64,000 nt of DNA from NCBI GenBank assembly GCA_965207225.1, contig CBDBLV010000005.1, positions 1,664,001 to 1,728,000 of the forward strand. The letters run 5' to 3'. This document shows positions 1 to 64,000 of the stretch, piece after piece (position 1 is the first letter of the stretch; every line of letters starts with the position of its first letter). A model generated the notes under the pieces. The model ran no database searches, was not told the DNA's origin, and saw only the letters and a program-made list of their open reading frames with translations. The position numbers were made by a program, and so were the translations under genes. Source of the stretch: Dehalococcoidia bacterium (lineage in GTDB: Bacteria; Chloroflexota; Dehalococcoidia; Plut-88900).

Positions 1-42
1 GCCTGTTCGGACTAATGGTCGCTGTGGACCCGAGCTATGCAG

Positions 43-1491
43 TTAGTGGGCGCCGTTGCTGCCGTTGACCCTGACTATGGAGGTGGGCGGGGACTTGTGG
101 AAGGAGATGGAGGCGTCCTTGCCAAGGCGGTTTTCGGCCTCGGCGATGGCGTCCTCGACGGTGTGGAAGGGCTCGAATCCTAGTTGTCGGGCGACATCGA
201 AGTCGGTGGCGCCGGCGAGGAACATGCCGGAGAGGTGCCGGGAGGGGGCGCCGCGGGTGTTCCACATGAAGAAGGGGTGGGCGCCGTGGAAGCCGTAGCC
301 GTAGCGGTACTTGTGGATGAACTCGGGGCGGTGGGCGAAGTCGTCGGAAAAGAGGTTCCAGAGCTCGTAGGGGTCGAGGGTCACGGGGAGGAGGCGCTCG
401 TAGAACTCCCGGTAGGAGGGGTGGTGGATGTCGTCGAACTGGTTCTTGCAGGGATGGCTGAGGATGATGATGCCTCCCGGCCGGATCAGGGGCTGGTTCT
501 GGAACATTGAGTAGGTGTACTCGAAGCCCTGATCAGTGACGAGAAGGGGGTTGATGAAGGAGTTGTGGGCGTAGGAAGTCTTGCTGGTCACGCCATAGAG
601 GCCGATGTCGCTCTGGCCGTCCACGTCGAGGACCTGGAGGGAGCTGAGGGCGTCGAGGGTGTGGACGTGGACATCGGGGGTGTGGCCGGCGAAGACAGCG
701 GTAACTTCATAGGGCTCCGTGGATGTGACCACTGACTCGATGCTGAATATGCGGCGGCCCTTTTCGGCCAGGTGGTCTTCGATGATCTTGCCCTGCTCCC
801 AGACGAGCTTGTGGAAGGAGGAGATCTTGGGGTCCATGACGGACTTCCCAGAGGCGAAGGGGAAGGGTCGGTGGTGATGGCGGATGCTGCGGAAGGTGCC
901 GAGGCCCACGGCCACCGACTTCCAGCCGCCGCTGAAGGGGATCTGGGTCAGGTTGAGGTAGATGAGGAGGTCGGAATCGGTGACGGCGCGGTTGACCTCG
1001 ACCTCAAAGCCGCGGTGGGTCTCGCCGAGGAAGATGAGCTCGTCGGGGTTTTCGGCGTCGTGGCAGCGGAGGCGCTGGGCGGGCCATAAGACGCTGATGC
1101 GCTCTCCGACGATGGGGGCGAGCTCGGAGCGGGTCCACTTGCGGTGGAGGGCGTTGGCGCAGAGGAGGAGGATGTCGGCAAGCTCGACGCCGGCCTTCTG
1201 AAGCTCTTCGAGGAGGACGCTGATGGCGACCTGCCGGAAGTCGACGCCCCTGGTCTGAACGCCGCCGGGGTCGTCGAAGGCGATGGTGACCTTGGCGCCC
1301 TTGCCCACGAGCTTGTGAAGGGGGTCATGGGCGATGGGGTTGGCGATGGCCCCCCTGATGGCGGCTTCGAGATCGGGGACGGGCTTGGCGGAAGAGTTGC
1401 CGTTGGCCTTGATTACCCGGGTCCGCTCCGGGAGATCGACGTCGATCCAGTGGTCGCCGTACCAGAGCTGTTCCTTGATGGTGGATGGCAT
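43..1491 (-). CDS. Lactate racemase (LarA/DUF2088)-domain protein
   Basis: AIANPIAHDPL..KVTIAFDD, ANALHRKWT and HDAENP motifs typical of the LarA-like family; start placed at MPSTIK behind an AAGGAG RBS. Confidence 0.75.
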   Translation of the reverse strand: MPSTIKEQLWYGDHWIDVDLPERTRVIKANGNSSAKPVPDLEAAIRGAIANPIAHDPLHKLVGKGAKVTIAFDDPGGVQTRGVDFRQVAISVLLEELQKAGVELADILLLCANALHRKWTRSELAPIVGERISVLWPAQRLRCHDAENPDELIFLGETHRGFEVEVNRAVTDSDLLIYLNLTQIPFSGGWKSVAVGLGTFRSIRHHHRPFPFASGKSVMDPKISSFHKLVWEQGKIIEDHLAEKGRRIFSIESVVTSTEPYEVTAVFAGHTPDVHVHTLDALSSLQVLDVDGQSDIGLYGVTSKTSYAHNSFINPLLVTDQGFEYTYSMFQNQPLIRPGGIIILSHPCKNQFDDIHHPSYREFYERLLPVTLDPYELWNLFSDDFAHRPEFIHKYRYGYGFHGAHPFFMWNTRGAPSRHLSGMFLAGATDFDVARQLGFEPFHTVEDAIAEAENRLGKDASISFHKSPPTSIVRVNGSNGAH

Positions 1492-1705
1492 TGCGGTCTC
1501 CTTGGGTGGGGGTGTCGTGTTGGGGGGAGTATACAACACGGGGGGATGGAGAGAACGCCATCAAACAGAGGCGGCGAGGCGCTTGGATATGGGGGGAGGG
1601 GGTGGGGGGTTATTGGTTAGCGGGTTGTTTCCTTTCTATACGTGGGCCCCTCGGGAGGGTGACCGGGGATCGTCCCTACGGAGGGGGGACACCCCCGGCC
1701 CCACC

Positions 1706-2000
1706 GGGGAACCCTCCCCCCTTGATCCCCCTCTCCCTTAGGGCCTTTAAGGGAGAGGGAGAGAGAAGAACAGAGGCAGAGGTTGGCGCTCCAGCGCCAA
1801 CCTCTGCCTCTAGTTCAGTACTGGGGAGAGGGGAGGGAATGACGGAGGGGAAAGGAGTGGAATGCGGAGAGGATGTGGGAAGAGGGCTGTTGTGAGAAAT
1901 CCCTTGCGGGGCATCGGGATGATATGGCCGGAGGTGGGCCGATATGGTCAGAGGTGACTGGTTAACGGTCGTGAGAGATCCCTCGCGGGGCATCGGGATG
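1706..2000. repeat. Cluster of intergenic palindromic/REP-like elements
   Basis: CCCTCTCCC..GGGAGAGGG hairpin (~1728-1760); perfect 19-bp inverted repeat 1772-1790/1793-1811; near-identical 30-nt direct repeats 1892-1921 and 1971-2000. Confidence 0.7.
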
Positions 2001-2032
2001 GGAAGGGGGGGTGGGTGAGGTCTGTCAACCAG

Positions 2033-2365
2033 TCACTCAGCGTACGCCTCGGCGATGATGCGGCGAAGGTGCGATGCATCTTCTGGGGAAAGGCGGTCGA
2101 TGCGACGTCCCAAGCGCCGCTTGCTTATGGTGCGAATTTGGTCAACAGCAATCTCCGCGTCCTTTCCCCCGCACCGCACTTGCAAACGGCCACGCCAGCC
2201 TGGATGCAGCCTGGAAGTGAGAGGACAGACGACCACCGTTTCGAGGAACCGGTTCATCTCATCACGGCTAACCACTGCCACGGGCCTAGTCTTGTGGACC
2301 TCACGGCCCACAGTCGGGTCCAGGTCGGCAATATAGATGCCATATCGCCGAGGAAAAGAGGCCAT
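2033..2365 (-). CDS. mazF: PemK/MazF family toxin
   Basis: DLDPTVGREVHKTRPVAVVS..VVVCPLTS..DQIRTISKRRL. Confidence 0.9.
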   Translation of the reverse strand: MASFPRRYGIYIADLDPTVGREVHKTRPVAVVSRDEMNRFLETVVVCPLTSRLHPGWRGRLQVRCGGKDAEIAVDQIRTISKRRLGRRIDRLSPEDASHLRRIIAEAYAE

Positions 2366-2601
2366 CAGTCCAGGCCGTCGGCTATGGCGACATCGAAGTC
2401 GCTCCAGTCCTCCGCTTCAACAGCCATTGCCCTAGAGGTCTCTTCCCAGGACAGATTATGGGTGTCCTTGCCGCGCAAGACCACGCTTTCTTCCAGCTCT
2501 TCAAGGGTCAGGATACCGGCCCATCCGTACTTGTCCAGCAGAGCCTTGGGAAGACGGATGCCTTTGGAGTTGCCGATGCGAATAAGCTTCGTTTCTCGCA
2601 T
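2365..2601 (-). CDS. mazE: AbrB/MazE family antitoxin
   Basis: MRETKLIRIGNSKGIRLPK; TGATG overlap with toxin start. Confidence 0.9.
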   Translation of the reverse strand: MRETKLIRIGNSKGIRLPKALLDKYGWAGILTLEELEESVVLRGKDTHNLSWEETSRAMAVEAEDWSDFDVAIADGLD

Positions 2602-2716
2602 GTAATTATGGTAATTACCTATGCTTGCGAGTGTCAAGGCTGTCTCCGGACACCCCGCGTCCGGGGATGGATGACTGACAGGAGTGGGGAATGATGGGAG
2701 AGTTAGAGAGGAGGGA

Positions 2717-3721
2717 TCAGGTGACGAGGGGGAGGACGTGTTCAGCGAAGTACTGGATTGTTTCGTCGACCGTGGGGCCGGGAACTTCGGGGATGTGCTG
2801 GGGGGCGAGGATGATTTCGTCGAGGCCTTCAACCGTAGAAAGCTGCTTGATGCAGGCGATGGCGTCTTCTTTGTCGCCGCCGAGGGCGAAGCGGTCAATG
2901 TACTTGCCGGGGATACGGAATTCTTCGATGACGTAGGAGCGGGAGTGTCGGGAGGGGTTGTAATTGGCCTTGAGCTTCTCGATTAAGGGCAGGTCTTCTT
3001 CGTCGAAGAGGTCAGGGTTGGACATGTTGATAATGACGCCGACAGGGCCGTTCAGCTTCCACCGGGCGACATCCCGGTCGGGGCCCAGGCTGGTCTGGAG
3101 CCAGCAGGATAGGCTGGTATCTTCGGGTCGCTTGCCTACTTCCGCGGCCGCTTCCTTGAACATGTTGACGCCTGTGGCCATGCTAGCCGGGTTTCGTTCC
3201 CTGAGGATGATTGCGCCGTCGGCCATGCGGCCCGAGGCCCGGGTGAGCCGGGGGCCGGTGGCGGCAACGTAGATGGGGACGTTGGTCGGGCCATTCAGCC
3301 AACCGAGCTTGCCCCTGCCTCCTTCGTCGAATTCTACCTCTTCATTCTGGAGGAGGCCCTTGACCTGGTCGATGTAGGTTTCCAGTCGGGAGATGGAGAC
3401 GGGACGTCGGCCGATGGACCGGACGCCGCTGTCGCCGGTGCTGATGCCGGCGCGGATACGGCCCGTGGCGATTTCGTTGAGGGAGGCGAAGGCGCTGGCG
3501 GTGACGCTGGCGTGTCGGGTGGAGGGCATAGTGACGCCGACGCCCAGGGTGATGCGGGAGGTACTGAGGGCACAGGCGGTCATCTCGACGTAGACCTCAC
3601 GGCAGATGCGCTGGAGGTCGCCGAACCAGACGGTGTCGAAGCCGAGGGCCTCGATTTTCTGGACGCGTTCGACGATCCGGGGCATGGGTTGGTTGCCGAA
3701 GACGCTGACGGCGAATTTCAT
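2717..3721 (-). CDS. LLM class flavin/F420-dependent oxidoreductase
   Basis: GFDTVWFGD, ITLGVGVT, PIYVAATGPR motifs (Mer-like). Confidence 0.85.
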   Translation of the reverse strand: MKFAVSVFGNQPMPRIVERVQKIEALGFDTVWFGDLQRICREVYVEMTACALSTSRITLGVGVTMPSTRHASVTASAFASLNEIATGRIRAGISTGDSGVRSIGRRPVSISRLETYIDQVKGLLQNEEVEFDEGGRGKLGWLNGPTNVPIYVAATGPRLTRASGRMADGAIILRERNPASMATGVNMFKEAAAEVGKRPEDTSLSCWLQTSLGPDRDVARWKLNGPVGVIINMSNPDLFDEEDLPLIEKLKANYNPSRHSRSYVIEEFRIPGKYIDRFALGGDKEDAIACIKQLSTVEGLDEIILAPQHIPEVPGPTVDETIQYFAEHVLPLVT

Positions 3722-3822
3722 GGGTTAGACCTCATCGTGGCTACTTGTAACATCCTTGCTCCACCCCCCGCTCATACTTCGAGGGCCTCAGCACGAGCGG
3801 CCCCGCGGCCTGGGGAGGGGAA

Positions 3823-3860
3823 TCACCCTCACCCTAGCCCTCTCCCCTCAAGGGAGAGGG
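3823..3860. repeat. REP-like palindromic element (intergenic copy)
   Basis: TCACCCTCACCCTAGCCCTCTCCCCTCAAGGGAGAGGG; 35/38 identical to a copy inside valS. Confidence 0.8.
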
Positions 3861-3917
3861 AATAGGACACCCCGCCCCAGCCCGGTGTTCTTGGGAATGA
3901 CGGTTCAATGGAATGGG

Positions 3918-6617
3918 TTATTGGCTGAGTTCTGAGAGGCGTTGGAGGAGGTTGGACTCTTCTTCTTGCCAGCCGGTGAGTCGGGAGCGCTCTTTCTCTA
4001 CGACGTTGGCCGGGGCCTTGGATAGGAACTGTTCGTTGGAGAGTCGGGACTGGACCTGGCCGATGCGTTTGCGGAGGTCTTCTAGGGAGGACTCGAGGCG
4101 CTGGCGTTCCCCGGCGAAGTCGAAGAGGCCGGCGAGGGGGAGGAATACGCGGGTGGCTTTTTCGACGACCATAATGGAGTTTTCGGGTTGTGGGGCGTCG
4201 GCGGGACGGGCCTCGACTGTGCAGACGGCGAGGTTTTCGAGGAAGGAGCGTCCACCGGCGCCTAGGGTCTCGCCGTCAAGCAGGACGGCGGGGACTTTCT
4301 TTCCTGCCTCGACCTTGCGCTCGGCGCGGACGTTGCGGACGCCGCGGACGAGGGACATGAGAAGGTCGGCCCACTCCTCGGCCTCTGGGTTGATGGCAGA
4401 GGGGTCGGGAGTGGGGTAGGGGGCGATCATTGTGGAGTCGGGGCGGTCTGGGGAGTCGGGCATACGCTGGATGAGGCTCTGCCAGATTTCTTCGGTGATG
4501 AAGGGCATGAAGGGGTGGAGGAGTCGGAGGGAGGACTCCAGGACGTGGGCGAGGACCGGGGCGGGGGAGGGGGAGTCGGAATTGTCTCGGAGGCGGACCT
4601 TGGCGATTTCGATATACCAGTCGCAGAACTCGTTCCAGATGAAATCGTGGACGTATTCCTGGGCGTCGCCTAGTCGGAAGGAGGTGAGGGCACGGGTGAC
4701 GTCTTCGATGGTGCGGTTGAGTCGGCTGAGAATCCAGCGGTCTTCTATGGGGAGGGAGATAGGAGAGGAGTCACCCTCACCCTGACCCTCTCCCATCAAG
4801 GGAGAGGGGAGGGAGGACTGGTCTAGGATGGAGATTACGTATCGGGAGGCGTTCCAGAGCTTGTTGGTGAAGTTGCGGCTGGAGCGGATCTTGGCCTGAC
4901 TGAGCCGGCTGTCGTTGCCGGGAGCGGTGCCGACGGTGAGGGCAAAGCGGAGGGCGTCGGCGCCGTGTTCGTCGATAATGTCCAAGGGGTTGAGGACGTT
5001 GCCCTTGACTTTGCTCATCTTCTCGCCGTGCTCATCCTGGATGAGGCCATGGAGGTAGACGGTGTGGAAGGGGATGTCGTCCATGTTCTGGATGCCCATC
5101 ATGATCATGCGGGCGACCCAGAAGAAGAGGATGTCGTAGCCGGTCTCGAGGACAGAGCCGGGGTAGAAGTAGCGGAGGTCTTCGGTGTCGTCGGGCCAGC
5201 CGAGGGTAGAGTGGGGCCAGAGGCCGGAGCTGAACCAGGTGTCCAGGACGTCGGGGTCCTGGCGGATGTTGGTGGAGGGGCAGGCTTCACAGGTGGTCGG
5301 GTCTTCGAGGGATACGGTGAGATGGTCGCAGCCGTCGCAGTACCAGACGGGGATGCGGTGGCCCCACCAGAGCTGGCGGCTGATGCACCAGTCCCGGATG
5401 TTGTCCATCCAGTTGAGGTAGACCTTGGTGAAGCGGTCGGGAACTATGCGTATGCGGCCCTCGGTGACGGCTCGGGCGGCGGCGTCGGCCATGGGAGCGA
5501 CCTTGACGAACCACTGTTTGCCGACGGTCGGGTCAACGACAGTGTTGCAGCGCTGGCAGTGGCCGACGGAGTGAGTTAGGGGTTCGACCTTTTCGAGGAG
5601 GCCGTCGGATTCCAGGTCTTCGAGGATCCGGGTGCGGCACTCGGCGACAGACATGCCCTGGTATTGGGGGCCTGCGGCGTCGGTCATGGTGGACTGGGGG
5701 CCGATGACGGTGATCAGGGGCAAATCGTGGCGTTGGGCGATATCGAAGTCGTTGGGGTCGTGGGCGGGTGTGACTTTGACGGCGCCCGTGCCGAACTCGA
5801 GGTCTACGACGGAGTCCGTGATGACGGGGACGGGTCGGTTGAGGCGTGGGAGCAGCACGTCGTGTCCGACCAAGTCTGCGAAGCGTTCATCGTCGGGATT
5901 GACGGCGACGGCGGTGTCGCCGAGGAGGGTCTCGGGGCGGGTGGTGGCGACGGTGAGGTGGCGGGTCGGGTCCAGGGAGTGGGGATAACGGATGTAGTAG
6001 AGCTTGCTATCGACTTCCTGGTGGATTACTTCGAGGTCTGAGAGGGCGGTGGAGCAGCGGGGGCACCAGTTGATGATGCGCTCGCCGCGGTAGATGAGGC
6101 CCTTGTTGTAGAGGTTGACGAAGGTGGTGCGGACGGCCCGGCTGGGGCCCTCGTCGAGGGTGAAGCGTTCTCGGGACCAGTCGCAGGAGGCGCCGAGTCG
6201 CTTGTGCTGCTCGGCGATGGTGCGTCCGTATTGCCGGACCCACTGCCAGACCCTTTCGACGAAGGCCTCCCGGCCGATTTCCTGCCGGGTCTTGCCCTCC
6301 TTGACGAGTTGGCGTTCGACGACGACCTGGGTGGCGATGCCTGCGTGGTCGGAGCCCGGGAGCCAGAGGGTGGGGTCGCCCATCATGCGGTGCCAGCGGA
6401 TGAGGGCGTCTTCGGCGGCGGCGGTGAGGGCGTGGCCGAGGTGGAGTTCACCGGTGACGTTGGGCGGGGGCATGATGATGACAAAGGGCTGCTTGCCCTC
6501 CTGTATGCGAGGCTTGAAGTAGCCTTTGTCCATCCAGGACTTGTAGATGCGGCCTTCGACCTCTGAGGGGTCGTATACCTTGGGGATACGGGCGAGATTT
6601 TCAGTGCGCGTTGTCAT
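3918..6617 (-). CDS. valS: Valine--tRNA ligase
   Basis: PPPNVTGELHLGH (HIGH), DWCISRQLWWGH, KMSK motifs, C-terminal coiled-coil arm. Confidence 0.98.
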   Translation of the reverse strand: MTTRTENLARIPKVYDPSEVEGRIYKSWMDKGYFKPRIQEGKQPFVIIMPPPNVTGELHLGHALTAAAEDALIRWHRMMGDPTLWLPGSDHAGIATQVVVERQLVKEGKTRQEIGREAFVERVWQWVRQYGRTIAEQHKRLGASCDWSRERFTLDEGPSRAVRTTFVNLYNKGLIYRGERIINWCPRCSTALSDLEVIHQEVDSKLYYIRYPHSLDPTRHLTVATTRPETLLGDTAVAVNPDDERFADLVGHDVLLPRLNRPVPVITDSVVDLEFGTGAVKVTPAHDPNDFDIAQRHDLPLITVIGPQSTMTDAAGPQYQGMSVAECRTRILEDLESDGLLEKVEPLTHSVGHCQRCNTVVDPTVGKQWFVKVAPMADAAARAVTEGRIRIVPDRFTKVYLNWMDNIRDWCISRQLWWGHRIPVWYCDGCDHLTVSLEDPTTCEACPSTNIRQDPDVLDTWFSSGLWPHSTLGWPDDTEDLRYFYPGSVLETGYDILFFWVARMIMMGIQNMDDIPFHTVYLHGLIQDEHGEKMSKVKGNVLNPLDIIDEHGADALRFALTVGTAPGNDSRLSQAKIRSSRNFTNKLWNASRYVISILDQSSLPSPLMGEGQGEGDSSPISLPIEDRWILSRLNRTIEDVTRALTSFRLGDAQEYVHDFIWNEFCDWYIEIAKVRLRDNSDSPSPAPVLAHVLESSLRLLHPFMPFITEEIWQSLIQRMPDSPDRPDSTMIAPYPTPDPSAINPEAEEWADLLMSLVRGVRNVRAERKVEAGKKVPAVLLDGETLGAGGRSFLENLAVCTVEARPADAPQPENSIMVVEKATRVFLPLAGLFDFAGERQRLESSLEDLRKRIGQVQSRLSNEQFLSKAPANVVEKERSRLTGWQEEESNLLQRLSELSQ
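4771..4808. repeat. REP-like palindromic element inserted in frame in valS
   Basis: Matches 3823-3860; encodes PSPLMGEGQGEG on the valS strand. Confidence 0.8.
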
Positions 6618-6675
6618 GGTTGGGGTGTCGGGGGGAGGGCGGACTTTTCGGGACTTGCAAGCACGGTGTGGGTCG

Positions 6676-6705
6676 ATTCTAACTTTGAGGGGAATGGGGA
6701 GTCAA
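6676..6705 (-). promoter_or_regulatory. Putative sigma70 promoter of valS
   Basis: TTGACT-N18-TAGAAT on the minus strand ~60 nt upstream of the valS ATG. Confidence 0.55.
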
Positions 6706-7229
6706 TTGGAGGGGAGGGTGCGCCGCGTCACGCGGCATAGGATACCCGACTCACTCGGGAGGGACTCGGAGGAAGTCCCTGGGTCAACCGACCTACCTTG
6801 AGGCGAAAGCCGAGGGGGAAAACAGCATGTCGGTAAAGCGGCTACGGCCCCAAAGCGTTGTAGGGCCGGTTCCGCAAGACCCGCGCGATATGGTGAAGGC
6901 TTGATTGCTTGAACCCCAGTCTCCAGTTGGTGAAAATCGCCACCCGCCGGTAGAACGCTTGTAACCCGGCGCCGCTCATCGCATGGATGTGTCCTGTCAA
7001 TCCGTGCACCTCCGATGAGCGGGCAATGACCCATGCGGTCAATTCAAGGAGACGAACGGGGCACCTACAGTCGCGCTAGAACGTCCTATGCTGACGGAAC
7101 GCGGGATCGCCTAAGGGACGCGAGTCCTATGGTGACGGAGCCTCCGTAGTAGTCCGAGGACGGGAAAGCCGTCCACATGGCGAAGGGAGGCAGGTGTCAA
7201 ACCGAAACTCAGAAAAGGAGGTGCGCGAG

Positions 7230-9020
7230 ATGCGCAACGCCGAAACCATACTGGGAATCATTCGCGACAGAGGTACACGGGGACTGCCCGTGAACGACCT
7301 TTACCGCCAACTTTGGAACCCGAACCTGTACCTGACGGCCTACGGGCGTATCGCCAAGAACGACGGTGCGCTCACCCCAGGCGCAACACCGGAGACCGCA
7401 GACGGGATGAAGATGGACGACATCCACGCGATCATCGAGGCCCTCCGCTTCGAGCGCTACCGATGGACTCCGGCCCGCCGCGTATACATCCCGAAAGCCA
7501 ACGGGAAGCGGCGGCCACTCGGACTCCCAACGTGGTCGGACAAAGTGCTGCAAGAAGTTATGCGTCTCCTACTGGAGGCGTACTACGAACCGCAGTTCAG
7601 CGACCGGTCGCACGGCTTCCGGCCCAACCGTGGATGCCACACGGCGTTCACGGAGATAACCCGCACCTGGACAGGCACGACATGGTTCATCGAAGGAGAT
7701 ATCGCCGGTTGCTTCGACAACATCGACCATAAGGTGTTGCTGGAAATACTAGGCGAGAACATCCAGGACAACCGTTTCCTGCGGCTTGTTTCCAACCTCC
7801 TTGGGGCTGGCTACCTTGAGGACTGGAAGCTCAACGCCACCTACAGTGGCACACCTCAGGGAAGTGTGGTGAGTCCCATACTCGCCAACGTCTACCTAGA
7901 CCGGTTGGACAGGTTCGCGGAGGACGTGCTCTTGCCCGAATACAACCGTGGCACCGGACGACGGAAGAACCCGCAGTATCAAAGGGTTTCCAAACGAGTT
8001 ATGCGTCTACGGCAATCTGGCCATGCAAAGGAAGCGGCGGAACTTCGCCCACTCCTGCGCACCATGCCCAGCCACGACACCCATGACCCGGCCTACCGCC
8101 GTCTCCGGTACACACGGTACGCCGACGACTTTCTACTCGGTTTTGCGGGGCCAAAGAACGAGGCCGATGAGATCAAGGCCCGGCTAGGCAAGTTCCTGCA
8201 AGATAACCTCAAGCTGGAGCTATCCGACGCTAAAACCCTGGTCACCCACGGCCGCACTGAGGCAGCACGGTTCCTCGGCTACGAGGTCGTCGTTCAGGGG
8301 AGCAAAGACAGGCTCGACGCCAGTGGCCGCCGATCGGTCAATGGTATCATCGGGCTGCGCGTTCCCCAAGACGTCGTACGCGCCAAGAGCGCCGCCTACA
8401 TGCGTAACGGCAAACCAATCCACCTTGGAATACGAATTCATGACTCGCTTTACAGCATCGTGGAACAGTACCAGGCGGAGTACCGGGGTGTCGTCAACTA
8501 CTACCGGCGTGCAACCAACCTGGGCGCACTAAGCCATCTCCGTTGGGTCATGGAAATGTCACTTGCCAAGACACTCGCGGCAAAGCTGAAGATCAGCGTG
8601 CCACAGGTGTTCAAGCGGTACAAAACTACGATTCAGACTGACAAAGGGCCTCGCAAGGTCCTGATGGTGAAAGTGGCCGAGCCGGGCGAAAAGACGCTGG
8701 TGACGTACTGGGGCGGGGTTTCGCTTGCGCGGGACAACGCGGCAACCCTGGTCGATAAACACCCCCCGATACTCAATAGTCGGACGGAACTCGAACAGCG
8801 CCTGCGGGCCAACGTCTGCGAGCTTTGCGGCTCAACGGTGAAGGTCCAGGTGCACCACGTACGAGCGCTGAAAGACTTGCGAAAGAAGGGACGGGCCAAG
8901 CCGCCCGTTTGGGTGGAGGTCATGGCAGCACGGCGTCGCAAGACGCTCGTGGCCTGTGCGTCATGCCACGCGGACATCCACGCCGGACGCCCGCTGAAGC
9001 AGAACGAACAGGCAGCCTGA
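7230..9020 (+). CDS. ltrA: Group II intron reverse transcriptase/maturase with HNH endonuclease
   Basis: RPLGLP, HGFRPNRGCH, GTPQGS, RYADDF; C-terminal CELCG..VHH..RRRKTLVACASCHADIH; AGGAGG RBS at 7216. Confidence 0.95.
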   Translation: MRNAETILGIIRDRGTRGLPVNDLYRQLWNPNLYLTAYGRIAKNDGALTPGATPETADGMKMDDIHAIIEALRFERYRWTPARRVYIPKANGKRRPLGLPTWSDKVLQEVMRLLLEAYYEPQFSDRSHGFRPNRGCHTAFTEITRTWTGTTWFIEGDIAGCFDNIDHKVLLEILGENIQDNRFLRLVSNLLGAGYLEDWKLNATYSGTPQGSVVSPILANVYLDRLDRFAEDVLLPEYNRGTGRRKNPQYQRVSKRVMRLRQSGHAKEAAELRPLLRTMPSHDTHDPAYRRLRYTRYADDFLLGFAGPKNEADEIKARLGKFLQDNLKLELSDAKTLVTHGRTEAARFLGYEVVVQGSKDRLDASGRRSVNGIIGLRVPQDVVRAKSAAYMRNGKPIHLGIRIHDSLYSIVEQYQAEYRGVVNYYRRATNLGALSHLRWVMEMSLAKTLAAKLKISVPQVFKRYKTTIQTDKGPRKVLMVKVAEPGEKTLVTYWGGVSLARDNAATLVDKHPPILNSRTELEQRLRANVCELCGSTVKVQVHHVRALKDLRKKGRAKPPVWVEVMAARRRKTLVACASCHADIHAGRPLKQNEQAA

Positions 9021-9152
9021 GTACCAACCGTTGCAACAGATAGGTAGTGTTCCAACCGTGAAACGCCCAAACACCTTCCGTTCCCAACGGGGCCGGTGGT
9101 AGACTGGGACACGGCAGACCTTCCCTCGAAACAGCACTGGAGGTTCCGGAGC

Positions 9153-9653
9153 GTGGATACAAAACTCGTCTTCGTGATCCCGACCTTGGTCGGACTCCTC
9201 CTTGCATTCAGCTTGGCTTGCAGTGATGCAAAACAAGACCCTGTGCTTGCTCGGGAGCAGGTTGAACTGGACAGGCATCGTGACATGTGGGAGCAAACCC
9301 GCGCCCATGACTACACGTATGAGTACAGCGTACTCTGCGAGTGCCCGGATCACGCCAGCAAGACCGTCAAGGTCACTGTACTGGACGGGGACATAGAGTC
9401 AGTCGAAAGCGTAGGGTTCGTCGAGTCCGCCATCTATACAAAATCTGGTGGGCCAATGACAGAACTACCCCGCTACCACACCATCGACCGCTTTTTCGAC
9501 GTGATCCAAGAAGCCATTACCGGTGAGGCCGACCAACTTACCGTCAGCTACGACAGTGAGTTCGGGTACCCAACGAAAGTCGAGATTGACTACACCGTCA
9601 ATGCGATAGACGACGAGTATACCCTCAAGGTCAAAGCTTACTCGCCTCACTGA
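9153..9653 (+). CDS. Secreted lipoprotein (DUF6174-like), intron passenger gene
   Basis: GTG start behind GGAGG; hydrophobic signal ending SLAC; W..DYTYEYSVLCECP..TID..F..I..VSYDSEFGYP..DDE pattern; lies between RT stop and intron DV. Confidence 0.8.
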   Translation: MDTKLVFVIPTLVGLLLAFSLACSDAKQDPVLAREQVELDRHRDMWEQTRAHDYTYEYSVLCECPDHASKTVKVTVLDGDIESVESVGFVESAIYTKSGGPMTELPRYHTIDRFFDVIQEAITGEADQLTVSYDSEFGYPTKVEIDYTVNAIDDEYTLKVKAYSPH

Positions 9654-10076
9654 ACAGGCTCACACGAGCCTGGCCCCTACGATGCGGACGGTGCCACCGG
9701 CACCTCACCACAGACGCTACCTCCTGTAACGACACCGGAGAGCCGGATGACGCGAAAGTGTCACGTCCGGTTCGGAGGGGGGCCGACGGAAAAGTGCTCC
9801 ATTAGCGCGGAGTAACTCGCCGGCGGCCTACCCGACACTTGTAGGGTGAGCGGCAGTTTCTCAGGGGAGGCGCGGGCCAAGAGCCTTGCGAAATACCCGG
9901 GCATCGAGGGAGCGGCGTGAATGTGCGGTATATGGCACCGTGTTCATTGGCCCACGTGCGTGATTGACGCCCAGCTCAAGAAGGACCAACCATAGCTACG
10001 ATGCGCGTGGGCGCCGTGAATCATGGCGCGAAATATCATGGATCCGGTTAGAGCTTCCTCTACCGTCAGCTTGAGG

Positions 10077-10400
10077 TTACTCCTCTCCTACCTCGGAGAA
10101 GTTGGTGATGGCAACTTCGCCTTCTGGAAACTCGGCGACGATCTTCAGTTTCCCGCCTACTGCCTCAATGTAGGACCGCAAGCTGGATACGTACACATCG
10201 GCCCGCTGCTCCAGCTTGGAAACTGCGGGTTGGTTCACATTCAGCATCTTGGCCATGTCTCGCTGGGTTAGCGCCAGCGCCCGGCGAAGCTCGTGCAGCG
10301 GCATCTCGGCGAGCAACTCCCTCTTAAGGTCGTCGATGCGCCGCCGGCGCTCCGGCGTGAAATCGCTGGTCAGTTCGCTAAATGGATGGCGTCCACTCAT
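10077..10400 (-). CDS. XRE/HigA-type HTH antitoxin
   Basis: LHELRRALALTQ..QPAVSKLEQRAD..SSLRSYIEAVGGKL. Confidence 0.88.
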   Translation of the reverse strand: MSGRHPFSELTSDFTPERRRRIDDLKRELLAEMPLHELRRALALTQRDMAKMLNVNQPAVSKLEQRADVYVSSLRSYIEAVGGKLKIVAEFPEGEVAITNFSEVGEE

Positions 10401-10759
10401 TTGATCAGTCCTTCCTTTCGAAGCTCTTCAAGATGTTCATCGTAGAGGGCGTCGGCCACGGGCACGTACTCCTCATAGAACCGGTCGTTGCCTGTCTTGT
10501 CGCCTCCGATGAGCAGAATCGACGTTCGCCTGGGGTCGAAGGCGTAGAAGACTCGAAGGGGCCTGCCGGCACTCTGCGTTCGAAGCTCGCGCATAACACC
10601 GTGCCGAGAGCCGGTGATGTCTGAGGAGTAGGAGTATGGCAGGTTGGGGCCGTGCTCCATCAGCAACTCGACTCTGGCGGCTACTGCATCCTGCTGGTTC
10701 TCCGAAAGTTCCTGCCACCACCGCCTGAACTCATCCGTGTATTCGACCTCCCAAGGCAT
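10397..10759 (-). CDS. RelE/HigB (Gp49-like) toxin
   Basis: WEVEYTDEF..MRELR..LRVFYAFDPRRTSILLIGGDK; 4-nt overlap with antitoxin. Confidence 0.88.
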   Translation of the reverse strand: MPWEVEYTDEFRRWWQELSENQQDAVAARVELLMEHGPNLPYSYSSDITGSRHGVMRELRTQSAGRPLRVFYAFDPRRTSILLIGGDKTGNDRFYEEYVPVADALYDEHLEELRKEGLIK

Positions 10760-10923
10760 GAGCCATTATATTCCAAAAAGGGAATAATATTAAAGCTGCC
10801 ATCCGGTATCCAGACGGCGGGAACAGGTCGTGGTTGGGCCTCGAATAGGCTCCTCTCAGGGCAAGCGTGGAACAGCAGTCTTGAGAGTTATCAGAGTACC
10901 TTAGAAGGGCTGGTGAGGCGTGC

Positions 10924-11889
10924 TCAGGAAGGCAGCTCACCCCGGACGGTGCGGCGGTCCCGGTTGTCGAAGTAGGCGCATTCCGATAGAAGGTCGCCGT
11001 TCTGCGCGCCGGCTTCCGAGATTTCGATGTGCTGTCGGGTCAGGGGCCTGTAGGGGAAGGCCCCATGTCCGTACTGTTCCTCGGCGAATTGCAGCGTCTT
11101 TGCACGCTCCAGATCATAATGCGACTCTGCATCGACAAAGCGCATTACGTAGGCTGCACGCTTGGGAAGAGGCCCCTCGCCGAGCATGATGCTGCGATGG
11201 ACAACGTTTTTGTTGAACAGAAGGGCGTCGCCGGGCTGGAAATCATCTTCGACCTGGTGGGCCTCGAGAACTTCAAGCATGGTCGGCGAATTGAGGATGC
11301 CGTTGCGCAGCTTGAAATAATCAAGCACGGTCGTCCTGACCCCGGCTCGCTCCTTGGTCTCCATTGTCGAAACTATGACCGGCTCCAACCGGTAAGCAAA
11401 ATAGCCTGATATTACATTTTCGGGGACGTAGGCCATGCCGCCCCGCTGTCCCCCGGGGTCCACGGGATGCAGGGGCGCCCACAGCGTATAGGCAGGCTCT
11501 TCGGCGAACTGATAACCGAAACTCTGCATTCCCACGTGCCAGGGGAACCCCTTGCTGACATTCTTTTCGAGTTCAAAGCACATTTCGAATGTCAAGAAGA
11601 GATCGTGTCCGACCAGACTTGTAAGAGAGCGACGGAAATAGGGCCTTTCCAGCAACTCATACACATCGGTCTTTTCGGCCTCGAAGTCATAGGTGGAACG
11701 GTTGAAAATCGCGTTGGTCTGAAGCTGTCCGCTGCCACCACCCGCCATTTCGCCTTCAACTCGGTTTAACAGGGTGTTGACTACCTCGGGATTGTAAAAC
11801 CCATCAAGCTTGACGAAGCCGTTGCGCTGGAATTGATCTTTGTGCTCGTCGGTGACGAGGAATTTGTTGTCGAAGGGATGACTGTTCAT
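10924..11889 (-). CDS. PhyH-like Fe(II)/2-oxoglutarate enzyme with HxG motif (candidate halogenase)
   Basis: F.RNGFVKL, PWHVG, TLWAPL, GGMAYVP, PGDALLF..VHRS, R..YVMRF layout of the PhyH fold. Confidence 0.7.
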   Translation of the reverse strand: MNSHPFDNKFLVTDEHKDQFQRNGFVKLDGFYNPEVVNTLLNRVEGEMAGGGSGQLQTNAIFNRSTYDFEAEKTDVYELLERPYFRRSLTSLVGHDLFLTFEMCFELEKNVSKGFPWHVGMQSFGYQFAEEPAYTLWAPLHPVDPGGQRGGMAYVPENVISGYFAYRLEPVIVSTMETKERAGVRTTVLDYFKLRNGILNSPTMLEVLEAHQVEDDFQPGDALLFNKNVVHRSIMLGEGPLPKRAAYVMRFVDAESHYDLERAKTLQFAEEQYGHGAFPYRPLTRQHIEISEAGAQNGDLLSECAYFDNRDRRTVRGELPS

Positions 11890-12088
11890 ATCTTGGTCCT
11901 CCCAACAGGCTCTTCATGAATTTCGGGTTCGAGAACAATCTTAGCACGGGAGGCCGTTGATTTAGTACGGTCGGGTGGAGAAGAGTGAGTCAAACGGGCA
12001 TGAGATAGAAGAGCCGCGCCGGATAGGCAGTACGCGAGCCCCTCCATTCGACCCTTCGAGGCCATAAGGTTGAGCGGTCTCCCGGGAT

Positions 12089-12117
12089 GGATTCCCGATC
12101 GGAGTCGGGAATGACGG
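12089..12117. repeat. Short palindromic repeat (TTCCCGATCGGAGTCGGG), second copy near 13070-13097
   Basis: Two near-identical intergenic hairpin copies flank the enoyl-CoA hydratase gene. Confidence 0.6.
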
Positions 12118-12158
12118 ATGGGGTGATAGGGGGGCCGATGATGTGCCCAAAGGGGCTC

Positions 12159-12947
12159 CTACCTGCCCTTGAAGTCGGGGGGGCGTTTCTCCAGCCAGGC
12201 CCTGACGCCTTCCTGGACGTCCTCACTCTGGGCGGCGATGATGCTGATTACATCCTCCAGCCGACCTGCCTCCCGGACGCCGTCAAGCAGGCTGCGGTAG
12301 GAGACTTCCTTGATACCGCGGACGGCCAGGGGGCCGTTGCTGTTGATCTTTCGGGCCATCTCCTCCGCCTTCTCCATGAGCTGGTCATGGGGGACGACGT
12401 GGTTTACGAAACCCCACTGCTCGGCCTGCTGAGCTGTGACGTGATTGCCGGTTAGAAGGAACTCCAGGGCCCTGCCGAAGGACATGTGGGCCCGAGCCCT
12501 GACGGTGCCCCACCAGGTGGTGACTATGCCCAGCTCCACCTCCGGCAGGCCGAATACTGCCCTCTCGGAGGCGATGCGTATGTCGCAGTCCATGGCAAAG
12601 ACCACACCTCCCCCCATCACCCACCCGTTGATGGCGGCGATTATGGGCTTCCAGACGCCCAGTTCTTCGGAAGGGCGCAGGGGTCTCGGGTCGCCGCCGA
12701 AGGGGTTACCCTTGTGGGCGCCGGTGTCGTGGTGGGAACGCATCTCTTTGAGGTCGGCGCCCGAGCAGAAGGAGCGGTCGCCGGCGCCGGTGAGGATGGC
12801 GGCCCAGGCGTCGTCATCGTCTCGAAATCGCGTCCAGACCTCGTTCCACATCCGGGACATCTCGTTGTTGATGGCGTTGAGGGAGCGGGGTCTGTTCAGC
12901 GTGACATGAGCGATCTTGTCCTTTACTTCGTATTCGATGACGGCCAT
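12159..12947 (-). CDS. Enoyl-CoA hydratase/isomerase family protein
   Basis: LNRPRSLNA, FCSGADL, KPIIAAING..GGG, FGLPEV. Confidence 0.92.
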   Translation of the reverse strand: MAVIEYEVKDKIAHVTLNRPRSLNAINNEMSRMWNEVWTRFRDDDDAWAAILTGAGDRSFCSGADLKEMRSHHDTGAHKGNPFGGDPRPLRPSEELGVWKPIIAAINGWVMGGGVVFAMDCDIRIASERAVFGLPEVELGIVTTWWGTVRARAHMSFGRALEFLLTGNHVTAQQAEQWGFVNHVVPHDQLMEKAEEMARKINSNGPLAVRGIKEVSYRSLLDGVREAGRLEDVISIIAAQSEDVQEGVRAWLEKRPPDFKGR

Positions 12948-13114
12948 ATTTTCCTCCTAAAGAGATTTGTGTAACTCCGCGACAGGTGAGGAAGACACCC
13001 CACCCATTCCGCTCTTGAGACCCTTCGACTCTGCTCAGGGCGAGCGGAATGCCTCACCCCCATGAGACGGGTTCCCGATCGGAGTCGGGGAAGACAGTTG
13101 TGCAAAGGTCTCTC

Positions 13115-14587
13115 CTAGGGATAGTAAAGGTCATTAGCGGCTTTCTGGAGGTCGGCCCTGAAGTCGGGGTGGGCGACGGCTATAAGTTCTCGGGCCCTTT
13201 CCCTGATGGTCTTGCCAAGGAGCTGGGCCACTCCGTACTCGGTGACTATGGTGTCGGCGAAGGAACGGGGGACGGTTATCACGGCGCCCTCCGGGTGCTG
13301 GGGGACGATGCGGGACACCTTACCTCCTGCCGCCGTGGAGCGCAGGAGGGTGATGGCCCTGCCGCCCTTGGAAATTACGGCGCCCATGTGAAGCTCGGGC
13401 TGGCCCCCGGTCCCGGTCCACTGCCGGCCTCCAATGCTCTCCGAGTTGATCTGCCCCGAGAAATCAATGGAGATAGCGTTGTTCATTGCGATGTAGTTGT
13501 CGTGAGAAGAGACCGTGTTGATGTTCACCACGTATTCGGCGTCCCGAAGCTCGATGCGAGGGTTGTTGTGGGCCAAAGGCACTTCCTCGGGGGCGCACCC
13601 CGTCAAGGCGGTGAACACGGCCCTACGGGGGTTGACGGTCTTGCGTTCGCTGTTGATGACTCCTCTTTCGATAAGCTCGACGATGCCTGGGGCGGTCATC
13701 TCCGAGTGCCAGCCGAGGTCTCGCTTCTGGTCGAAGGCGCCCAGTCGGGGCAGGTGGGCGCTGGGCGTTCCAACGCCGACCTGAATGGTGTCCCCATCCC
13801 TGACCAGCTCGGCTACATTCTCCGATATCTTCCGGTCTTCCTCGCCGGGGGTCGACGCCTTCAGAAAAAGCCTGACAAACTCCCTTATTTCTTTCACCGT
13901 ACCGCCGCACAAGCGCGGCAGGTTATCGTACCTGGCGTTCCCGCTCATCTGGCCCAGGAGCGGCTCCAACTCCCTACGAACCAGCGGGTCTTCAATGTTG
14001 GAGACCATCTCTTCCGATTCTTCCAGGGTCAGTTCAGGAGGAATGAACTCGGCGAAGCGGTCGATTTCGGAGACGTGTATGTAGTTGTCGCCGTAGGTGC
14101 GTATGAGAGATCCATCGACCTGGGCAATGACTAGCCGGGCGTGTTTGGCGAAGCTGCGCTTGTTCCACAGGGACTTGCCGAAACTGCAGTACCCTTCGTC
14201 GTCGGGAGGCGAACACGAGACCAGGGTCACGTCCAGCCTGGGGCCTCGATTGGGTTCCCTGTACGGCTGAAGGTCGGTGGTGAATATTGCGGGAGCAAAA
14301 TCTATACGGTGTTCGTAATAGGCCGGCCGAACAATGGGGCCAAGGAACATGGAGGGGCTGTACCTGAATGACCCCTCGAAATCGGCAGAAAGCCAGCCAG
14401 GGTCGTAGTGGGGAGCGACGTCAAATATGCGTATATCGTCAAACCGCTGGTGGTTTGAAACGAGCGCATCCATCAGTGCGGTGGGCTTCGGGTCCAGGCT
14501 GATGGCGATGTTGTCGCCGGGGCTGACCAGGGCCACGGCTTCGTCGGCTGTGACGGTGTTTTTCCGGTAGTGTTCTTGCCAGTCCAT
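13115..14587 (-). CDS. Acetyl-CoA hydrolase/4-hydroxybutyrate CoA-transferase family
   Basis: SPPDDEGYCSFG, DGDTIQVGVG, GWHSEM, IDFSGQINSE, GTGGQ, VTEYGVAQL; start at MDWQEHY. Confidence 0.88.
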   Translation of the reverse strand: MDWQEHYRKNTVTADEAVALVSPGDNIAISLDPKPTALMDALVSNHQRFDDIRIFDVAPHYDPGWLSADFEGSFRYSPSMFLGPIVRPAYYEHRIDFAPAIFTTDLQPYREPNRGPRLDVTLVSCSPPDDEGYCSFGKSLWNKRSFAKHARLVIAQVDGSLIRTYGDNYIHVSEIDRFAEFIPPELTLEESEEMVSNIEDPLVRRELEPLLGQMSGNARYDNLPRLCGGTVKEIREFVRLFLKASTPGEEDRKISENVAELVRDGDTIQVGVGTPSAHLPRLGAFDQKRDLGWHSEMTAPGIVELIERGVINSERKTVNPRRAVFTALTGCAPEEVPLAHNNPRIELRDAEYVVNINTVSSHDNYIAMNNAISIDFSGQINSESIGGRQWTGTGGQPELHMGAVISKGGRAITLLRSTAAGGKVSRIVPQHPEGAVITVPRSFADTIVTEYGVAQLLGKTIRERARELIAVAHPDFRADLQKAANDLYYP

Positions 14588-14837
14588 TGAGATATTTTCA
14601 TTGCAATGGAAATAAGCGGGGCAGGGGGAGTCTAAGATTTGTGCTGAGACGCGGTCAAGGAGTCGGGCAGCGGGGGCTTGACAATTGCCGGGCAAAGGCA
14701 GCAGACGGCTTTCTGAAGGACGGACAGCAATGCCGACGCATAAGCGCTTGATCATCGCCTGGTTTTTCGTTCCGTCGGGCTGAGCGGCGCCGTTTCCTGG
14801 TGCCGCGTAGGCGCGGGCAACTGGCAGAGTCGGCGCA

Positions 14838-14859
14838 AGTGCAATAAACTAATTGCACT
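14838..14859. promoter_or_regulatory. Palindromic operator candidate upstream of metal ABC transporter
   Basis: AGTGCAAT-N6-ATTGCACT perfect inverted repeat ~30 nt upstream of the start codon. Confidence 0.5.
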
Positions 14860-14890
14860 ATTGCTCACAAATGCGATGATGGAGATTCGA

Positions 14891-15952
14891 TTGGCTAACT
14901 TGACGAACAGGATTCGAAATAAAGGCTGGGTAGGACTTCTATCTCTATCGTTAGCTGTGATCCTGGTCCTGGGCGCGTGTTCAGAGTCGGGGGTGGAGGA
15001 GGGGGATGCGGAGCCGACGGCGACTTCTGTGCCCACGCCGAACGCGGCCCCGGCCGTCGAGCCTACGCCTACGTCTGAACCCGAACCAACGTCGACACAT
15101 GAGGCCATGCTGGGGCAGTACCCCTTACAGATTACGGACATGCTGGGCAGGCCGGTGGAAATAGCGGCGAAGCCGGTTCGGATAGCAAGCATCAGCCCTA
15201 CGGCTACGGAGATGCTGTACGCCGCCGGTGGGACGGCGGTGGCCCGAGACTCTAGCTCCACGTATCCTGAGGAAGTGGTCGGGCTTCCGGAGCTGGGGGG
15301 GGCATACTCGCCGAGCTTTGAGGCGATTGCGGCCCAACGCCCGGACCTGATACTGATCGAGGCTCTGAGCCAGGGTCGGTTCCTGGAGCCGCTGTCACAA
15401 CTGGGGACGCCGGTGGTGGCCGTTCGGGCGGCTTCGCTGGAGGACATAACAACGGGAATCAAGCTCCTGGGTACGGTCATTGGGAACGAAGAAGGGGCTG
15501 AGCAGGCGGCGGAGGCCCTGTCGGCGAGGGTGGCATCGGCCGTTGAGAACACTACAGGCGGCAAGAGTGCGTTGGTACTGATCTCGGACGCGGACAGGAA
15601 CCTGTACGTTGCGAAGCCGCAGTCGTACCCCGGGGCCATAACAGCGATGCTGCAACTGTCGAACCCGGCGGAAGACCTGCCGGACAGCGGGACGTTCCCG
15701 GGCTTTGCGCAGGTGTCGGTGGAGCAGCTGCTGACCATGGACCCTGACTTCCTGTTCACGATTACCCCCGCGCCGGAACCCGCCCCCCGACTTTCGACGA
15801 TGCTGCCCCGTTTCCCCGGATTCTCAGGCCTCCGAGCAATCACAAGCGGCCAGCTGCATGAAATCGACCACGTAATCTTCCTGCGCAACCAAGGGCCGCG
15901 CATAGCCGAGGCGGTGGAGGCGATGGCAGAAATCGTAGGAAGCGCCCAGTAA
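14891..15952 (+). CDS. ABC transporter substrate-binding lipoprotein (BtuF/FecB type)
   Basis: Lipobox VLGAC, Pro/Thr linker, ITDMLGRPV..PVRIASISP, EAIAAQRPDL; start codon uncertain. Confidence 0.85.
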   Translation: MANLTNRIRNKGWVGLLSLSLAVILVLGACSESGVEEGDAEPTATSVPTPNAAPAVEPTPTSEPEPTSTHEAMLGQYPLQITDMLGRPVEIAAKPVRIASISPTATEMLYAAGGTAVARDSSSTYPEEVVGLPELGGAYSPSFEAIAAQRPDLILIEALSQGRFLEPLSQLGTPVVAVRAASLEDITTGIKLLGTVIGNEEGAEQAAEALSARVASAVENTTGGKSALVLISDADRNLYVAKPQSYPGAITAMLQLSNPAEDLPDSGTFPGFAQVSVEQLLTMDPDFLFTITPAPEPAPRLSTMLPRFPGFSGLRAITSGQLHEIDHVIFLRNQGPRIAEAVEAMAEIVGSAQ

Positions 15953-16930
15953 TTGAGGCGTCCGGCCCTTGTATTGGCGGGTCTCGGGGTTGCGCTGCTT
16001 GCGGGATGCGTGGTTGGGGTCGCATTTGGAACTGCTGAACTCAGGGTAGCCGAAGTCTTTGGGGCCCTGTTCTCTGATAGCGGAGACCCGACTGCGGATA
16101 TCATAGTACGGTCGATCCGTCTACCGAGGGTAGTGGCGGCGTTGCTGGCAGGGGCCTGTTTTGGGGTGTCGGGTGCACTGATCCAGAGCGCCACCCGGAA
16201 CCCGTTGGGAGATCCCCAGCTATTCGGGCTGGGGGGCGGGGCATCAATAGTACAGGCCCTGGCGTTGGCGGGGGTCTTTGGTGTCGGGCCTTGGGGGCTG
16301 ACCTCACTTTCGGTGGCTGCCGCTACTGTGGGTGCGATCCTGATATTCCTGCTGGCTTCCCGGGAAACCCTGACGCCGGCCCGACTTGCGCTGATTGGCG
16401 TTTCCATCGGGGCGCTTACACTGGCGATTGCAGCGGCGATCCTGACTCATTCACGGGTATTCAGCTTGCAGGCGCTGGCACTGTTCAGCGGGAGCATGGC
16501 GAATCGGGGGTGGGGAGACGTAACGCCGGCGCTTCCCTACCTGGCTCTCGGGCTTGGGCTGGCCGTGTTGGCGGCTGGTCGGCTGAACCTGCTGGTACTC
16601 GGGGACCGGCTGGCGTGGCAACTAGGGGCCAACCCGGGGCACAGCCGGCTGACGGCCCTCGTAGCGGCGGGAGTTGTGGCGGGAGCCGGGGTCAGTCTGG
16701 CGGGGGTGGTCGGGTTCGTGGGCCTGTTCACTCCTCACGTGGTGAGACTGCTGGTGGGCAACGACGCCCGTACGGTTACTGCAATATCCGTGCCCGCAGG
16801 GGCCCTGGTGGTGCTGTATGCAGACCAGATTGCGAGGTTGGCTCTGATGCCCGCCGAAGTGCCGGTTGGGCTGGTGACAACGGTTCTAGGAGCGCCGCTG
16901 ATGATTTGGGTGGCGAGGAGGCTGCAGTGA
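15953..16930 (+). CDS. FecCD/BtuC family permease
   Basis: IRLPRV..GA..Q..TRNPLGDP..G; GVVGFVGL..PH. Confidence 0.92.
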   Translation: MRRPALVLAGLGVALLAGCVVGVAFGTAELRVAEVFGALFSDSGDPTADIIVRSIRLPRVVAALLAGACFGVSGALIQSATRNPLGDPQLFGLGGGASIVQALALAGVFGVGPWGLTSLSVAAATVGAILIFLLASRETLTPARLALIGVSIGALTLAIAAAILTHSRVFSLQALALFSGSMANRGWGDVTPALPYLALGLGLAVLAAGRLNLLVLGDRLAWQLGANPGHSRLTALVAAGVVAGAGVSLAGVVGFVGLFTPHVVRLLVGNDARTVTAISVPAGALVVLYADQIARLALMPAEVPVGLVTTVLGAPLMIWVARRLQ

Positions 16931-17655
16931 GTCGGGGGAGGGATGGCAGCTTGAAGTTCAGGATAGTGCTGGAGGACGTTCACTTCTCATACGGCGAAAG
17001 GGCGGCTTTGAAGGGCGTATCGGCGTCCGTGCGAGCAGGAGAATTCGTCTGCCTCTTGGGGCCGAACGGCGCCGGCAAGTCGACGCTGGCACGGCTGATT
17101 GCGGGTGAGTTGTCGCCGACGGAAGGTCGGGTCTACGCGGGCTCGGGGGACGAATCGGGCGGGCAAAGCGAGTTAAGACGGCACATCGCATACCTGCCGC
17201 AGGACCTACAGGACCCGCCCTTCGTAAGCTACAGGGAACTGGTGACCCTGGGGCGGTTCAGGCCGGAACGCAGTCTCGGGTGGAGGGTGAGCGCGGAGGA
17301 CAAGGAGATCGTGCAGGAGTGCCTCGCGCGATGTCTTGCGGACTCGTTTGCGGACCGTCCCTTCGACCAACTGTCTGGAGGGGAAAAGCAGCGGGTCTGG
17401 CTATCGTTCTGTCTTGCCCAGCAACGGGAATTCTTGATTCTTGACGAGTCCCTGCAAAAGGTCGATTATTCCAAGAAAAGCATCTTCTTTCGGATGCTGG
17501 CCGACCTCGCCTCGGACGGCAAGGGCGTGATTCTGATAACCCACGACCTGCAGATGGCGGAACGGTACGGCCAGAGAATGCTGGCGCTGAGGAACGGGGA
17601 GCTGGCCTACGACGGGCCTCCGGGCGAGGAGATTTACTCGCTGATGGAAGACTAA
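16927..17655 (+). CDS. ABC transporter ATP-binding protein
   Basis: GPNGAGKST, LSGGEKQR, LILDE; GTGA overlap with permease. Confidence 0.9.
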   Translation: MSRGRDGSLKFRIVLEDVHFSYGERAALKGVSASVRAGEFVCLLGPNGAGKSTLARLIAGELSPTEGRVYAGSGDESGGQSELRRHIAYLPQDLQDPPFVSYRELVTLGRFRPERSLGWRVSAEDKEIVQECLARCLADSFADRPFDQLSGGEKQRVWLSFCLAQQREFLILDESLQKVDYSKKSIFFRMLADLASDGKGVILITHDLQMAERYGQRMLALRNGELAYDGPPGEEIYSLMED

Positions 17656-17761
17656 TCGCTAGTTGATTTGACGGGTGGGCAGTGTCGACGCCGCGTGCAG
17701 TCTCCTCCCGCAGGGGACCAGGTGGGCGATGTTACAATGACGGGCAAGGGGACTTGTATAA

Positions 17762-18760
17762 ATGAGAAAGCTGAAATTCGGGGCTTGTATATTTGCGCAG
17801 AAGCCGCTGCCGGAGGTAGTGAAATCGGCGCAACTGGCGGAGCGCCTGGGATTTGACAGCTTCTGGATAGCCGATTCTCAGCTTCTTTGCCGTGAGTTGT
17901 ATGTGACTCTCACCGCCTGCGCCCTGGGCACGAGCACGATAAAGCTCGGGGCGGGGGTAACGGCGCCCTATACACGGCACGTGAGCGTCACGGCGGGGGC
18001 GTTTGCTTCCTTGAACGAGCTTGCGCCGGGTCGGGTGATCCTGGGGGTGAGCACTGGGAACAGCCTGGTCAGGACCATAGGGCGGAGGCCGGCGCGGATC
18101 GCTGAACTGGAGGAATATGTCGGGAAGCTGACGGAACTGCTGAACAACCGGGACACGGAGTTCGACAGTGGGGTGAAGGGTGGCATCTCGTGGCTGGAAG
18201 AGCCCACAGGCATCCCCATCTATGTCGCGGCCACGGGCCCGAAGATGATAAAGGCGGCAACGAGGGCCAGTTCCAACGTGATATTGATGGCGGGGTCGGG
18301 GCCGAGGTTCGTGCATGAGGGGATGGACAAGGCCATTGCGGGGCTGGGGGAGGCGGGGCGGGAGGTGTTGGGGGCGGACGTGATCATGTGGGTACCGTTT
18401 GCGATTGCAGGGGATGGCGCCGCGGCCCGGGAGACCGTTTCGAAGCATGTGGCGGGACTGCTTTCCAGGGTGAACCCGGACCTGTTTGATCCGGAAGACA
18501 GGGAAGCAATCGAACGGATAAGAAAGGGATTCTCTCCGTATCCGCACGATCCTAATGCGCCGAAGAATGCAGGCGGTGTGCCGGACAAGTTCATAGAGCA
18601 GTTGGCCCTTGCGGGAACTCCCGAAGAAGTGAGGGAGCAGGTGGAGAGGATGGCGGAGGTATCTGGGTTCGATACGATTGTGCTCAATACTCAAGCAAGC
18701 GCAGACCTTGATGAGTCTTTGAGGTTGTTCGCAGAGGGCGTAATCGCACCCTTGGGTTAA
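17762..18760 (+). CDS. LLM class flavin/F420-dependent oxidoreductase
   Basis: GFDSFWIADSQ, GVTAPYTRH, PIYVAATGP; paralog of 2717-3721. Confidence 0.87.
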   Translation: MRKLKFGACIFAQKPLPEVVKSAQLAERLGFDSFWIADSQLLCRELYVTLTACALGTSTIKLGAGVTAPYTRHVSVTAGAFASLNELAPGRVILGVSTGNSLVRTIGRRPARIAELEEYVGKLTELLNNRDTEFDSGVKGGISWLEEPTGIPIYVAATGPKMIKAATRASSNVILMAGSGPRFVHEGMDKAIAGLGEAGREVLGADVIMWVPFAIAGDGAAARETVSKHVAGLLSRVNPDLFDPEDREAIERIRKGFSPYPHDPNAPKNAGGVPDKFIEQLALAGTPEEVREQVERMAEVSGFDTIVLNTQASADLDESLRLFAEGVIAPLG

Positions 18761-18782
18761 TCGCAGCCTGTACGGAGAGAGA

Positions 18783-19724
18783 ATGGCTGAAAGAGTGTTG
18801 GTGACGGGTGGGGCGGGGTTCATCGGGTCGCATGTTGTGGATGCGATGCTGGGGGAGGGGTATGAAGTTGTAGTCGTGGACAACCTGGAGTCGGGGGGAA
18901 GGGAAAACGTCAACTCGGATGTTGAGGTGCTGGAGACCGATCTCCGGGACCCGGCGCTGTCACAGGTATTCCAGGAACACAGACCACGGTATGTATGTCA
19001 CCTTGCGGCGCAGGCGAGCATTACGAAGTCGATTCGCGGGCCCCTGGTGGATGCGGACGCCAACATCATCGGGTCTCTGAATGTGCTTGAAGAGTGCCGT
19101 AAGAATGAGGTGAAGAAGATCCTATTCTCGTCGAGCGGAGGGGCAATGTATGGTGAACCCGTCACCCTGCCGTGTGACGAGGAACATCCCGTTCGGCCTC
19201 TCTCCCCGTATGGTGCAGCAAAGGCGGCGTTGGAGCTTTATCTGCCCATTTATCGGAGCCTGTACGGCTTGCAATACAGCGCGTTGAGGTATGCCAACGT
19301 ATACGGGCCCCGACAGAGCCCCTTAGGAGAGGCGGGAGTCGTAGCCATATTCGCAGGTCGGATGCTGGATGGCGAGCCGGTGTTCATCAACGGGTCAGGG
19401 GAGCAGGAGCGAGACTTCGTGTACGTGGAAGACATCGCCCGTGCGAACGTTGCGGCCCTGGCTGCCGGAGACGATGAGGCATTCAACCTGGGGTCGGGGG
19501 TGGGGACTTCGGTCAATGAGATATTCAGTCGACTAAGCAGGTTGACAGGCTACGGCCTTGAGCCGGAACACAGGCCGCAACCCGATGGAGAAGTGTTCAA
19601 AATAGTCCTCAATGCGGAGAAAGCGCGAAATGTGCTGGGATGGGAGCCTCGGGTGTGTTTGGAAGAGGGTTTGAGCAGGACCGTAGAGTCGTTGCAGGAC
19701 AGCCCGCAGAAGGTGGAGAGTTGA
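18783..19724 (+). CDS. NAD-dependent epimerase/dehydratase (GalE-like)
   Basis: VTGGAGFIGSH, YGAAK, RYANVYGPRQ. Confidence 0.92.
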   Translation: MAERVLVTGGAGFIGSHVVDAMLGEGYEVVVVDNLESGGRENVNSDVEVLETDLRDPALSQVFQEHRPRYVCHLAAQASITKSIRGPLVDADANIIGSLNVLEECRKNEVKKILFSSSGGAMYGEPVTLPCDEEHPVRPLSPYGAAKAALELYLPIYRSLYGLQYSALRYANVYGPRQSPLGEAGVVAIFAGRMLDGEPVFINGSGEQERDFVYVEDIARANVAALAAGDDEAFNLGSGVGTSVNEIFSRLSRLTGYGLEPEHRPQPDGEVFKIVLNAEKARNVLGWEPRVCLEEGLSRTVESLQDSPQKVES

Positions 19725-21736
19725 GCATCAGGTACAGGTATTCTAAGTGGGACGGGACGCAGGAGCCGTTCAGGGCGTCGGCGGAGGAACTGCTGGACGA
19801 GCTGACCAAGGACATTCTCGCCTACGGAGACCTGCAGTCGGCGATGCAGCGGCTGGTGGAGCGAGGAATGCAAACGCGACAGGGGATGCGGATGCAGGGG
19901 CTGCGGGACCTGATTGATCAACTCCGTCGTGAGAAAGAAAAGCAACTCAAGCAATACGACCTCGAGTCGATGATGGACGATCTGAAGGAGACGCTCGACA
20001 AGATCGTGAGGATGGAGAGGGAGGAGCTTGAGAAGCGGCTGGATGAGGCCCGGGGGTCGGGGGAGGGCGAGGACTCTCCAGAAGAGATGAGGGAGATGCT
20101 GGAGAGGATGGTCCAGAAAAAGATGGACCAGCTGGACAACCTTCCGGAGAGTGTGGGCGGGACGTTCAAGGAGCTGATGGACTATGAGTTCTTCGATGAG
20201 GAGGCCCGGGAGGAGTTCCAAAAGCTACTGGACATGCTCAGGCAGAAGATGCTGGACCCCTACGCCCGGGACCTGGCGGAGCGGATGCAGAACATGGGCC
20301 CCGGGGAGATGGATGCGATAAAGCAGATGCTCTCCGATCTGAACGAAATGCTGGAACGGCAAAGGATGGGGCTCGACCCCGGCTATGACGAATTCAAGCA
20401 GAGGTATAGGCGGGCATTCCCTGACATGCCCGATACCCTGGAGGAGTTCGTCGAGGACCTGCAGAGACGGATATCGCAGATGCGGTCCTTGATGAACAGC
20501 CTATCGGACGAAGCGCGGGAGTCTCTCGAGCAGATGATGCAATCCCAGATGACGGACCCCGAGCTGGCTGACTTAATGGCCAGCCTCGCCGAGAACCTGG
20601 AGGCCCTCCACCCGACGCGGCGGAGGATGAGTGGCTACCCGTTCGAAGGGGAGGAGGAGTTGAGCTGGGATGAAGCGATGCAGCTGATGTCCAAGATGCA
20701 GGACATGGAGGAGCTGGAGGCGCAGATACGTCGGGCGCAGGCGAGTCGAGGGCTGGAGGGGATAGACATGGAGAAGCTGCGGGAGGTGCTGGGCGAGGAG
20801 GCGGAAGAGGATGTGGAGGCGCTCAGGCAACTGGTGAGGGAGATGGAGGAAGCGGGATACCTGCGCTTCAAGGACGGGCGCATGGAACTTACACCCAAGG
20901 GCCACCGGCGGATAGGACAGAAGGCGCTGAGGGACATATTTGGGCACATGAAGAAGGACCGTCGGGCGGCGCACGAGGTGAGGAGGACAGGAATCGGGGT
21001 GGAGGACGTGCAGGAGAGCAAGCGCTACGAGTTTGGAGACCCGTTCCGTTTGAATATCCCCAGGACGGTGCTCAATGCCGTTGAGAGATCGGGTGCGGGG
21101 ACGCCGGTGCGGATGATTCCCGATGACCTGGAGATCTACAAGCCCGAACACCAGACCCGGAGCGCGACCGTGCTACTGCTGGACCAGAGCCGGTCGATGG
21201 ACATGAGCGGGGACTTCTTCGGGGCCAAGAAGGTAGCCCTCGCATTGCACAGCCTGATATCAGGGCAGTTTCCAAAGGATGACCTTCACATAATCGGGTT
21301 TTCGCTAATGGCGGAGGAGATCAAGGCTCGGGACCTGCCGGAGGCGGGCGCCAGCGACAGTGCGCCGGGCACGAACATGCACCATGCGCTGCAATTGGCC
21401 CGGGAGTACCTGGCCAAGCGCAAGTGCGAGAACAAACAGATCATCATGATCACGGACGGGGAGCCGACGGCCCACATGGAGCAGGACTACCCGTATTTCG
21501 CCTGGCCCCCGAGCATGGCAACGGTGCAGGCTACGCTCCAGGAAGTGAAACGCTGCACCAAGGACGGGATAATCATCAACGTATTCATGCTGGACACGAG
21601 CTACTATCTAATCGATTTCATGGAGCACGTGACGAAGATAAACCGGGGTCGGGCGTTCTTCACGACGGCTGACAGGCTGGGCGAGTACATCCTGGTTGAC
21701 TACATCAACCACAAGAGGACTCGGATCCGGCCGTAG
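19721..21736 (+). CDS. VWA domain-containing protein
   Basis: RYRYSKWDGTQ N-terminus, coiled coil, MIDAS DQSRSM..GTN..ITDGEPT. Confidence 0.88.
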   Translation: MSIRYRYSKWDGTQEPFRASAEELLDELTKDILAYGDLQSAMQRLVERGMQTRQGMRMQGLRDLIDQLRREKEKQLKQYDLESMMDDLKETLDKIVRMEREELEKRLDEARGSGEGEDSPEEMREMLERMVQKKMDQLDNLPESVGGTFKELMDYEFFDEEAREEFQKLLDMLRQKMLDPYARDLAERMQNMGPGEMDAIKQMLSDLNEMLERQRMGLDPGYDEFKQRYRRAFPDMPDTLEEFVEDLQRRISQMRSLMNSLSDEARESLEQMMQSQMTDPELADLMASLAENLEALHPTRRRMSGYPFEGEEELSWDEAMQLMSKMQDMEELEAQIRRAQASRGLEGIDMEKLREVLGEEAEEDVEALRQLVREMEEAGYLRFKDGRMELTPKGHRRIGQKALRDIFGHMKKDRRAAHEVRRTGIGVEDVQESKRYEFGDPFRLNIPRTVLNAVERSGAGTPVRMIPDDLEIYKPEHQTRSATVLLLDQSRSMDMSGDFFGAKKVALALHSLISGQFPKDDLHIIGFSLMAEEIKARDLPEAGASDSAPGTNMHHALQLAREYLAKRKCENKQIIMITDGEPTAHMEQDYPYFAWPPSMATVQATLQEVKRCTKDGIIINVFMLDTSYYLIDFMEHVTKINRGRAFFTTADRLGEYILVDYINHKRTRIRP

Positions 21737-21745
21737 GGGGAGGGG

Positions 21746-22129
21746 TCAGGAGATGCCGAGGTCCCGGGCTGTTGAACGGAGTTTCCTGTCGAGTGTGGCC
21801 AGAGGCGTGCCGAGGGTCTGGGCCAGGTGGAGGTAGCTGGCGTCATAGGCGGTGAGTCCGGTGTCGAGGGCTAGTTGCAGGGTTTCTTCGAAGTCAACTT
21901 CTTTTCAGCTAATCACTGTGCTGAGTGCTACATTCAGCGCTTCAAATATGCCGATTCGCTCGGAAGGATTCTGATTTGCTTTCTTCCAGGCAATGTTGGT
22001 GACCTCAAAGGTCAAGAGGTGTGGAGCGTAGAATTCGTACCCTTCCACGAGTGCTAATGCTTCGTCTGCATTTAATTCATCGAAAGCAATAGCGGCGAAT
22101 ACGGATGAGTCAACGACTATGGCCGGCAT
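21746..22129 (-). pseudogene. vapC: VapC/PIN toxin with internal in-frame TGA (21905-21907)
   Basis: VVDSSV..EVTN then, in the same frame after TGA, TGLTAYDASYLHLA..LATLDRKL. Confidence 0.75.
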
Positions 22130-22352
22130 CTCTATCTTCCCTAATCATTTGAGTTGCTTCATTCGTTCTACGAAGGTTCAATCGCTTGATTTCTTCATAT
22201 GCCTCTTTAATCGTCAAACGCCTGGGCAATAGAGTCTCCTCAAGGATTGAAAGCAATTCACCTTGAATGGAACGATGGTTGCGTTTTGCTCGATCTCTTA
22301 ATCTCTGCGCTAAGGGGTCAGGAACATTTCGGATGGAAAGATTAACTGTCAT
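22110..22352 (-). CDS. FitA/Arc-like ribbon-helix-helix antitoxin
   Basis: LSIRNVPD..LRDRAKRNHRSIQGEL; overlaps vapC start. Confidence 0.85.
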   Translation of the reverse strand: MTVNLSIRNVPDPLAQRLRDRAKRNHRSIQGELLSILEETLLPRRLTIKEAYEEIKRLNLRRTNEATQMIREDRDAGHSR

Positions 22353-22410
22353 AACTACTCCACTTTACTGCCAGAATGCATATATTTTAGCATCAAAGCT
22401 GCTTCAAATG

Positions 22411-22435
22411 AAAGGGCCCGCCATTTGGCGGGCCC
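22411..22435 (-). terminator. Rho-independent terminator after HesB/IscA gene
   Basis: GGGCCCGCCA/TGGCGGGCCC stem followed by TTTC on the minus strand. Confidence 0.6.
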
Positions 22436-22466
22436 CAATTTGTTTCTGTCGAATGTAGGTCGGGGG

Positions 22467-22808
22467 TTAGCCGCCCCGGCCGCAGGCGCAGTTGCCGCCA
22501 CAACCTCCTCCACCACCGCCCTGGAAGTTGGGGTTGTTGACCGTGAAACCGGAGCGTTCGAGGGTCTCAATGTAGTCGATTTGCGAACCCTCAAGCATCG
22601 GGGCGCTTTCGGGGTCAAAGACGACGGTGAGGCCATCCTGCTCTACGGTCATGTCCTCTGCAGAGATGTCGTTGTCCAGGGACATCATGTACTGCGGCCC
22701 CCCGCAGCCCATGCCTGCAATCATCACCCGGAGGGAGATTTCTTCCTCTTCCTGCTCGGCGATGAATTCCTTAACCTTTTCGAGAGCGATGGGAGTTAGG
22801 CTTACCAT
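22467..22808 (-). CDS. HesB/IscA/ErpA iron-sulfur cluster assembly accessory protein
   Basis: LTPIALEKV, GMGCGG..Y, IDY..GF..NNPN..CACG. Confidence 0.9.
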   Translation of the reverse strand: MVSLTPIALEKVKEFIAEQEEEEISLRVMIAGMGCGGPQYMMSLDNDISAEDMTVEQDGLTVVFDPESAPMLEGSQIDYIETLERSGFTVNNPNFQGGGGGGCGGNCACGRGG

Positions 22809-22962
22809 GTGGTTCTCCTAGAGGGCGTTCTAACCGGACGTTTGGGATAGGTTACCGCGAGGGCGGTTGGGGGTCAAGAGTCGGGCGCAACGCCGGAAGA
22901 GGAAACGGGTACTGATATAGTATTCCGGAAATCGGCCGGGCCCGGACTATTGGAGGGATTCC

Positions 22963-24141
22963 ATGACCATGCAATTGGACAGTGAATACGAAAAAGGCAG
23001 ACCGGCGATGACAGCATTGCGAAGGGATATCCACTGCCACCCGGAGCTGTCATTCAAGGAAGTTAGGACGGCGGCGCTGGTAGCCGAGAAGTTGTTGGAG
23101 CTAGGGCTGGAGGTGAGGACGGGTGTCGGCAAAACAGGGGTCACGGGGCTGCTGAAGGGTGGGTCTCCGGGAAAGACCCTGCTTATCAGGGCAGACATGG
23201 ATGCCTTGCCAATTGAAGAATCCAATGGCTTGGCCTTCCGGTCACGGGAGCCGGGGGTGATGCATGCCTGAGGTCACGATGGGCACGTAGCCGTGGCTAT
23301 GTCAGTTGCATCGGTACTGACGGGAGTGAAGGATGATATTAAGGGCAACGTGAAGTTTGCCTTCCAGCCGGCGGAGGAGACCGCGGGAGGTGCGCTAGGG
23401 ATGATCGAAGCGGGGGCGTTGGAGGACCCCAAGGTGGATGCCACTATCGCCCTGCACATTATCAACACGTTGGAGACAGGCAAGGTCGGGGTGCGGGTGG
23501 GCGGGATGTTCGCCAGCGTTGACGAGTTCACCATCAGGATCAAGGGGCGCGGGGGTCACGCGGCACATCCAGAGTCGTTGGTTGACCCGGTGCTTGTTGC
23601 GGGGCAGGCCGTAAGTGCGCTTCACCATATAGTGGGTCGGAATGTGGGGGCGCAGGATTCGGCGGTGCTGAGCATCGGAATGATAAGGGGTGGGACAGCA
23701 TTCAACATCATCCCCGAGGAGGTGGAGTTGAAAGGGACGGTGAGGGCATTCGATGACGGGACTCGAGACAGGGTAATGAGTCGTATTGAAGAAGTGCTGG
23801 CAGGGATAACCGCCGCGGCGGGTGCGACCTACGAATTCGAGGACATCTACCAGAGTCCAGTTGTCATGAACGAGGCAGAAATCACGGACTTAGTCCGTCA
23901 GGCAGCGGAACGGGCCATTGGCGCCGAGAACGTGATTGAGTGCGAACCGACCATGGGCGGCGATGACCAGGCGTATTTCCAGAAGGAAGTGCCAGGTTGC
24001 TACTTCATTGTCGGGGGTGGGGATGAGGGCGCGGGATACGGGCCCCATCACAGCGCGACATTCGGGTTTGACGAGCGGGCGCTAGAGGTCGGGCTCCGGG
24101 TAATGACGGAGGCGGCGTTAGAGTATCTGGGTCGGGGGTAG
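22963..24141 (+). CDS. M20 (Acy1/YxeP-like) amidohydrolase, predicted selenoprotein (TGA 23269-23271 = U103)
   Basis: HPELSFKE, RADMDALP, MHA-TGA-GHD in frame (family MHACGHD), FQPAEE, GGHAAHP; hairpin 23285-23302. Confidence 0.85.
23272..23302 (+). promoter_or_regulatory. Putative SECIS element
   Basis: ACGTAGC-CGTG-GCTATGT hairpin, loop 20 nt after UGA. Confidence 0.6.
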
Positions 24142-24258
24142 GGGACCAGGAACCCCAACTAAGCTCCAAAAGGAGTTGTATTCTTGTAATGCTTTGGTAC
24201 AAACAATGCTATATGTGTTGCCAAAACGCACACAAACGGCAATAATTGGGAAATAGCC

Positions 24259-24540
24259 TTGAGATTTGATTGGAGCGAGGAGAAAAACCACAGGCTCATC
24301 AGGCAAAGGGGAGTCTCATTTGACAGTGTCGTCGCATCCATAGAAGGTGGCCGAGTCTTGGATGTTGCAAGGCACAGTAATCAGGATCGCTATCCGGGGC
24401 AGTGGATGTATGTCGTTGAGATTAATGACTATATTCACATGGTGCCCTTTGTTGTCCAGGACGATGGGTCCCATTTTCTTAAGACCATTATCCCCAATAG
24501 CAGATTAACGAGAGAATATAGAAGGAGGAGACAGCCTTGA
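24259..24540 (+). CDS. BrnT-like (DUF497-type) toxin
   Basis: FDWSEEKN..L..RGVSF; HPNQ-like HSNQDRYPGQ; FLKTIIPNSR. Confidence 0.8.
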   Translation: MRFDWSEEKNHRLIRQRGVSFDSVVASIEGGRVLDVARHSNQDRYPGQWMYVVEINDYIHMVPFVVQDDGSHFLKTIIPNSRLTREYRRRRQP

Positions 24541-24842
24541 ATGAAAGTCTGGATAGGGAAGAAATGGAAATCCTAGAGCAATACGAAAGAGGGGAATTTA
24601 AATCAGTACCCAATATGGAGCAGGCGATAGAATGGGCCAGAGAGGCAGCACGCAACACATTAAAGAAGACCAAACGGGTGAATCTTCGCGTAACGGAGCG
24701 TGACTTTGATCTAGCCCACGCGCGGGCGCGGGAGGAAGGGATTCCGTATCAGACACTGCTTTCCAGCGTGATTCACAAGTATTTGCGTGGTCGGCTGGTT
24801 GAGAAACCGAGGTCTGAAGTCGGGGTTAGGGAGATGATGTGA
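24537..24842 (+). CDS. CopG/BrnA-like antitoxin
   Basis: KKTKRVNLRV..D..ARAREEGIPYQTLLSSVIHKY. Confidence 0.82.
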   Translation: MNESLDREEMEILEQYERGEFKSVPNMEQAIEWAREAARNTLKKTKRVNLRVTERDFDLAHARAREEGIPYQTLLSSVIHKYLRGRLVEKPRSEVGVREMM

Positions 24843-24909
24843 GATCACATACCCTCCATAAGGCTGTCATTGGGTTGATAGCCCTACGCCTAAGGCTTAT
24901 AGTTGAGCT

Positions 24910-25149
24910 TTGGAATACGAATGGGATGAGGTCAAATGCCTAGCTAATCTCAAAAAGCACCATGTGGACTTTTACGCAGTCTATGGGTTTGACTGGAATA
25001 CGGCGACTGTCAGCTACAGCCAACGTGAGGGTGAGTCCCGATGGACGGCTACGGTATACGCAGGTGATCTGTTCATCTTTCTGGTGTTCACGATAAGGGA
25101 CAACAAGATTCGGGTGATCAGCATCCGCAAGGCGAAATTGGAAGAGTAG
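24910..25149 (+). CDS. BrnT family toxin (possibly C-terminally short)
   Basis: YEWDEVK..NLKKH.VDF; GESRW; IRVISIRKA. Confidence 0.75.
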   Translation: MEYEWDEVKCLANLKKHHVDFYAVYGFDWNTATVSYSQREGESRWTATVYAGDLFIFLVFTIRDNKIRVISIRKAKLEE

Positions 25150-25150
25150 G

Positions 25151-25495
25151 ATGAAGATTCGGGAGACTAAGCCTAACAAGATCAAGTTGGATCCTGCTGA
25201 TGTAGATAGTTACCGGCAGAAGATAGAAGAACTCGCGGCATTGGAATTGGATTTCGTGGAGGTAAAGGCCATTTATGGCGAGGACGTAGCCATTGACGTT
25301 GGCATTGCCCGAGACCCTGACTGCCCGGAACTAACCGCAGAAGAAATTGCTCAAATGCGCCCCGCCATTGAAGTTGTTCCGGAGATAGTGATGGCATACC
25401 GACGAGGCGAGCTAAGAATCCGACCAGACCTATTGGCGAAAAGAGACAATGGTGGAATGGAAGCTGGACGGCCAACGGAGGTGAGGCGTGACTAA
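25151..25495 (+). CDS. Putative BrnA-like antitoxin
   Basis: GIARDPDCPELT..MRPAIEV motif, directly after BrnT. Confidence 0.55.
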   Translation: MKIRETKPNKIKLDPADVDSYRQKIEELAALELDFVEVKAIYGEDVAIDVGIARDPDCPELTAEEIAQMRPAIEVVPEIVMAYRRGELRIRPDLLAKRDNGGMEAGRPTEVRRD

Positions 25496-26471
25496 GAAGC
25501 TGTTGGTTGGAACGGATGCTGGGCTCCTCATCCTAGAAAGGGAAAACGGCTCCTGGGCCAAGTCCGCCGAATCACTGGAAGGCAAGTGGGTGCAGAAACT
25601 GGAGATCGATGCCTCTGGGAGGATGTATGCGGGAATTACGCATGATGGTGTGTACTGGGCGGACTCGGCGTCGGGCCCCTGGACTCAGGGTTTAGAGGGA
25701 GACATCAGGGGCCTGGGTGTCTCTCCTCATCAGTCGGGCATGGTTTTTGCCGGTACGGAGCCGGCAGCAGTGTTCAGGAGCCGGGACGGGGGGGAGAGCT
25801 GGCTTGAAATGGAGGCCGTGAAGGCACTGCCCAACTATTCGACATGGTCTTTCCCAGCCCCTCCGTTCATCTCCCATGTGCGGACATTCGACTTTGATCC
25901 CGTCGAGCCGGCAACCGTGTATGCGGGGGTGGAGGTCGGGGGGCTGATCCGCAGCAAAGATGGCGGGGAGACATGGGAGCATTACGGTGAGGGCATATAC
26001 GAAGATATCCACTATCTTCTATCGCACCCCAGCGATGCCAAGGTCATGTACTCGACCACGGGCGATGGATTTTACCGCTCAACGGACGGGGCCCGGAACT
26101 GGGAGCACATACAGGACGGCATGGAGAACCCCTACACTCATCCCATCATCTTCGACAGCCGGGACCCGAACATTCTTTACATAGGATCGGCGATAGACAA
26201 TCCCAGCACCTTCGGGAGGCCGGAAGGCGCTGCGGCGCGCATATACAGGAGCAGGGATGCGGGGTCGACGTGGGAGAGGCTCGGGAACGGGCTGCCGGAC
26301 AGGCTTCACGGGATGGTGAGGGGGTTGGTGTCGGACCCTGGGGTGTCAGGCGGGTTGTATGCGGGTACGACGGACGGGGAACTGTTCGCCAGCGAGAACG
26401 AGGGAGACAGCTGGGAGCTGATCGCAGACGGGCTTCCGGCAATATGGGTGATCAAGGTGCCCTCTAATTGA
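25488..26471 (+). CDS. BNR/Asp-box repeat beta-propeller protein
   Basis: Repeated RSxDGGxxW Asp-boxes. Confidence 0.85.
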   Translation: MTKKLLVGTDAGLLILERENGSWAKSAESLEGKWVQKLEIDASGRMYAGITHDGVYWADSASGPWTQGLEGDIRGLGVSPHQSGMVFAGTEPAAVFRSRDGGESWLEMEAVKALPNYSTWSFPAPPFISHVRTFDFDPVEPATVYAGVEVGGLIRSKDGGETWEHYGEGIYEDIHYLLSHPSDAKVMYSTTGDGFYRSTDGARNWEHIQDGMENPYTHPIIFDSRDPNILYIGSAIDNPSTFGRPEGAAARIYRSRDAGSTWERLGNGLPDRLHGMVRGLVSDPGVSGGLYAGTTDGELFASENEGDSWELIADGLPAIWVIKVPSN

Positions 26472-26518
26472 GTCAAAGAACCAAAAGGTAATGTCCGAGA
26501 GTTGAGGAGCAAGCCGAA

Positions 26519-28000
26519 ATGGCACAACAGGCACTGGTAGGCAGCATAAGGGCCCCGGACTTCCCGAGGGATATAGACTGGCTGAACGTCGGGCGTTCTC
26601 TGAGCATGGAGGACTTCAAGGGCAAGATAGTCATTCTGGACTTCTGGACCTACTGCTGAGTCAACTGCATGCACGTATTTCCGCAGTTGCGGAAACTGGA
26701 AGAGAAATATCGGGACGAGCTGGTGGTGGTCGGGGTCCATTCGGCGAAGTTCACCACCGAGAAGGAAACGGCGAACATCGAAAAGGCGATACGTCGCTTC
26801 GAGCTGGAACACCCGGTGGTCAACGACAAAGACTTCCGGGTGTGGAGCCAGTACTCGGCGCGTGCGTGGCCGACCCTCTATGTGATCGACCCCGAGGGCA
26901 ACATCCTCGGGCGACATGAAGGTGAGATAACCTTTGGGGCTTTCGACAGGGTTATCAGCGACATGATCACCGAGTTCGAGGCCCGGGGCACGTTAGACCG
27001 GTCACCGATTCCCGGCTTCTACGAGCACAAGAAAGAAGGAGGCATACTCTCCTTCCCCAGCAAGATCATCTCGAATGAAGCTGGGTCCCGACTTTTCGTG
27101 TCGGACTCCAACCACAACCGTATTCTGTCCATCTCGATGGATGGCCAGATTTTGGACGTAATCGGTGGAGAGGAGTCCGGGCTGGAGGACGGAAACTTTG
27201 CAGACGCCCAGTTCAACCATCCCCACGGGCTGGCCATTTCGGGAAAGAACCTCTACGTGGCGGATACGGAGAACCACTGCATACGTCGAGTGGACCTGCA
27301 GACCCGAACGGTCGAGACGATAGCCGGGACCGGAGAACAAGCGCGCATGTTCCATGATGGTGGAGTTGGAGAGGTTGCCCTGAACTCGCCCTGGGACCTG
27401 ACCTGCCAGGACGGGATGCTCTACATTGCCATGGCGGGCTTCCACCAGCTGTGGGTGATGCACCTGGAATCAGGGTACGTGGGGCCTTTCGCCGGGAGCG
27501 GCAGGGAGGGGATCCGAGATGGGTCTCTGCGCAACTCGATGCTGGCCCAGCCTACGGGAATCGACACTGACGGTGACACCATCTACTTCGCAGACAGCGA
27601 GACCAGCGCCGTTCGGACGGCTACGAGAGGGGAGTCGGGGCAGGTGAGCACGCTGGTGGGCACCGGACTGTTCGACTTCGGAGACAGGGACGGGGTCGGA
27701 GACCGTGCACTTCTCCAGCACGTGCAGGGAATCTGCTGGCACGATGGCATGCTCTACGTCACGGATACCTACAACAACAAGGTCAAGCGGATCGACCCCT
27801 TGACCCGGGCTGTGGTCAGCTTTACGGGGTTGGGGGATACGGGCTTCGAGGATGGGTTATCCAAAGAGGCCCTGTTCTACGAACCCGAGGGTCTCGCTAT
27901 CGCTGACGGCAAGATGTACATCGCCGACACCAATAACCACGCCATCAGGGTTGCGGCTCTGTCCACGGGCACGGTGTCGACCCTGAAAATCAAGGAATAA
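26519..28000 (+). CDS. Thioredoxin-like + NHL repeat protein (NHLRC2/SOQ1-like), predicted selenoprotein (TGA 26657-26659 = U47)
   Basis: Upstream in-frame RAPDFP..WLN..GKIVILDFWTYC-TGA-VNCMH (family WTYCCINCMH), GVHSAKF, AWPT, NHL repeats; hairpin 26678-26695. Confidence 0.88.
26660..26695 (+). promoter_or_regulatory. Putative SECIS element
   Basis: TTTCCGC-AGTT-GCGGAAA perfect hairpin, loop 25 nt after UGA. Confidence 0.65.
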
Positions 28001-28061
28001 GTCAGGACTTTCGATAAGACTACCGGCAACGCAGGGTAAGGACCCACGCAAGGAGGAGCCA

Positions 28062-29339
28062 ATGGCGGCCAAGACTAGAAAGCTGGGGAGAGGAGTGAGC
28101 ATCATTGGCGGAGGCATGTCCAAGTTCGGGGCCTTTGCCGACAAGACGACCCGTGACCTCTTCGGGGAGGCCTACTCCGAGGCCGTTGGTTCCGTCAGCA
28201 AGGGCTTGGACCCCGAGGCCATTGAGGCCCTCTACGTGGGCAACTTCTCCGCTGACCTTTTCGAGGGGCAGGGACACCTGGGACACCTGATGGCCGACTG
28301 GGTCGGCCTCGCCCCGAGGCCCGCGACACGGGTGGAGGGAGCCTGCGCAAGCAGCGGGCTGGCCTTTCGTGAGGGGATCATGGCCGTTGCATCGGGTATG
28401 TACGACATGGTGCTGGTCGGAGGTGTGGAGAAGATGACCTCGCTGGCCACGGAGGAGGTGCAGGACGCCTTGGCCGCCGCCAGCGATGTGCCGATGGAGC
28501 TGGACCAGGCGCAGTTCACATTCCCGGGCCTTTATGCAGCCATGGGCTCGGCGTACCTGGACAGGCACGGCGCCACCCGAGAGCACCTGATGCACGTTGC
28601 GATCAAGAACCATCGCAACGGCGCCCTGAACCCGAAGGCGCAGTTCAATGTTTCGATAGCCGACTTCATGGAAAGGCGCAAGGCCAGCGCGGCCAAGCGA
28701 GGCAGGCCGGTGCCCGAGTGGGAAGACGAGTTTGACTTCCTGAATGACGCCCGGGCCAATCCCCAGGTCGCGTGGCCCCTTCACCTCTTCGACTGCTCGC
28801 CGGTTACCGACGGAGCTAGCTGCATTATCCTGGCCGCGGAGGAGGTGGCCCGGGAGTACACGGACGACGTGGTAAACGTGGTGGCGAGCGCACAGGCCAG
28901 CGCGGGCCCAATTGCAACATGGGCCGGGGACATAACCTCCATACCGTCCGCCAGGATCGCCGCACATCAAGCGTACGAGATGGCGGGCATCAAGCCCAGC
29001 GACCTGGATATGGCGGAGGTGCACGACTGCTTCACCATCGCGGAGATCATTGGAATTGAAGACCTGGGCTTGTTCGAGCCCGGCAAGGGCGCATTTGCTG
29101 CCGCCGAAGGCCAGACGTCTCGTGAGGCGCCATGCTCGGTCAACGTGTCTGGCGGGCTGAAGTCCAAGGGGCACCCGGTCGGGGCGACGGGAACCGGGCA
29201 GATCCTAGAAGTGTGGACGCAGCTTACGGAGCGAGCCGGAGACCGTCAACTGAAGGACAAGGACCTGAGCCTGGGCCTGACCCACAATGTCGGGGGCACG
29301 GGCGGGACCTGCGCCGTCCACATCCTGGAGCGGAGGTAG
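28062..29339 (+). CDS. Thiolase-domain protein (SCP2/archaeal-type acetyl-CoA acetyltransferase)
   Basis: VEGACASSG, DCSPVTDG, EVHDCF, GGLKSKGHPVGATG. Confidence 0.92.
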   Translation: MAAKTRKLGRGVSIIGGGMSKFGAFADKTTRDLFGEAYSEAVGSVSKGLDPEAIEALYVGNFSADLFEGQGHLGHLMADWVGLAPRPATRVEGACASSGLAFREGIMAVASGMYDMVLVGGVEKMTSLATEEVQDALAAASDVPMELDQAQFTFPGLYAAMGSAYLDRHGATREHLMHVAIKNHRNGALNPKAQFNVSIADFMERRKASAAKRGRPVPEWEDEFDFLNDARANPQVAWPLHLFDCSPVTDGASCIILAAEEVAREYTDDVVNVVASAQASAGPIATWAGDITSIPSARIAAHQAYEMAGIKPSDLDMAEVHDCFTIAEIIGIEDLGLFEPGKGAFAAAEGQTSREAPCSVNVSGGLKSKGHPVGATGTGQILEVWTQLTERAGDRQLKDKDLSLGLTHNVGGTGGTCAVHILERR

Positions 29340-29341
29340 AC

Positions 29342-29758
29342 ATGGAGGCGAGCGATTTCACGATTTCCACCTATAAGCAGAACATTTCCGAAGGCAAGCT
29401 GGTCGCGGGTCGCTGTGATAAGTGTGACGTCCTGTACCTTCCCCCCAGACCCGTCTGCCCCCAGTGCCACGGGACCGACATGGGCTGGCAGGAGCTGAGC
29501 GGCAAGGGTAAGGTGGTCGGATATTCCTCAATCACCATCGTGCCGACAGGGATGGCAGCAAAGGGGTACGGCCGAGATAAGCCATACTGGTCGGCGGTGG
29601 TCCAGACCGAGGAAGGCCCGGGCATCACGGCGATGCTGGAGGGAGTCGATGCTTCGGACCCGAGCGCGGTGTCGGTCGGGATGCCGGTGGTTGCAGGGTT
29701 CAACCAGGAGGGGGAAGGCGAAGAGGCCAGGGTGAGCCTGGTCTTCCGACCTGCCTGA
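29342..29758 (+). CDS. Zn-ribbon/OB-fold protein (DUF35)
   Basis: CDKC..PPRPVCPQC; usual thiolase partner. Confidence 0.9.
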   Translation: MEASDFTISTYKQNISEGKLVAGRCDKCDVLYLPPRPVCPQCHGTDMGWQELSGKGKVVGYSSITIVPTGMAAKGYGRDKPYWSAVVQTEEGPGITAMLEGVDASDPSAVSVGMPVVAGFNQEGEGEEARVSLVFRPA

Positions 29759-29862
29759 GCAAGTTCTACACTAGACATAAGCAAGAAAAAATTGACCAGA
29801 ACAGGGGCGCTCGTTGCACAGGCGAGCGCCTCGTCTTGTCAGAAATTCTATCGGAGACATAG

Positions 29863-31138
29863 ATGAGTGAAGGAAGCAGGAAGACAACCCTGCCATTGAG
29901 GGAGGTAGGGGAGAGGAGGCTGGAGGACTACGCGGAGGTGGCGGGGCGGGGGGCGGTGGAGGAGATTCGGGGGCTTGCGGCGAGGCTGAATGGCAAGAGA
30001 GTCCTGCACTTGAACTCTTCGCCGAGAGGCGGGGGCGTTGCAGATATCTTCGAGGCGTTGATACCGCTCTTGAACGACGTGGGTGTCGAAGCGGAGTGGC
30101 GGACTATCAAGGGAGAGCCGTCTTTCTTCGACGTGACCAAGAGCATGCACAACAGCCTGCAGGGGAAACGCACGGAGTGGACGGGAGAGATGTGGGATAC
30201 CTGGCTGGACTACAACCGCAAGAATGCCCGAGACCTCTTCCCCGACTACGACATCATCTTCGTCCACGATCCCCAACCTGCGCCACTGCTGCACTTCATT
30301 GATGGCCGGTCCGGTGCGGATACCAGGTGGATCTGGCGCTGCCACATCGACCTGACGGACGCCCAACCCGACGTCTGGGCCAACCTACAGAAGTACATCA
30401 GCCTCTATGACGCAGCCGAGTTCAGCATGGAGGACTTCATAATCAAGGGGTACGAGGGGCCGATGCCCCGGGTGTCCGCGCCGGGGATCGACCCGTTGGA
30501 CCAGAAGAACGTGCCCCTGAGCTGCGAGGAGGCGGCTCGGATGCTGGGGCGGTTTGGGGTGGACGCGGAAAGACCGATCATGGCGCAGGTGTCGAGGTTT
30601 GACCCCTGGAAAGACCCGTTGGGGGTGGTAGATGCCTATAGGATAGTCAAGGAGCAGGTTCCGGAAATCCAGCTAATCATGATCGGGCCGACCGCTGCCG
30701 ATGATCCCGAGGGACTTGGCTTTTTCGAAAAGACCGCCCGACGCGCCGGTGAGGACCCGGACGTGCACTTGATTACCAATTTCAAGGGGATGTCAGATAG
30801 GGAAGTCAATGCAGTCCAGACTCTCGCGAGCGTGATGGTGCAGAAGTCGTCCAGGGAAGGCTTCGGGCTGAGCGCTACGGGGTCGCTGTGGCACGGAAAG
30901 CCGGTTATAGCGGGTCGGGCGGGGGGGGGTGAAACTTCAGGTATTGGACGGCGAGACGGGGTTCCTGATCGATTCAACAGCTGAGTGTGCCGACAGGGCG
31001 CTATCCCTTCTTCGGGACCAAAATTTGGCTGAAGAAATGGGGTGCAAGGCTCGGGAGCAGGTGCGCGAGAATTTCCTGATTACACGGGTGCTCAGGGACA
31101 ATCTGCTGCTTTACCGTCAGGTATTGGGCATTGCCTAA
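29863..31138 (+). pseudogene. TreT-like trehalose-synthesising glycosyltransferase (GT4), +1 frameshift in G9 run 30921-30929
   Basis: HLNSS..GGGVA, VHDPQP, WRCHID, VSRFDPWKD, QKSSREGFG; C-terminus VKLQVLDGETGF continues in another frame. Confidence 0.8.
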
Positions 31139-31165
31139 AACACAAGTCTCGAGGGGGAGTTTCGA

Positions 31166-32350
31166 ATGAACCCAAGAAAGCGGTCGGTGGAATCAATGTG
31201 CGCTTCGGCGGGGAGGGACGTGGAGTCGGTGACCAGGCCCCTCATGGCGCCCATCTACCAGGGCTCGGTGTTCGAGGTAGAGAGCCTGGAGCAGTTGGAC
31301 GACATCTATGCTGGTGTAGAAGACGGGTTTATCTACACCCGAGACGGCAACCCGAACGTCCAGACCCTTGAAAATGTCGTCGCCGAATTGGAAAACGCTG
31401 ACGATGCCGTGGCCTTTGCGTCTGGGATGGGGGCAATCGGGAACACGCTGCTGTCTATGGTCGAGGAGGGGGATACGGTGCTGGCCGGGGACGTGCTATA
31501 CGGCGGGACCAACCTGCTCCTGAGAGGGCACCTGTCAAAGCTCGGGGTGGGGGTCGAGTTCGTGGACGTGACGGACCTGGGCCTTGTGGAAAAGGCCCTG
31601 GAGTCGGGGCCCAAGGTGATGTTGGTTGAGTCGATTACCAACCCCTTACTCCGGGTCACGGATATTGAGGAAATAGCCAAGCTCGCGTCAACGGAGGGGA
31701 CTCGAGTGGTGGTAGACAACACGCTGGCTACACCCCTTCTGATGCGGCCTCTGGACCTGGGCGCCGACGTGACGATACACAGCGCTACGAAGCTGCTGGC
31801 TGGACACTCGGACGTGATGGGCGGGGTTGCGGCGGGTCGGTTCGAGACAATGGCGGCGACCAGGGAGTCGAACAGGGTATGGGGAAGCACACTGGACCCC
31901 TTTGCGGCGTGGCTTGTCGTAAGGGGAATCCGGACGCTTCCCTTGCGCGTGGCCCGAGTTTGCGAAAACGCCATGCGGGTCGCCGACTATCTTTCAGAAC
32001 ATCCCGCCGTGTTGGCCGTGCATTACCCGGGTCTCACAAGTCACCCGGAGTACGAGCTGGCGAAGTTTACGCTGACGGGTGGCTTCGGGAGCATGGTTTC
32101 GTTCGAGGTGAGGGGTGGGGAGGAGGGGGCCTCCAGGTTCGTGCGGTCGCTGGAGATGATCAGGTTTGCGGCGAGCCTGGGGGAGACGTGCACCACGGTG
32201 TCGCACCCGGCGAAGACTTCGCACAGGGCATTGACGGAGGGTGAGCGAGAGGAGGCGGGGATTTACGGCGGGCTGATACGGATGTCGTGCGGGATAGAGT
32301 CGGGGGAGGACATCGAGGCGGAACTGGAACGGGCGTTGGCGAAGTTGTAG
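31166..32350 (+). CDS. PLP-dependent transsulfuration enzyme (cystathionine gamma-synthase/methionine gamma-lyase family)
   Basis: YTRDGNP, FASGMGAI, VDNT, HSATKLLAGHSD, ASLG. Confidence 0.9.
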   Translation: MNPRKRSVESMCASAGRDVESVTRPLMAPIYQGSVFEVESLEQLDDIYAGVEDGFIYTRDGNPNVQTLENVVAELENADDAVAFASGMGAIGNTLLSMVEEGDTVLAGDVLYGGTNLLLRGHLSKLGVGVEFVDVTDLGLVEKALESGPKVMLVESITNPLLRVTDIEEIAKLASTEGTRVVVDNTLATPLLMRPLDLGADVTIHSATKLLAGHSDVMGGVAAGRFETMAATRESNRVWGSTLDPFAAWLVVRGIRTLPLRVARVCENAMRVADYLSEHPAVLAVHYPGLTSHPEYELAKFTLTGGFGSMVSFEVRGGEEGASRFVRSLEMIRFAASLGETCTTVSHPAKTSHRALTEGEREEAGIYGGLIRMSCGIESGEDIEAELERALAKL

Positions 32351-32648
32351 TTGGAACGGGAAGGCTGTGGATTTCGTCTATATCGACTAGAATCGCACTC
32401 TGCCCCACGATTGCCGGTCGCCGACATTTGGCACACGGGGGCATAGGGTTCATTCTCCCTGCACTCAAAGTCGAGGAGTTGTCAACCTGATTTGCTTTTG
32501 AGTAGAGTTCTAGGACCTACTCCGAGATAACCCTGTCGTAGCTGATTGCCCATCAGCTGAGCATAGACTTAAACCTCTTCACTCTGGAGTGGATCACAAT
32601 TCGGAAAAGGTGTACCGGGGAGCATATTTAGCCCCGCCATGCAACGCC

Positions 32649-33299
32649 TTATAACCATTTCTCTGGGTCACTGCACTGGGTTACGGAGTCTCGCACCTCA
32701 TGCGCAGCGGCGTGCAGTAATCCGTTAGTCTCTCCTTGGGACACATCCATCGAGCCGTTGGCACTGGCCTTCTTTGCTCCATCCTCGAACAAGCTCTGGG
32801 CGCCATTTTGCCGGGTATGGAACCCATTTCCGAATCGGGCTGAGGTTATGGCAACGACATCATGGTCCACGTACTCTTTGATTAACTCGTTGGCTTGGCT
32901 GATTGCCTGATCCAGAGCATTGCGGGCAGAATCCGGTTGGGCATGGTCGACTTGAAACCCCAGCCATTGCTCCCACTCCTCCCCGTCATCTTGTACTATC
33001 AATTGGACATGCTTCCAGTCTTGGGCCAGCTGCCGTAACCGATGCAGCACCCTATCCCACTGGTCGGGATTGGTCACCAAGCACAGGACGTAGGCCGTTC
33101 CACCAGTGGTCTCCCACCAGTATGGCAGCTCCGGGTGACCTTCACAGGAGGAGAGGGTTTCCACCAAGCCGGTCTGGTTCAATGTCCAGACCAACTCTCT
33201 AACCCCCGGTTCCAACTGCGCATAGTCCAGGAACCAGGGATGCATCGCCTGGACATCAGCGAAAGTCGGAAGGAGTACCGCCCGTTTGAACCACCACAT
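32649..33299 (-). CDS. Hypothetical protein with T-x-SSCEGH motif
   Basis: 216-aa ORF with RBS GAGGAAG in a lower-GC stretch. Confidence 0.55.
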   Translation of the reverse strand: MWWFKRAVLLPTFADVQAMHPWFLDYAQLEPGVRELVWTLNQTGLVETLSSCEGHPELPYWWETTGGTAYVLCLVTNPDQWDRVLHRLRQLAQDWKHVQLIVQDDGEEWEQWLGFQVDHAQPDSARNALDQAISQANELIKEYVDHDVVAITSARFGNGFHTRQNGAQSLFEDGAKKASANGSMDVSQGETNGLLHAAAHEVRDSVTQCSDPEKWL

Positions 33300-33308
33300 A
33301 ATTCTTCC

Positions 33309-33503
33309 TCAGGAGCCTTCAACCTCAGGCACTTGCAGGGAATCGAAATGCTGTTTGCTGACAAATCTAACCAGTTTTGTACCGTCTTCCTCGGCGGTTA
33401 CGGCATAAGTTTGTCTGCCGTTCTTATGCACCAGGGTGCGTTTCCTGAGGCCGCTCTCCGGTATATCCACTGTTTGCTTGGTCTTCACGTTATAGAACTC
33501 CAT
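33309..33503 (-). CDS. Small basic hypothetical protein (64 aa)
   Basis: GAGGTG RBS; MEFYNVKTKQ.. beta-rich, Lys/Arg-rich. Confidence 0.7.
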   Translation of the reverse strand: MEFYNVKTKQTVDIPESGLRKRTLVHKNGRQTYAVTAEEDGTKLVRFVSKQHFDSLQVPEVEGS

Positions 33504-34178
33504 GTTTCACCTCATGCTTCGATATTCAAGTTCTGATTTGCTAACGGATTCCTGGACTTGACCACATGGCCTTTCAACTGGAACGCATTACCATCCTCCT
33601 TGTTTGTTTTGCGTTTAAATTATTGAGATAAAGTATCCTATTCGGATACATCTATTTACAGGGCGCTGCACAGTTAACAGGGATAACGTATCAAAGAACA
33701 ACCGCCTTGTCAACGCTGATTCTTGTCTCGGAAGTTGCCTCCTCCGTCCACAACCTTCAGGTCGATGGGATGAGGGGTTTTCAAGACTGACGAATAGCCT
33801 CGCCTGCTGTGGGAACCCCTATGATCGGTGGTGCAGAGATGTTGCCATTGGCGCCAGGCAACCCGCGGACGACGCATTTGCCGCCTTAGGCGTACGTTCC
33901 ATACAGCGAGACCTTTCAGCGAAAAGTCCGCAATTCAACACGCTCCGGCCAACCTAACGGGAGGCGGACCCAGGAGAGGCGCGGCGATATTGTAGATGGA
34001 GCGGTGTAGTTGTTCCTGGTTTGCGACGCTGCCGTAATCCGTGGGGCACAGAAACTATTACTTAGCCGTCTCCCGAAGCCGAAATCACCTCGTGGTCAAT
34101 TGGGGCGGGCCGGAACTCACCCCCTGCCTTCGGTCTCCGCGAATGTAGAGAAGCGTCTGCATTGCGCTGCCGCCATCA

Positions 34179-35159
34179 CTACACTGCCACGCAAGCCTGC
34201 AACCCCGACTCCAACTCCGCTTTGTCCAGGTCCCGTCCTATGAAGACCACCTTGTTAATTCTTGGGTCGGACCCCCACGGCCTGTCCGTCTGGCCGTCGA
34301 AAATCGCGTGGACGGCCTGGAAGACCACTCTGTCCTGCACACCCTTGAAGTTCAATACGCCCTTGACACGAAAGATGTCCTCGCCTCTTTCATGGCCCAA
34401 CTCGTGTGCCCACTCCTCTACCTTGTCCTCGTCCAGTTCCCCTGCCATTGTTATCCCTACCGAGGTGATACCCTCCGCGATCTCGCACTCATCTTCCTCA
34501 GCCGTCAGCAAGTTGGGATGGGATAACAAGATACGCTCCAGGTCGAAGCCGCCAATCTCTAAAATGTCTTCCATCCTGGCCGCCGACTTTTGCGTACGGT
34601 GCATTTTCGCCAGCGCATTGATTGACCTGACCCGACCCTCCAGTTTCTCCAGCTCGGTCTCCGTGGCCAGGTCCGTTTTGTTCAGCAGTACCACGTCGGC
34701 GAAGGCGATCTGCTCTCGCAGCTCCTCTCTTTCCTCGATATGCAGCCACACGTGCTTGGAGTCGACAATGGTGACAATGCCGTCCAGCCTTACCTTCTCT
34801 TTCAAATACTCGTCTATGACAAACGTCTGGGCGACCGGCCCCGGGTCCGTCAGGCCGCTGGTCTCTATGAGTATGTAGTCGAACTTCTTGCGGCGTCTCA
34901 ACAAGCTGCGGAGCGCGTGAATCAGGTCCCCCCGCACCATGCAACAGAGGCACCCGTTGTTCATCTCGATTATCTCCTCCGCCTCATTAACCACCAGGTC
35001 CCTGTCAATGGAGAGCTCGTTGTACTCGTTCTCCACCACGGCAATGCGCATTCCGTGGTTCTCGGTCAATATGCGATTCACGAGGGTCGTCTTACCGGCC
35101 CCCAGGAACCCCGTCAACACAGTCACCGGCACTCGTGAATCTTGTTCCAACGTGGTCAC
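34179..35159 (-). CDS. CobW/COG0523 metallochaperone GTPase
   Basis: [32 protein letters not shown]. Confidence 0.93.
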
Positions 35160-35580
35160 AATAGACCCCCTATCTAGTGCTACTCAGTATCATTGTTCAC
35201 GGCCCATTCACTCACCCATCTGCCAGTTGAGAGTTCCTCTGCGATTGGAATGGACAACCTAACAGATGGTATCCAAATGGGGCCCGTCAGACAGTATCCC
35301 AGGGATCCTTAACCGTCACCTTGAGGTCTAAGTCCGAAAGTTATTTTGTCAAGATACTCAGTCGCAAATATGTGCACATGTGAGGGTAGCGTCTTACCAG
35401 GGGGCTGTCAATTCGGCGCGCCGATTTGGAACTCCAACAGAGCCTTATGCCTGTGCTCAGTCTCTCGGGCCTTCCCGTGCTGCTTTCCAAAGATCGATGA
35501 GTGGGGTTAGCGGAAAGATATCGTACGTAGATGAATCGGAGAGCCGGGAAGCCGATGGGTGTCGGACTAGCCGCGGACAG

Positions 35581-35609
35581 GAAAAAAGACCGTTAATTCT
35601 GACGGTCTC
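35581..35609 (-). terminator. Rho-independent terminator downstream of tRNA-Gly
   Basis: AGACCGT..ACGGTCT stem followed by a T tract on the minus strand. Confidence 0.7.
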
Positions 35610-35631
35610 GTAGCTACGAAATGAGGGGTTA

Positions 35632-35706
35632 TGGAGCGGGAGACCGGACTCGAACCGGCGACAACCTGCTTGGAAGGCAGGGGCTCTACCACTGAGCTAC
35701 TCCCGC
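35632..35706 (-). tRNA. tRNA-Gly (TCC)
   Basis: GCGGGAG acceptor stem, CCTGC-CTTCCAA-GCAGG anticodon arm, TTCGA T-loop, encoded CCA. Confidence 0.96.
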
Positions 35707-35764
35707 AGTGCGAGTGAGATATTAGAAGGGTTGGCGGGGTGGGGTCAAGGGAGGGGGAGGTGAG

Positions 35765-37735
35765 CTAGATGGAACGGGCAGTTCGATGGCCGTCCACTAC
35801 GGCTACCTCTATGTCCCTGGGCTGGAGGGCGTCGCCGATTAGGTGGAGGTCGAGGGCGCTGTCCTTGAGGTCCCGGTAGAGGGTGTCTACTGCCTGGCCG
35901 CCGGCGGCAATTACCACTGCGTCGATGTCCGTGATGTAGCGAGGCTCCCACGTGACCACGTCATAGACGTATAGCGAATCTTCCAGGATTTCGAAAACGC
36001 CGGTAAATGGGGTCATCTTCACACCCTTGCGGAGCAGGCTTTCGTAGAGGTGCTGCCAGAGGGGCGGAGTTATCTCCCGGCCCACGTACTGAAGGCCCGT
36101 AACTATCTCCACAGACTTGCCGCTGGTCACCAGATAGTCGGCGACGGTGGAGGCCTCTGGGAGGCCTTGGGTGTCGATAACGACGATCCGCTCACCCAGC
36201 TCGGCCGATCCGTTGAGCACTTCCCAAGTCGTGAGAACGTTCCGGCCTTCGGCCCCCGGGATTTCGGGGATGTAGGCGGAGGAGCCGGTGGCGACTACTA
36301 CGGAATCGGGGCTTTCGGCGAGGATGAGGTCGGGGGTGGCCTCGGTGTTGAGGCGGACATCGACCCCCAGCCTGCCGAGCTGTCGCTCGAAGAATAACAC
36401 CACCTCCTCGAAGTGGTCCCGACGCGGTGTCTTCATTATCAGGCCCAGCTGTCCCCCGAGCCTCGGACCTTTTTCAAAGAGGACGACATCGTGGCCCTTC
36501 ATGGCGGCGGTGCGAGCGGCTTCCATACCCGCTGGGCCTCCCCCGACGATTACTATTTTCTTCTTCTCGGGGGCGGGAGGAAGGATGCTCCAGTCTTTCT
36601 CGCGGCCTGTGACGGGGTTGTAGATGCACCCGACTCCTAACCCAATGAGGATGTGTCCTGCGCAGCTCTGATTAGTCCCGATGCAATAACGGATCTCGTC
36701 CGAACGGCCTTCTTTGGCCTTGTTGGGAAGATGGGGGTCGGCGATGAGTGCCCTGACCATGCCGACCATGTCCACCACCCCGTCGGCGACGAGGCGCTCG
36801 GCAAGGGCGGGGGAGTCAATGCGGCCCGCGCCGATGATTGGCAGCCCGACGGTCTGCTTGATCTCGTTGGCCTTGTAGACGTACTGGCCCGGCTCCCGGT
36901 AGTAACTGGGCCAGTGGTCGGCGAAGGACTTGGGGTCGGGTATGGCGCCCTGCCAAACGTTCAAGAAGTCGATGGCGCCGGTCTGCTCCAGCAGGGGGGC
37001 GATGGTCTTCAGCTCCGACATGCCGACGCTGTAGTCGACCATGTCGTCGTACATGCGGATGCCGAGGAGGAGGTCGGGGCCGAGGGCCTTGCGGCAGCCT
37101 TCGACGATCTCATAGAGGAAGGTCATGCGCTGTTCAACGGTTGAGCCGCCGTACTTGTCCGTGCGGCGGTTGGAGTCGGGGCTAAGGAACTCGGCGACGA
37201 GATATCCAAGGCCGACAAGGAGCTCGACACCGTCCAGCCCGCCCTCGCGGACACGGGCGGCGGCATCGTAGAACTGCCGGACGGCTTCCTCAACCTCCTC
37301 GGTGGACATCTCGTGGGGCATGTACTGGGGACTGCCGAAGTGGGGCGGGGGCACGGCGGAGGGCGCCATGAGGGGTCGGCCCAGGACGCCCGCGGAATCG
37401 ACTACAGCCCGTCCCCGGTGTCCGAGTTGCGCCAGCAGGGGGGTGTCGAACTCGTGGGTGGCTTCGGACATGCGTCGGTAGACGGGAATGACCCGGTCGT
37501 CGTAGTTGGCCATGGACAGGGGAATCTCGCCGTCGTTGTAGACGACGCTGTGACCTATGACGACCATGGCAGCGCCGCCCTTGGCCCGTTCGCGCACGTA
37601 GTGGACGTACCGTTCGTCGGGGAGGCCGCCCTCGCCCTGGTAATGAGCGGCGTGGCCGGCGTTAACTATCCGGTTCCTGAGAGTGTACTTCCCGACCCTG
37701 ATAGGTTCGAACAGGTGAGGAAAAGGGATGGCCAC
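35765..37735 (-). CDS. NADH:flavin oxidoreductase (OYE family with FAD/NAD-binding C-terminus)
   Basis: LFEPI..LRNRIV, QLGHRG, FLSP..NRRTDKYGGS, CIGTNQSC, VGGGPAGMEAA; GTG start. Confidence 0.9.
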   Translation of the reverse strand: MAIPFPHLFEPIRVGKYTLRNRIVNAGHAAHYQGEGGLPDERYVHYVRERAKGGAAMVVIGHSVVYNDGEIPLSMANYDDRVIPVYRRMSEATHEFDTPLLAQLGHRGRAVVDSAGVLGRPLMAPSAVPPPHFGSPQYMPHEMSTEEVEEAVRQFYDAAARVREGGLDGVELLVGLGYLVAEFLSPDSNRRTDKYGGSTVEQRMTFLYEIVEGCRKALGPDLLLGIRMYDDMVDYSVGMSELKTIAPLLEQTGAIDFLNVWQGAIPDPKSFADHWPSYYREPGQYVYKANEIKQTVGLPIIGAGRIDSPALAERLVADGVVDMVGMVRALIADPHLPNKAKEGRSDEIRYCIGTNQSCAGHILIGLGVGCIYNPVTGREKDWSILPPAPEKKKIVIVGGGPAGMEAARTAAMKGHDVVLFEKGPRLGGQLGLIMKTPRRDHFEEVVLFFERQLGRLGVDVRLNTEATPDLILAESPDSVVVATGSSAYIPEIPGAEGRNVLTTWEVLNGSAELGERIVVIDTQGLPEASTVADYLVTSGKSVEIVTGLQYVGREITPPLWQHLYESLLRKGVKMTPFTGVFEILEDSLYVYDVVTWEPRYITDIDAVVIAAGGQAVDTLYRDLKDSALDLHLIGDALQPRDIEVAVVDGHRTARSI

Positions 37736-37746
37736 CTTCCGCTCCT

Positions 37747-38838
37747 TTAGCGCACTGCGGCCTTGGCCTCGTTGGTGAGTTCGTAGGTGACGGGTTTCCG
37801 GTTGGGGTTGGGTATCTTCACGTTGAGCTTTTCGAGCTCGGGCCAGATGTTCTTCTTGAACTCGGTCCCGAAAGCTGCACCTCCCACCCTTGCCAGCCTG
37901 TGGCCCGGCCACCGACGCCGGATTATGTCCTGGCAGTCGGTGCTCTTGAATGCGCCGACAGGTTGCTCCCGGACGATGGCCCGGGCCATGTCTGCCCATG
38001 GACTGCCCTGCGCGGCGAGAGGCGCCGGAGAAAAGGGAGGGGGAGTCGGGGGCGCCTGCGATATAGAAGGGGTAGGTGAAGCCGCAGGCGTGGGACGTGC
38101 GGGCCGTCTGGAAACACTGGGGCGGCTCCTGGGCGGTGAGGAAGAGTAGGACCTGGCAGAGCGGTGATCAGCGGAGACTACGTGCAGAAGGTCTCGGGGG
38201 AAGAACTGCTTGACGTTGGCGGAAAGAGACTTGTGACGGTTCGTGACTGCCCAGAGGAAGGGCATAGGACCCCGGGAGCCATCGACCTCGTCGCGAATGG
38301 CAGCGTAGAGGGAAATGAAGTCGCTGTCGTCACTGAAGACGACGATGTGGCCTATTCTGCCGCGCACGAAATCGGCGATTGCGTTGGTGGCCATGGCGAT
38401 GTCGGCGGAGTTCTTGGAGGAATCCCGGCTGAAGTGCTGGATGCCCTTCACCAGGACCTGGATGCTGCTGAACTGGTCGACCGCCCACAGTCGCCAGAGC
38501 TCGACCTGGTCTGCGCGTACGTAGAGGGTCATGCGGGAGGGGGCGGGGGTGGTGCTGGGCCAGTTAAACATTAGTGAAGATATCAGGGTTTGGGCGTCTT
38601 CCTGCAGGTTCTCGACGTCGATATATACGCCGGACCCCTTGGAGCCCTTGTTGGTTCTATAGTTCAGGGTCTTTCCTCCTGGGTTGCTTCGGGTAGAAGG
38701 TTCGGTAGAAGTCTGGATAACTCGTATCTCGGCCTGATGGTGAGACCTGGAAAATGGAGAGGCCAGGATGCGCCCCAGGCCCTTAAGACCCGATCCACGA
38801 TTGCTTTCACTTGATGGAGAGAGAGAAGAATTGTCCAC
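37747..38838 (-). CDS. NYN (LabA/DUF88) domain protein with Pro-rich linker
   Basis: VYIDVENL, KNSADIAM, SDDSDF acidic PIN-like motifs. Confidence 0.8.
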   Translation of the reverse strand: MDNSSLSPSSESNRGSGLKGLGRILASPFSRSHHQAEIRVIQTSTEPSTRSNPGGKTLNYRTNKGSKGSGVYIDVENLQEDAQTLISSLMFNWPSTTPAPSRMTLYVRADQVELWRLWAVDQFSSIQVLVKGIQHFSRDSSKNSADIAMATNAIADFVRGRIGHIVVFSDDSDFISLYAAIRDEVDGSRGPMPFLWAVTNRHKSLSANVKQFFPRDLLHVVSADHRSARSYSSSPPRSRPSVSRRPARPTPAASPTPSISQAPPTPPPFSPAPLAAQGSPWADMARAIVREQPVGAFKSTDCQDIIRRRWPGHRLARVGGAAFGTEFKKNIWPELEKLNVKIPNPNRKPVTYELTNEAKAAVR

Positions 38839-39410
38839 TATTGCGTCCGTCCATTTCTTTGACTTGGGTCACAGGTGAGAATATCGAGAACCTGAGGCAG
38901 GGCCGACTCGGCTCGTTCCAGCAGAGCAACGTTGTCCAGGCTGCCGATGGGGTGCCGGACCCGGGCGTAGGGGTAGTCGGGGATGCCCCTCATGCGGGCT
39001 ATGGTCCTGGCGGGTATCTCGAACTCCTCGGTGATGATGACTGCGGTGGGTATTCCGTTCAGTTCCAATTCTATACCGTCGTGCAAACTGCACTGGCTGC
39101 AGGAGCCTCAGTCCCCGATGGCGAGCACCGCGATGTCGCACTCATTGGCGATTTGGAATATCAGGGAGGGGGGAGCGGGTCGGGTGGCGTCGGCCTTGGA
39201 GTAACGCACAATCCGGGTGGAATCCATTTCCGCAGCCAGCAAGGACGATAGCTTGTCCAGCAGGTTGCCGGCGTTGATCTTGGTGTTATCGACCAGGGCG
39301 ATAGTCTTGGCGTCCAGACCCGAGGGACGCGGCGCCATCGACACGCTGGCCGGTGGAGTTTCACCTCGGGGGTCCATGACCGGTATTCCTATGGGGTCTG
39401 GACTCGTCAT
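38838..39410 (-). CDS. UGSC-family selenoprotein (TGA 39108-39110 = U101)
   Basis: DNTK..LAIGD-TGA-GSCSQCSLHDGIELE..GIP in frame; hairpin GTGCA-GTT-TGCAC 19 nt downstream; ATGA overlap with upstream gene. Confidence 0.9.
39081..39107 (-). promoter_or_regulatory. Putative SECIS element
   Basis: GTGCA-GTT-TGCAC hairpin, loop 19 nt after UGA. Confidence 0.6.
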
Positions 39411-40468
39411 ATCGCACCTCCTGGTTTGGAGATCAGCGGTCGGGTGACGCTGCGGCTGTAATCGACCTCGCTGCCCCATGATACGAGGAATGCCGAGAAA
39501 CCGCCTGCACTCCCTCCCGCGGGTATGATTAGAAAGTCGTCGGGGAAAGCGGCGACTCCGGGCAGCCCTACTCCCTCCCGGAATTCGTTCTTCCCGCTGT
39601 CGGGGCGGGACCTCCAGTAGTCCATGGGCCTCTGCGTCGCCTCGTGGAGGAACTGCTGCACGTCTTTCTTGCTCCACCCGGCTCGTAGGATGTGATTTAG
39701 GTGCTCGGGGACGAGGATGACCATGATCTCGCAACCGCGGGCGTAGTAGGGGTAGGCGACGATGGCGTCGGCGATTCGGGTCAGGACTTCCTCTGCACTG
39801 TTGCTGCGGTGGTCGGAGACCTGGACAGGGGCGTAGCAGGCGAAGGCGGTCACTGCGTCTGTGGACTCGGGGATGCCGTAGTCGGAGCGGAGAGGAGGCC
39901 AGGGGGTCAAGGACTCGTCCTCGGAGATGCAGGAGGTGAACTTGCCCGGATTCCCGAGCGTCGACTTGTCCAGCACACCGGGCAGGGCCCCGCACACGTT
40001 CATCAGGATGAGTCGTATGGCCCTGCCGATGGTGGCGTTAGCCCGGGCCCCGGGGCCCAGCATGTTGACACCGCAGTTTATGCCAATCTCATCGACAATT
40101 GTCCCGCCGACCACCAGCATGTGAGAAGCGCCGGAGGTGCTGGCGGCGGTGGCATTGAGGCTGAACTCATCATCGACCATGGCCTCTATTCCGGCGACTA
40201 TGACCGGCATATAGTCGGGGAGGCAGCCGGCCATGATGGCGTTGAGGGCTACCTTCTCGGCGGTGATGGGGATTGCGCCGACGGAAACGGTGCCGACAAC
40301 GTCGTTGGGGCTCAGGGTGGCGGCATCCAGGAATTGGGCGAGGCGGTTGGGGGTGGGGGGAACAACAGGTAGGCCGTCGGTGAGGCCCTGCTGGAAATAG
40401 TATTCAACGGCCTCGAAGTAGTCGAGAGCCTGCTGGGGATTGGGTGACACGCCTTTCCTCATCCGCAC
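39407..40468 (-). CDS. Conserved hypothetical protein (TDGLPVVPPT family), UGSC partner
   Basis: TDGLPVVPPT, EKVALNAIMAGC, RANATIGRA, GNPGK motifs. Confidence 0.8.
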   Translation of the reverse strand: MRMRKGVSPNPQQALDYFEAVEYYFQQGLTDGLPVVPPTPNRLAQFLDAATLSPNDVVGTVSVGAIPITAEKVALNAIMAGCLPDYMPVIVAGIEAMVDDEFSLNATAASTSGASHMLVVGGTIVDEIGINCGVNMLGPGARANATIGRAIRLILMNVCGALPGVLDKSTLGNPGKFTSCISEDESLTPWPPLRSDYGIPESTDAVTAFACYAPVQVSDHRSNSAEEVLTRIADAIVAYPYYARGCEIMVILVPEHLNHILRAGWSKKDVQQFLHEATQRPMDYWRSRPDSGKNEFREGVGLPGVAAFPDDFLIIPAGGSAGGFSAFLVSWGSEVDYSRSVTRPLISKPGGAI

Positions 40469-40545
40469 CTGCGCACAAGCGCCGAGGCAATTATAACACT
40501 GTCTCGTGTATCGGCTGATAGAATAGGTCCGGAGGTCGAGCCAGA

Positions 40546-41937
40546 ATGGACGCTTTGATACAGAACGCGGTGGTGATTACCTGCGACGACGGTGGGTCAG
40601 TGATCGAAAATGGGGCTGTTGCGGTGCTTGGGAAGAGGATAGAGGAGGTTGGGGACTCGGGGGAGATGGAGAGGAAGTATGAGAGCCTGGACAGGATTGA
40701 TGCCTCCGGAAAGGCCTTGTTGCCGGGTTTCGTAAATGCCCACACGCACTCCGTACTCACAGTGCTTCGGGGCACAGTGGAGGACATGGGCGGCGATGCC
40801 ATCTATGGGTACATGTCACCCATCTCGTTCGCCATGACCACCGAGGACCGGCAGGCCATGAACGCCCTCGGGTGCCTGGAGGCTATCAGGTCGGGAACAA
40901 CGACGATGGTCGATCCCTTCCGGCACGTCTACCAGTACGCCCAGACAATGGCTGACTCGGGCGTAAGGCTATTCCTGAGCGAAAGCTGCGCCGACGCCCT
41001 CAACTTGAAAATCCGGTACGGCATCTACGAATACTCCGAAGAATGGGGACAGGAGTTCCTGGGTAGGGCCGAGCGGCTCATCGAAGAGTTTCACGGGATG
41101 GATGAGGGTCGGGTGCAGTGCCAGGTGGCGGCGCACGCACCGGACAACTGCTCACCCTGGATGCTGAGGAAGCTGCTGGACCTTTCGGAGAAGCACGGTC
41201 TGCGTAGGACGGTGCACCTGGCGCAAAGCCAGAAGGAGCTGGACCAGGTGAGAGCGGTGAGCGGGAAGTCCTCGGCGGGATATCTGCGGGACAACGGGTG
41301 GCTTGGTCGGGATGTGCTGGCGGCCCACTGGTTCTTCTGCGACGAGGCTGACGTCGAGATCCTCGCCGAGACCGGGACCCACATGGCCCACTGCCCGTCG
41401 CCCAGCGCTCGGACGGGCCGGTACCCGATCCCCAGGATGCCGAAAATCACCGACTCGGGGATAAACGTGACCCTGGGCACGGACAATATGACGGAGAATA
41501 TGTTTCACGCCCTGAACTTTGGGCTTGTGCTGAACCGTAGCCTGCGGCATGAGACACCACCCAAGCCCATGCCCCAGGACCTGCTGAACTGGGCGACGTT
41601 GAACGGGGCAAAGTCCGTCGGGATGGAGGATGAGCTTGGGTCAATAGAGGCCGGGAAGTTAGCTGATCTGACCTTCGTGGATTTGAGTCGGGCGCACCTT
41701 GTACCTGCGATAAGCCCGGTGTCGAACCTAGTGCACTATGGAGATGCGGGTGATGTTGACTCGGTCATGGTGGATGGGGAATTCGTGATGCGGGAGGGCA
41801 AGGTACTGACAATGGACGAGGATGAGGTCATTGAGAAGGCGAGAGAGTCGACGCTCAGGGTGTGGCAGCGGTTCAAAGAGGAATACGCAGATATCTACGT
41901 ACCCGCCTACCCGGGCCCCGACTTTCCGAAAAACTAG
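40546..41937 (+). CDS. Amidohydrolase (MtaD/SsnA-like deaminase family)
   Basis: PGFVNAHTH, HLAQ, LGTD, GSIEAGKLAD. Confidence 0.88.
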   Translation: MDALIQNAVVITCDDGGSVIENGAVAVLGKRIEEVGDSGEMERKYESLDRIDASGKALLPGFVNAHTHSVLTVLRGTVEDMGGDAIYGYMSPISFAMTTEDRQAMNALGCLEAIRSGTTTMVDPFRHVYQYAQTMADSGVRLFLSESCADALNLKIRYGIYEYSEEWGQEFLGRAERLIEEFHGMDEGRVQCQVAAHAPDNCSPWMLRKLLDLSEKHGLRRTVHLAQSQKELDQVRAVSGKSSAGYLRDNGWLGRDVLAAHWFFCDEADVEILAETGTHMAHCPSPSARTGRYPIPRMPKITDSGINVTLGTDNMTENMFHALNFGLVLNRSLRHETPPKPMPQDLLNWATLNGAKSVGMEDELGSIEAGKLADLTFVDLSRAHLVPAISPVSNLVHYGDAGDVDSVMVDGEFVMREGKVLTMDEDEVIEKARESTLRVWQRFKEEYADIYVPAYPGPDFPKN

Positions 41938-41968
41938 CTACACATGAAGAGATTTCCAAGGAGACACA

Positions 41969-43228
41969 ATGGCTGAACGAAGGCTCATAAACCCGGCTAA
42001 CTGGCCCTATTTCGATCATTCGAAAATGCCGTACTCGCTGGGAGCGGAGAAGAACGGCATCCTCTATCTGTCAGGGCAGACGGCGGAGCGGGAAAACCCC
42101 CAGACCGGGAAGATCGAGTGCATGGGAGACGCGGTGGAGCAGATGGACGTGATCATGGAGAAGCACAAGCTCTTGATCGAGGCCTGTGGCGGAACGCCAT
42201 ACGACATGACCAACCGCACGGTCTTCACGTCGGCGGCGGGCAGTCCGCCACTGTCGCACTATAAGCGCGCCTTCCGGTCGTCACCCACTGTTTCCCCGGA
42301 CACGTGGCGGAGCAATTTCGGGCCGAACTATGCGCCGGGCACGGGCCTTTACATGCAGGGCAACCTGAACCTGAACGCCATCTGGAGCGTTGACCTCGTG
42401 CTGGACATCAGCCCCGGCGAGAAGAAATATATCAACCCCGGCTACCCGCCCTTCCCGGAGAAGACCATCGCGTCCTACGAGAGCGGGACGAACCGGCCCG
42501 GGGTTCTCAAGAACGACATCCTGTGGAGCGCGGGTCAGGCGCCCTGGTACATCGACGAGAACGATGAGCGGGCCTGCCCGTGGTCGCTCTACGACCAGAC
42601 GAAGTACCTGTTCGAGAAGTTTGACATGATCCTGGCGGAAGGAGGAATGACCCGCGAGGACGTGATTATGACCCGGGACTACATTATCCCCGCCGCCCGA
42701 CCCTTCTACCGACAGACCGCTGACCTGCGCCGGGAGTTCTTCGGCGAGGAATTTCCGGCTTCCACGGGGGTCGTGTGCCTGGCTCTTAATGCCCCAGAGT
42801 GGATGATCGAGATCAACTTGGTCGCGGTGAAGGGAGGCAAGAAGGAGACAGTGCTGGCGGAAAGGGCCCACACGCAGGGGATTACCTTCCTGCCCGGCGT
42901 GAAGAAGGGCAACCTCTTCTTCGTCTCAGGGACTACGGGGCATCACCCGGAGACCGGGGCCCTGGCCGTCGGAGACTTGGAAGCCCAGACCCGACAGACC
43001 TACCAGAACATCGCCGAGGTGCTGGATGCCGGAGACGCCAGCTTCAAGGACGTGCTGAAGGTCACCGACTACATAGACGAAGCGGCTCTGCCCAACTACC
43101 AAAAGGCTATAGACGTGCGTCGGGAGTTCTTCGGGTCGGAGCTTCCGGCGGCATCCACAACCGTCGTCAACCGGCTCCTCGATCCCCAGGCCCTGATAGA
43201 GGTAGAGGCCATAGCGGTAGTCGACTGA
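41969..43228 (+). CDS. Triple-domain Rid (YjgF/YER057c/UK114) protein
   Basis: Three repeats each with a G.L(Y/W/F).(S/A)GQ/T segment and a terminal (I/V)E(I/V)-like strand. Confidence 0.8.
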   Translation: MAERRLINPANWPYFDHSKMPYSLGAEKNGILYLSGQTAERENPQTGKIECMGDAVEQMDVIMEKHKLLIEACGGTPYDMTNRTVFTSAAGSPPLSHYKRAFRSSPTVSPDTWRSNFGPNYAPGTGLYMQGNLNLNAIWSVDLVLDISPGEKKYINPGYPPFPEKTIASYESGTNRPGVLKNDILWSAGQAPWYIDENDERACPWSLYDQTKYLFEKFDMILAEGGMTREDVIMTRDYIIPAARPFYRQTADLRREFFGEEFPASTGVVCLALNAPEWMIEINLVAVKGGKKETVLAERAHTQGITFLPGVKKGNLFFVSGTTGHHPETGALAVGDLEAQTRQTYQNIAEVLDAGDASFKDVLKVTDYIDEAALPNYQKAIDVRREFFGSELPAASTTVVNRLLDPQALIEVEAIAVVD

Positions 43229-43232
43229 GGGA

Positions 43233-44411
43233 TTGGGCGTGAAGATAGAAAACATAAAGTCTTACCTCGTCTACTCCAAGGGCCATCGGGCTGGAATGAT
43301 CGGGGGGAAGCACTGGCTCTTCGTCAAGGTCGAGACGGACGAGGGCATCCACGGGTGGGGCGAGTGCTACACCCAGCTGGACAGGGACCGCGCCATCCAA
43401 GCCCACGCGGAGGAGCTGGGTCGCTACCTGGTCGGCAGGGACCCGTTCAACATCAAGCACACCACCCAGATGGCCTACGACGACTATGCCGGGCGTCGAG
43501 GGTCGATGGAGTTCTACTGCGCACTGAGCGGGATAGAGCAGGCGATGTGGGACGTGGTGGGGAAGAAGCTGGGCGTGCCGGTCTACCAGCTCCTCGGCGG
43601 GGCTTGCCGGGAGAAGATCCGGGTCTACGCCAACGGCTGGTACGGCGGAGCCAAGGACCCCGAGGACTTCGCCACCATGGCCAGAGAGGTGATTGAGCAG
43701 GGTTTCACCGCCTTGAAGTTCGACCCCTTCCCCGGGCCGTGGCGGCTGTACGTGGACAAGGAGGTCGAGGAAGCCGCCGTGGAGAACATCGCGGCGGTGC
43801 GGGGGGCGGTGGGGGAGAAGGTCGACATCCTGATTGAAGTGCACAGGCGCCTTTCGCCGATGAATGCAGTGCGTGTGGCAAAACAGGTCGAACGGTTCAG
43901 GCCCTTCTGGTACGAGGAGCCTGTACCATCGGAGAACCTGAAAGCCATGGCCGAGGTGAGGAGCCAGATCGACATCCCTGTGGTCACCGGCGAGGCCTTA
44001 TACGGCAAAGCCGCATTCCGTGAAGTCTTCGACAATCGGGCCGTTGACATAATCAATCCGGACGTCGCCAACTGCGGCGGTATCCTGGAGCTGAAAGAGA
44101 TTGCGGCCATGGCCGAGCCCCACTACGTGGCCGTCTCGCCGCACAACTACAACAGCACGTCGGTGGCCTTGGCCTCGACGGTGCAGGTGTCTGCGTGCAT
44201 CCCGAACTTCCTGATAACGGAATACTTCATCAACTTCGCTGAAAAGGCCAACGACATCACGGTCGACCCAATCCAGGTGAAGGACGGCTACATTCAGTTG
44301 CCCCAAACGCCAGGGCTGGGGATCGAGCTGGATGAGTCGAAGCTGGAGGCAGAAGGCTACGTACAGCCGCCGCCAAGGGCTTTGAAGACGTTCGACCAGG
44401 AGGGGCCGTAG
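43233..44411 (+). CDS. Mandelate racemase/galactonate dehydratase-like enolase
   Basis: VETDEGIHGWGE, LGVPVYQLLGG, KFDP, EEP, TGE, PHN. Confidence 0.9.
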   Translation: MGVKIENIKSYLVYSKGHRAGMIGGKHWLFVKVETDEGIHGWGECYTQLDRDRAIQAHAEELGRYLVGRDPFNIKHTTQMAYDDYAGRRGSMEFYCALSGIEQAMWDVVGKKLGVPVYQLLGGACREKIRVYANGWYGGAKDPEDFATMAREVIEQGFTALKFDPFPGPWRLYVDKEVEEAAVENIAAVRGAVGEKVDILIEVHRRLSPMNAVRVAKQVERFRPFWYEEPVPSENLKAMAEVRSQIDIPVVTGEALYGKAAFREVFDNRAVDIINPDVANCGGILELKEIAAMAEPHYVAVSPHNYNSTSVALASTVQVSACIPNFLITEYFINFAEKANDITVDPIQVKDGYIQLPQTPGLGIELDESKLEAEGYVQPPPRALKTFDQEGP

Positions 44412-44422
44412 AAGATGGAGGG

Positions 44423-45583
44423 TTAGAACTCCCCCTCGGGCTCCATTCCCAGGAAGTACTGGCCCGCCTTTTCATAGTGCTCGAAGCGTCCCTGGATCTG
44501 CTGGGTGATGACGTGGGAGTCCTGGAACCGGCGCTGGATCGGGTTGCGTTCGAAGATGGCGTCCGACCCACACAGGTTGTATGCCATGTCCGTGACCTGT
44601 GCCCCGACCCGTATGGCATGAGTGCTGGCCAGCCGCAGCTTGATCCGCTCATCGATTGTCAATGAGCCGTCGACACATACGGACTCCCATGCCCTCTCCG
44701 CCGCATCGAAAAGGAAGGCCCTTGCGGAGCGCCATGTGGCCTCGGCCTGTCCTATGCCCCGCTGAAAGGTGGACTTGTCTCTGAGCAGGGAACCTTCACG
44801 CTCGGCGCGCTTGTGGATTCCAAGCTCGATGGCCGCGTCCAGCCCGGCCCTCGCCACACCCAGGGCCACGCACCCGAACCCCGAGGAGAAAATCAGGGTC
44901 ATGGGCATCGCGTAGAGCGGCCCGTCATCCCAGGGCTTCTGACTCCAGAAGAAGGTGTGGGACTCGGGGACGAATAGGTCGTCGATTTCGAAGTTGAAGC
45001 TGCCCGTGCCCCGGAGGCCGTTCACGTCCCACACGTCTACCAGCTTCACCTGCTCTTTCGGCATGACCAGGAGCAGGTCGTCGGGGCTGCGGGAACGCAT
45101 CCGGGCCCCGATCTTGTTTTTCGGGACGAGGGCGACCATCCAGTTGGCATGATGACAGCCGCTGCTGAAACGCCAGCTTCCCGTTAGTCGATAACCGCCG
45201 TCGACGGGGATTACGTCGGCCTCTATGGGTGGGCCGTTGGCTAGTACGGCTCGTTCATCGCTCCAGATCTGCCGGGCTGTGGGCTCAGGGATCTTGGGGG
45301 CCTGCAGGGCGAGCACAGTGTTCTGGTTCACGCACCAGCCGGTTGAACCGTCGCCCTCTGCGAAAGTCTGGACGACCCTGAGGTAGTCTGGGTAGTCGAT
45401 TTCAAAGCCTCCCAACGCCCGGGGCACGAGCATGCGAAAGAACCCGCCGTCCGTAATGGCCTCAGCAACTTCCGTAGAGAGCTCTCGATAAAGAGTTCCC
45501 TCCCCAGCCGACTCCCGGACCAGAGGTTGAAGGCCACGCGCCGCCTCCAGGAACGATATTGTCTTTGCCAGCGCCGCAGCCAT
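44423..45583 (-). CDS. Acyl-CoA dehydrogenase-fold flavin-dependent monooxygenase (HsaA-like)
   Basis: W.FSSGC.HA.W, WDVNGLRGTGS, QRRFQD. Confidence 0.85.
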   Translation of the reverse strand: MAAALAKTISFLEAARGLQPLVRESAGEGTLYRELSTEVAEAITDGGFFRMLVPRALGGFEIDYPDYLRVVQTFAEGDGSTGWCVNQNTVLALQAPKIPEPTARQIWSDERAVLANGPPIEADVIPVDGGYRLTGSWRFSSGCHHANWMVALVPKNKIGARMRSRSPDDLLLVMPKEQVKLVDVWDVNGLRGTGSFNFEIDDLFVPESHTFFWSQKPWDDGPLYAMPMTLIFSSGFGCVALGVARAGLDAAIELGIHKRAEREGSLLRDKSTFQRGIGQAEATWRSARAFLFDAAERAWESVCVDGSLTIDERIKLRLASTHAIRVGAQVTDMAYNLCGSDAIFERNPIQRRFQDSHVITQQIQGRFEHYEKAGQYFLGMEPEGEF

Positions 45584-45584
45584 C

Positions 45585-46436
45585 CTAGATCTGGCTGTAC
45601 CCCGAACCTGGCTCGCTCACTCCTACACCCTGCCCTCCGCCCATCAAACCGTACTCCTTCAGGATTTCCTGGGTGTACGTGACCCGTCCTGTTATCTTTT
45701 CCAAGGGCTCGGTGGCGAGAAGTAGGGTGGCCTTGGCCATCAGTTCCGGGTGTTCCCCCCGGGGGTCGTCCATGCTGTCGACCAGCTTGTGATAGAGGGT
45801 GCCGGGGGTCGGGACTACCACCGACGGCGAGAGGCAGGTTACGGAAACTCCGTATTCGAAGACTTCAAGGGCAAGGCCCTGGGTGAACCGTTCAAGGGCG
45901 GCCTTCTCGGCGCCATAGCAGGTGTCCCCGATGTCCTCCTTGGATTTTTCATCGTACGGGCCTCGGCCCGGGCCTATGGCGGAGCTGGATGAAATGTTGA
46001 CTATGCTGCCACCCTTCTTGCTGATCATGTCGGGGAGCACGAGCTGGCTCAGCATGAAAGGGGCGTGGATGTTGACCGCCCAGGTGCGCATCCAACGGTT
46101 GAGCGGGTAGTCTTTGATGGGGATGAAGTAGGTCAGGGCGGCGTTGTTTACCAGGACGTCGGCGGGGCCATAAGCAGCCTTTGTCTCTTCGATCAGCCTT
46201 TCGCAGTCCTCAGGGAGGGAGATGTTGGCCGCCACCGGCGTGGCCTCGCCCCCCGACTCCCGGATCTGGGCGCAGGTCATCTCCAACGAGCCTTCGAGGA
46301 TGTGGTCGCCTTCTTTCAGGGTGCGGGCGACGCACACGACTCGGGCCCCTTCCTGGGCAAATAACTGGCTAATCCATGCGCCGATGCCCCTGCTTGCGCC
46401 CGTGACAATCGCAACTTTTCCGTCGAGTTTTCCCAT
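45585..46436 (-). CDS. SDR family oxidoreductase
   Basis: TGASRGIG, LVNNA, YGAEK. Confidence 0.9.
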   Translation of the reverse strand: MGKLDGKVAIVTGASRGIGAWISQLFAQEGARVVCVARTLKEGDHILEGSLEMTCAQIRESGGEATPVAANISLPEDCERLIEETKAAYGPADVLVNNAALTYFIPIKDYPLNRWMRTWAVNIHAPFMLSQLVLPDMISKKGGSIVNISSSSAIGPGRGPYDEKSKEDIGDTCYGAEKAALERFTQGLALEVFEYGVSVTCLSPSVVVPTPGTLYHKLVDSMDDPRGEHPELMAKATLLLATEPLEKITGRVTYTQEILKEYGLMGGGQGVGVSEPGSGYSQI

Positions 46437-46559
46437 TGATTTCTCCTCGGGCCGAAGGGCCCGGACCATATTATCACGTCTTTCCCAATGCCTATCGATA
46501 ACACCCGGCCATTGGAGTAATATGTCTACACCCCAAGCAGGACCAAGGAGAGGGCGAAG

Positions 46560-47432
46560 ATGGCGAAATACAACTATAAGACCGGGTTGCAGGAGATCGG
46601 GGACGGGGTGTTTGCCTACATCCGCGAGGGGATTGGGTGGGACATCTGCAACTCGGGGCTGATCGTTGGCGAGGAAGAGTGCCTGGTGGTTGATGCGATG
46701 ATGGTCGAGAGCATGGTCACGGCCTTCATGGAGGACGTTCGAAAGGTGACCGACAAGCCCGTCCGCTATGTAGTCGATACCCATCACCACGCCGACCACG
46801 CTTTCGGAAACCAGTTCTACCGGCCCCACGCCAACGTCGTCGGCCACGAGGGGTGTAGGGTATCTCTCCTCCGTCGGGGCGCCGACCCCGACGTCCTCAC
46901 AGATCGTTGGCCTCAATACGAAGACGACTGGCGGGTTCTCGAACTGACACCCCCTAACGTAACCTACGCCGACACCATGACCGTGCATCTCGGGGGCCGG
47001 AGCGTCGAGCTCATTCACCCCGGGCCTGCGCACACCTTCGGTGATACGCTTATCTACCTGCCCGATGAGAAGATTCTCTTCACGGGGGACGTGGCCTTCC
47101 AATACCTCGTGCCCCTGGCCGCCGACGGCCACGTCTCCAACTGGATCAAGGTCACCCGCGGCCTGAGAAACAAGATGGATGTCGAGACCCTCGTCACGGG
47201 GCACGGTCCCGTGGCGAGCAAGGATGCCATCGGCTGGACGCACCGCTACTTCAGGAGACTGAAAAAACACTGCAAGAAATACTTCCGCATGGGCAAGGGC
47301 CCGGATGACGCCGCCGCATCCTTCACGCTTGGCGAATTGGAGGGCTGGGAGGAGCCGGAGAGAAACTACATCAACGCCCGGCGCATGTTCATCGAGCTCA
47401 GGGGCGGATCTTTTGAGGAGCGCACGTCTTGA
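46560..47432 (+). CDS. MBL-fold metallo-hydrolase (cyclase-like)
   Basis: THHHADH, AHT.GD, TGD, GHG. Confidence 0.88.
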   Translation: MAKYNYKTGLQEIGDGVFAYIREGIGWDICNSGLIVGEEECLVVDAMMVESMVTAFMEDVRKVTDKPVRYVVDTHHHADHAFGNQFYRPHANVVGHEGCRVSLLRRGADPDVLTDRWPQYEDDWRVLELTPPNVTYADTMTVHLGGRSVELIHPGPAHTFGDTLIYLPDEKILFTGDVAFQYLVPLAADGHVSNWIKVTRGLRNKMDVETLVTGHGPVASKDAIGWTHRYFRRLKKHCKKYFRMGKGPDDAAASFTLGELEGWEEPERNYINARRMFIELRGGSFEERTS

Positions 47433-48388
47433 CTCAGGTTAAGACGCCCTTCTTCCGCGCCCGAAGGCTTGGGCACGCAAACCTCTTCGTCACCGACGTT
47501 GAGAGGTCGTTGGAGTTCTACAACAAGGTCGTGGGCCTGGAGGTTGTGTACAAGAAGGCAGCGATGGACGACCTCGATGGCCCGGCGGTCGGGGGCTTCC
47601 TGAGCAACGGGAACACGCACCATGACATCGCCGTGTTCAGGCATCCCGACGCCCCAAAACTGAACCACCTGGCTTTTGAGCTGGAGTGCGAGGCGGACCT
47701 GGTGGAAGGCTATCGTGCGGCGGTGGACTCGGGTGAAGAGTTCCGGGTGTCTGACCACAACATCACTCGGAGCCTCTACACCCGGGACCCGGACGGCAAC
47801 GGCATCGAAATCTACTCCGACTCGACAAAGGAGTGGCGCAAAATACGCGGCGACGGACGCACCGTCCGCTACGGCGAGCCCGACTGGACCCCCGGAGACC
47901 CGCCCCGCTTCACGGCAATCGACTCCCGCAATTACCACGAAGACCCGGAATTCCGTCGGGTAGAAGGGGCTGTGTTCCATCCCAAGCGCATTACCCATGC
48001 TGCACTGAGCGTGAATGATATTGAAGCGTCTCTACATTTCTATACCGAAGTGCTCGGGTTACGGGTGCTGTATGGGAGTGTCGCCGAAGACTGCGTAGAA
48101 CTTGGCGGCACCGCTGAGAACGGGCACATTATTCTCATATCGACCCCCGAAGCGGGAAACACGGGTCTGCACCACGCGGGGTTTGAGGTGTGGAATGATG
48201 CAGAGCTTGAAGAGAGCAGACACAAGCTGGAAGGGTCGGATGTGATGCTGAACTGGAGGTTGGATGGGGACGGGAGTCAAGGGGTGGCGATTCGTGACCC
48301 GGATGGGTTTTTGTTGGAGTTTTGGGCGGGAGAGGCGCCGAGACTAAATGCCTTGGTGTCGGGGCCAGTTATGCAGACAGGCGCTTGA
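47429..48388 (+). CDS. VOC family protein (two-domain, extradiol dioxygenase-like)
   Basis: LGHANL, HHDIA, NHLAF, DPDGNGIE. Confidence 0.82.
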   Translation: MTQVKTPFFRARRLGHANLFVTDVERSLEFYNKVVGLEVVYKKAAMDDLDGPAVGGFLSNGNTHHDIAVFRHPDAPKLNHLAFELECEADLVEGYRAAVDSGEEFRVSDHNITRSLYTRDPDGNGIEIYSDSTKEWRKIRGDGRTVRYGEPDWTPGDPPRFTAIDSRNYHEDPEFRRVEGAVFHPKRITHAALSVNDIEASLHFYTEVLGLRVLYGSVAEDCVELGGTAENGHIILISTPEAGNTGLHHAGFEVWNDAELEESRHKLEGSDVMLNWRLDGDGSQGVAIRDPDGFLLEFWAGEAPRLNALVSGPVMQTGA

Positions 48389-48400
48389 TTGCCCTGGGTG

Positions 48401-49738
48401 CTAACGACTTCCCCTCACCCGACTCGGCGGCTTGTCAATAAACTCCTTCGCCAGCTTCAACCCCGTCTCCCGCACTAACTCCCTGTCCCCATCCTCCGAA
48501 CCCTCGTAGGCAACTTTCAGCACGGTATCGTTGCCGTAGGTTGAGATAGGGCCTTCCCCCGACGTCTGCAGGCCCTTGGGGTCTTCACCTCGGGCGACGG
48601 TACGGATGCCCTCACGCATCATCCTGCGCATCCGGATGACGCCCTTGTCCGTAGTTGCCAGGTGCTCCAGGGCGTGCCTGGCGATCAGCCTTTGCCCGAC
48701 CTGCGCATCATAGTCTGCGGGATATCGCTGCCGCTCCTCGTAGGATCGTGCCCGACCTGCTAACTGGGCCGCCACTGCAAAGCCCGGGCTCTTTGTGTAC
48801 TCGTCCTCCTCGCCTTCCGGCACCCACACGAAGGTGAACTCCAGGGTCTCGGTGTCGTTTTTAGGGACCCGCCATCGAAAGATGCGGGGGAGGGCGCACA
48901 GCATCTCCTGTCCATCCGCATACTCCGGCGGAAGTACGCGAGGGTCGGGGATCTGGGCGATATTGGGAATCACCCACTCGATGGTGCGAGACCAGATGTC
49001 AGGCCCGACGCGTCGGGTCTGGAAGCAGTTCAGCCCAACCGGCGTCTCCATCACGTCGAACTCTCCCACGTCCTTCAGGCCTTCCATGGGCCGGCCCTCG
49101 GCGTCCGTAAACTGGACGTTGCTGACCCGTGCGTGGAGGAAACTCTCATGGACCGGATCGACCACGTTGTCCATGATCTGGAGCCAGTTGCAGTGCTTCA
49201 CGTTATAAGTCCCGACCTCCAGCCGGAAGTCCGGCCTCTCGAAAACGTCGTAGACGGGAAACGGGGGCTTTTTCTCTGGAGGGCCCATATAGGCGAAGAC
49301 CAGGCCTCGGTACTCGTGGACGGGGTAAGCGCCCTGGCGCAGCCTGTCTTTCAGGGTTGAGGTTGGGGGTTCACCGGGCGTATCGAGAATCGAGCCGTCA
49401 ACGTCGAACTGCCAGCCGTGGTAGCAACACCTGATCCCGTGCTCCTCGATTACGCCGAATTCCAGGGAAGTGCCCCGGTGGGCGCAGTGCATCTCCAGCA
49501 ACCCCACGTTTCCGCTCTTGTCCCGGAACGCGACCATGTCCTCGCCCATGATGGTGAGTGGGACCGGCAGGTCTTTGAGGTCGGCGGAGTGCGCTACGGG
49601 TTGCCAGAAACGGCGCAGGTACTCGCCGCAGGGGGTCCCGGGGCCCGTGTGGGTGAGTTCGGGGTCCTCCTCCGGCACATCGCGGTGACGGTAGGCGGCG
49701 AAGGGTTCGGTCAGAAAGATTGGTCTAGTCGTGGTCAT
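48401..49738 (-). CDS. Rieske aromatic oxygenase/demethylase alpha subunit
   Basis: CAHRG..CCYHGW Rieske motif; N..DPVH..LH mononuclear Fe site. Confidence 0.9.
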   Translation of the reverse strand: MTTTRPIFLTEPFAAYRHRDVPEEDPELTHTGPGTPCGEYLRRFWQPVAHSADLKDLPVPLTIMGEDMVAFRDKSGNVGLLEMHCAHRGTSLEFGVIEEHGIRCCYHGWQFDVDGSILDTPGEPPTSTLKDRLRQGAYPVHEYRGLVFAYMGPPEKKPPFPVYDVFERPDFRLEVGTYNVKHCNWLQIMDNVVDPVHESFLHARVSNVQFTDAEGRPMEGLKDVGEFDVMETPVGLNCFQTRRVGPDIWSRTIEWVIPNIAQIPDPRVLPPEYADGQEMLCALPRIFRWRVPKNDTETLEFTFVWVPEGEEDEYTKSPGFAVAAQLAGRARSYEERQRYPADYDAQVGQRLIARHALEHLATTDKGVIRMRRMMREGIRTVARGEDPKGLQTSGEGPISTYGNDTVLKVAYEGSEDGDRELVRETGLKLAKEFIDKPPSRVRGSR

Positions 49739-49746
49739 GCCGACCC

Positions 49747-50802
49747 CTATCGGAACTGGGGCATGATGCTGTTCGAAATCTCCTTCATGTTGCTCTTCTG
49801 GTCGATGATGGCGTACTGGACACAGGAGACGCCGCTCAAGCCGAGCTCGTGAAGGTCGTAAATCTTTTCGTCGATGTCCTCCACGGGCCCCGACAGGTTT
49901 ATTGTGTCGATCACCCTCTGGGAAGCGAGGTGCTTGTGCTTGGCGTGCAGGGACTCGTGTTCGTAAGGGTTGAAGTTCTCATGGATGTTGCGGAACTCGT
50001 CGACGATGCCCGGGCTTTTCTTTTCCAGCCTGCGATACAGCTCCTGGGCCTCGGGGGTGTTGCGCTTGAAAATGGAGCGGTAGAGGCCGTTGGCGCAGGA
50101 AGAGGCGTAGGAGGCGACCTCATGTCGGGCCTCTTCCTTGGAACCGGTCACGTATACCTCTGTGCGGGCCCATGTCTTGATCTTGGCAGGGTCCCGACCC
50201 GCCCGCTCGGCGCCCGTGGCGATCTGCTCCAGGTTCCACTTGATTATCTCCGGCTCCCCCGCCCCGAACATGAGGATTTCGTCGGCGATTTCACCGGCGA
50301 GCTGCATGGCCCTCGGCCCGAGAGGCCCCATGATCACGGGAATGGACTGGCCGTTGAATGGCGTGTTCCTTATCCACTCGGAGTGCCAGGTCTCGCCCCA
50401 GAGCTCCGCGTCGTTGCCGGCAGTGTAGTCCTTAAGGAAGTTGACCGTTTCCCGCTGCATTTTGAGGCTCACCGGGCCCCGGGTCGCTTTTCCCGCCTCC
50501 CGGGCCCCGGCCCCCAGGCCGATGAAAGCCCTGCCTCCGGTGAGCTCCCGCAGGCTGGCGGTGAAGTTGGCGATGACCGCCGGATGGTACATGAACGGGT
50601 CCACGACCCCATGACCGATGTGGATGCGCCGGGTGTTCATGGCGGCGATTGTCATCATGCCGAAGCATTCGCGGGACACGTTGCTCTGGTCCACGAAGGT
50701 CAGGTGGGTGAAGCCGCCCTCGTCGGCGACCCTGGCATGGTCGGCGATCTCATCGAACCTCAGCTCCGCCCCGAGCCCTATCCCGAAGTCCATTCTGGCC
50801 AT
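49747..50802 (-). CDS. LLM class flavin-dependent oxidoreductase (tandem copy 1)
   Basis: LLM motifs; highly similar to adjacent copy. Confidence 0.85.
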   Translation of the reverse strand: MARMDFGIGLGAELRFDEIADHARVADEGGFTHLTFVDQSNVSRECFGMMTIAAMNTRRIHIGHGVVDPFMYHPAVIANFTASLRELTGGRAFIGLGAGAREAGKATRGPVSLKMQRETVNFLKDYTAGNDAELWGETWHSEWIRNTPFNGQSIPVIMGPLGPRAMQLAGEIADEILMFGAGEPEIIKWNLEQIATGAERAGRDPAKIKTWARTEVYVTGSKEEARHEVASYASSCANGLYRSIFKRNTPEAQELYRRLEKKSPGIVDEFRNIHENFNPYEHESLHAKHKHLASQRVIDTINLSGPVEDIDEKIYDLHELGLSGVSCVQYAIIDQKSNMKEISNSIMPQFR

Positions 50803-50854
50803 TGATTTGCTCCTGCTGCGTATTCCTGACTGTCTGGTGAAGTCGACGCCACGC

Positions 50855-51910
50855 TTATCGGAACTGGGGCATGATGCTGTTGGAAATCTCCTTCATATTG
50901 CTCTTCTGGTCGATGATGGCGTACTGGACGCAGGAGACGCCGTTCAAGCCCAGTTCGTGCAGGTCGTAGATCTTCTCGTCGATATCCTCCACCCGACCCG
51001 TCAGGTTCATGGAGTCGATGACCCTCTGGGTTGCCAGGTGCTTGTGCTCGGCGTGGAGAGACTCGTGCTCGTAGGGGTTGAAACCCTCGTAGATCTTCCT
51101 GTATTCGTCCACCAGGCCCGGGTTTTTCTTCTCCAGCCTCGCATAAAGGTCGTGGGCCATGGGGGTGTCGCGGGTGAAGACTACTCGGTAGAGCTCGCTG
51201 GCGCAGGATGCGGCGTAGGAAGCGACCTCGTGCCTGGCCTCTTCCTTGGAGCCCGTCACATAGACTTCGGTCCGGGCCCATGTCTTGATCTTGGACGGGT
51301 CCCGACCCGCCCGCTCAGCGCCGGTCTGTATCTGCTCCAGGTTCCACCTGATAATCTCCGGTTCCCCGGCCCCGAACATGAGGATTTCGTCGGCGACTTC
51401 ACCGGCGAGCTGCATGGCCCTCGGGCCCAGGGGGCCCATGATGACGGGTATGGACTGGCCGTTGAAAGGCGTGTTCCTTATCCACTCCGAGTGCCATGTC
51501 TCGCCCCACAGCTCAGCATCGCCACCGGATGTGTAGTCCTTGAGGAAGTTGACCGTTTCCCGCTGCATCTTCAGGCTGACGGAGCGCCCGATAGCCTTGC
51601 CGGCTTGCTTACTCCCCGCCCCCAGGCCAATGAAAGCTCTCCCTCCGGTGAGTTCCCGGATGCTGGCCGTGAAGTTGGCTATAACTGCCGGGTGGTACAT
51701 GAAGGGGTCGCAGACGCCCTGCCCGATGTGAATGCGTCGGGTGTTCATGGCGGCGATGGTCATCATCCCGAAGCATTCCCTGGACACGTTGCTCTGGTCC
51801 ACGAAGGTAAGGTGGCTGTATCCCGCTTCATCAGCGACCCTTGAGTGCTCTGCGATCTCGTCGAACCTCAGCTCCGCCCCCAGCCCGACCCCGAATTCCA
51901 TTCTAGCCAT
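50855..51910 (-). CDS. LLM class flavin-dependent oxidoreductase (tandem copy 2)
   Basis: Same length (1056 nt) and long identical peptide stretches with copy 1. Confidence 0.85.
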   Translation of the reverse strand: MARMEFGVGLGAELRFDEIAEHSRVADEAGYSHLTFVDQSNVSRECFGMMTIAAMNTRRIHIGQGVCDPFMYHPAVIANFTASIRELTGGRAFIGLGAGSKQAGKAIGRSVSLKMQRETVNFLKDYTSGGDAELWGETWHSEWIRNTPFNGQSIPVIMGPLGPRAMQLAGEVADEILMFGAGEPEIIRWNLEQIQTGAERAGRDPSKIKTWARTEVYVTGSKEEARHEVASYAASCASELYRVVFTRDTPMAHDLYARLEKKNPGLVDEYRKIYEGFNPYEHESLHAEHKHLATQRVIDSMNLTGRVEDIDEKIYDLHELGLNGVSCVQYAIIDQKSNMKEISNSIMPQFR

Positions 51911-51993
51911 GTCAATCCTCCTACCCTGCTGCACTTACGGGAACCTGGTTCACCGAAAAATATCTTTACGCCGCCTGCATGTCAAACCCGTCC

Positions 51994-52350
51994 TTATTTG
52001 CCCATGGGAACAAACAGGGACAGCCGGGCCTCGGGGCCTACCTCCCGGGTGTAGTGCCCTTCCCCCGTAAGGTCCTCGGCAATCAGCACGTCCCCCGGCC
52101 CAATCACACGTTTGTCTCCGTCACCGACCTCTATCTCCACCGAACCCGTGACGGTGAAGACGGCGACTTTGCCGGGAGCATGGTGCCAGGGGTTGGATCG
52201 CTCGGGGTCGAAGCGCTGGACGACTATGCCGCCGTGGATGATGGCACGGGCGTCCTGGGGCCAGGCGTCGGGCAGGGGCTCCAGGTTGGGCTCAATGTCC
52301 TCGAAGTGGGACCGGCCGTCTTCTCCCGTGTATAAGCGAACGATAGCCAT
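51994..52350 (-). CDS. Cupin domain protein
   Basis: YTGEDGRSHF, WHHAP, AEDLTGEGH. Confidence 0.82.
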   Translation of the reverse strand: MAIVRLYTGEDGRSHFEDIEPNLEPLPDAWPQDARAIIHGGIVVQRFDPERSNPWHHAPGKVAVFTVTGSVEIEVGDGDKRVIGPGDVLIAEDLTGEGHYTREVGPEARLSLFVPMGK

Positions 52351-52419
52351 GATTGCCTCCTGGTGTGTGCGGAAAGAGCAGAATCCAGATACTTCCCGGC
52401 CGTAGTATCATACCCCCTC

Positions 52420-52773
52420 GTGCGCTACATCTTCAGCTTCGACATAGACGGCACACTGGAAGTCGGGGACCCGCCTGGGCCCGTCACCCTGGACCTCGTG
52501 AGACGGGTCAAGGGGCTGGGGCATGTCATAGGCAGTTGCTCAGACCGCACACTATCGGAGCAGGCCAACATGTGGGAACGCAACGGGATCGAGGCGGACT
52601 TCACGTCGCTAAAGTACCAGTTGCCGGATATCCTGAAACGCTTTCCCTGCGAGCGGGCCATCCACGTCGGCGACTCCCACGTCGACAAGATGTACGCTGA
52701 GAAGGCGGGGTTTACCTACCTACCCCCCGATCCTGAGGCAGTTATCGCTCTATTGGACTCGGCGGCCTGCTAA
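52420..52773 (+). CDS. Small HAD family hydrolase
   Basis: FDIDGTL, HVGDS..D. Confidence 0.8.
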   Translation: MRYIFSFDIDGTLEVGDPPGPVTLDLVRRVKGLGHVIGSCSDRTLSEQANMWERNGIEADFTSLKYQLPDILKRFPCERAIHVGDSHVDKMYAEKAGFTYLPPDPEAVIALLDSAAC

Positions 52774-52839
52774 GACTGCCTCCCTTTGGACCTTCCCCCT
52801 TGAAGGCGCCTTTCGACCCGACTCGAAGATATTCGGTGC

Positions 52840-53844
52840 CTACCACGCAAACGCCTTCTTCGGATTCTCGATTGTGACCTGCCGGATGGTCTCCTCCGAG
52901 ACGCCTGCCTCCCGGAGCAAGGGCAGGAAGGTGCGCTGGATGTGGCCGTAGTCTGGGGCGTGGTCTTCTTCAGCCACGGGCCCCGACTCCGCAGGTCTGC
53001 CTACCTCTTTCACGTACAGGTCGTGGGACAGCAATATCCGGTCCTGGTAGCCGAGACCCAGGAGACCCGCCACCATTGCCGCATTTGTCCTGTCCGAGAC
53101 CACCGTCTGGATGCCTATGGTGTCGAAAGCCACGTAGCAGCCGCGCTCCAGGACTTGAAGCACGTGGCCGACATTCGTGGTCTGGGAAACGTGGCCGATA
53201 ATGCACTTCTCGGGATCTGCGCCGGCGGCAATCAGGGTATCGATGTGGGCGAGGCCGACGTTTCCAAAGGGCCAGTCATGGGAGTCGGTGTGGGTGCCGA
53301 TAGGTGTGCCAAGTTTGGCCTGAACGTGGGCCGCCGCCTCCAGGACCCGACGGTCGCGTTCGGAAAGCAGCTGGTCCAGGGGGGCGTCGGGGGCGGCGGG
53401 GTGCTCGTGGGGCTGGAGTCGGGTCCCGACCTTTATGATTCCGCACCTGACCCCTTCATCTACCGCCCCTTCCACAATCTCCCGGGTGAAAAAGTCTTCT
53501 ATTGCCTCGAGGCTCTGGGCCTCCCAGTAGGCGGGATATCCCCAGGCCCCGAATATGCCCGTGCATGCAACGATGTCCCACCCCGAGGCCCGGGACAGCT
53601 CCACCATCAGGCCCATGTCTCGGCCAAGATCATAGGGCGCCCAGTCGACGAGGCCGGATATGCCGAACTCCTCACCTATTGCCTTGAACTGGGCCGCCCC
53701 CTCCTCAACCGCCGTCTTCCGGTCGAAGACGGCCGCTGGGTCGGACGGAGCCCCGAGAAGGTGGAAGAAGGTGTGCTCATGGGGGAGGATGTGCCCCATT
53801 TCGGCAGGATCTCTGTCGCCTAGGACTGTCCTGATCTTCGCCAT
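52840..53844 (-). CDS. Phosphotriesterase-family protein (copy 1)
   Basis: IRTVLG, PHEH, GIIK, THT, GH, SHD, NP. Confidence 0.9.
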   Translation of the reverse strand: MAKIRTVLGDRDPAEMGHILPHEHTFFHLLGAPSDPAAVFDRKTAVEEGAAQFKAIGEEFGISGLVDWAPYDLGRDMGLMVELSRASGWDIVACTGIFGAWGYPAYWEAQSLEAIEDFFTREIVEGAVDEGVRCGIIKVGTRLQPHEHPAAPDAPLDQLLSERDRRVLEAAAHVQAKLGTPIGTHTDSHDWPFGNVGLAHIDTLIAAGADPEKCIIGHVSQTTNVGHVLQVLERGCYVAFDTIGIQTVVSDRTNAAMVAGLLGLGYQDRILLSHDLYVKEVGRPAESGPVAEEDHAPDYGHIQRTFLPLLREAGVSEETIRQVTIENPKKAFAW

Positions 53845-53891
53845 TGCTACGCTCCGTTTATCATTGGGTCCTCGCCTTCCGTCCCTGGAGC

Positions 53892-54896
53892 TTACCAGGC
53901 AAGAACTCTCTTGGGATTCTCGACGGTAATCTGCCGTATGGCCTCCTCCGACACCCCACCCTCTCTCAACCACTGCACGAAAACCCGTTGTATGTATCCG
54001 TAGTCGGGGGCGAAGCGGATCCCGACGGTCGGGCCTGACTCCGGCTCTCTCCCGATCTCCTTCACGTGTAGATCGTGAGAAAGCAATATCTGCTTTTCGT
54101 ACCCCAGCCCGATCAGACCTATGACCATGGCCGCCTTGGCCCGGTCGGTCACCACTACCTCGATGCCGATGGTATCGAAAGCAACGTAGCAGCCTTGCTC
54201 AAGAACCTCGATGATGTAGCCGAGGTTGGAAGTGTGGGAGGCATGGCCGATGATGCAGCGCTGCGCGTCTGCGCCCGACGTGATCAACGTCTCTATCTGC
54301 TCCAGGCCCACGTTTCCCAGCCGCCAGTCCCGACGGTCGGTGTGGGTAGTGATGGGCACGCCGAGTTTTGCCTGGACCCGGGCGGCGGCCTGAAGAACGC
54401 GCCTGTCTTGAACGGAGAGAAGCTGGTCTCGGGAGGAGATGTGGCCCGAGGGCTTTTCGTGGGGACGGAGCCGGGTGGCTATCTTGATGATGCCGCACTT
54501 CACTCTCTCGTCAACTGCTCCCTCCTCGATCTCCCGGGTGAAGAACTCCTCTATGGCCGCATCGCTCTGCCCTTCCCAGTACGCAGGATAGCCCCACGCC
54601 CCGAATATACCCGTCGAGGCGACAATGTCCCACCCCGAGGCCCGGGACAGCCCCAGCAGCAGCCCCATGTCCCGGCCAAGATCGTAAGGAGCGCAGTCCA
54701 CCAAGCCGGATATGCCCTGTTCGGCGGTAACAGCCTTCAGCATGGCAGCGCCTTCTTCAATAGCCTGCTCGCGGTCGAATACTGAGGCGTGGTCAGACTC
54801 GGCGGCGATGAGCCGGACATAGGTGTGCTCGTGCGGAAGGATGTGGCCCACGTCGGCGGGGTCCTTGTCGCCGAGCACAGTCCTTATCTTGGGCAT
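53892..54896 (-). CDS. Phosphotriesterase-family protein (copy 2)
   Basis: Same motifs and length (1005 nt) as copy 1. Confidence 0.9.
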   Translation of the reverse strand: MPKIRTVLGDKDPADVGHILPHEHTYVRLIAAESDHASVFDREQAIEEGAAMLKAVTAEQGISGLVDCAPYDLGRDMGLLLGLSRASGWDIVASTGIFGAWGYPAYWEGQSDAAIEEFFTREIEEGAVDERVKCGIIKIATRLRPHEKPSGHISSRDQLLSVQDRRVLQAAARVQAKLGVPITTHTDRRDWRLGNVGLEQIETLITSGADAQRCIIGHASHTSNLGYIIEVLEQGCYVAFDTIGIEVVVTDRAKAAMVIGLIGLGYEKQILLSHDLHVKEIGREPESGPTVGIRFAPDYGYIQRVFVQWLREGGVSEEAIRQITVENPKRVLAW

Positions 54897-55017
54897 TCGT
54901 GTTCTCCGGGATTTTGCGATGTCCTCCAGGCCGATTATATCCCACGTCCCCATGCCTACTTTTCCCGATTGCACAATCCCTTTACACTAGCGATATTCGA
55001 ACTCTCGGGGGTGCGTC

Positions 55018-56025
55018 ATGCCGGAAACGGGAATAGTCGAAAGGTTGAAGTCGGGGAAGCCGGTTCTCATGGACGGGGGCACGGGCTCCGAGATACAGCG
55101 CAGGGGCGTGAATGTGCTGGTCAGCGCCTCCGCCGAGTCCGAGCTCCTCGCCTGGTCCGCCACTGCCAATGTCGAATACGCCGACGTCGTCCAGCAGGTG
55201 CACCAGGACTACCTGAGGGTCGGGGCGGAGATAATCATCAGCAATAATTTCTGGACGACCCGCAGCCGGCTCTCGCTGATAGGCCAGCAGGACCAGTGGG
55301 AGCGGCTGGCAACCGCAGCCGGCGAAAATGCTATCCGCGCCCGGGACGCCATCAACCCCGACGCCTACGTCTTCGGCGGGATTGCAGCGCCCTACACCCA
55401 GGACTACCGTAAGCCTTACACGCAGTCGGACGTGAAGACCCTGGGCGCGGAGCGTTACGCCGAGGAATTCACGGGGCCCGGCGGGGTGCTGGCCAACCTG
55501 GGCGTCGACGCCCTTCTCGCCGAGTATGTTGGCTACATCGAGGACTGCGTGGCCGCGGTGGATGCACTGGCGACCATCGGGCTTCCCGTATTTCTCGGAG
55601 TCCGGCACATCACCGAATACGGCTGGATGCAGTACGGCGAAACGCTGGCCGACCTGGCCAAGGCGCTAAAGGGTCACCCGGTGGAGGGAATCATGCTGAT
55701 GTGCAGCCGCCCCGAGTGCATTTCGGTAGGGCTGTTGGCCCTGAACCAGAGCTTCGACGGGGTGACCGGGGCCTATGCGAATGTCGGGTACAACCCAATG
55801 GCACCGGTCAGCGGGCGGGTGCACAAGGGAGGGGACCTGCTGTCGGGTTACAGCCCCCTGAGGCTGGCGGACTTCGGCCAGGACTGGCTGGACATGGGCT
55901 CCCAGATAATCGGCGGGTGCTGCGCCACGGGCCCCGAGCACATCATCGCCTTGAACAACGTGATGAACCCCGTACCACACATAGTCGAAGACCACGCCGG
56001 CTACCATGTGATTCCGGCCGGCTGA
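55018..56025 (+). CDS. Homocysteine S-methyltransferase family protein
   Basis: MDGGTGSE, HQDYLRVGA, MCS, IIGGCC..GPEHI. Confidence 0.88.
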   Translation: MPETGIVERLKSGKPVLMDGGTGSEIQRRGVNVLVSASAESELLAWSATANVEYADVVQQVHQDYLRVGAEIIISNNFWTTRSRLSLIGQQDQWERLATAAGENAIRARDAINPDAYVFGGIAAPYTQDYRKPYTQSDVKTLGAERYAEEFTGPGGVLANLGVDALLAEYVGYIEDCVAAVDALATIGLPVFLGVRHITEYGWMQYGETLADLAKALKGHPVEGIMLMCSRPECISVGLLALNQSFDGVTGAYANVGYNPMAPVSGRVHKGGDLLSGYSPLRLADFGQDWLDMGSQIIGGCCATGPEHIIALNNVMNPVPHIVEDHAGYHVIPAG

Positions 56026-56028
56026 GGC

Positions 56029-56418
56029 ATGCAAAGCGCCTCACTCTTCCCCAACCCCCAGGCCACCGCTCCCGACGGCTCAGCCATCCGGTTCCTCTTG
56101 AAGCTCAGCCGGGGCGAAGTGAACCACTTCACGCTTCCTCCGGGCCGGACTTCGACCGCGGTCGTCCACCGTACAATCGAAGAAATCTGGTATGTGCTGG
56201 AGGGGCGGGGGGAGGTGTGGCGTCAGGAGGGTGTGGACGAGGAAGTGCTGGACCTGTCACCAGGTGTCAGCTTCGACATCCCGCTCGGCACAAGGTTCCA
56301 GTTCCGGAACACGGGCGAAGGGCCCCTTTCGGTGCTGATTGCGACGATGCCGCCTTGGCCCGGGGACGATGAGGCTGTTCCGGTGGAAGGGCCGTGGACT
56401 CCGATGACTGTAGCCTGA
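56029..56418 (+). CDS. Cupin domain protein
   Basis: HRTIEEIWYVLEGRG, FQFRN, PPWPG. Confidence 0.82.
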   Translation: MQSASLFPNPQATAPDGSAIRFLLKLSRGEVNHFTLPPGRTSTAVVHRTIEEIWYVLEGRGEVWRQEGVDEEVLDLSPGVSFDIPLGTRFQFRNTGEGPLSVLIATMPPWPGDDEAVPVEGPWTPMTVA

Positions 56419-56427
56419 ATCCATCGA

Positions 56428-57569
56428 TCAATCCACCGGCACCCGCCACCTCTCGATCACGTCCTGGTCCAAATCAATCCCGAAACCCGACCCTTCCGGT
56501 AGGAACATGTAGCCGTCCCGGATTTCGGGCTGCTTGATGGGTAGGTCGTACCAGAGGGGGTCCCGGTCGGGGTTGGGGAAGATTTCGACGGCGATGCCGT
56601 GGGGTACGGAGGCTAGGAGGTGCAATGCTATTTGAGGTTCCTCGTGGTGGGCCATGCGGATGCCAAAGGCCCGGGCCATCCCGGCTATGCGACGCCATTC
56701 CGTCACCCCGCCGGCTATGGTCACGTCCACGTTCAGGATGTCCACCGCACCCCGGGCCACGAGGTCTCGGCACCCGTGCCTCGATATCTCGCCCTGCCCC
56801 GCGTTCACCGGAATCCCCTCCCAACGCACCCGGGCGTTTCCTTCGATCTGGTCATGCCACTGGACCGGCTCTTCGAGCCACGCAAGATCCAGATCCCTCG
56901 CGCCTCGAGCGAATCTCACCGCCTCATCCACGGTCCGGCCTGGTTGGCATCGACACTCAATAGAAAGTCGTCTCCGCCGATTTTGCGGGCGAGCCGGGTG
57001 CGTTCCAGGTCTTCCTCTATGGAGAGCTTGCCGACCTTCAGCTTGAGCCCCAGCACCCCCATGCTCTTGTAGGACTCTATTTCGTCGATGAGGCTCTGCA
57101 TCGGGTCTCCGTCCCGGATGTAGCCGCCTATGGCGATGACTCGGACGCGATCTCGGTACCCGCCCAACAGCTTGTACACGGGCTGGCCGAGGGCCTTGCC
57201 CAAGGCGTCCCAGAGGGCGTTGTCCAATGCCGCAATGGCCTGGGTCACGATTGCATGCTTGCCCATGTTGATTACATGCAGGCCGCGCCATGCCAGGTCC
57301 ACGGGCGCATTCCACATCTGTTCCCAGTGCCGTTCAACGTCCCGCACGTCCTCCCCGACCAGCATTGGGGCAAAGGTCTCGTTGACTATCCGGCAGATCT
57401 TGATGTCGTTCTCATCTTCATCGCCGCCATAGGTCAACCCCACCACCCCACCCTCCAGCTCCACCCGCGTCACAATAGTGTTCCGGCTGTCGATGTAGTA
57501 GGTGCCCCCGTGGAAAGGCTGTGCCAGCTTCCTTACCAGCGGGATTGCCTCTATGTGCTTGATCTTCAT
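56428..57569 (-). pseudogene. Mandelate racemase/MLE family enolase with -1 frameshift at ~56936
   Basis: KLKVG..VDANQA then TVDEAV..WLEEP..GQGE..HHEE in another frame; restoring one T gives DANQAWT. Confidence 0.8.
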
Positions 57570-57686
57570 ATCTGCCTTTTTCCTTGGCCACTGACCCAAC
57601 TACGCGTCGTACGGGCCCCGCGTTAAATCCAGATATACGCAAAGTTTCCTGCAAACCACCCTTCCCCCATCTCCTAAATTCTTGAT

Positions 57687-58607
57687 CTACGGAGCTTCGC
57701 AGAAGGGCAGTTTTAGACGGTAAGTGTATCTATCCGTAATGGACCGCCATGTGTGCGGTTTACATCCCGTCAGTTGGTTGCTGTACAGAGACAACGATTC
57801 CAGCTTGTCCAGATCACCTAGTTCAGGAGGAATGTCTCCGGTAAACCCTCCGCTGAGCTCTAGCACTTCTAACCTTCTCAGATTGCCCAGTTCACTAGGT
57901 ATCTCTCCTGTCAAATCATCGCCACGCAGCGTCAACTCCTTCAACCTTCTCAGATTGCCCAGTTCAGGAGGTACCTCTCCGGTAAGCTCAGGTGCGAGAT
58001 ACAGCACTTCCAGCCTTCTCAGATTGCCCAGTTCAGGGGGTATTTCTCCGTATGCTCTGTTTAGCTTTAGCACTTTCAAACTGCTCAGATTGCCGAGCTC
58101 AGGGGGTATCCCTCCCTTAAACCATCCATGTAGGTCCAACACTTCCAGCTTGCTCAAATTGCCCAGCTCAGGGGGTATCTCTCCCTCGAACACATCTCCA
58201 AACCCGGGTGCGCCAATATCCAGCAGGGTGATGCGCCCCTCGCCATCGGTTTTCATCCCTCCGCTCCAGTTCTCATGGCCAGTAAACAGGTCGATATTTT
58301 CGAGGAACGTTCCCCATCTATCGAGAAGCGTGTCTTCCTCTTGAGTAAATGACTTCCATTGCTGGATAGTTGGGTCGGTCTCCCATTGATGGCGAGGTGC
58401 GATAAAATATATGTCAAAAAGGACCTCCTCAGCGATTTTCCCATTAGTTGAGTGGAAAAACGCAACCATAGCGGCCTTGTCGCCTTCAGCGCTGCCCCCG
58501 TCCCCCGAGCAGCCCTGCGTCCATTGGACTCCACCTACCACAACCAAAAGCAGCAAGAGCGCGCGGGTCATCCTTCGTCGCACGAACCTTTTGAAAACGG
58601 CTCTCAT
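57687..58607 (-). CDS. Leucine-rich repeat lipoprotein (plant-specific-type LRR)
   Basis: Signal peptide ending QGC; ~6 GxIPPELGNLxxLxxLxL repeats; ATGA overlap with upstream gene. Confidence 0.88.
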   Translation of the reverse strand: MRAVFKRFVRRRMTRALLLLLVVVGGVQWTQGCSGDGGSAEGDKAAMVAFFHSTNGKIAEEVLFDIYFIAPRHQWETDPTIQQWKSFTQEEDTLLDRWGTFLENIDLFTGHENWSGGMKTDGEGRITLLDIGAPGFGDVFEGEIPPELGNLSKLEVLDLHGWFKGGIPPELGNLSSLKVLKLNRAYGEIPPELGNLRRLEVLYLAPELTGEVPPELGNLRRLKELTLRGDDLTGEIPSELGNLRRLEVLELSGGFTGDIPPELGDLDKLESLSLYSNQLTGCKPHTWRSITDRYTYRLKLPFCEAP

Positions 58608-59650
58608 CCACCCAACTCCCCCCTCACCACCCGGGCCCCGTCCACCAGCGCCTTCAGCTTGAGATACGAAATCCACCTGGGCAACTGGAAGAACCCGCAG
58701 TCGGGGTTGAGGTGTAGCTTGTCGGCTGGGACGTGCTGCAGTACCGCTCGTATCCTCTCCGCCACGTCCTCCGCCGACTCCAGGTAGAAGGACTTGATAT
58801 CCACCACCCCCGCCCCGAGCTCTTTTCCTCCATCGAACTTCTTCCAGATGTTGGCCTCGCTCATTTCTCGGTTGGCAAATTCGAGGACTAGCTGGTCGGC
58901 GTTGACGTTGTTCAGGGCAGGGAACATCCAGCCATAGGACCGTTTGCCTCGGGGCCGACTCATAAGGTTGCCGAAGCAGATATGGAGGGCGTGCTTCGCC
59001 TCCACCCCCTCAATGCAGGCGTTGTAGAGCCTAACCCACTCGTCCACCTCTCCGGGAATGACGGCATACGAAGGCTCATCCAGCTGGATGTATTGGGCCC
59101 CTTCCGACACCAGGGCCTTCAACTCCGCGTTTATCACCTCGGCCAGCTGCCAGCAGATCTCCAGCTGGTTCTTATACGCAGTCCCTGGCCTGATGTGTAT
59201 GGTCATTGTCAGGGGCCCGGGGCACGTGACCTTGATTGGCTTCCTGGTATTGGCCTTTGTGAACTTGAACTCTTCCACAATCCCCAGCCCCGAGGGCAAC
59301 GTGAGTTTCTCGACGGCGCGGTATCGGGGAGGGGTGTCGTAGCCGTAGAGACCTGTCTTGCGAAGGGGAGGTTCCACGACTAGCCCCGTCATCCGTTTGG
59401 GAAAGCTCTGCACGAAGTACCACCGCCTCATCTCCCCATCCGACACCACATCTACGCCCGCCCGTTCCTGGTCCAGTATGGCCATTCGACAGGCATCGTC
59501 GTAAAGCTCTTTGGTGTCGGTTTCGCCATATTCGCCCTGGTCTATCTTCTCCAGGGCCGTGAGCATCCAGCCGGGATATGCGTAGCTGCCGATCACGCTG
59601 GTCGGAAGAATTGGCAGAGAATCGCTGTTCATGTCTTTAGCCGCCTTCAT
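58604..59650 (-). CDS. Cobalamin-independent methionine synthase II (MetE C-terminal) family
   Basis: TSVIGSY, SDGEMRR, QLDEP, HICFG, LEFA, NPDCGF. Confidence 0.88.
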   Translation of the reverse strand: MKAAKDMNSDSLPILPTSVIGSYAYPGWMLTALEKIDQGEYGETDTKELYDDACRMAILDQERAGVDVVSDGEMRRWYFVQSFPKRMTGLVVEPPLRKTGLYGYDTPPRYRAVEKLTLPSGLGIVEEFKFTKANTRKPIKVTCPGPLTMTIHIRPGTAYKNQLEICWQLAEVINAELKALVSEGAQYIQLDEPSYAVIPGEVDEWVRLYNACIEGVEAKHALHICFGNLMSRPRGKRSYGWMFPALNNVNADQLVLEFANREMSEANIWKKFDGGKELGAGVVDIKSFYLESAEDVAERIRAVLQHVPADKLHLNPDCGFFQLPRWISYLKLKALVDGARVVRGELGG

Positions 59651-59780
59651 TGTGCGATTTTCGTCCAGGTGGGCCTGTTTAGCACAATGATACCCCGGAC
59701 ACGTACACCGCAATCAACATGCGCTATAATCATTGCGGCCAATTCATAGGAACCTCCATATACACGCGACGGAAGAGCTC

Positions 59781-60944
59781 ATGCCAAACGATACCTTGTT
59801 CCCAGTTTCGGTAGTCGGGAGTTGGGCCCGACCCCCGTGGGTCGTACAGGCCCTTCGCAAGAAGCAGAACGGTGAAATCTCCGAAGAGCAGTTCGCCGAA
59901 ATCGCCGACCAGGCGGTCCTTCTCGCCATCAAGTACCAGGAAGACGCAGGAGTAGACGTTATCTCGGACGGCGAGATGCGCCGGGACAATTTCTACTCCT
60001 TTGCCGTGGACAAGCTCAACGGCATGAAGCTGATGAAGGTGTCGGACCTCATGGACTACATGAAGGACAGGGCATCCTTCGAAGAAATCCTGAGGGCCCT
60101 GGACGTGCCCGCCTTCGCCATCAAGAGTCCCATCGCCATCGACAGGTTGTCGGCGCGCAAGTCTCTCGCCCTTGACGAGGCCGACTTCCTTATGGACCAC
60201 ACCGATAGGGAGACAAAGGTCCCCCTCCCGGGGCCCTACCTGCTAACCAAATCGGCCTGGTTCGAAGGGCTTTCGGACACCGCCTACCCGGACCAGGAAG
60301 AGCTTTCCCGTGATGTGATACAGATACTGCGAGAAGAAGTACTGACGCTGAAGGAGCGAGGAGTCGACTTCATCCAGTTCGACGAGCCAACCCTCTCCCA
60401 GGTTGTTTACGGCGACGAAAGCGCCGAGACCTTCATGTGCGCCGCCATGGCTACCCGCAAGGACCCCAGGGACGAGCTTGAGTCGGCCGTCCGCATGATG
60501 AACGAGACCGTCGAAGGGATTGACGGGGTGCGCTTCGGGGTCCACGTGTGTCGGGGGAACTGGAGCCGCAAGGAAGATGTGCTTCTCAAGGGCAACTACG
60601 GCCCCTTGCTCCCCTACCTGATGGCCATGAACATCCACCAGCTTGTCCTGGAGTACGCCACCCCCAGGGCCGGCGAGATGGAGGTGTTCAAAGAGTACAA
60701 GAACGAGAAGGAGATAGGGCTGGGGGTCGCGAACCCAAGGACCGACGAAATCGAAAGCCCCGACCAGATCGTGGGTCGCGTCCACGAGGCCCTGGACTAC
60801 TTCGCACCCGAGCAGATCTACCTGAACCCCGACTGCGGTTTCGGCACCTTCGCCGAGCGCAACGTGAACACCGACCCCATTGCCTACCAGAAGCTACAAT
60901 CGATAACCGCGGCCGCAGAGAAGCTCAGGGTGGAGTTCGGTTAG
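59781..60944 (+). CDS. Cobalamin-independent methionine synthase II family (second paralog)
   Basis: VVGSWARP, SDGEMRR, QFDEP, HVCRGN, LEYA, NPDCGF. Confidence 0.88.
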   Translation: MPNDTLFPVSVVGSWARPPWVVQALRKKQNGEISEEQFAEIADQAVLLAIKYQEDAGVDVISDGEMRRDNFYSFAVDKLNGMKLMKVSDLMDYMKDRASFEEILRALDVPAFAIKSPIAIDRLSARKSLALDEADFLMDHTDRETKVPLPGPYLLTKSAWFEGLSDTAYPDQEELSRDVIQILREEVLTLKERGVDFIQFDEPTLSQVVYGDESAETFMCAAMATRKDPRDELESAVRMMNETVEGIDGVRFGVHVCRGNWSRKEDVLLKGNYGPLLPYLMAMNIHQLVLEYATPRAGEMEVFKEYKNEKEIGLGVANPRTDEIESPDQIVGRVHEALDYFAPEQIYLNPDCGFGTFAERNVNTDPIAYQKLQSITAAAEKLRVEFG

Positions 60945-60979
60945 GAGCAGACCGAAGTCATCCGTGGAGGAATAGAACA

Positions 60980-61501
60980 ATGGCAGAAGAGCTTAATGGG
61001 CTCAGGCCCGAGAAACTGAACGAGATACTCGAGTCCTTGAAAGACCCCGAGGTCAAGAAGGCCGTCAGCGGCCCCTGGCGCTCCCGCGTCAGGTGGGAGT
61101 CCGGCTTCAAGGGCAAGGCCTACACCCGGACCCACACCGTGGACCTGGACGAGCCCGAAGGCCTGGACGCCACCGACACCGCAGCCTCCGCCCACGAGCA
61201 CATTCTCTCGGCTGTAGGGGGATGCATGATGGTCGGGTTCGTGCTGAATGCTACCAAGCGTGGCATCAAGCTCAACGACCTGGAGATCGCCCTGGAAGGC
61301 CATTTCGACAACATCCTGAAGTGGGCAGGTCTGGACGACGGAAACCCGGGCTACGGTAAGATCAACGCCAAGGTATACGTCTCCGCCGACGCCGATGAAG
61401 ACGCCCTCAGAGAGGTTTGGAAGCTTGCCGTCGAAGGCTCGCCGGTTGCCAACACCGTGGCCCGGGCCACGGAGATCATTCCCGAGTTCGAAAAGGTCTA
61501 G
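60980..61501 (+). CDS. OsmC family protein
   Basis: DEP..L..D..SA.E.ILSAVGGC; A..RGIKL; SPV; GGAGG RBS. Confidence 0.82.
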   Translation: MAEELNGLRPEKLNEILESLKDPEVKKAVSGPWRSRVRWESGFKGKAYTRTHTVDLDEPEGLDATDTAASAHEHILSAVGGCMMVGFVLNATKRGIKLNDLEIALEGHFDNILKWAGLDDGNPGYGKINAKVYVSADADEDALREVWKLAVEGSPVANTVARATEIIPEFEKV

Positions 61502-61594
61502 CGGCTTGCGCCCTTCTTCCCCCTGGCAAAATGGAGTTGCCGGAGTAACCACCGCGTTCTCCGGCAACTCAAGCGTTAGCGAGGGCAAGGTACA

Positions 61595-62362
61595 TTGAGC
61601 CCCGTTACCTGGGTCTCTCCCGACTGGGTGCACGAACACCTCGCAGACCCTGAAGTTATCCTCCTCGACCCCCGACGGCCGATGAAGTACATGTCGGGTC
61701 ACCTGGAAGGGGCGGTAAACCTGCCCGTTTACACGGCCTTCGACGATCAGGCCCGGCTCATGGACCCCGACTCCCTCTCCCGTTGGGCCGCCGACGCAGG
61801 CCTCTCCAACAACCGCACTCCCCTACTCTACGACTCCGTAGATGGACAGAATGGGGCGATGCTCTCGTGGATTCTCCAGTATCTCGGCTGCCCCGAGGTC
61901 CTGCTCATGGACACCTTCTTCGAAGGTTGGAAGGCCTCGGGCAACGCCGTTTTCTACCGCCCCGTCCCCCCGACTGCCGGAGAATTCTCACCTACGCTCA
62001 ACGAAGACATCAGGGCCCGCTGGGATGACCTGTCGCAGAGCACACCGGCTGGACTGATCGACTTTCGCGGCGAGAAGGAGTACCGGGGAGAGGATGGAGC
62101 AGGCGGGCACATCCCCAACGCACGACACCTGGAATGGCGATCATTAGTAGGTGAAGACAATGCCTACCTGCTGCCTGATGATAAGTTGGCCTCGATGCTG
62201 AGGCCTCTGACGTCGGACTCGGGTAAGGCGATAGCCTACTGCCGGACCGGGCCCCGGGCTTCCCTCGGATTCCTGGCCCTGTCCAAGCTGGGCTATTCAC
62301 CCAGGCTCTACGACGGATCGATGACCGACTGGCTGCGCCGCGGCGGCCCGCTGGAAACCTAG
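61595..62362 (+). CDS. Sulfurtransferase (tandem rhodanese)
   Basis: GHLEGAV, GHIPNA, YCRTG, LYDGS..DW. Confidence 0.88.
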   Translation: MSPVTWVSPDWVHEHLADPEVILLDPRRPMKYMSGHLEGAVNLPVYTAFDDQARLMDPDSLSRWAADAGLSNNRTPLLYDSVDGQNGAMLSWILQYLGCPEVLLMDTFFEGWKASGNAVFYRPVPPTAGEFSPTLNEDIRARWDDLSQSTPAGLIDFRGEKEYRGEDGAGGHIPNARHLEWRSLVGEDNAYLLPDDKLASMLRPLTSDSGKAIAYCRTGPRASLGFLALSKLGYSPRLYDGSMTDWLRRGGPLET

Positions 62363-63444
62363 TTAGGCGCGAACCCGTACAAGCCCGCCGCGTTCTCCCT
62401 CACGATCTTCCTCTTAGTATCCTCTCCGAATCCCGCGAACTGCTTTTCTATCACCTCTCGGGAGTTGGGCCATGTTCCCTCGTGGTGGGGGTAGTCGTTG
62501 CCCCATAGCAGACGGTCTGCGCCGTAGTAGTCGAGGGTAGTGAGGGCCACGGGGTCGTCGCCGAAGGTCACGTACCCCTGCCTCTTGAAATACTCGCTGG
62601 GCAGCATATCCAGCTTGGGCCGGGTGAACATGTGGTGTTTCCGGTAGGCCTCGTCCATGGCGTGGAGCTCCCAGGCCAGCCACCCCGCCCCCGACTCCAC
62701 AATCACGAACTCCATGCTCGGGTGGTCCATCAGCACCCCTGACGAGCACAGGTAGACCAGCAGCTCTATCCCGTCCACCAGCGCGCCCATAATGTAGTTG
62801 ATTACCGCGCCGCCCGGGCCCCGTTCAACCCTCGGGTCCCGGCCGCTGCTGATGTGGAAGTTCAGGGGTACTCCTGTCTCTTCTACCGTCTCCCATATTG
62901 GCCTGTATTCGACTCGGTTGTAGGGTGGGTCAACTACGCTGGGCAGGAAGAAAGACCCCATGTCCAGCCCCGCCACCCGACGCATCTCTCCGCACGCCCA
63001 CGGGATGTCAATAACCGGGATCAGCGCCGCCATGGCGAACCTGTCCCGACGGTCTCCGAATAGCTCCATCGCCCAGTCGTTGTAAACGCTGGCGACTTGG
63101 GCCTGGAACTCGGCGTCGGGGGAGCAAGCCATTTCGAGGCCGAAAGTGCCGGGGTATACCACTTCCGCTCCTACTCCGTCGACATCCTGGGCATTCAACC
63201 GGTAGTCGACGTCCCAGCCCTGCACCCGACCCTGTTCTCTCAGCTTGTCCTCATGCGTCTTCTCATCCGAGCCCATGGCCATCTTCTTGGGCCTCATGCC
63301 ATCTTGGATCATCAGCCGCTTGCCGTCCCGCACCTCGATGTGGGGCGCCTTGTGGCGCAGGTGGACCGGGAGCCGTTCCTGCCACAACGACAGGGGCTCG
63401 TCCACGTGGGAGTCGGCGGAGATTAGCTTGGCGTCGAACATCAT
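62359..63444 (-). CDS. Amidohydrolase 2 family protein
   Basis: ISADSHV, NFH, VESGAGW, WGNDYPH. Confidence 0.88.
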   Translation of the reverse strand: MMFDAKLISADSHVDEPLSLWQERLPVHLRHKAPHIEVRDGKRLMIQDGMRPKKMAMGSDEKTHEDKLREQGRVQGWDVDYRLNAQDVDGVGAEVVYPGTFGLEMACSPDAEFQAQVASVYNDWAMELFGDRRDRFAMAALIPVIDIPWACGEMRRVAGLDMGSFFLPSVVDPPYNRVEYRPIWETVEETGVPLNFHISSGRDPRVERGPGGAVINYIMGALVDGIELLVYLCSSGVLMDHPSMEFVIVESGAGWLAWELHAMDEAYRKHHMFTRPKLDMLPSEYFKRQGYVTFGDDPVALTTLDYYGADRLLWGNDYPHHEGTWPNSREVIEKQFAGFGEDTKRKIVRENAAGLYGFAPN

Positions 63445-63522
63445 GCCCTCCTCTTTGCATCACTGTAACACAACGGCCTTCACCTCTGGCATCACAATCC
63501 TGCAACCCTTATCATCCCCCGC

Positions 63523-64000
63523 ATGGTCTGGAAGGAAGTCTACGAGTCCCGTCTCACATCGGCTGAAGGCGCCGCCCGGGTTATCAAGTCCGGCGACCTC
63601 GTCTACGTGCCCGCACCTCCCCACCCCCAGTTGATTCTACAGGCCCTCGCCGACCGTCGAGACGAACTACATGACGTAAAGGCCTGCATCGACAGCCACG
63701 TCTTCGACCCCGGCTGGCTGCAATCGGACTGGGGAGACTCATTCCACATCGTCACCGAGCAGTTCCTGGGTCTCGGGATCGAGGCCTACAACGACCGGCT
63801 AATCGACTACTCGCCCCTGTTAAACACAACCCGCATCCCCAGCATAGAGGCACTTGGTGGCGCCAAGCCCATTGACGTACTCATGGTCCTGGTTTCTAGT
63901 CCCGATGAAGGTGGGTTTTGCAGCTTCGGTTACGCGCCCTGGGACAAGGCCCGGCTCGCCGGCCTCTCGAAAGTGGTTATCGCCCAGGTCGACGAGAGCC
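63523..64000 (+). CDS. Acetyl-CoA hydrolase/transferase family, 5' part (runs off window)
   Basis: MVWKEVYESRLTSAEGAARVIKSGD..SSPDEGGFCSFG..VIAQVD; paralog of 13115-14587; not in the ORF track. Confidence 0.8.
   Translation, partial: MVWKEVYESRLTSAEGAARVIKSGDLVYVPAPPHPQLILQALADRRDELHDVKACIDSHVFDPGWLQSDWGDSFHIVTEQFLGLGIEAYNDRLIDYSPLLNTTRIPSIEALGGAKPIDVLMVLVSSPDEGGFCSFGYAPWDKARLAGLSKVVIAQVDES

Follow-up and report, generated by a model that had tools for sequence, protein, structure and literature searches.

The group II intron LtrB sits in a relaxase gene, and incomplete target-primed reverse transcription leaves 5'-truncated copies. The gene cassettes of integrons are mostly of unknown function and often encode secreted or membrane proteins. 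In the available part of the review by Zimmerly and Semper (2015, PMC4424553), bacterial group II introns are credited with their own intron-encoded protein (IEP) alone, and the variants named are ORF-less introns, twintrons, altered splice sites, alternative splicing, degenerate IEPs and LAGLIDADG IEPs; the word 'cargo' is missing from its text. Delivery of cargo is familiar only from engineered targetrons, at a cost in efficiency: according to the accessible sections of PMC3898094, inserts of more than 1,000 nt cut efficiency drastically, the DIVb loop is the best site, and structure at the base of the insert matters. The literature searched yielded no report of a natural passenger gene, other than the IEP, in a bacterial group II intron.

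We analysed a 64,000-nt stretch of DNA (the window) from a sponge-associated Dehalococcoidia bacterium represented by a metagenome-assembled genome (MAG), in which the original prediction had placed a group II intron carrying a complete lipoprotein gene inside domain IV (DIV). The ORFs, the GUGCG start, domains V and VI (DV, DVI) and both strands of the DIV basal helix are all present where it had put them. The complete intron, of the ML/IIA LtrA type, occupies 6718..9836 of the plus strand (3119 nt), starting with GTGCG and ending with CCTACCCGAC at 9836; these termini are the limits of identity to a copy in another MAG (L039), and the empty site in genome G008 is colinear across 6717/9837. 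DV and DVI (9738..9836, plus strand) match the full RF00029 model (1-77) with 62.8 bits against a cut-off of 40, the AGC triad of DV being 9741-9743 and the bulged A of DVI lying in CCUACCC. The boundary check against Rfam thus succeeded at the 3' end, whereas the group-II-D1D4 families had no match in 6400-10100 at E ≤ 10; in their place, the 5' boundary is drawn from the alignment of the first 476 nt to 11 related introns (70-85% identity) and from empty sites. Rfam detected neither a second DV/DVI, as might have followed the IEP stop at 9020, nor any other intron model in 6400-10100, even at E ≤ 10, and with this single RF00029 match the element does not qualify as a twintron or nested intron. 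The 5' strand of the DIV basal helix (GGTGTC, 7193..7198, plus strand) overlaps the IEP start, is found in 12 of 12 aligned introns and pairs with the 3' strand (GACACC, 9731..9736, plus strand), which reads GACACY directly 5' of DV in the listed copies, with GATACT in L031 as the exception. Both strands are conserved in relatives, and the passenger ORF lies within DIV.

The IEP (608 aa, 7194..9020, plus strand) comprises reverse transcriptase (RT), maturase X and D/HNH endonuclease domains, with Pfam matches to RVT_1 (4.5e-31), Intron_maturas2 (5.2e-14) and an AI2M-like HNH (8e-14), and with YADD and CxxC...HH motifs visible in the translation. Its best PDB match is LtrA (5g2x_C), aligned over the full length (35-595 to 25-594, E = 3.4e-115), in line with the predicted LtrA type; TIGR04416 is matched with E = 4.3e-78 and 262.9 bits, under the 300-bit cut-off. 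By its motifs the element is an intact LtrA-type group II intron, and, judged by dN/dS (0.18-0.34 among relatives), the IEPs of cargo-bearing copies are under purifying selection.

Between the IEP stop and DV lie 717 nt, which hold the ORF of a DUF6174 lipoprotein (166 aa, 9153..9653, plus strand, GTG start, with a GGAGG ribosome-binding site at 9139-9143). The match to PF19671 (DUF6174; E = 3.9e-31, 108.3 bits against a cut-off of 23.8) bears out the proposal of an intact gene on the intron strand with its own ribosome-binding site and lipobox. We found 59 DUF6174 homologues; the lipobox L21-A22-C23, read by eye, is invariant in all 25 that were aligned. Since dN/dS of the intron-borne DUF6174 cargo is 0.25-0.40 (6 diverged copies) and distant homologues are free-standing (11 genes without IEP or DV nearby), the cargo is, on this comparative evidence, a real gene under purifying selection. 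From its signal peptide and lipobox the product is predicted to lie at the cell surface. An AlphaFold2 model built with 25 homologues reached a pLDDT of 52.8, too low for a fold search, and the ESM Atlas returned DUF6174 clusters only. PADLOC gave 0 matches for 10 of 10 cargo proteins, and no cargo protein scored above an NCBIfam cut-off.

That an assembly or binning error fused the intron to an unrelated gene is hardly credible. The window genome, like all the others considered, is a MAG, with an estimated contamination of 8.3%, and in run X1 the intron interior is about 8 times deeper than its flanks (49 vs. 5.7-5.9), indicating a repeat; however, both cargo junctions are bridged, at 0 mismatches, by independent short-read contigs from two studies (in run X1 from the IEP end through the cargo into DV, 8993-9759; in run X5, which belongs to another study, over 8663-9156 and 9215-9732), so that there is no sign of the misassembly between 9020 and 9730 that could have produced the arrangement, and the same architecture occurs in more than 10 other assemblies.

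Among 17 copies or fragments of the intron in the Dehalococcoidia clade, 14 have 340-825 nt at this point of DIV, with a small ORF that varies among copies, and three, including the intact L040B and L046, have no cargo. On genome contigs, 8 of the clade's 10 loci have 376-790 nt separating the IEP stop from DV and the other 2 have 29-31 nt, compared with -49 to 73 nt in 90 relatives from other phyla (35 full-length, -22 to 73 nt; 48 from metagenomes, -49 to 57 nt; 7 identified by Rfam, 5-32 nt). A scan of metagenome contigs returned no close relative (IEP identity at most 64%) and no cargo. The slot is modular: cargo type and IEP tree disagree, with DUF6174, a 95/96-aa membrane protein and 'none' each occurring in both subclades, and near-identical introns at orthologous sites hold different cassettes. 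L042 and L043, at the same site and with 99% identical IEPs (dS 0.015), contain a membrane-protein and a DUF3224 cassette, respectively, with the sequence break at the IEP stop and ~35 nt before DV, and the orthologous L040B and L041 differ by the absence and presence of a 545-nt cassette. These comparisons indicate that the variable cargo slot is clade-wide, not a single curiosity, and that cassettes have been gained, lost and swapped between introns of the Dehalococcoidia clade; recurrence in other loci argues against a one-off insertion, and the search for introns with the same, a different or no cargo at other sites found all three.

The fixed position beside the IEP, and the fact that most clade members carry something in the slot, might suggest that the second ORF is an accessory factor needed for splicing, mobility or host control. 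We consider this very improbable, as the ORF families are unrelated (DUF6174, DUF3224, a collagen-repeat lipoprotein, several small membrane proteins and a DUF429-like protein), some are read from the opposite strand, intact copies in the clade and relatives in other phyla do without cargo, and DUF6174 is also an ordinary free-standing gene.

Two arms enclose the passenger gene: a left arm (GTTGCA ... GGTAGTGT, 9030..9050, plus strand) pairs in the minimum free energy (MFE) fold with a right arm (ACGCTACC ... TGTAAC, 9714..9730, plus strand) that includes the motif RACACTACC. Cargo-bearing relatives have the GGTAGTGT motif 20-25 nt past the IEP stop, and the cargo-less L040B and L046 lack it; RACACTACC lies ~12 nt before the DIV 3' strand in those cargo-bearing relatives that have the left arm, and in L031 the right arm alone is recognisable. 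The MFE fold of the window copy has 36 end-to-end pairs in this hairpin, a number reached by 0 of 15 shuffles, although the closing-helix control is weak, at least 12 end-to-end pairs occurring in 47 of 150 shuffles. No more than 4 of the 10 loci clearly outperform their shuffles (the window copy, L045, L047 and L044), and the MFE folds of L040A and of COPY2, the second cargo-bearing intron of the window genome, have no end-to-end closing pairing. The arms are conserved in sequence and hence offer no test by covariation. By folding energy alone the claim of a cargo-closing hairpin is weak; such a hairpin would probably keep the ~680-nt loop away from the catalytic core.

The same arms raise an alternative: the cassette could be a small element in its own right, mobile or recombining and flanked by inverted repeats, that uses DIV as a safe harbour, with the intron as its accidental vehicle and with turnover at the DNA level that does not involve the intron RT. 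Inverted repeats do bracket the cassettes (GGTAGTGT/ACACTACC in most, a different 18-nt pair in L041), cassette ORFs occur in either orientation (opposite in L041 and L040A), a 140-aa membrane ORF occupies a second slot, in the loop of a DII-like hairpin, in both L045B and L031, and cassettes have been swapped between 99%-identical introns. Yet no transposase or recombinase lies in or beside the cassettes, the exact 9-mer arms are not enriched in the window genome (11 and 9 copies in 4.03 Mb), and among the loci examined cassettes occur only within introns or intron remnants; close DUF6174 relatives reside in introns, except in G008, where the setting is an IEP remnant, and in G005, where the gene stands free and lacks arms. 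A genome-wide search for arm pairs with one mismatch allowed gave hundreds of chance pairs and was uninformative. We regard this alternative as unlikely; it would be compatible with, and does not contradict, joint mobility of cargo and intron.

Evidence for such joint mobility comes from the L039 copy, which has the same intron and cargo (3116 of 3119 nt identical) at an unrelated site. The alignment to the window copy runs past the intron by just 3 nt on the 5' side and 2 nt on the 3' side; beyond it the flanks are unrelated, and the L039 flanks are 68-82% identical to the homologous region of the window genome. Given this 99.9% identical copy at an unrelated site, with identity ending at the termini, intron and cargo appear to have moved as one unit, with the caveat that both copies come from long-read MAGs, in which consensus polishing of a multi-copy repeat could have made them look more alike than they are. 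The search for empty alleles recovered diverged, cargo-free sites for three insertions: in G008 the valS-higA spacer is colinear without the intron of the window copy, L061 aligns continuously over the joined exons of L039 (205 columns, 76% identity), and an uninterrupted orthologue of the radC-like gene in which COPY2 lies in frame occurs in L039. No empty site for the L039 insertion was found in the window genome, where C5:1549801-1551700 was inspected. The targeting elements covary with the exons: EBS1 (CCTGTC in the window copy, 6993..6998, plus strand) matches the last 6 exon nt in L039 (GACAGG, perfectly paired with CCUGUC), COPY2, L040, L045 and L047, and in L042 with one G-U, and EBS2 (ATCGC, 6936..6940, plus strand) complements GCGAT at -12..-8 of the L039 5' exon and covaries in COPY2 (GCCCT:AGGGC) and in L044/L046 (GTGCC:GGCAC). 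This covariation spans at least 6 copies. Together, the L039 copy, the uninterrupted orthologous sites and the EBS/IBS covariation support the predicted natural cargo-carrying retroelement.

A contrary reading is that cargo kills the intron and that the copies are dead relics spread as DNA, by a conjugative or phage-like island or by gene conversion. Several homing sites do belong to a possibly self-spreading island that carries ssb, radC-like and N6-methylase genes, and some copies are decayed (the IEPs of L031 and L045B are frameshifted, L061a is 5'-truncated, L061b is internally deleted and G008 holds a remnant). In addition, two metatranscriptome runs contained no ligated-exon or lariat form of the window intron; contigs from these runs (X19, X20) include only 90-95% identical relatives of DI-DIII, of the 5' part of the IEP and of DV, and do not cover 8416-9675, so that they are uninformative on expression. 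Joints 7168>9809, 7186>9736 and 7196>9762 were considered as cargo loss and rejected, as they stem from ORF-less relatives. Against the relic reading, the identity between the window copy and L039 ends at the intron termini, beyond which the flanks are unrelated or 68-82% identical, a pattern that island transfer or conversion would not produce; DUF6174-bearing introns occupy at least 4 different insertion sites; EBS1 fits each new exon; the IEPs of cargo-bearing copies are intact as well as constrained; and the 5' truncation of L061a fits incomplete target-primed reverse transcription. We therefore judge dead relics to be quite improbable.

The window copy itself lies 100 nt upstream of the start of an 899-aa ORF (3918..6617, minus strand, from the ORF list), which we take to be valS by recognition of its translation rather than by a family search, and 12 nt from a promoter-like site (6705-6676, minus strand). 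Downstream, both on the minus strand, are genes for a HigA-like HTH antitoxin (10077-10400, Pfam HTH_37, 6.3e-11) and a Gp49/HigB-like toxin (10397-10759, Pfam Gp49, 1.6e-16). IBS1 (GGGAGG, 6712..6717, plus strand, the last 6 nt of the 5' exon) forms 4 Watson-Crick pairs, 1 G-U pair and 1 mismatch with EBS1 CCUGUC, and the exon IBS2 (TTGGA) matches EBS2 poorly. A simple scan found no sigma-70-like promoter on the intron strand at this copy. The intergenic window copy, with its imperfect IBS match, is thus probably an ectopic insertion and may be silent.

We consider it likely, with good confidence, that the element is a natural cargo-carrying mobile group II intron, with a DUF6174 gene looped out by a hairpin between the IEP stop and the DIV 3' strand. 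On this model, the intron would be transcribed and the IEP made from DIV, the IEP would assist RNA splicing, the lariat RNP would reverse-splice into DNA sites recognised by EBS1 and EBS2, the HNH domain would nick the other DNA strand, and the RT would copy the entire 3.1-kb RNA, cargo included, into the new site. Splicing, RNA-mediated copying, the role of the hairpin and the expression and function of the lipoprotein are all inferred, as is the mode of cassette exchange. In a broader proposition, which we hold to be evenly balanced, the lineage would be an RNA-based gene-cassette shuttle: its hairpin-closed DIV slot and its DII-like slot would capture single small genes for envelope proteins, introns residing in the same genome would trade them, through template switching by the RT or recombination in the conserved flanks, and retrotransposition would then carry them into chromosomes and into conjugative or phage-like islands of different sponge-symbiont species. 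A lineage that retains genes of 340-825 nt in DIV, swaps them and spreads along with them would demonstrate that ordinary genes can be mobilised through RNA by bacterial retroelements; the shuttle, if true, would amount to a 'targetron with cargo' made by nature and to an RNA-intermediate route of horizontal gene transfer in bacteria that had escaped notice. Such introns would offer evolution-tested rules for targetron cargo (position after the IEP stop, closing hairpin, size ceiling), and they raise the question of what role small lipoproteins and membrane proteins play for sponge-associated Dehalococcoidia or for the intron.

Compared with known systems, the window intron resembles Ll.LtrB/LtrA of Lactococcus lactis (ML, IIA) in the RT, X, D and HNH En domains, the IEP start at the base of DIV, the GUGCG start, DV, DVI with its bulged A, EBS1/EBS2-guided targeting and homing sites in mobile-island genes, but differs in having a second, unrelated gene between IEP stop and DV. 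Twintrons (Euglena, Trichodesmium, Thermosynechococcus, Methanosarcina) also have extra sequence within an intron, whereas the insert here is a protein gene without intron features or a second ribozyme. LAGLIDADG group II introns (fungal mitochondria, Thiomargarita) share a non-RT ORF within the intron; there, however, the LAGLIDADG protein replaces the RT and serves mobility, while the window intron keeps its RT and no role in mobility is evident for the extra ORF. Integron cassettes, with which group IIC-attC introns are associated, are comparable in their fixed slot and interchangeable single-gene cassettes, but the carrier here is an ML-type retroelement, not class C, the cassette is enclosed by a hairpin instead of being followed by attC, and the ORF list has no integrase-like ORF within the window intron. 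The likeness to targetrons lies in cargo held in the DIV hairpin loop (DIVb), either downstream of the ORF or in its stead, in the same size regime, and the natural sizes of 340-825 nt fit the targetron size rule as given in the accessible part of PMC3898094; the clade introns differ from targetrons in that they are natural, carry their IEP in cis, and have diverse cassettes that pass between introns and are under purifying selection.

The window contains a complete group II intron (6718-9836, +; 5' end GTGCGCC, 3' end CCTACCCGAC) with an extra ORF between its intron-encoded protein (IEP) and domain V (DV), confirming the observation of a cargo-bearing intron that the original prediction had made from the sequence alone. 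The proposed Rfam check of the boundaries was positive for DV and DVI, which match Intron_gpII at 9738-9836 (+; 62.8 bits, cut-off 40), and the D1-D4 families gave no match in 6400-10100 in a permissive scan (E<=10). The IEP ORF of 608 aa (7194-9020, +), previously described as an RT/maturase/HNH protein, contains RVT_1, Intron_maturas2 and AI2M-like HNH domains and aligns over its full length to LtrA of Ll.LtrB (5g2x_C, E 3.4e-115), in agreement with the LtrA-type label. The 717 nt between the IEP stop at 9020 and DV hold the predicted same-strand cargo ORF (9153-9653, +), which has a GTG start, GGAGG 9 nt upstream, a match to DUF6174 (PF19671, E 3.9e-31) and the expected lipobox, namely, L-A-C after a hydrophobic N-terminal stretch, unchanged in all 25 aligned homologues. 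Both strands of the predicted DIV basal helix (GGTGTC 7193-7198 and GACACC 9731-9736, +) were located and are conserved among relatives. Because the permissive scan detected no other DV or DVI in 6400-10100, as originally noted, the intron is not a twintron.

Misassembly, the alternative raised in the original prediction, is contradicted by short-read contigs from two studies that cover the IEP end, cargo and DIV without mismatches. In run X1, Logan contigs cover 7217-9759 throughout, one of them (767 nt) spanning 8993-9759, and in run X5, a sponge metagenome, they cover 8663-9156 and 9215-9732. The depth of the X1 contigs was ~49 in the intron interior vs. 5.7-5.9 in two flank contigs, as would be expected of an element with several copies in that community, although contig depth is a poor measure of copy number.

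A scan for the IEP in one genome per species returned 79 loci. The same intron, cargo included, occurs at a different site in another MAG (locus L039), with 3116 of 3119 nt identical to the window copy, although polishing of repeat consensus sequences in long-read MAGs may have inflated this identity. The alignment stops 3 nt beyond the 5' end and 2 nt beyond the 3' end, the flanks being unrelated. The L039 flanks are only 68-82% identical to another region (C5:1544754-1555925) of G000, the genome that includes the window, and therefore the two genomes are not the same. Empty sites were also found, as had been suggested. For the window copy, the spacer upstream of valS in the congeneric genome G008 is colinear into the higA side (...GTCAATTGGGCGGAGTG CTGGTAGGGTGAGCG...), with no indel at the point of the intron; for L039, locus L061 is continuous across both exons (205 columns, 76% identity); and for COPY2, a second related intron of G000, L039 has an uninterrupted radC-like orthologue, with no indel. 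These comparisons support movement of the window intron and its cargo as one unit.

Alignment of 12 introns yielded a candidate EBS1 at 6993-6998 (CCTGTC) that is the exact complement of the last six L039 exon bases (GACAGG), and EBS2 at 6936-6940 (ATCGC) complements GCGAT at -12..-8 of the same exon. Pairing of EBS1 with IBS1 is likewise exact in COPY2 (TGACGT:ACGTCA), L040 (AGCCGC:GCGGCT), and L045 and L047 (GTAGAC:GTCTAC), and includes one G-U in L042 (GTCCAG:CTGGGC); EBS2 and exon change in concert in COPY2 and in L044/L046. The window exon (GGGAGG, then TTGGA) is a poorer fit to EBS1/EBS2, and the window copy is intergenic, with valS on one side and a higBA-like pair on the other, all on the opposite strand; a simple scan of the intron's own strand gave no promoter-like site. 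In our reading, the window copy probably arose by ectopic retrotransposition, and the site of L039 represents the cognate type. A sigma-70-like match at 6676-6705 (-) (TTGACT-18-TAGAAT, 10/12), presumably the valS promoter, lies 12 nt from the insertion point, and the insertion may alter upstream control of valS. Directly downstream of the intron, the HigB/HigA-like pair (10077-10759, -) comprises Gp49-like (120 aa) and HTH_37 (107 aa) ORFs overlapping by 4 nt. The sole further Rfam match in the window is a tRNA gene (35635-35706, -; 71.1 bits).

The IEP stop and DV are 376-790 nt apart in 8 of 10 Dehalococcoidia-clade loci on genome contigs, and 29 and 31 nt apart in the remaining two. The distance is -22 to 73 nt in 35 other relatives with aligned IEP C-termini (cyanobacteria, Bacillota, Caldilineaceae, Poribacteria and others), -49 to 57 nt in 48 metagenome loci and 5-32 nt in 7 further loci measured with Rfam; 24 loci whose IEPs belong to another class (Thiomargarita etc.) are not comparable because the C-terminus is unaligned. 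Together with the window, COPY2, L040A, L045B and copies in G011, G006 and G010, the 10 loci make 17 clade members, of which 14 (copies or fragments) have 340-825 nt with an ORF of at least 52 aa in the slot and three (L040B, L046, L045B) have no cargo. DUF6174 is the cargo in the window, L039, L047 and L061a, as well as in L061b, which is decayed, and in a G008 copy linked to an IEP remnant. Other cargoes are DUF3224 (L043, E 7e-41), a collagen-repeat lipoprotein on the opposite strand (L041, in G004), a lipoprotein-like ORF (G011), a short ORF (G010), a 217-aa ORF with a weak DUF429 match below the Pfam cut-off (COPY2, E 0.004), and unrelated small membrane proteins in L042 and L045 (mutually 74% identical), L044, L040A (opposite strand) and G006. 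The extra ORF of the window is thus supported, by sequence comparison, as one case of a variable cargo slot of the clade, and copies, empty sites and EBS/IBS pairing support the predicted natural cargo-carrying retroelement in this wider form. There is also a second cargo slot, in a small hairpin loop at intron position ~375, probably DII. In L045B (L045:7270-7790) and G011 (L031:3640-4180) it holds an insertion of ~510 nt with an opposite-strand membrane ORF of 140/141 aa, which differs little between the two genomes.

Several comparisons indicate that cassettes are exchanged among introns of the clade. The insertions L042 and L043 are orthologous (flanks 84-91% identical, IEPs 99% identical, dS 0.015) and differ throughout the segment from the IEP stop to ~35 nt before DV (345 vs. 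494 nt), which encodes a membrane protein in L042 vs. DUF3224 in L043. Orthologous L040B and L041 differ at the same point, with 545 extra nt in L041. A maximum-likelihood tree of the IEPs (20 rows; ultrafast bootstrap/SH-aLRT) places the window IEP as sister to cargo-less L040B (100/99) and that of L045, with its membrane-protein cargo, as sister to cargo-less L046 (100/99); both subclades contain DUF6174, a 95/96-aa membrane protein and no cargo. Between the window and L047, synonymous distance is greater for the DUF6174 cargo (0.74) than for the IEP (0.42).

The open frame and lipobox are kept in six diverged DUF6174 copies, with pairwise dN/dS of 0.20-0.40 vs. 0.18-0.34 for the IEPs; judging from this conservation, the DUF6174 cargo is a real gene. 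The dN/dS of the L042/L045 membrane-protein cargo is 0.64. In the class, 14 of 301 genomes were found to encode DUF6174; neither an IEP nor a DV lies within 1.5 kb of the 11 distant copies (27-40% identity), and G005 has a free-standing copy, 51% identical, between metabolic genes. Given that DUF6174 is also an ordinary free-standing gene, the cargo may plausibly have been captured from host chromosomes or donated to them. The DUF6174 gene at L032 (G008:C1:2983922-2984751; 55% identical) lies after what remains of the HNH region of an IEP, with no DIV 3' strand or DV at the locus, and may be a passenger remaining after intron decay. In the L047 cargo (L047:5889-6521), the lipobox is closely followed by a threefold tandem repeat (NADPEAVLARAQ) that is absent from other copies.

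COPY2 (C5:1551936-1555178, -; 3243 nt), outside the window, shares 70% identity with the window intron in the first 1788 nt and interrupts a radC-like gene in frame and in the sense orientation, with its 217-aa ORF in the same DIV slot after a 21-nt tandem repeat. The surrounding region (ssb, radC-like, N6-methylase) is a hot spot for introns and resembles an island of conjugative or phage-like type. Close to COPY2, an intron of another class with a 572-aa IEP adjoining DV, and no cargo, occurs at C5:1547553-~1549950, with a near-duplicate at C2:157231-~159600. A fragment from the 5' part of a related intron (82% identical) occurs at C4:836624-836994, with an IS256/MULE-like transposase ORF (393 aa) after it. 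ORF-less derivatives of the family, with DI-DIII joined almost directly to DV, were found at L040:6796-7747 and L036:4075-4472 (G037) and as contig joints (7168>9809, 7186>9736, 7196>9762), one in an RNA-library contig of depth 101.

Cargo-bearing copies most commonly have a motif, GGTAGTGT, 20-25 nt past the IEP stop and a complementary motif, ACACTACC, ~12 nt before the DIV 3' strand, both missing from cargo-less copies. The arms in the window (9030-9050 and 9714-9730, +) are paired in the MFE fold, with 36 end-to-end pairs, equaled in 0 of 15 shuffles; over all 10 loci this energy test is weak (at least 12 pairs in 47 of 150 shuffles), and MFE folding gave no such helix in COPY2 or L040A. 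The conserved inverted repeat suggests that the hairpin may insulate the cargo. The search for such arms also recovered, by chance, a 572-nt stretch, probably an unrelated short repeat element, with ends GGCAGTGT...ACACCACC at no fewer than six G000 sites (C2:8728-9299; C5:161847-162418, 1834118-1834689, 1982138-1982709, 2022513-2023084 and 2069113-2069684).

Variants named by Zimmerly and Semper (PMC4424553) include ORF-less introns, twintrons, altered splice sites, alternative splicing, degenerate IEPs and LAGLIDADG IEPs, and the word 'cargo' is absent from the text of that review. We found no report of a natural passenger gene in a bacterial group II intron in the full texts searched, which cover few of the subscription journals. 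The ML intron O.i.I2 is located in radC (PMC4424553), the same kind of host gene as that of COPY2. For engineered targetrons, cargo is reported to be carried best in the DIVb loop, the structure at the base of the insert matters, and inserts >1,000 nt drastically reduce efficiency (PMC3898094); every natural cargo here is <830 nt, and the natural slot resembles these constructs, as described there, in its place (DIVb loop), its putative closing structure and its size of <1,000 nt.

Follow-up and report, generated by a model that had tools for sequence, protein, structure and literature searches.

Selenocysteine (Sec) in nearly every known selenoprotein is either a redox nucleophile or bound as a ligand to a redox metal (PMC13188914, section 7). 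Direct ligation of an active-site metal by Sec is described for FdhA (Mo/W) and for the [NiFeSe] hydrogenases, and Cys homologues exist for both (PMC13188914, section 7). Both catalyse redox reactions at redox-active metals, with Sec as a terminal ligand, whereas the Sec predicted in the present work would bridge a hydrolytic Lewis-acid pair (zinc in the homologue 6SLF). A metal-binding Sec that is not a redox nucleophile has also been proposed for the SaoB, SaoC, MbdU and UXX-star families, which, in the accessible part of the corresponding overview (PMC13188914, Table 1), are assigned to transport or organometallic handling and comprise no M20 peptidase or hydrolase. Ordinary bacterial selenoprotein genes combine a UGA with an intragenic bSECIS element, a Cys homologue at the same column and a full sel set. 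All of these features are shared by the locus described here, but the 119 catalogued families and subfamilies lack M20 (PMC13188914).

With regards to the protein, the closest matches of known structure are YxeP (1YSJ, 1.4e-79), the S. aureus M20 peptidase 4EWT, ILL2 (1XMB) and CsAga/N-AGA, an N-acyl-glutamine aminoacylase (6SLF, 1.6e-50). The four share the PF01546 plus PF07687 architecture and TIGR01891 membership with our protein and match it at 1e-50 to 1e-79, and it retains their QPAEE motif and the other four columns of metal ligands. In contrast to these Cys-type M20D enzymes, the bridging residue of the present gene is encoded by UGA, and a putative SECIS hairpin is embedded in codons 108-114. 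Sequence comparison makes the gene a strong candidate for a new and apparently unrecorded selenoprotein family, namely an M20D enzyme with Sec at the metal-bridging position.

The gene and its reading frame

The gene lies in a window of 64,000 nucleotides, the whole stretch of DNA that was analysed, from a Dehalococcoidia bacterium. Translation of the plus strand gave a single frame of 392 codons from the ATG at 22963 to the TAG at 24139-24141, and its sole internal stop was the TGA at codon 103 in the context VMHA-TGA-GHDGH. A reading with table 11 splits this frame into two ORFs (22963-23271 and 23293-24141). The first-pass annotation had described two in-frame ORF fragments parted only by this TGA and otherwise intact, and the translation bore out both statements. 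The start was placed at 22963, and the UGA thus numbered as codon 103, since a GGAGGG stands 5 nt before the ATG and the orthologues keep the first Met; Met-3 is not kept. All features are summarized in Table 1.

Table 1. Position and basis of the features in and around the M20D gene (numbering of the window).
Feature	Position	Strand	Basis
Shine-Dalgarno-like GGAGGG	22952..22957	+	5 nt before ATG; read from sequence
M20D amidohydrolase gene, 392 codons including predicted Sec-103, stop TAG	22963..24141	+	translation, Pfam, TIGR01891, PDB matches
In-frame UGA, predicted Sec (U103), column of the metal-bridging Cys	23269..23271	+	kept in 10 genomes; aligned with Cys of MHACGHD
Predicted peptide across residue 103, VMHA-U-GHDGHVAVAMSVASVLTGVK			
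His-105 codon, predicted metal ligand (His-107 of 6SLF)	23275..23277	+	alignment, ligand list
Possible extended SECIS, lower stem CGAUG x CAUCG	23277..23313	+	MFE fold of 23269-23315; same fold in 3 orthologues
Putative apical hairpin, 7-bp stem 23285-23291 (ACGUAGC) x 23296-23302 (GCUAUGU), loop CGUG 23292-23295	23285..23302	+	fold, invariance, covariation
Glu-138 (presumed general base by homology) and Glu-139 (predicted metal ligand, Glu-141 of 6SLF)	23374..23379	+	alignment, ligand list
His-165 codon, predicted metal ligand (His-168 of 6SLF)	23455..23457	+	alignment, ligand list
His-363 codon, predicted metal ligand (His-370 of 6SLF)	24049..24051	+	alignment, ligand list

Family assignment and metal site

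The read-through protein matched PF01546 (Peptidase_M20) at 3.2e-44 and PF07687, the inserted dimerisation domain, at 1.5e-13, both above the gathering scores. Against TIGR01891 (amidohydrolase, cut-off 153.75) it reached 367.4 bits, and 360.3 bits were obtained on the genome with TGA read through. In this whole-genome search it was the only gene at the level of TIGR01891, four other matches remaining below the cut-off. Two more specific identities were considered and rejected, namely CpsA (NF040868; 374.3 bits at an equivalog cut-off of 500) and the N-acetyl-diaminobutanoate deacetylase DoeB2 (NF038260; 276.6 bits at an equivalog cut-off of 550), and no equivalog model reached its cut-off for the UGA-containing M20D protein.

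In the HMMER alignment, codon 103 falls on the Cys of MHACGHD in 1YSJ, 4EWT, 1XMB and 6SLF. The earlier claim that the Cys of HACGHD is a metal ligand holds for 6SLF, in which Cys-105 bridges both zinc ions and the remaining ligands are His-107, Glu-141, His-168 and His-370. These five residues correspond to U103, H105, E139, H165 and H363 of our protein, as checked residue by residue. An M20 review, in its accessible part, agrees on the metal-bridging Cys and states the general-base role of Glu in general terms (PMC11511702). The chain numbering of 6SLF is offset by one from its paper. By family homology, we take Glu-138 to be the general base. Of the residues expected at an M20D site, H105, E138/E139, H165 and H363 are present, and the bridging position is occupied by UGA, which equals Cys only if Sec is inserted and bound alike. 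As the bridging Cys column is encoded by UGA, Sec is predicted for residue 103, and from the alignment of U103 with Cys-105 of 6SLF it is predicted to sit at the bridging position of the dinuclear site, a ligand role assigned by homology to a protein that is approximately 30-35% identical.

Conservation of the UGA and selection on the downstream codons

Among 41 related genomes searched, 16 contained a match at E <=1e-40, and ten of these (G000-G009, 70-94% identity) carried TGA at the same column. Besides G000, the carriers comprised the other eight species of its genus without exception and a single species from another genus of the family; the query found no match in two further genera of this family (G010, G011). 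Cys occupied the column in the six more distant matching genomes (39-49% identity), and HACGHD was read in seven more distant loci, so that the column shows the TGA/Cys pairing that had been suggested as a check. In an even sample of the phylum, 215 of 401 genomes had a match at E <=1e-60, and TGA was found in G000 only among the 150 matches listed (120 further matches); this tally takes in five unpublished genomes (G377, G208, G077, G306, G262), which enter no other result. According to these alignments and to the metagenomic loci described below, the TGA form is a conserved trait of one bacterial family and turns up again in relatives from the environment.

For the analysis of selection, nine orthologues were aligned by codon over the 85 codons that precede Sec and the whole part that follows it, up to the stop. 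The tenth, G003, was left out because of a frameshift approximately 80 codons after the TGA, which indicates either that the gene can decay or that this assembly is faulty. Nei-Gojobori dN/dS values for the 36 pairs ranged from 0.046 to 0.122 downstream of the TGA and from 0.043 to 0.478 upstream, the top value coming from a pair with a dS of only 0.03, and dS exceeded 1 in most inter-clade pairs. Judging from these ratios, the sequence 3' of the TGA is under strong purifying selection. Only synonymous variation was seen at codons +1, +3 and +4 after the TGA (GGT/GGC, GAT/GAC and GGG/GGA, respectively). This pattern shows that these codons, which precede the first possible restart at 23293, are translated, and neither a dead gene nor a restart at the GTG is compatible with that.

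The TGA is not a peculiarity of this assembly. In addition to the ten genomes and the metagenome contigs, independent contigs from four runs of four studies span the site (the gene or its 5' part), and among the differences listed (136 further) none falls on 23269-23271.

Selenocysteine machinery and genetic code

The machinery for Sec insertion was searched in the genome assembly (4.03 Mb, 5 contigs, 92% completeness, 8% contamination). All components on which the first-pass annotation had made its proposal depend were found: selA (556 bits), selB (327 bits, with the C-terminal part in the same frame), selD (387 bits, itself with one in-frame TGA) and a tRNA-Sec (66 bits), which ARAGORN called as tRNA-SeC with the anticodon tca and which has the long-arm structure. 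Other matches to the tRNA-Sec model were tRNA-Ser and other ordinary tRNAs and were rejected. In the whole-genome scan, one of 49 tRNAs had a UCA anticodon, and this was the tRNA-Sec alone; tRNA-Cys carries GCA and tRNA-Trp CCA, so the tRNA-Cys with UCA that would have offered another reading of the codon is not among them. TGA closes 653 of the 1992 open frames of at least 350 codons in the genome and is therefore a normal stop, the code not being reassigned. Across the genomes compared, selA exceeded its cut-off in all ten with the TGA form and in four of the six with Cys only.

A putative SECIS hairpin downstream of the UGA

A 7-bp hairpin with a CGTG loop had been noticed in the first pass, and this description stood except for its placement: it is the loop that begins after a 20-nt spacer, and the stem already begins 13 nt after the UGA. 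According to the published bSECIS model, the loop has 3-9 nt, the stem 4-16 bp and one of the first two loop positions is a G (PMC13188914, Fig. 2 legend); this G is often followed by G or U, the UGA-loop distance is 16-37 nt and the MFE is -7.5 kcal/mol or lower (PMC13188914). The hairpin lies within these bounds, with a loop of 4 nt, a stem of 7 bp, G as the second loop position followed by U, a spacer of 20 nt and an MFE of -14.2 kcal/mol for the 47 nt of 23269-23315 (-6.7 for the bare 18-nt hairpin). Compared with shuffled sequences, the folding energy was unexceptional for the longer segments (z -0.94 for 81 nt and -0.61 for 47 nt), and the bare 18-nt hairpin had a z of -2.64, its energy being matched by 1 of 200 shuffles. 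As the z-scores of the longer segments are near chance, folding energy was set aside, and the case for the hairpin rests on comparison. An Rfam search of 20000-28000 of the window with E up to 1 gave no match, and no curated SECIS family fits.

Conservation at the nucleotide level points to the same segment. In the nine orthologues, 22 of the 211 degenerate codons with an invariant amino acid were also invariant as codons, and a streak of five in a row, H V A V A at codons +5 to +9, coincides with the hairpin; 19 of 10000 shuffles reach a streak of this length. The gene's only invariant run of at least 12 nt, a run of 16 nt that starts 15 nt after the T of the TGA, lies on the hairpin as well. 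Two other genes, selD and the window's thioredoxin-like/NHL gene, carry a hairpin of this kind past their TGA, again with a small loop containing GU.

Metagenomic relatives and covariation of the hairpin

With a degenerate DNA pattern for MHA-TGA-GHDGH, 40 metagenome contigs were found, all with the motif in frame in M20D genes. Following the TGA, 25 of these loci had 288-301 open codons, 11 were open to the contig end and four had an earlier stop. Of the 25 complete genes, 14 themselves end in TGA.

Together, 9 genomic and 40 metagenomic loci (49 in all) gave 42 distinct segments of 57 nt from the TGA onwards, after duplicates and one truncated segment had been dropped. In 36 of them, a strong hairpin was present in one of two registers, chosen by eye in a gapless alignment; the other six (L153, L159, L163, L173, L181 and L183) showed a hairpin in neither register and do not enter the two alignments. 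In alignment A1 (15 sequences, namely the window's genus and the CACCGC-GGUC-GCGGUG type), columns 17-23 pair with columns 28-34. In A2, which contained 21 GGCCAUC-GGUCU-GAUGGCC-type sequences, columns 20-27 pair with columns 33-40. The fraction of paired cells was 92.4% in A1 and 97.0% in A2, values that are biased upward as the sequences were grouped by visible hairpin; the compensatory changes are less affected by this. Both partners had changed in three of the seven pairs of A1, including UA/CG and AU/CG, and in four of the eight pairs of A2. Sliding the partner by 1-3 columns made the pairing collapse in both alignments, and the loop positions G25 and U26 were invariant in all 15 sequences of A1. 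For either alignment, none of 500 shuffles reached the observed covariation score, a count that overstates significance because the sequences are related, as does the Mann-Whitney test in the following control.

As an unselected control, every distinct segment (43 of the TGA type and 122 of the Cys type) was scored by one rule, a stem of at least 6 bp and a G in the first two loop positions. It applied to 35 of the 43 TGA forms compared to 23 of the 122 Cys forms, with a mean MFE of -16.7 versus -12.9 kcal/mol at a GC content of 0.67 versus 0.62. The difference can be followed in a single pair of loci: L190 (TGA) and L049 (Cys) are approximately 0.3 substitutions per site apart and both encode H-T-A-V-A, but only the TGA gene L190 uses codons that pair.

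Evolution of the Cys/Sec state

A FastTree phylogeny was calculated from 153 rows (32 TGA and 121 Cys) with at least 85 open codons before the site and at least 270 after it, following excision of the columns around the site. A contig search dominated by VMHACGHD had yielded Cys forms only; these supplied an outgroup and names of organisms, not a count of Sec forms. The window's clade of nine was monophyletic with a support of 100, and most TGA clades were placed among Chloroflexota sequences. The organism, too, probably belongs to Chloroflexota, judging by the names given to fragment proteins ("Chloroflexi bacterium") and to its nearest named homologues. The tree needs seven changes of the Cys/Sec label, and well-supported branches require at least five of these; how often the state switched independently is a tentative figure, as it comes from a quick tree with no AU test. 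The recurrence of at least five changes, mostly in Chloroflexota-like lineages, suggests a recurrent selective gain rather than a one-off accident. Two TGA singletons with no recognisable hairpin, L153 and L183, may be decayed genes.

Representation in databases and literature

In a collection of 5.8 billion proteins, all 15 clusters with at least 72% identity to the full protein were C-terminal fragments of 269-282 aa, and the best full-length protein was only 53% identical. For the N-terminal piece, at least 37 matches ended exactly at ...MHA among the 120 matches listed of 1919. No source in this collection annotates the read-through form. Since its close relatives are stored as fragments, the enzyme is invisible to annotation and to metabolic reconstructions.

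The suspicion that M20 is not among the recognised selenoproteins was confirmed by the 2026 catalogue of 119 prokaryotic families and subfamilies, which has no entry for M20, PF01546 or TIGR01891, and throughout the text of which the words peptidase, acylase and hydrolase are absent (PMC13188914). M20 and amidohydrolase terms are likewise absent from the main texts of the BSepDB (PMC13326102) and deep-Sep (PMC12013277) papers in their accessible parts, and from the accessible main text of the Haft and Gwadz preprint. Within the portions of text covered, an M20D Sec family is thus missing from the lists that seed selenoprotein databases. A full-text literature search found no description of an M20 amidohydrolase or aminoacylase selenoprotein, and NCBIfam release 20 contained no selenoprotein-specific model matching the protein.

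Proposed function and alternative explanations

The explanation that accounts best for these data, and which we hold to be very likely, is that the gene encodes a full-length M20D dinuclear-metal amidohydrolase in which UGA 103 is recoded to Sec and the selenolate bridges both metals. Selenium insertion, metal ligation by selenium and the reaction catalysed are what we infer here from sequence. The product would be of the YxeP/ILL2/CsAga type, and codon 103 would be recoded via the standard bacterial route: the intragenic SECIS hairpin, with its loop 20 nt past the UGA, would recruit SelB with Sec-tRNA(Sec), the tRNA(Sec) having been charged through SelD and SelA. In the folded enzyme, the Sec-103 selenolate would stand in for the bridge that a Cys thiolate forms between both catalytic metal ions of the Cys-type relatives, His-105, Glu-139, His-165 and His-363 would complete the metal site, and Glu-138 would presumably act as the general base. 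Using a metal-activated water in the usual manner, such an enzyme may cleave either an N-acyl-amino acid or a C-terminal peptide bond.

Gene callers treat the locus as a pseudogene, in which a nonsense mutation has hit the catalytic Cys codon and only a stub of 102 residues is made. The fragments that fill the protein collection on both sides of the TGA and the additional frameshift in G003 are in line with this, but the TGA is kept in ten genomes down to 70% identity while synonymous sites have become saturated, the downstream dN/dS contradicts loss of function, 25 of the 40 metagenomic loci have intact downstream frames, and the gene is the only M20D gene of its genome. Taken together, a pseudogene appears very improbable. 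We give a similarly slim chance to a split enzyme assembled from residues 1-102 and a polypeptide restarted at GTG 23293, as this in-frame GTG, seven codons after the TGA, has no Shine-Dalgarno sequence before it and sits inside the conserved hairpin. Furthermore, the skipped GHDGHVA includes the ligand His-105 and is conserved at the protein level with synonymous changes only. The least probable of all is an assembly or sequencing error for a true TGC or TGT, for the ten genomes and 40 metagenome contigs with TGA speak against it, as do the four-run contigs with their agreement at the site among the differences listed.

Somewhat more weight, albeit still little, is due to a read-through of the UGA with a standard amino acid, be it Cys by a recoding tRNA, Trp or Gly by a change of the code, or the product of a near-cognate leak. 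The inserted residue cannot be told from sequence, and unusual Cys-tRNA pathways (SepRS/SepCysS) are known in Chloroflexota, according to the accessible part of one report (PMC5424206). However, the sole tRNA with a UCA anticodon is the long-arm tRNA-Sec, TGA is a common stop in the genome and even ends 14 of the 25 complete metagenomic genes, and selA is present in every one of the ten carriers. Moreover, a covarying hairpin with a GU loop at SECIS distance suits SelB, whereas a leak needs none. We consider this reading unlikely and retain Sec at codon 103 as the preferred one.

If Sec is indeed inserted, we lean towards regarding the protein as the first hydrolytic, non-redox metalloenzyme family with an encoded Sec as the mu-selenolate bridge of a dinuclear centre, and with recurrent switching between Cys and Sec. 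Possible gains from Sec are a bridge that resists irreversible oxidation, or a shift in the metal choice or the acidity of the site. A pair of Lewis-acid metals bridged by selenium in a hydrolase would widen the chemistry that is worth the cost of Sec insertion. Natural Sec/Cys pairs such as L190 and L049 could show the effect of selenium on metal affinity, on the pKa of the bridging water and on oxidation tolerance.

The gene neighbourhood gave no usable clue to substrate or pathway. The neighbours are a divergent IscA-like gene, two toxin-antitoxin pairs and a VWA-domain gene, and the IscA-like gene was found upstream in nine of nine relatives.

Candidate selenoproteins in the window and its source genome

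Besides the M20D amidohydrolase gene, the window holds a candidate for a second selenoprotein, in which a thioredoxin-like domain (Thioredoxin_8/AhpC-TSA/Redoxin) is fused to NHL repeats. The in-frame TGA lies within the motif WTYC-U-VNC and is followed on its 3' side by a 7-bp hairpin, UUUCCGC-AGUU-GCGGAAA, at 26678-26695. When the TGA was read through, the Thioredoxin_8 match covered the complete profile (positions 1-94 of 94), while the table-11 ORF begins only at profile position 17. Elsewhere in the same genome, selD is a selenoprotein gene in its own right, and an 8-bp hairpin with a GUG loop is found 3' of its TGA. Besides selA itself, a second SelA-like match, a weak one, was recorded in a 403-aa open frame approximately 10 kb before the window; this frame probably encodes another PLP enzyme.

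Features in the window and in its source genome (contig C5)
Feature	Location	Strand	Remarks
Weak SelA-like match	C5:1653222-1654034 (L002)	+	59 bits, under cut-off
selD	C5:649975-650898 (L012)	-	In-frame TGA, motif HCAG-U-ASK
PIN-domain (VapC-like) gene	window 21752-22129	-	In-frame TGA 21905-21907, mid-domain
FitA-like RHH antitoxin gene	window 22110-22352	-	Adjoins PIN-domain gene
IscA/HesB-like Fe-S assembly gene	window 22467-22808	-	PF01521
BrnT-like toxin and CopG/BrnA-like antitoxin pair	window 24259-24842	+	Weak matches, E ~1e-4, under Pfam cut-offs
Thioredoxin-like/NHL candidate selenoprotein gene	window 26519-28000	+	TGA 26657-26659

Neighborhood of the amidohydrolase gene

The divergent IscA/HesB-like gene was found directly upstream of the amidohydrolase gene in all related loci (9/9). 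Its family includes selenoproteins in some organisms (PMC13188914, Table 1); the copy in the window is the Cys form. With regard to the PIN-domain gene, a PF01850 match at 3.1e-12 was obtained when the sequence was translated with X at the TGA break, and this gene is probably a broken toxin gene. Immediately 3' of the amidohydrolase gene lies the BrnT-like and CopG/BrnA-like pair, which only some of the relatives possess.

The amidohydrolase gene in a related genome and in metagenome runs

In G003, a genome of the same genus, the amidohydrolase orthologue (loci L034 and L040) retains the TGA, and a frameshift near residue 180 splits the gene; the cause is either decay of the gene or a mistake in the assembly. 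In the sequencing runs X9 and X11, contig depth was several-fold higher over window positions 23243-23322 alone, the stretch with MHA-TGA-GHD and the hairpin, because this stretch is also matched by short contigs that derive from other organisms sampled in those runs; this rise fits with the presence of additional M20D relatives in those samples. Part of the amidohydrolase gene was also seen in several runs labelled as marine, sponge or coral metagenomes, in small shares that carry no claim about habitat.
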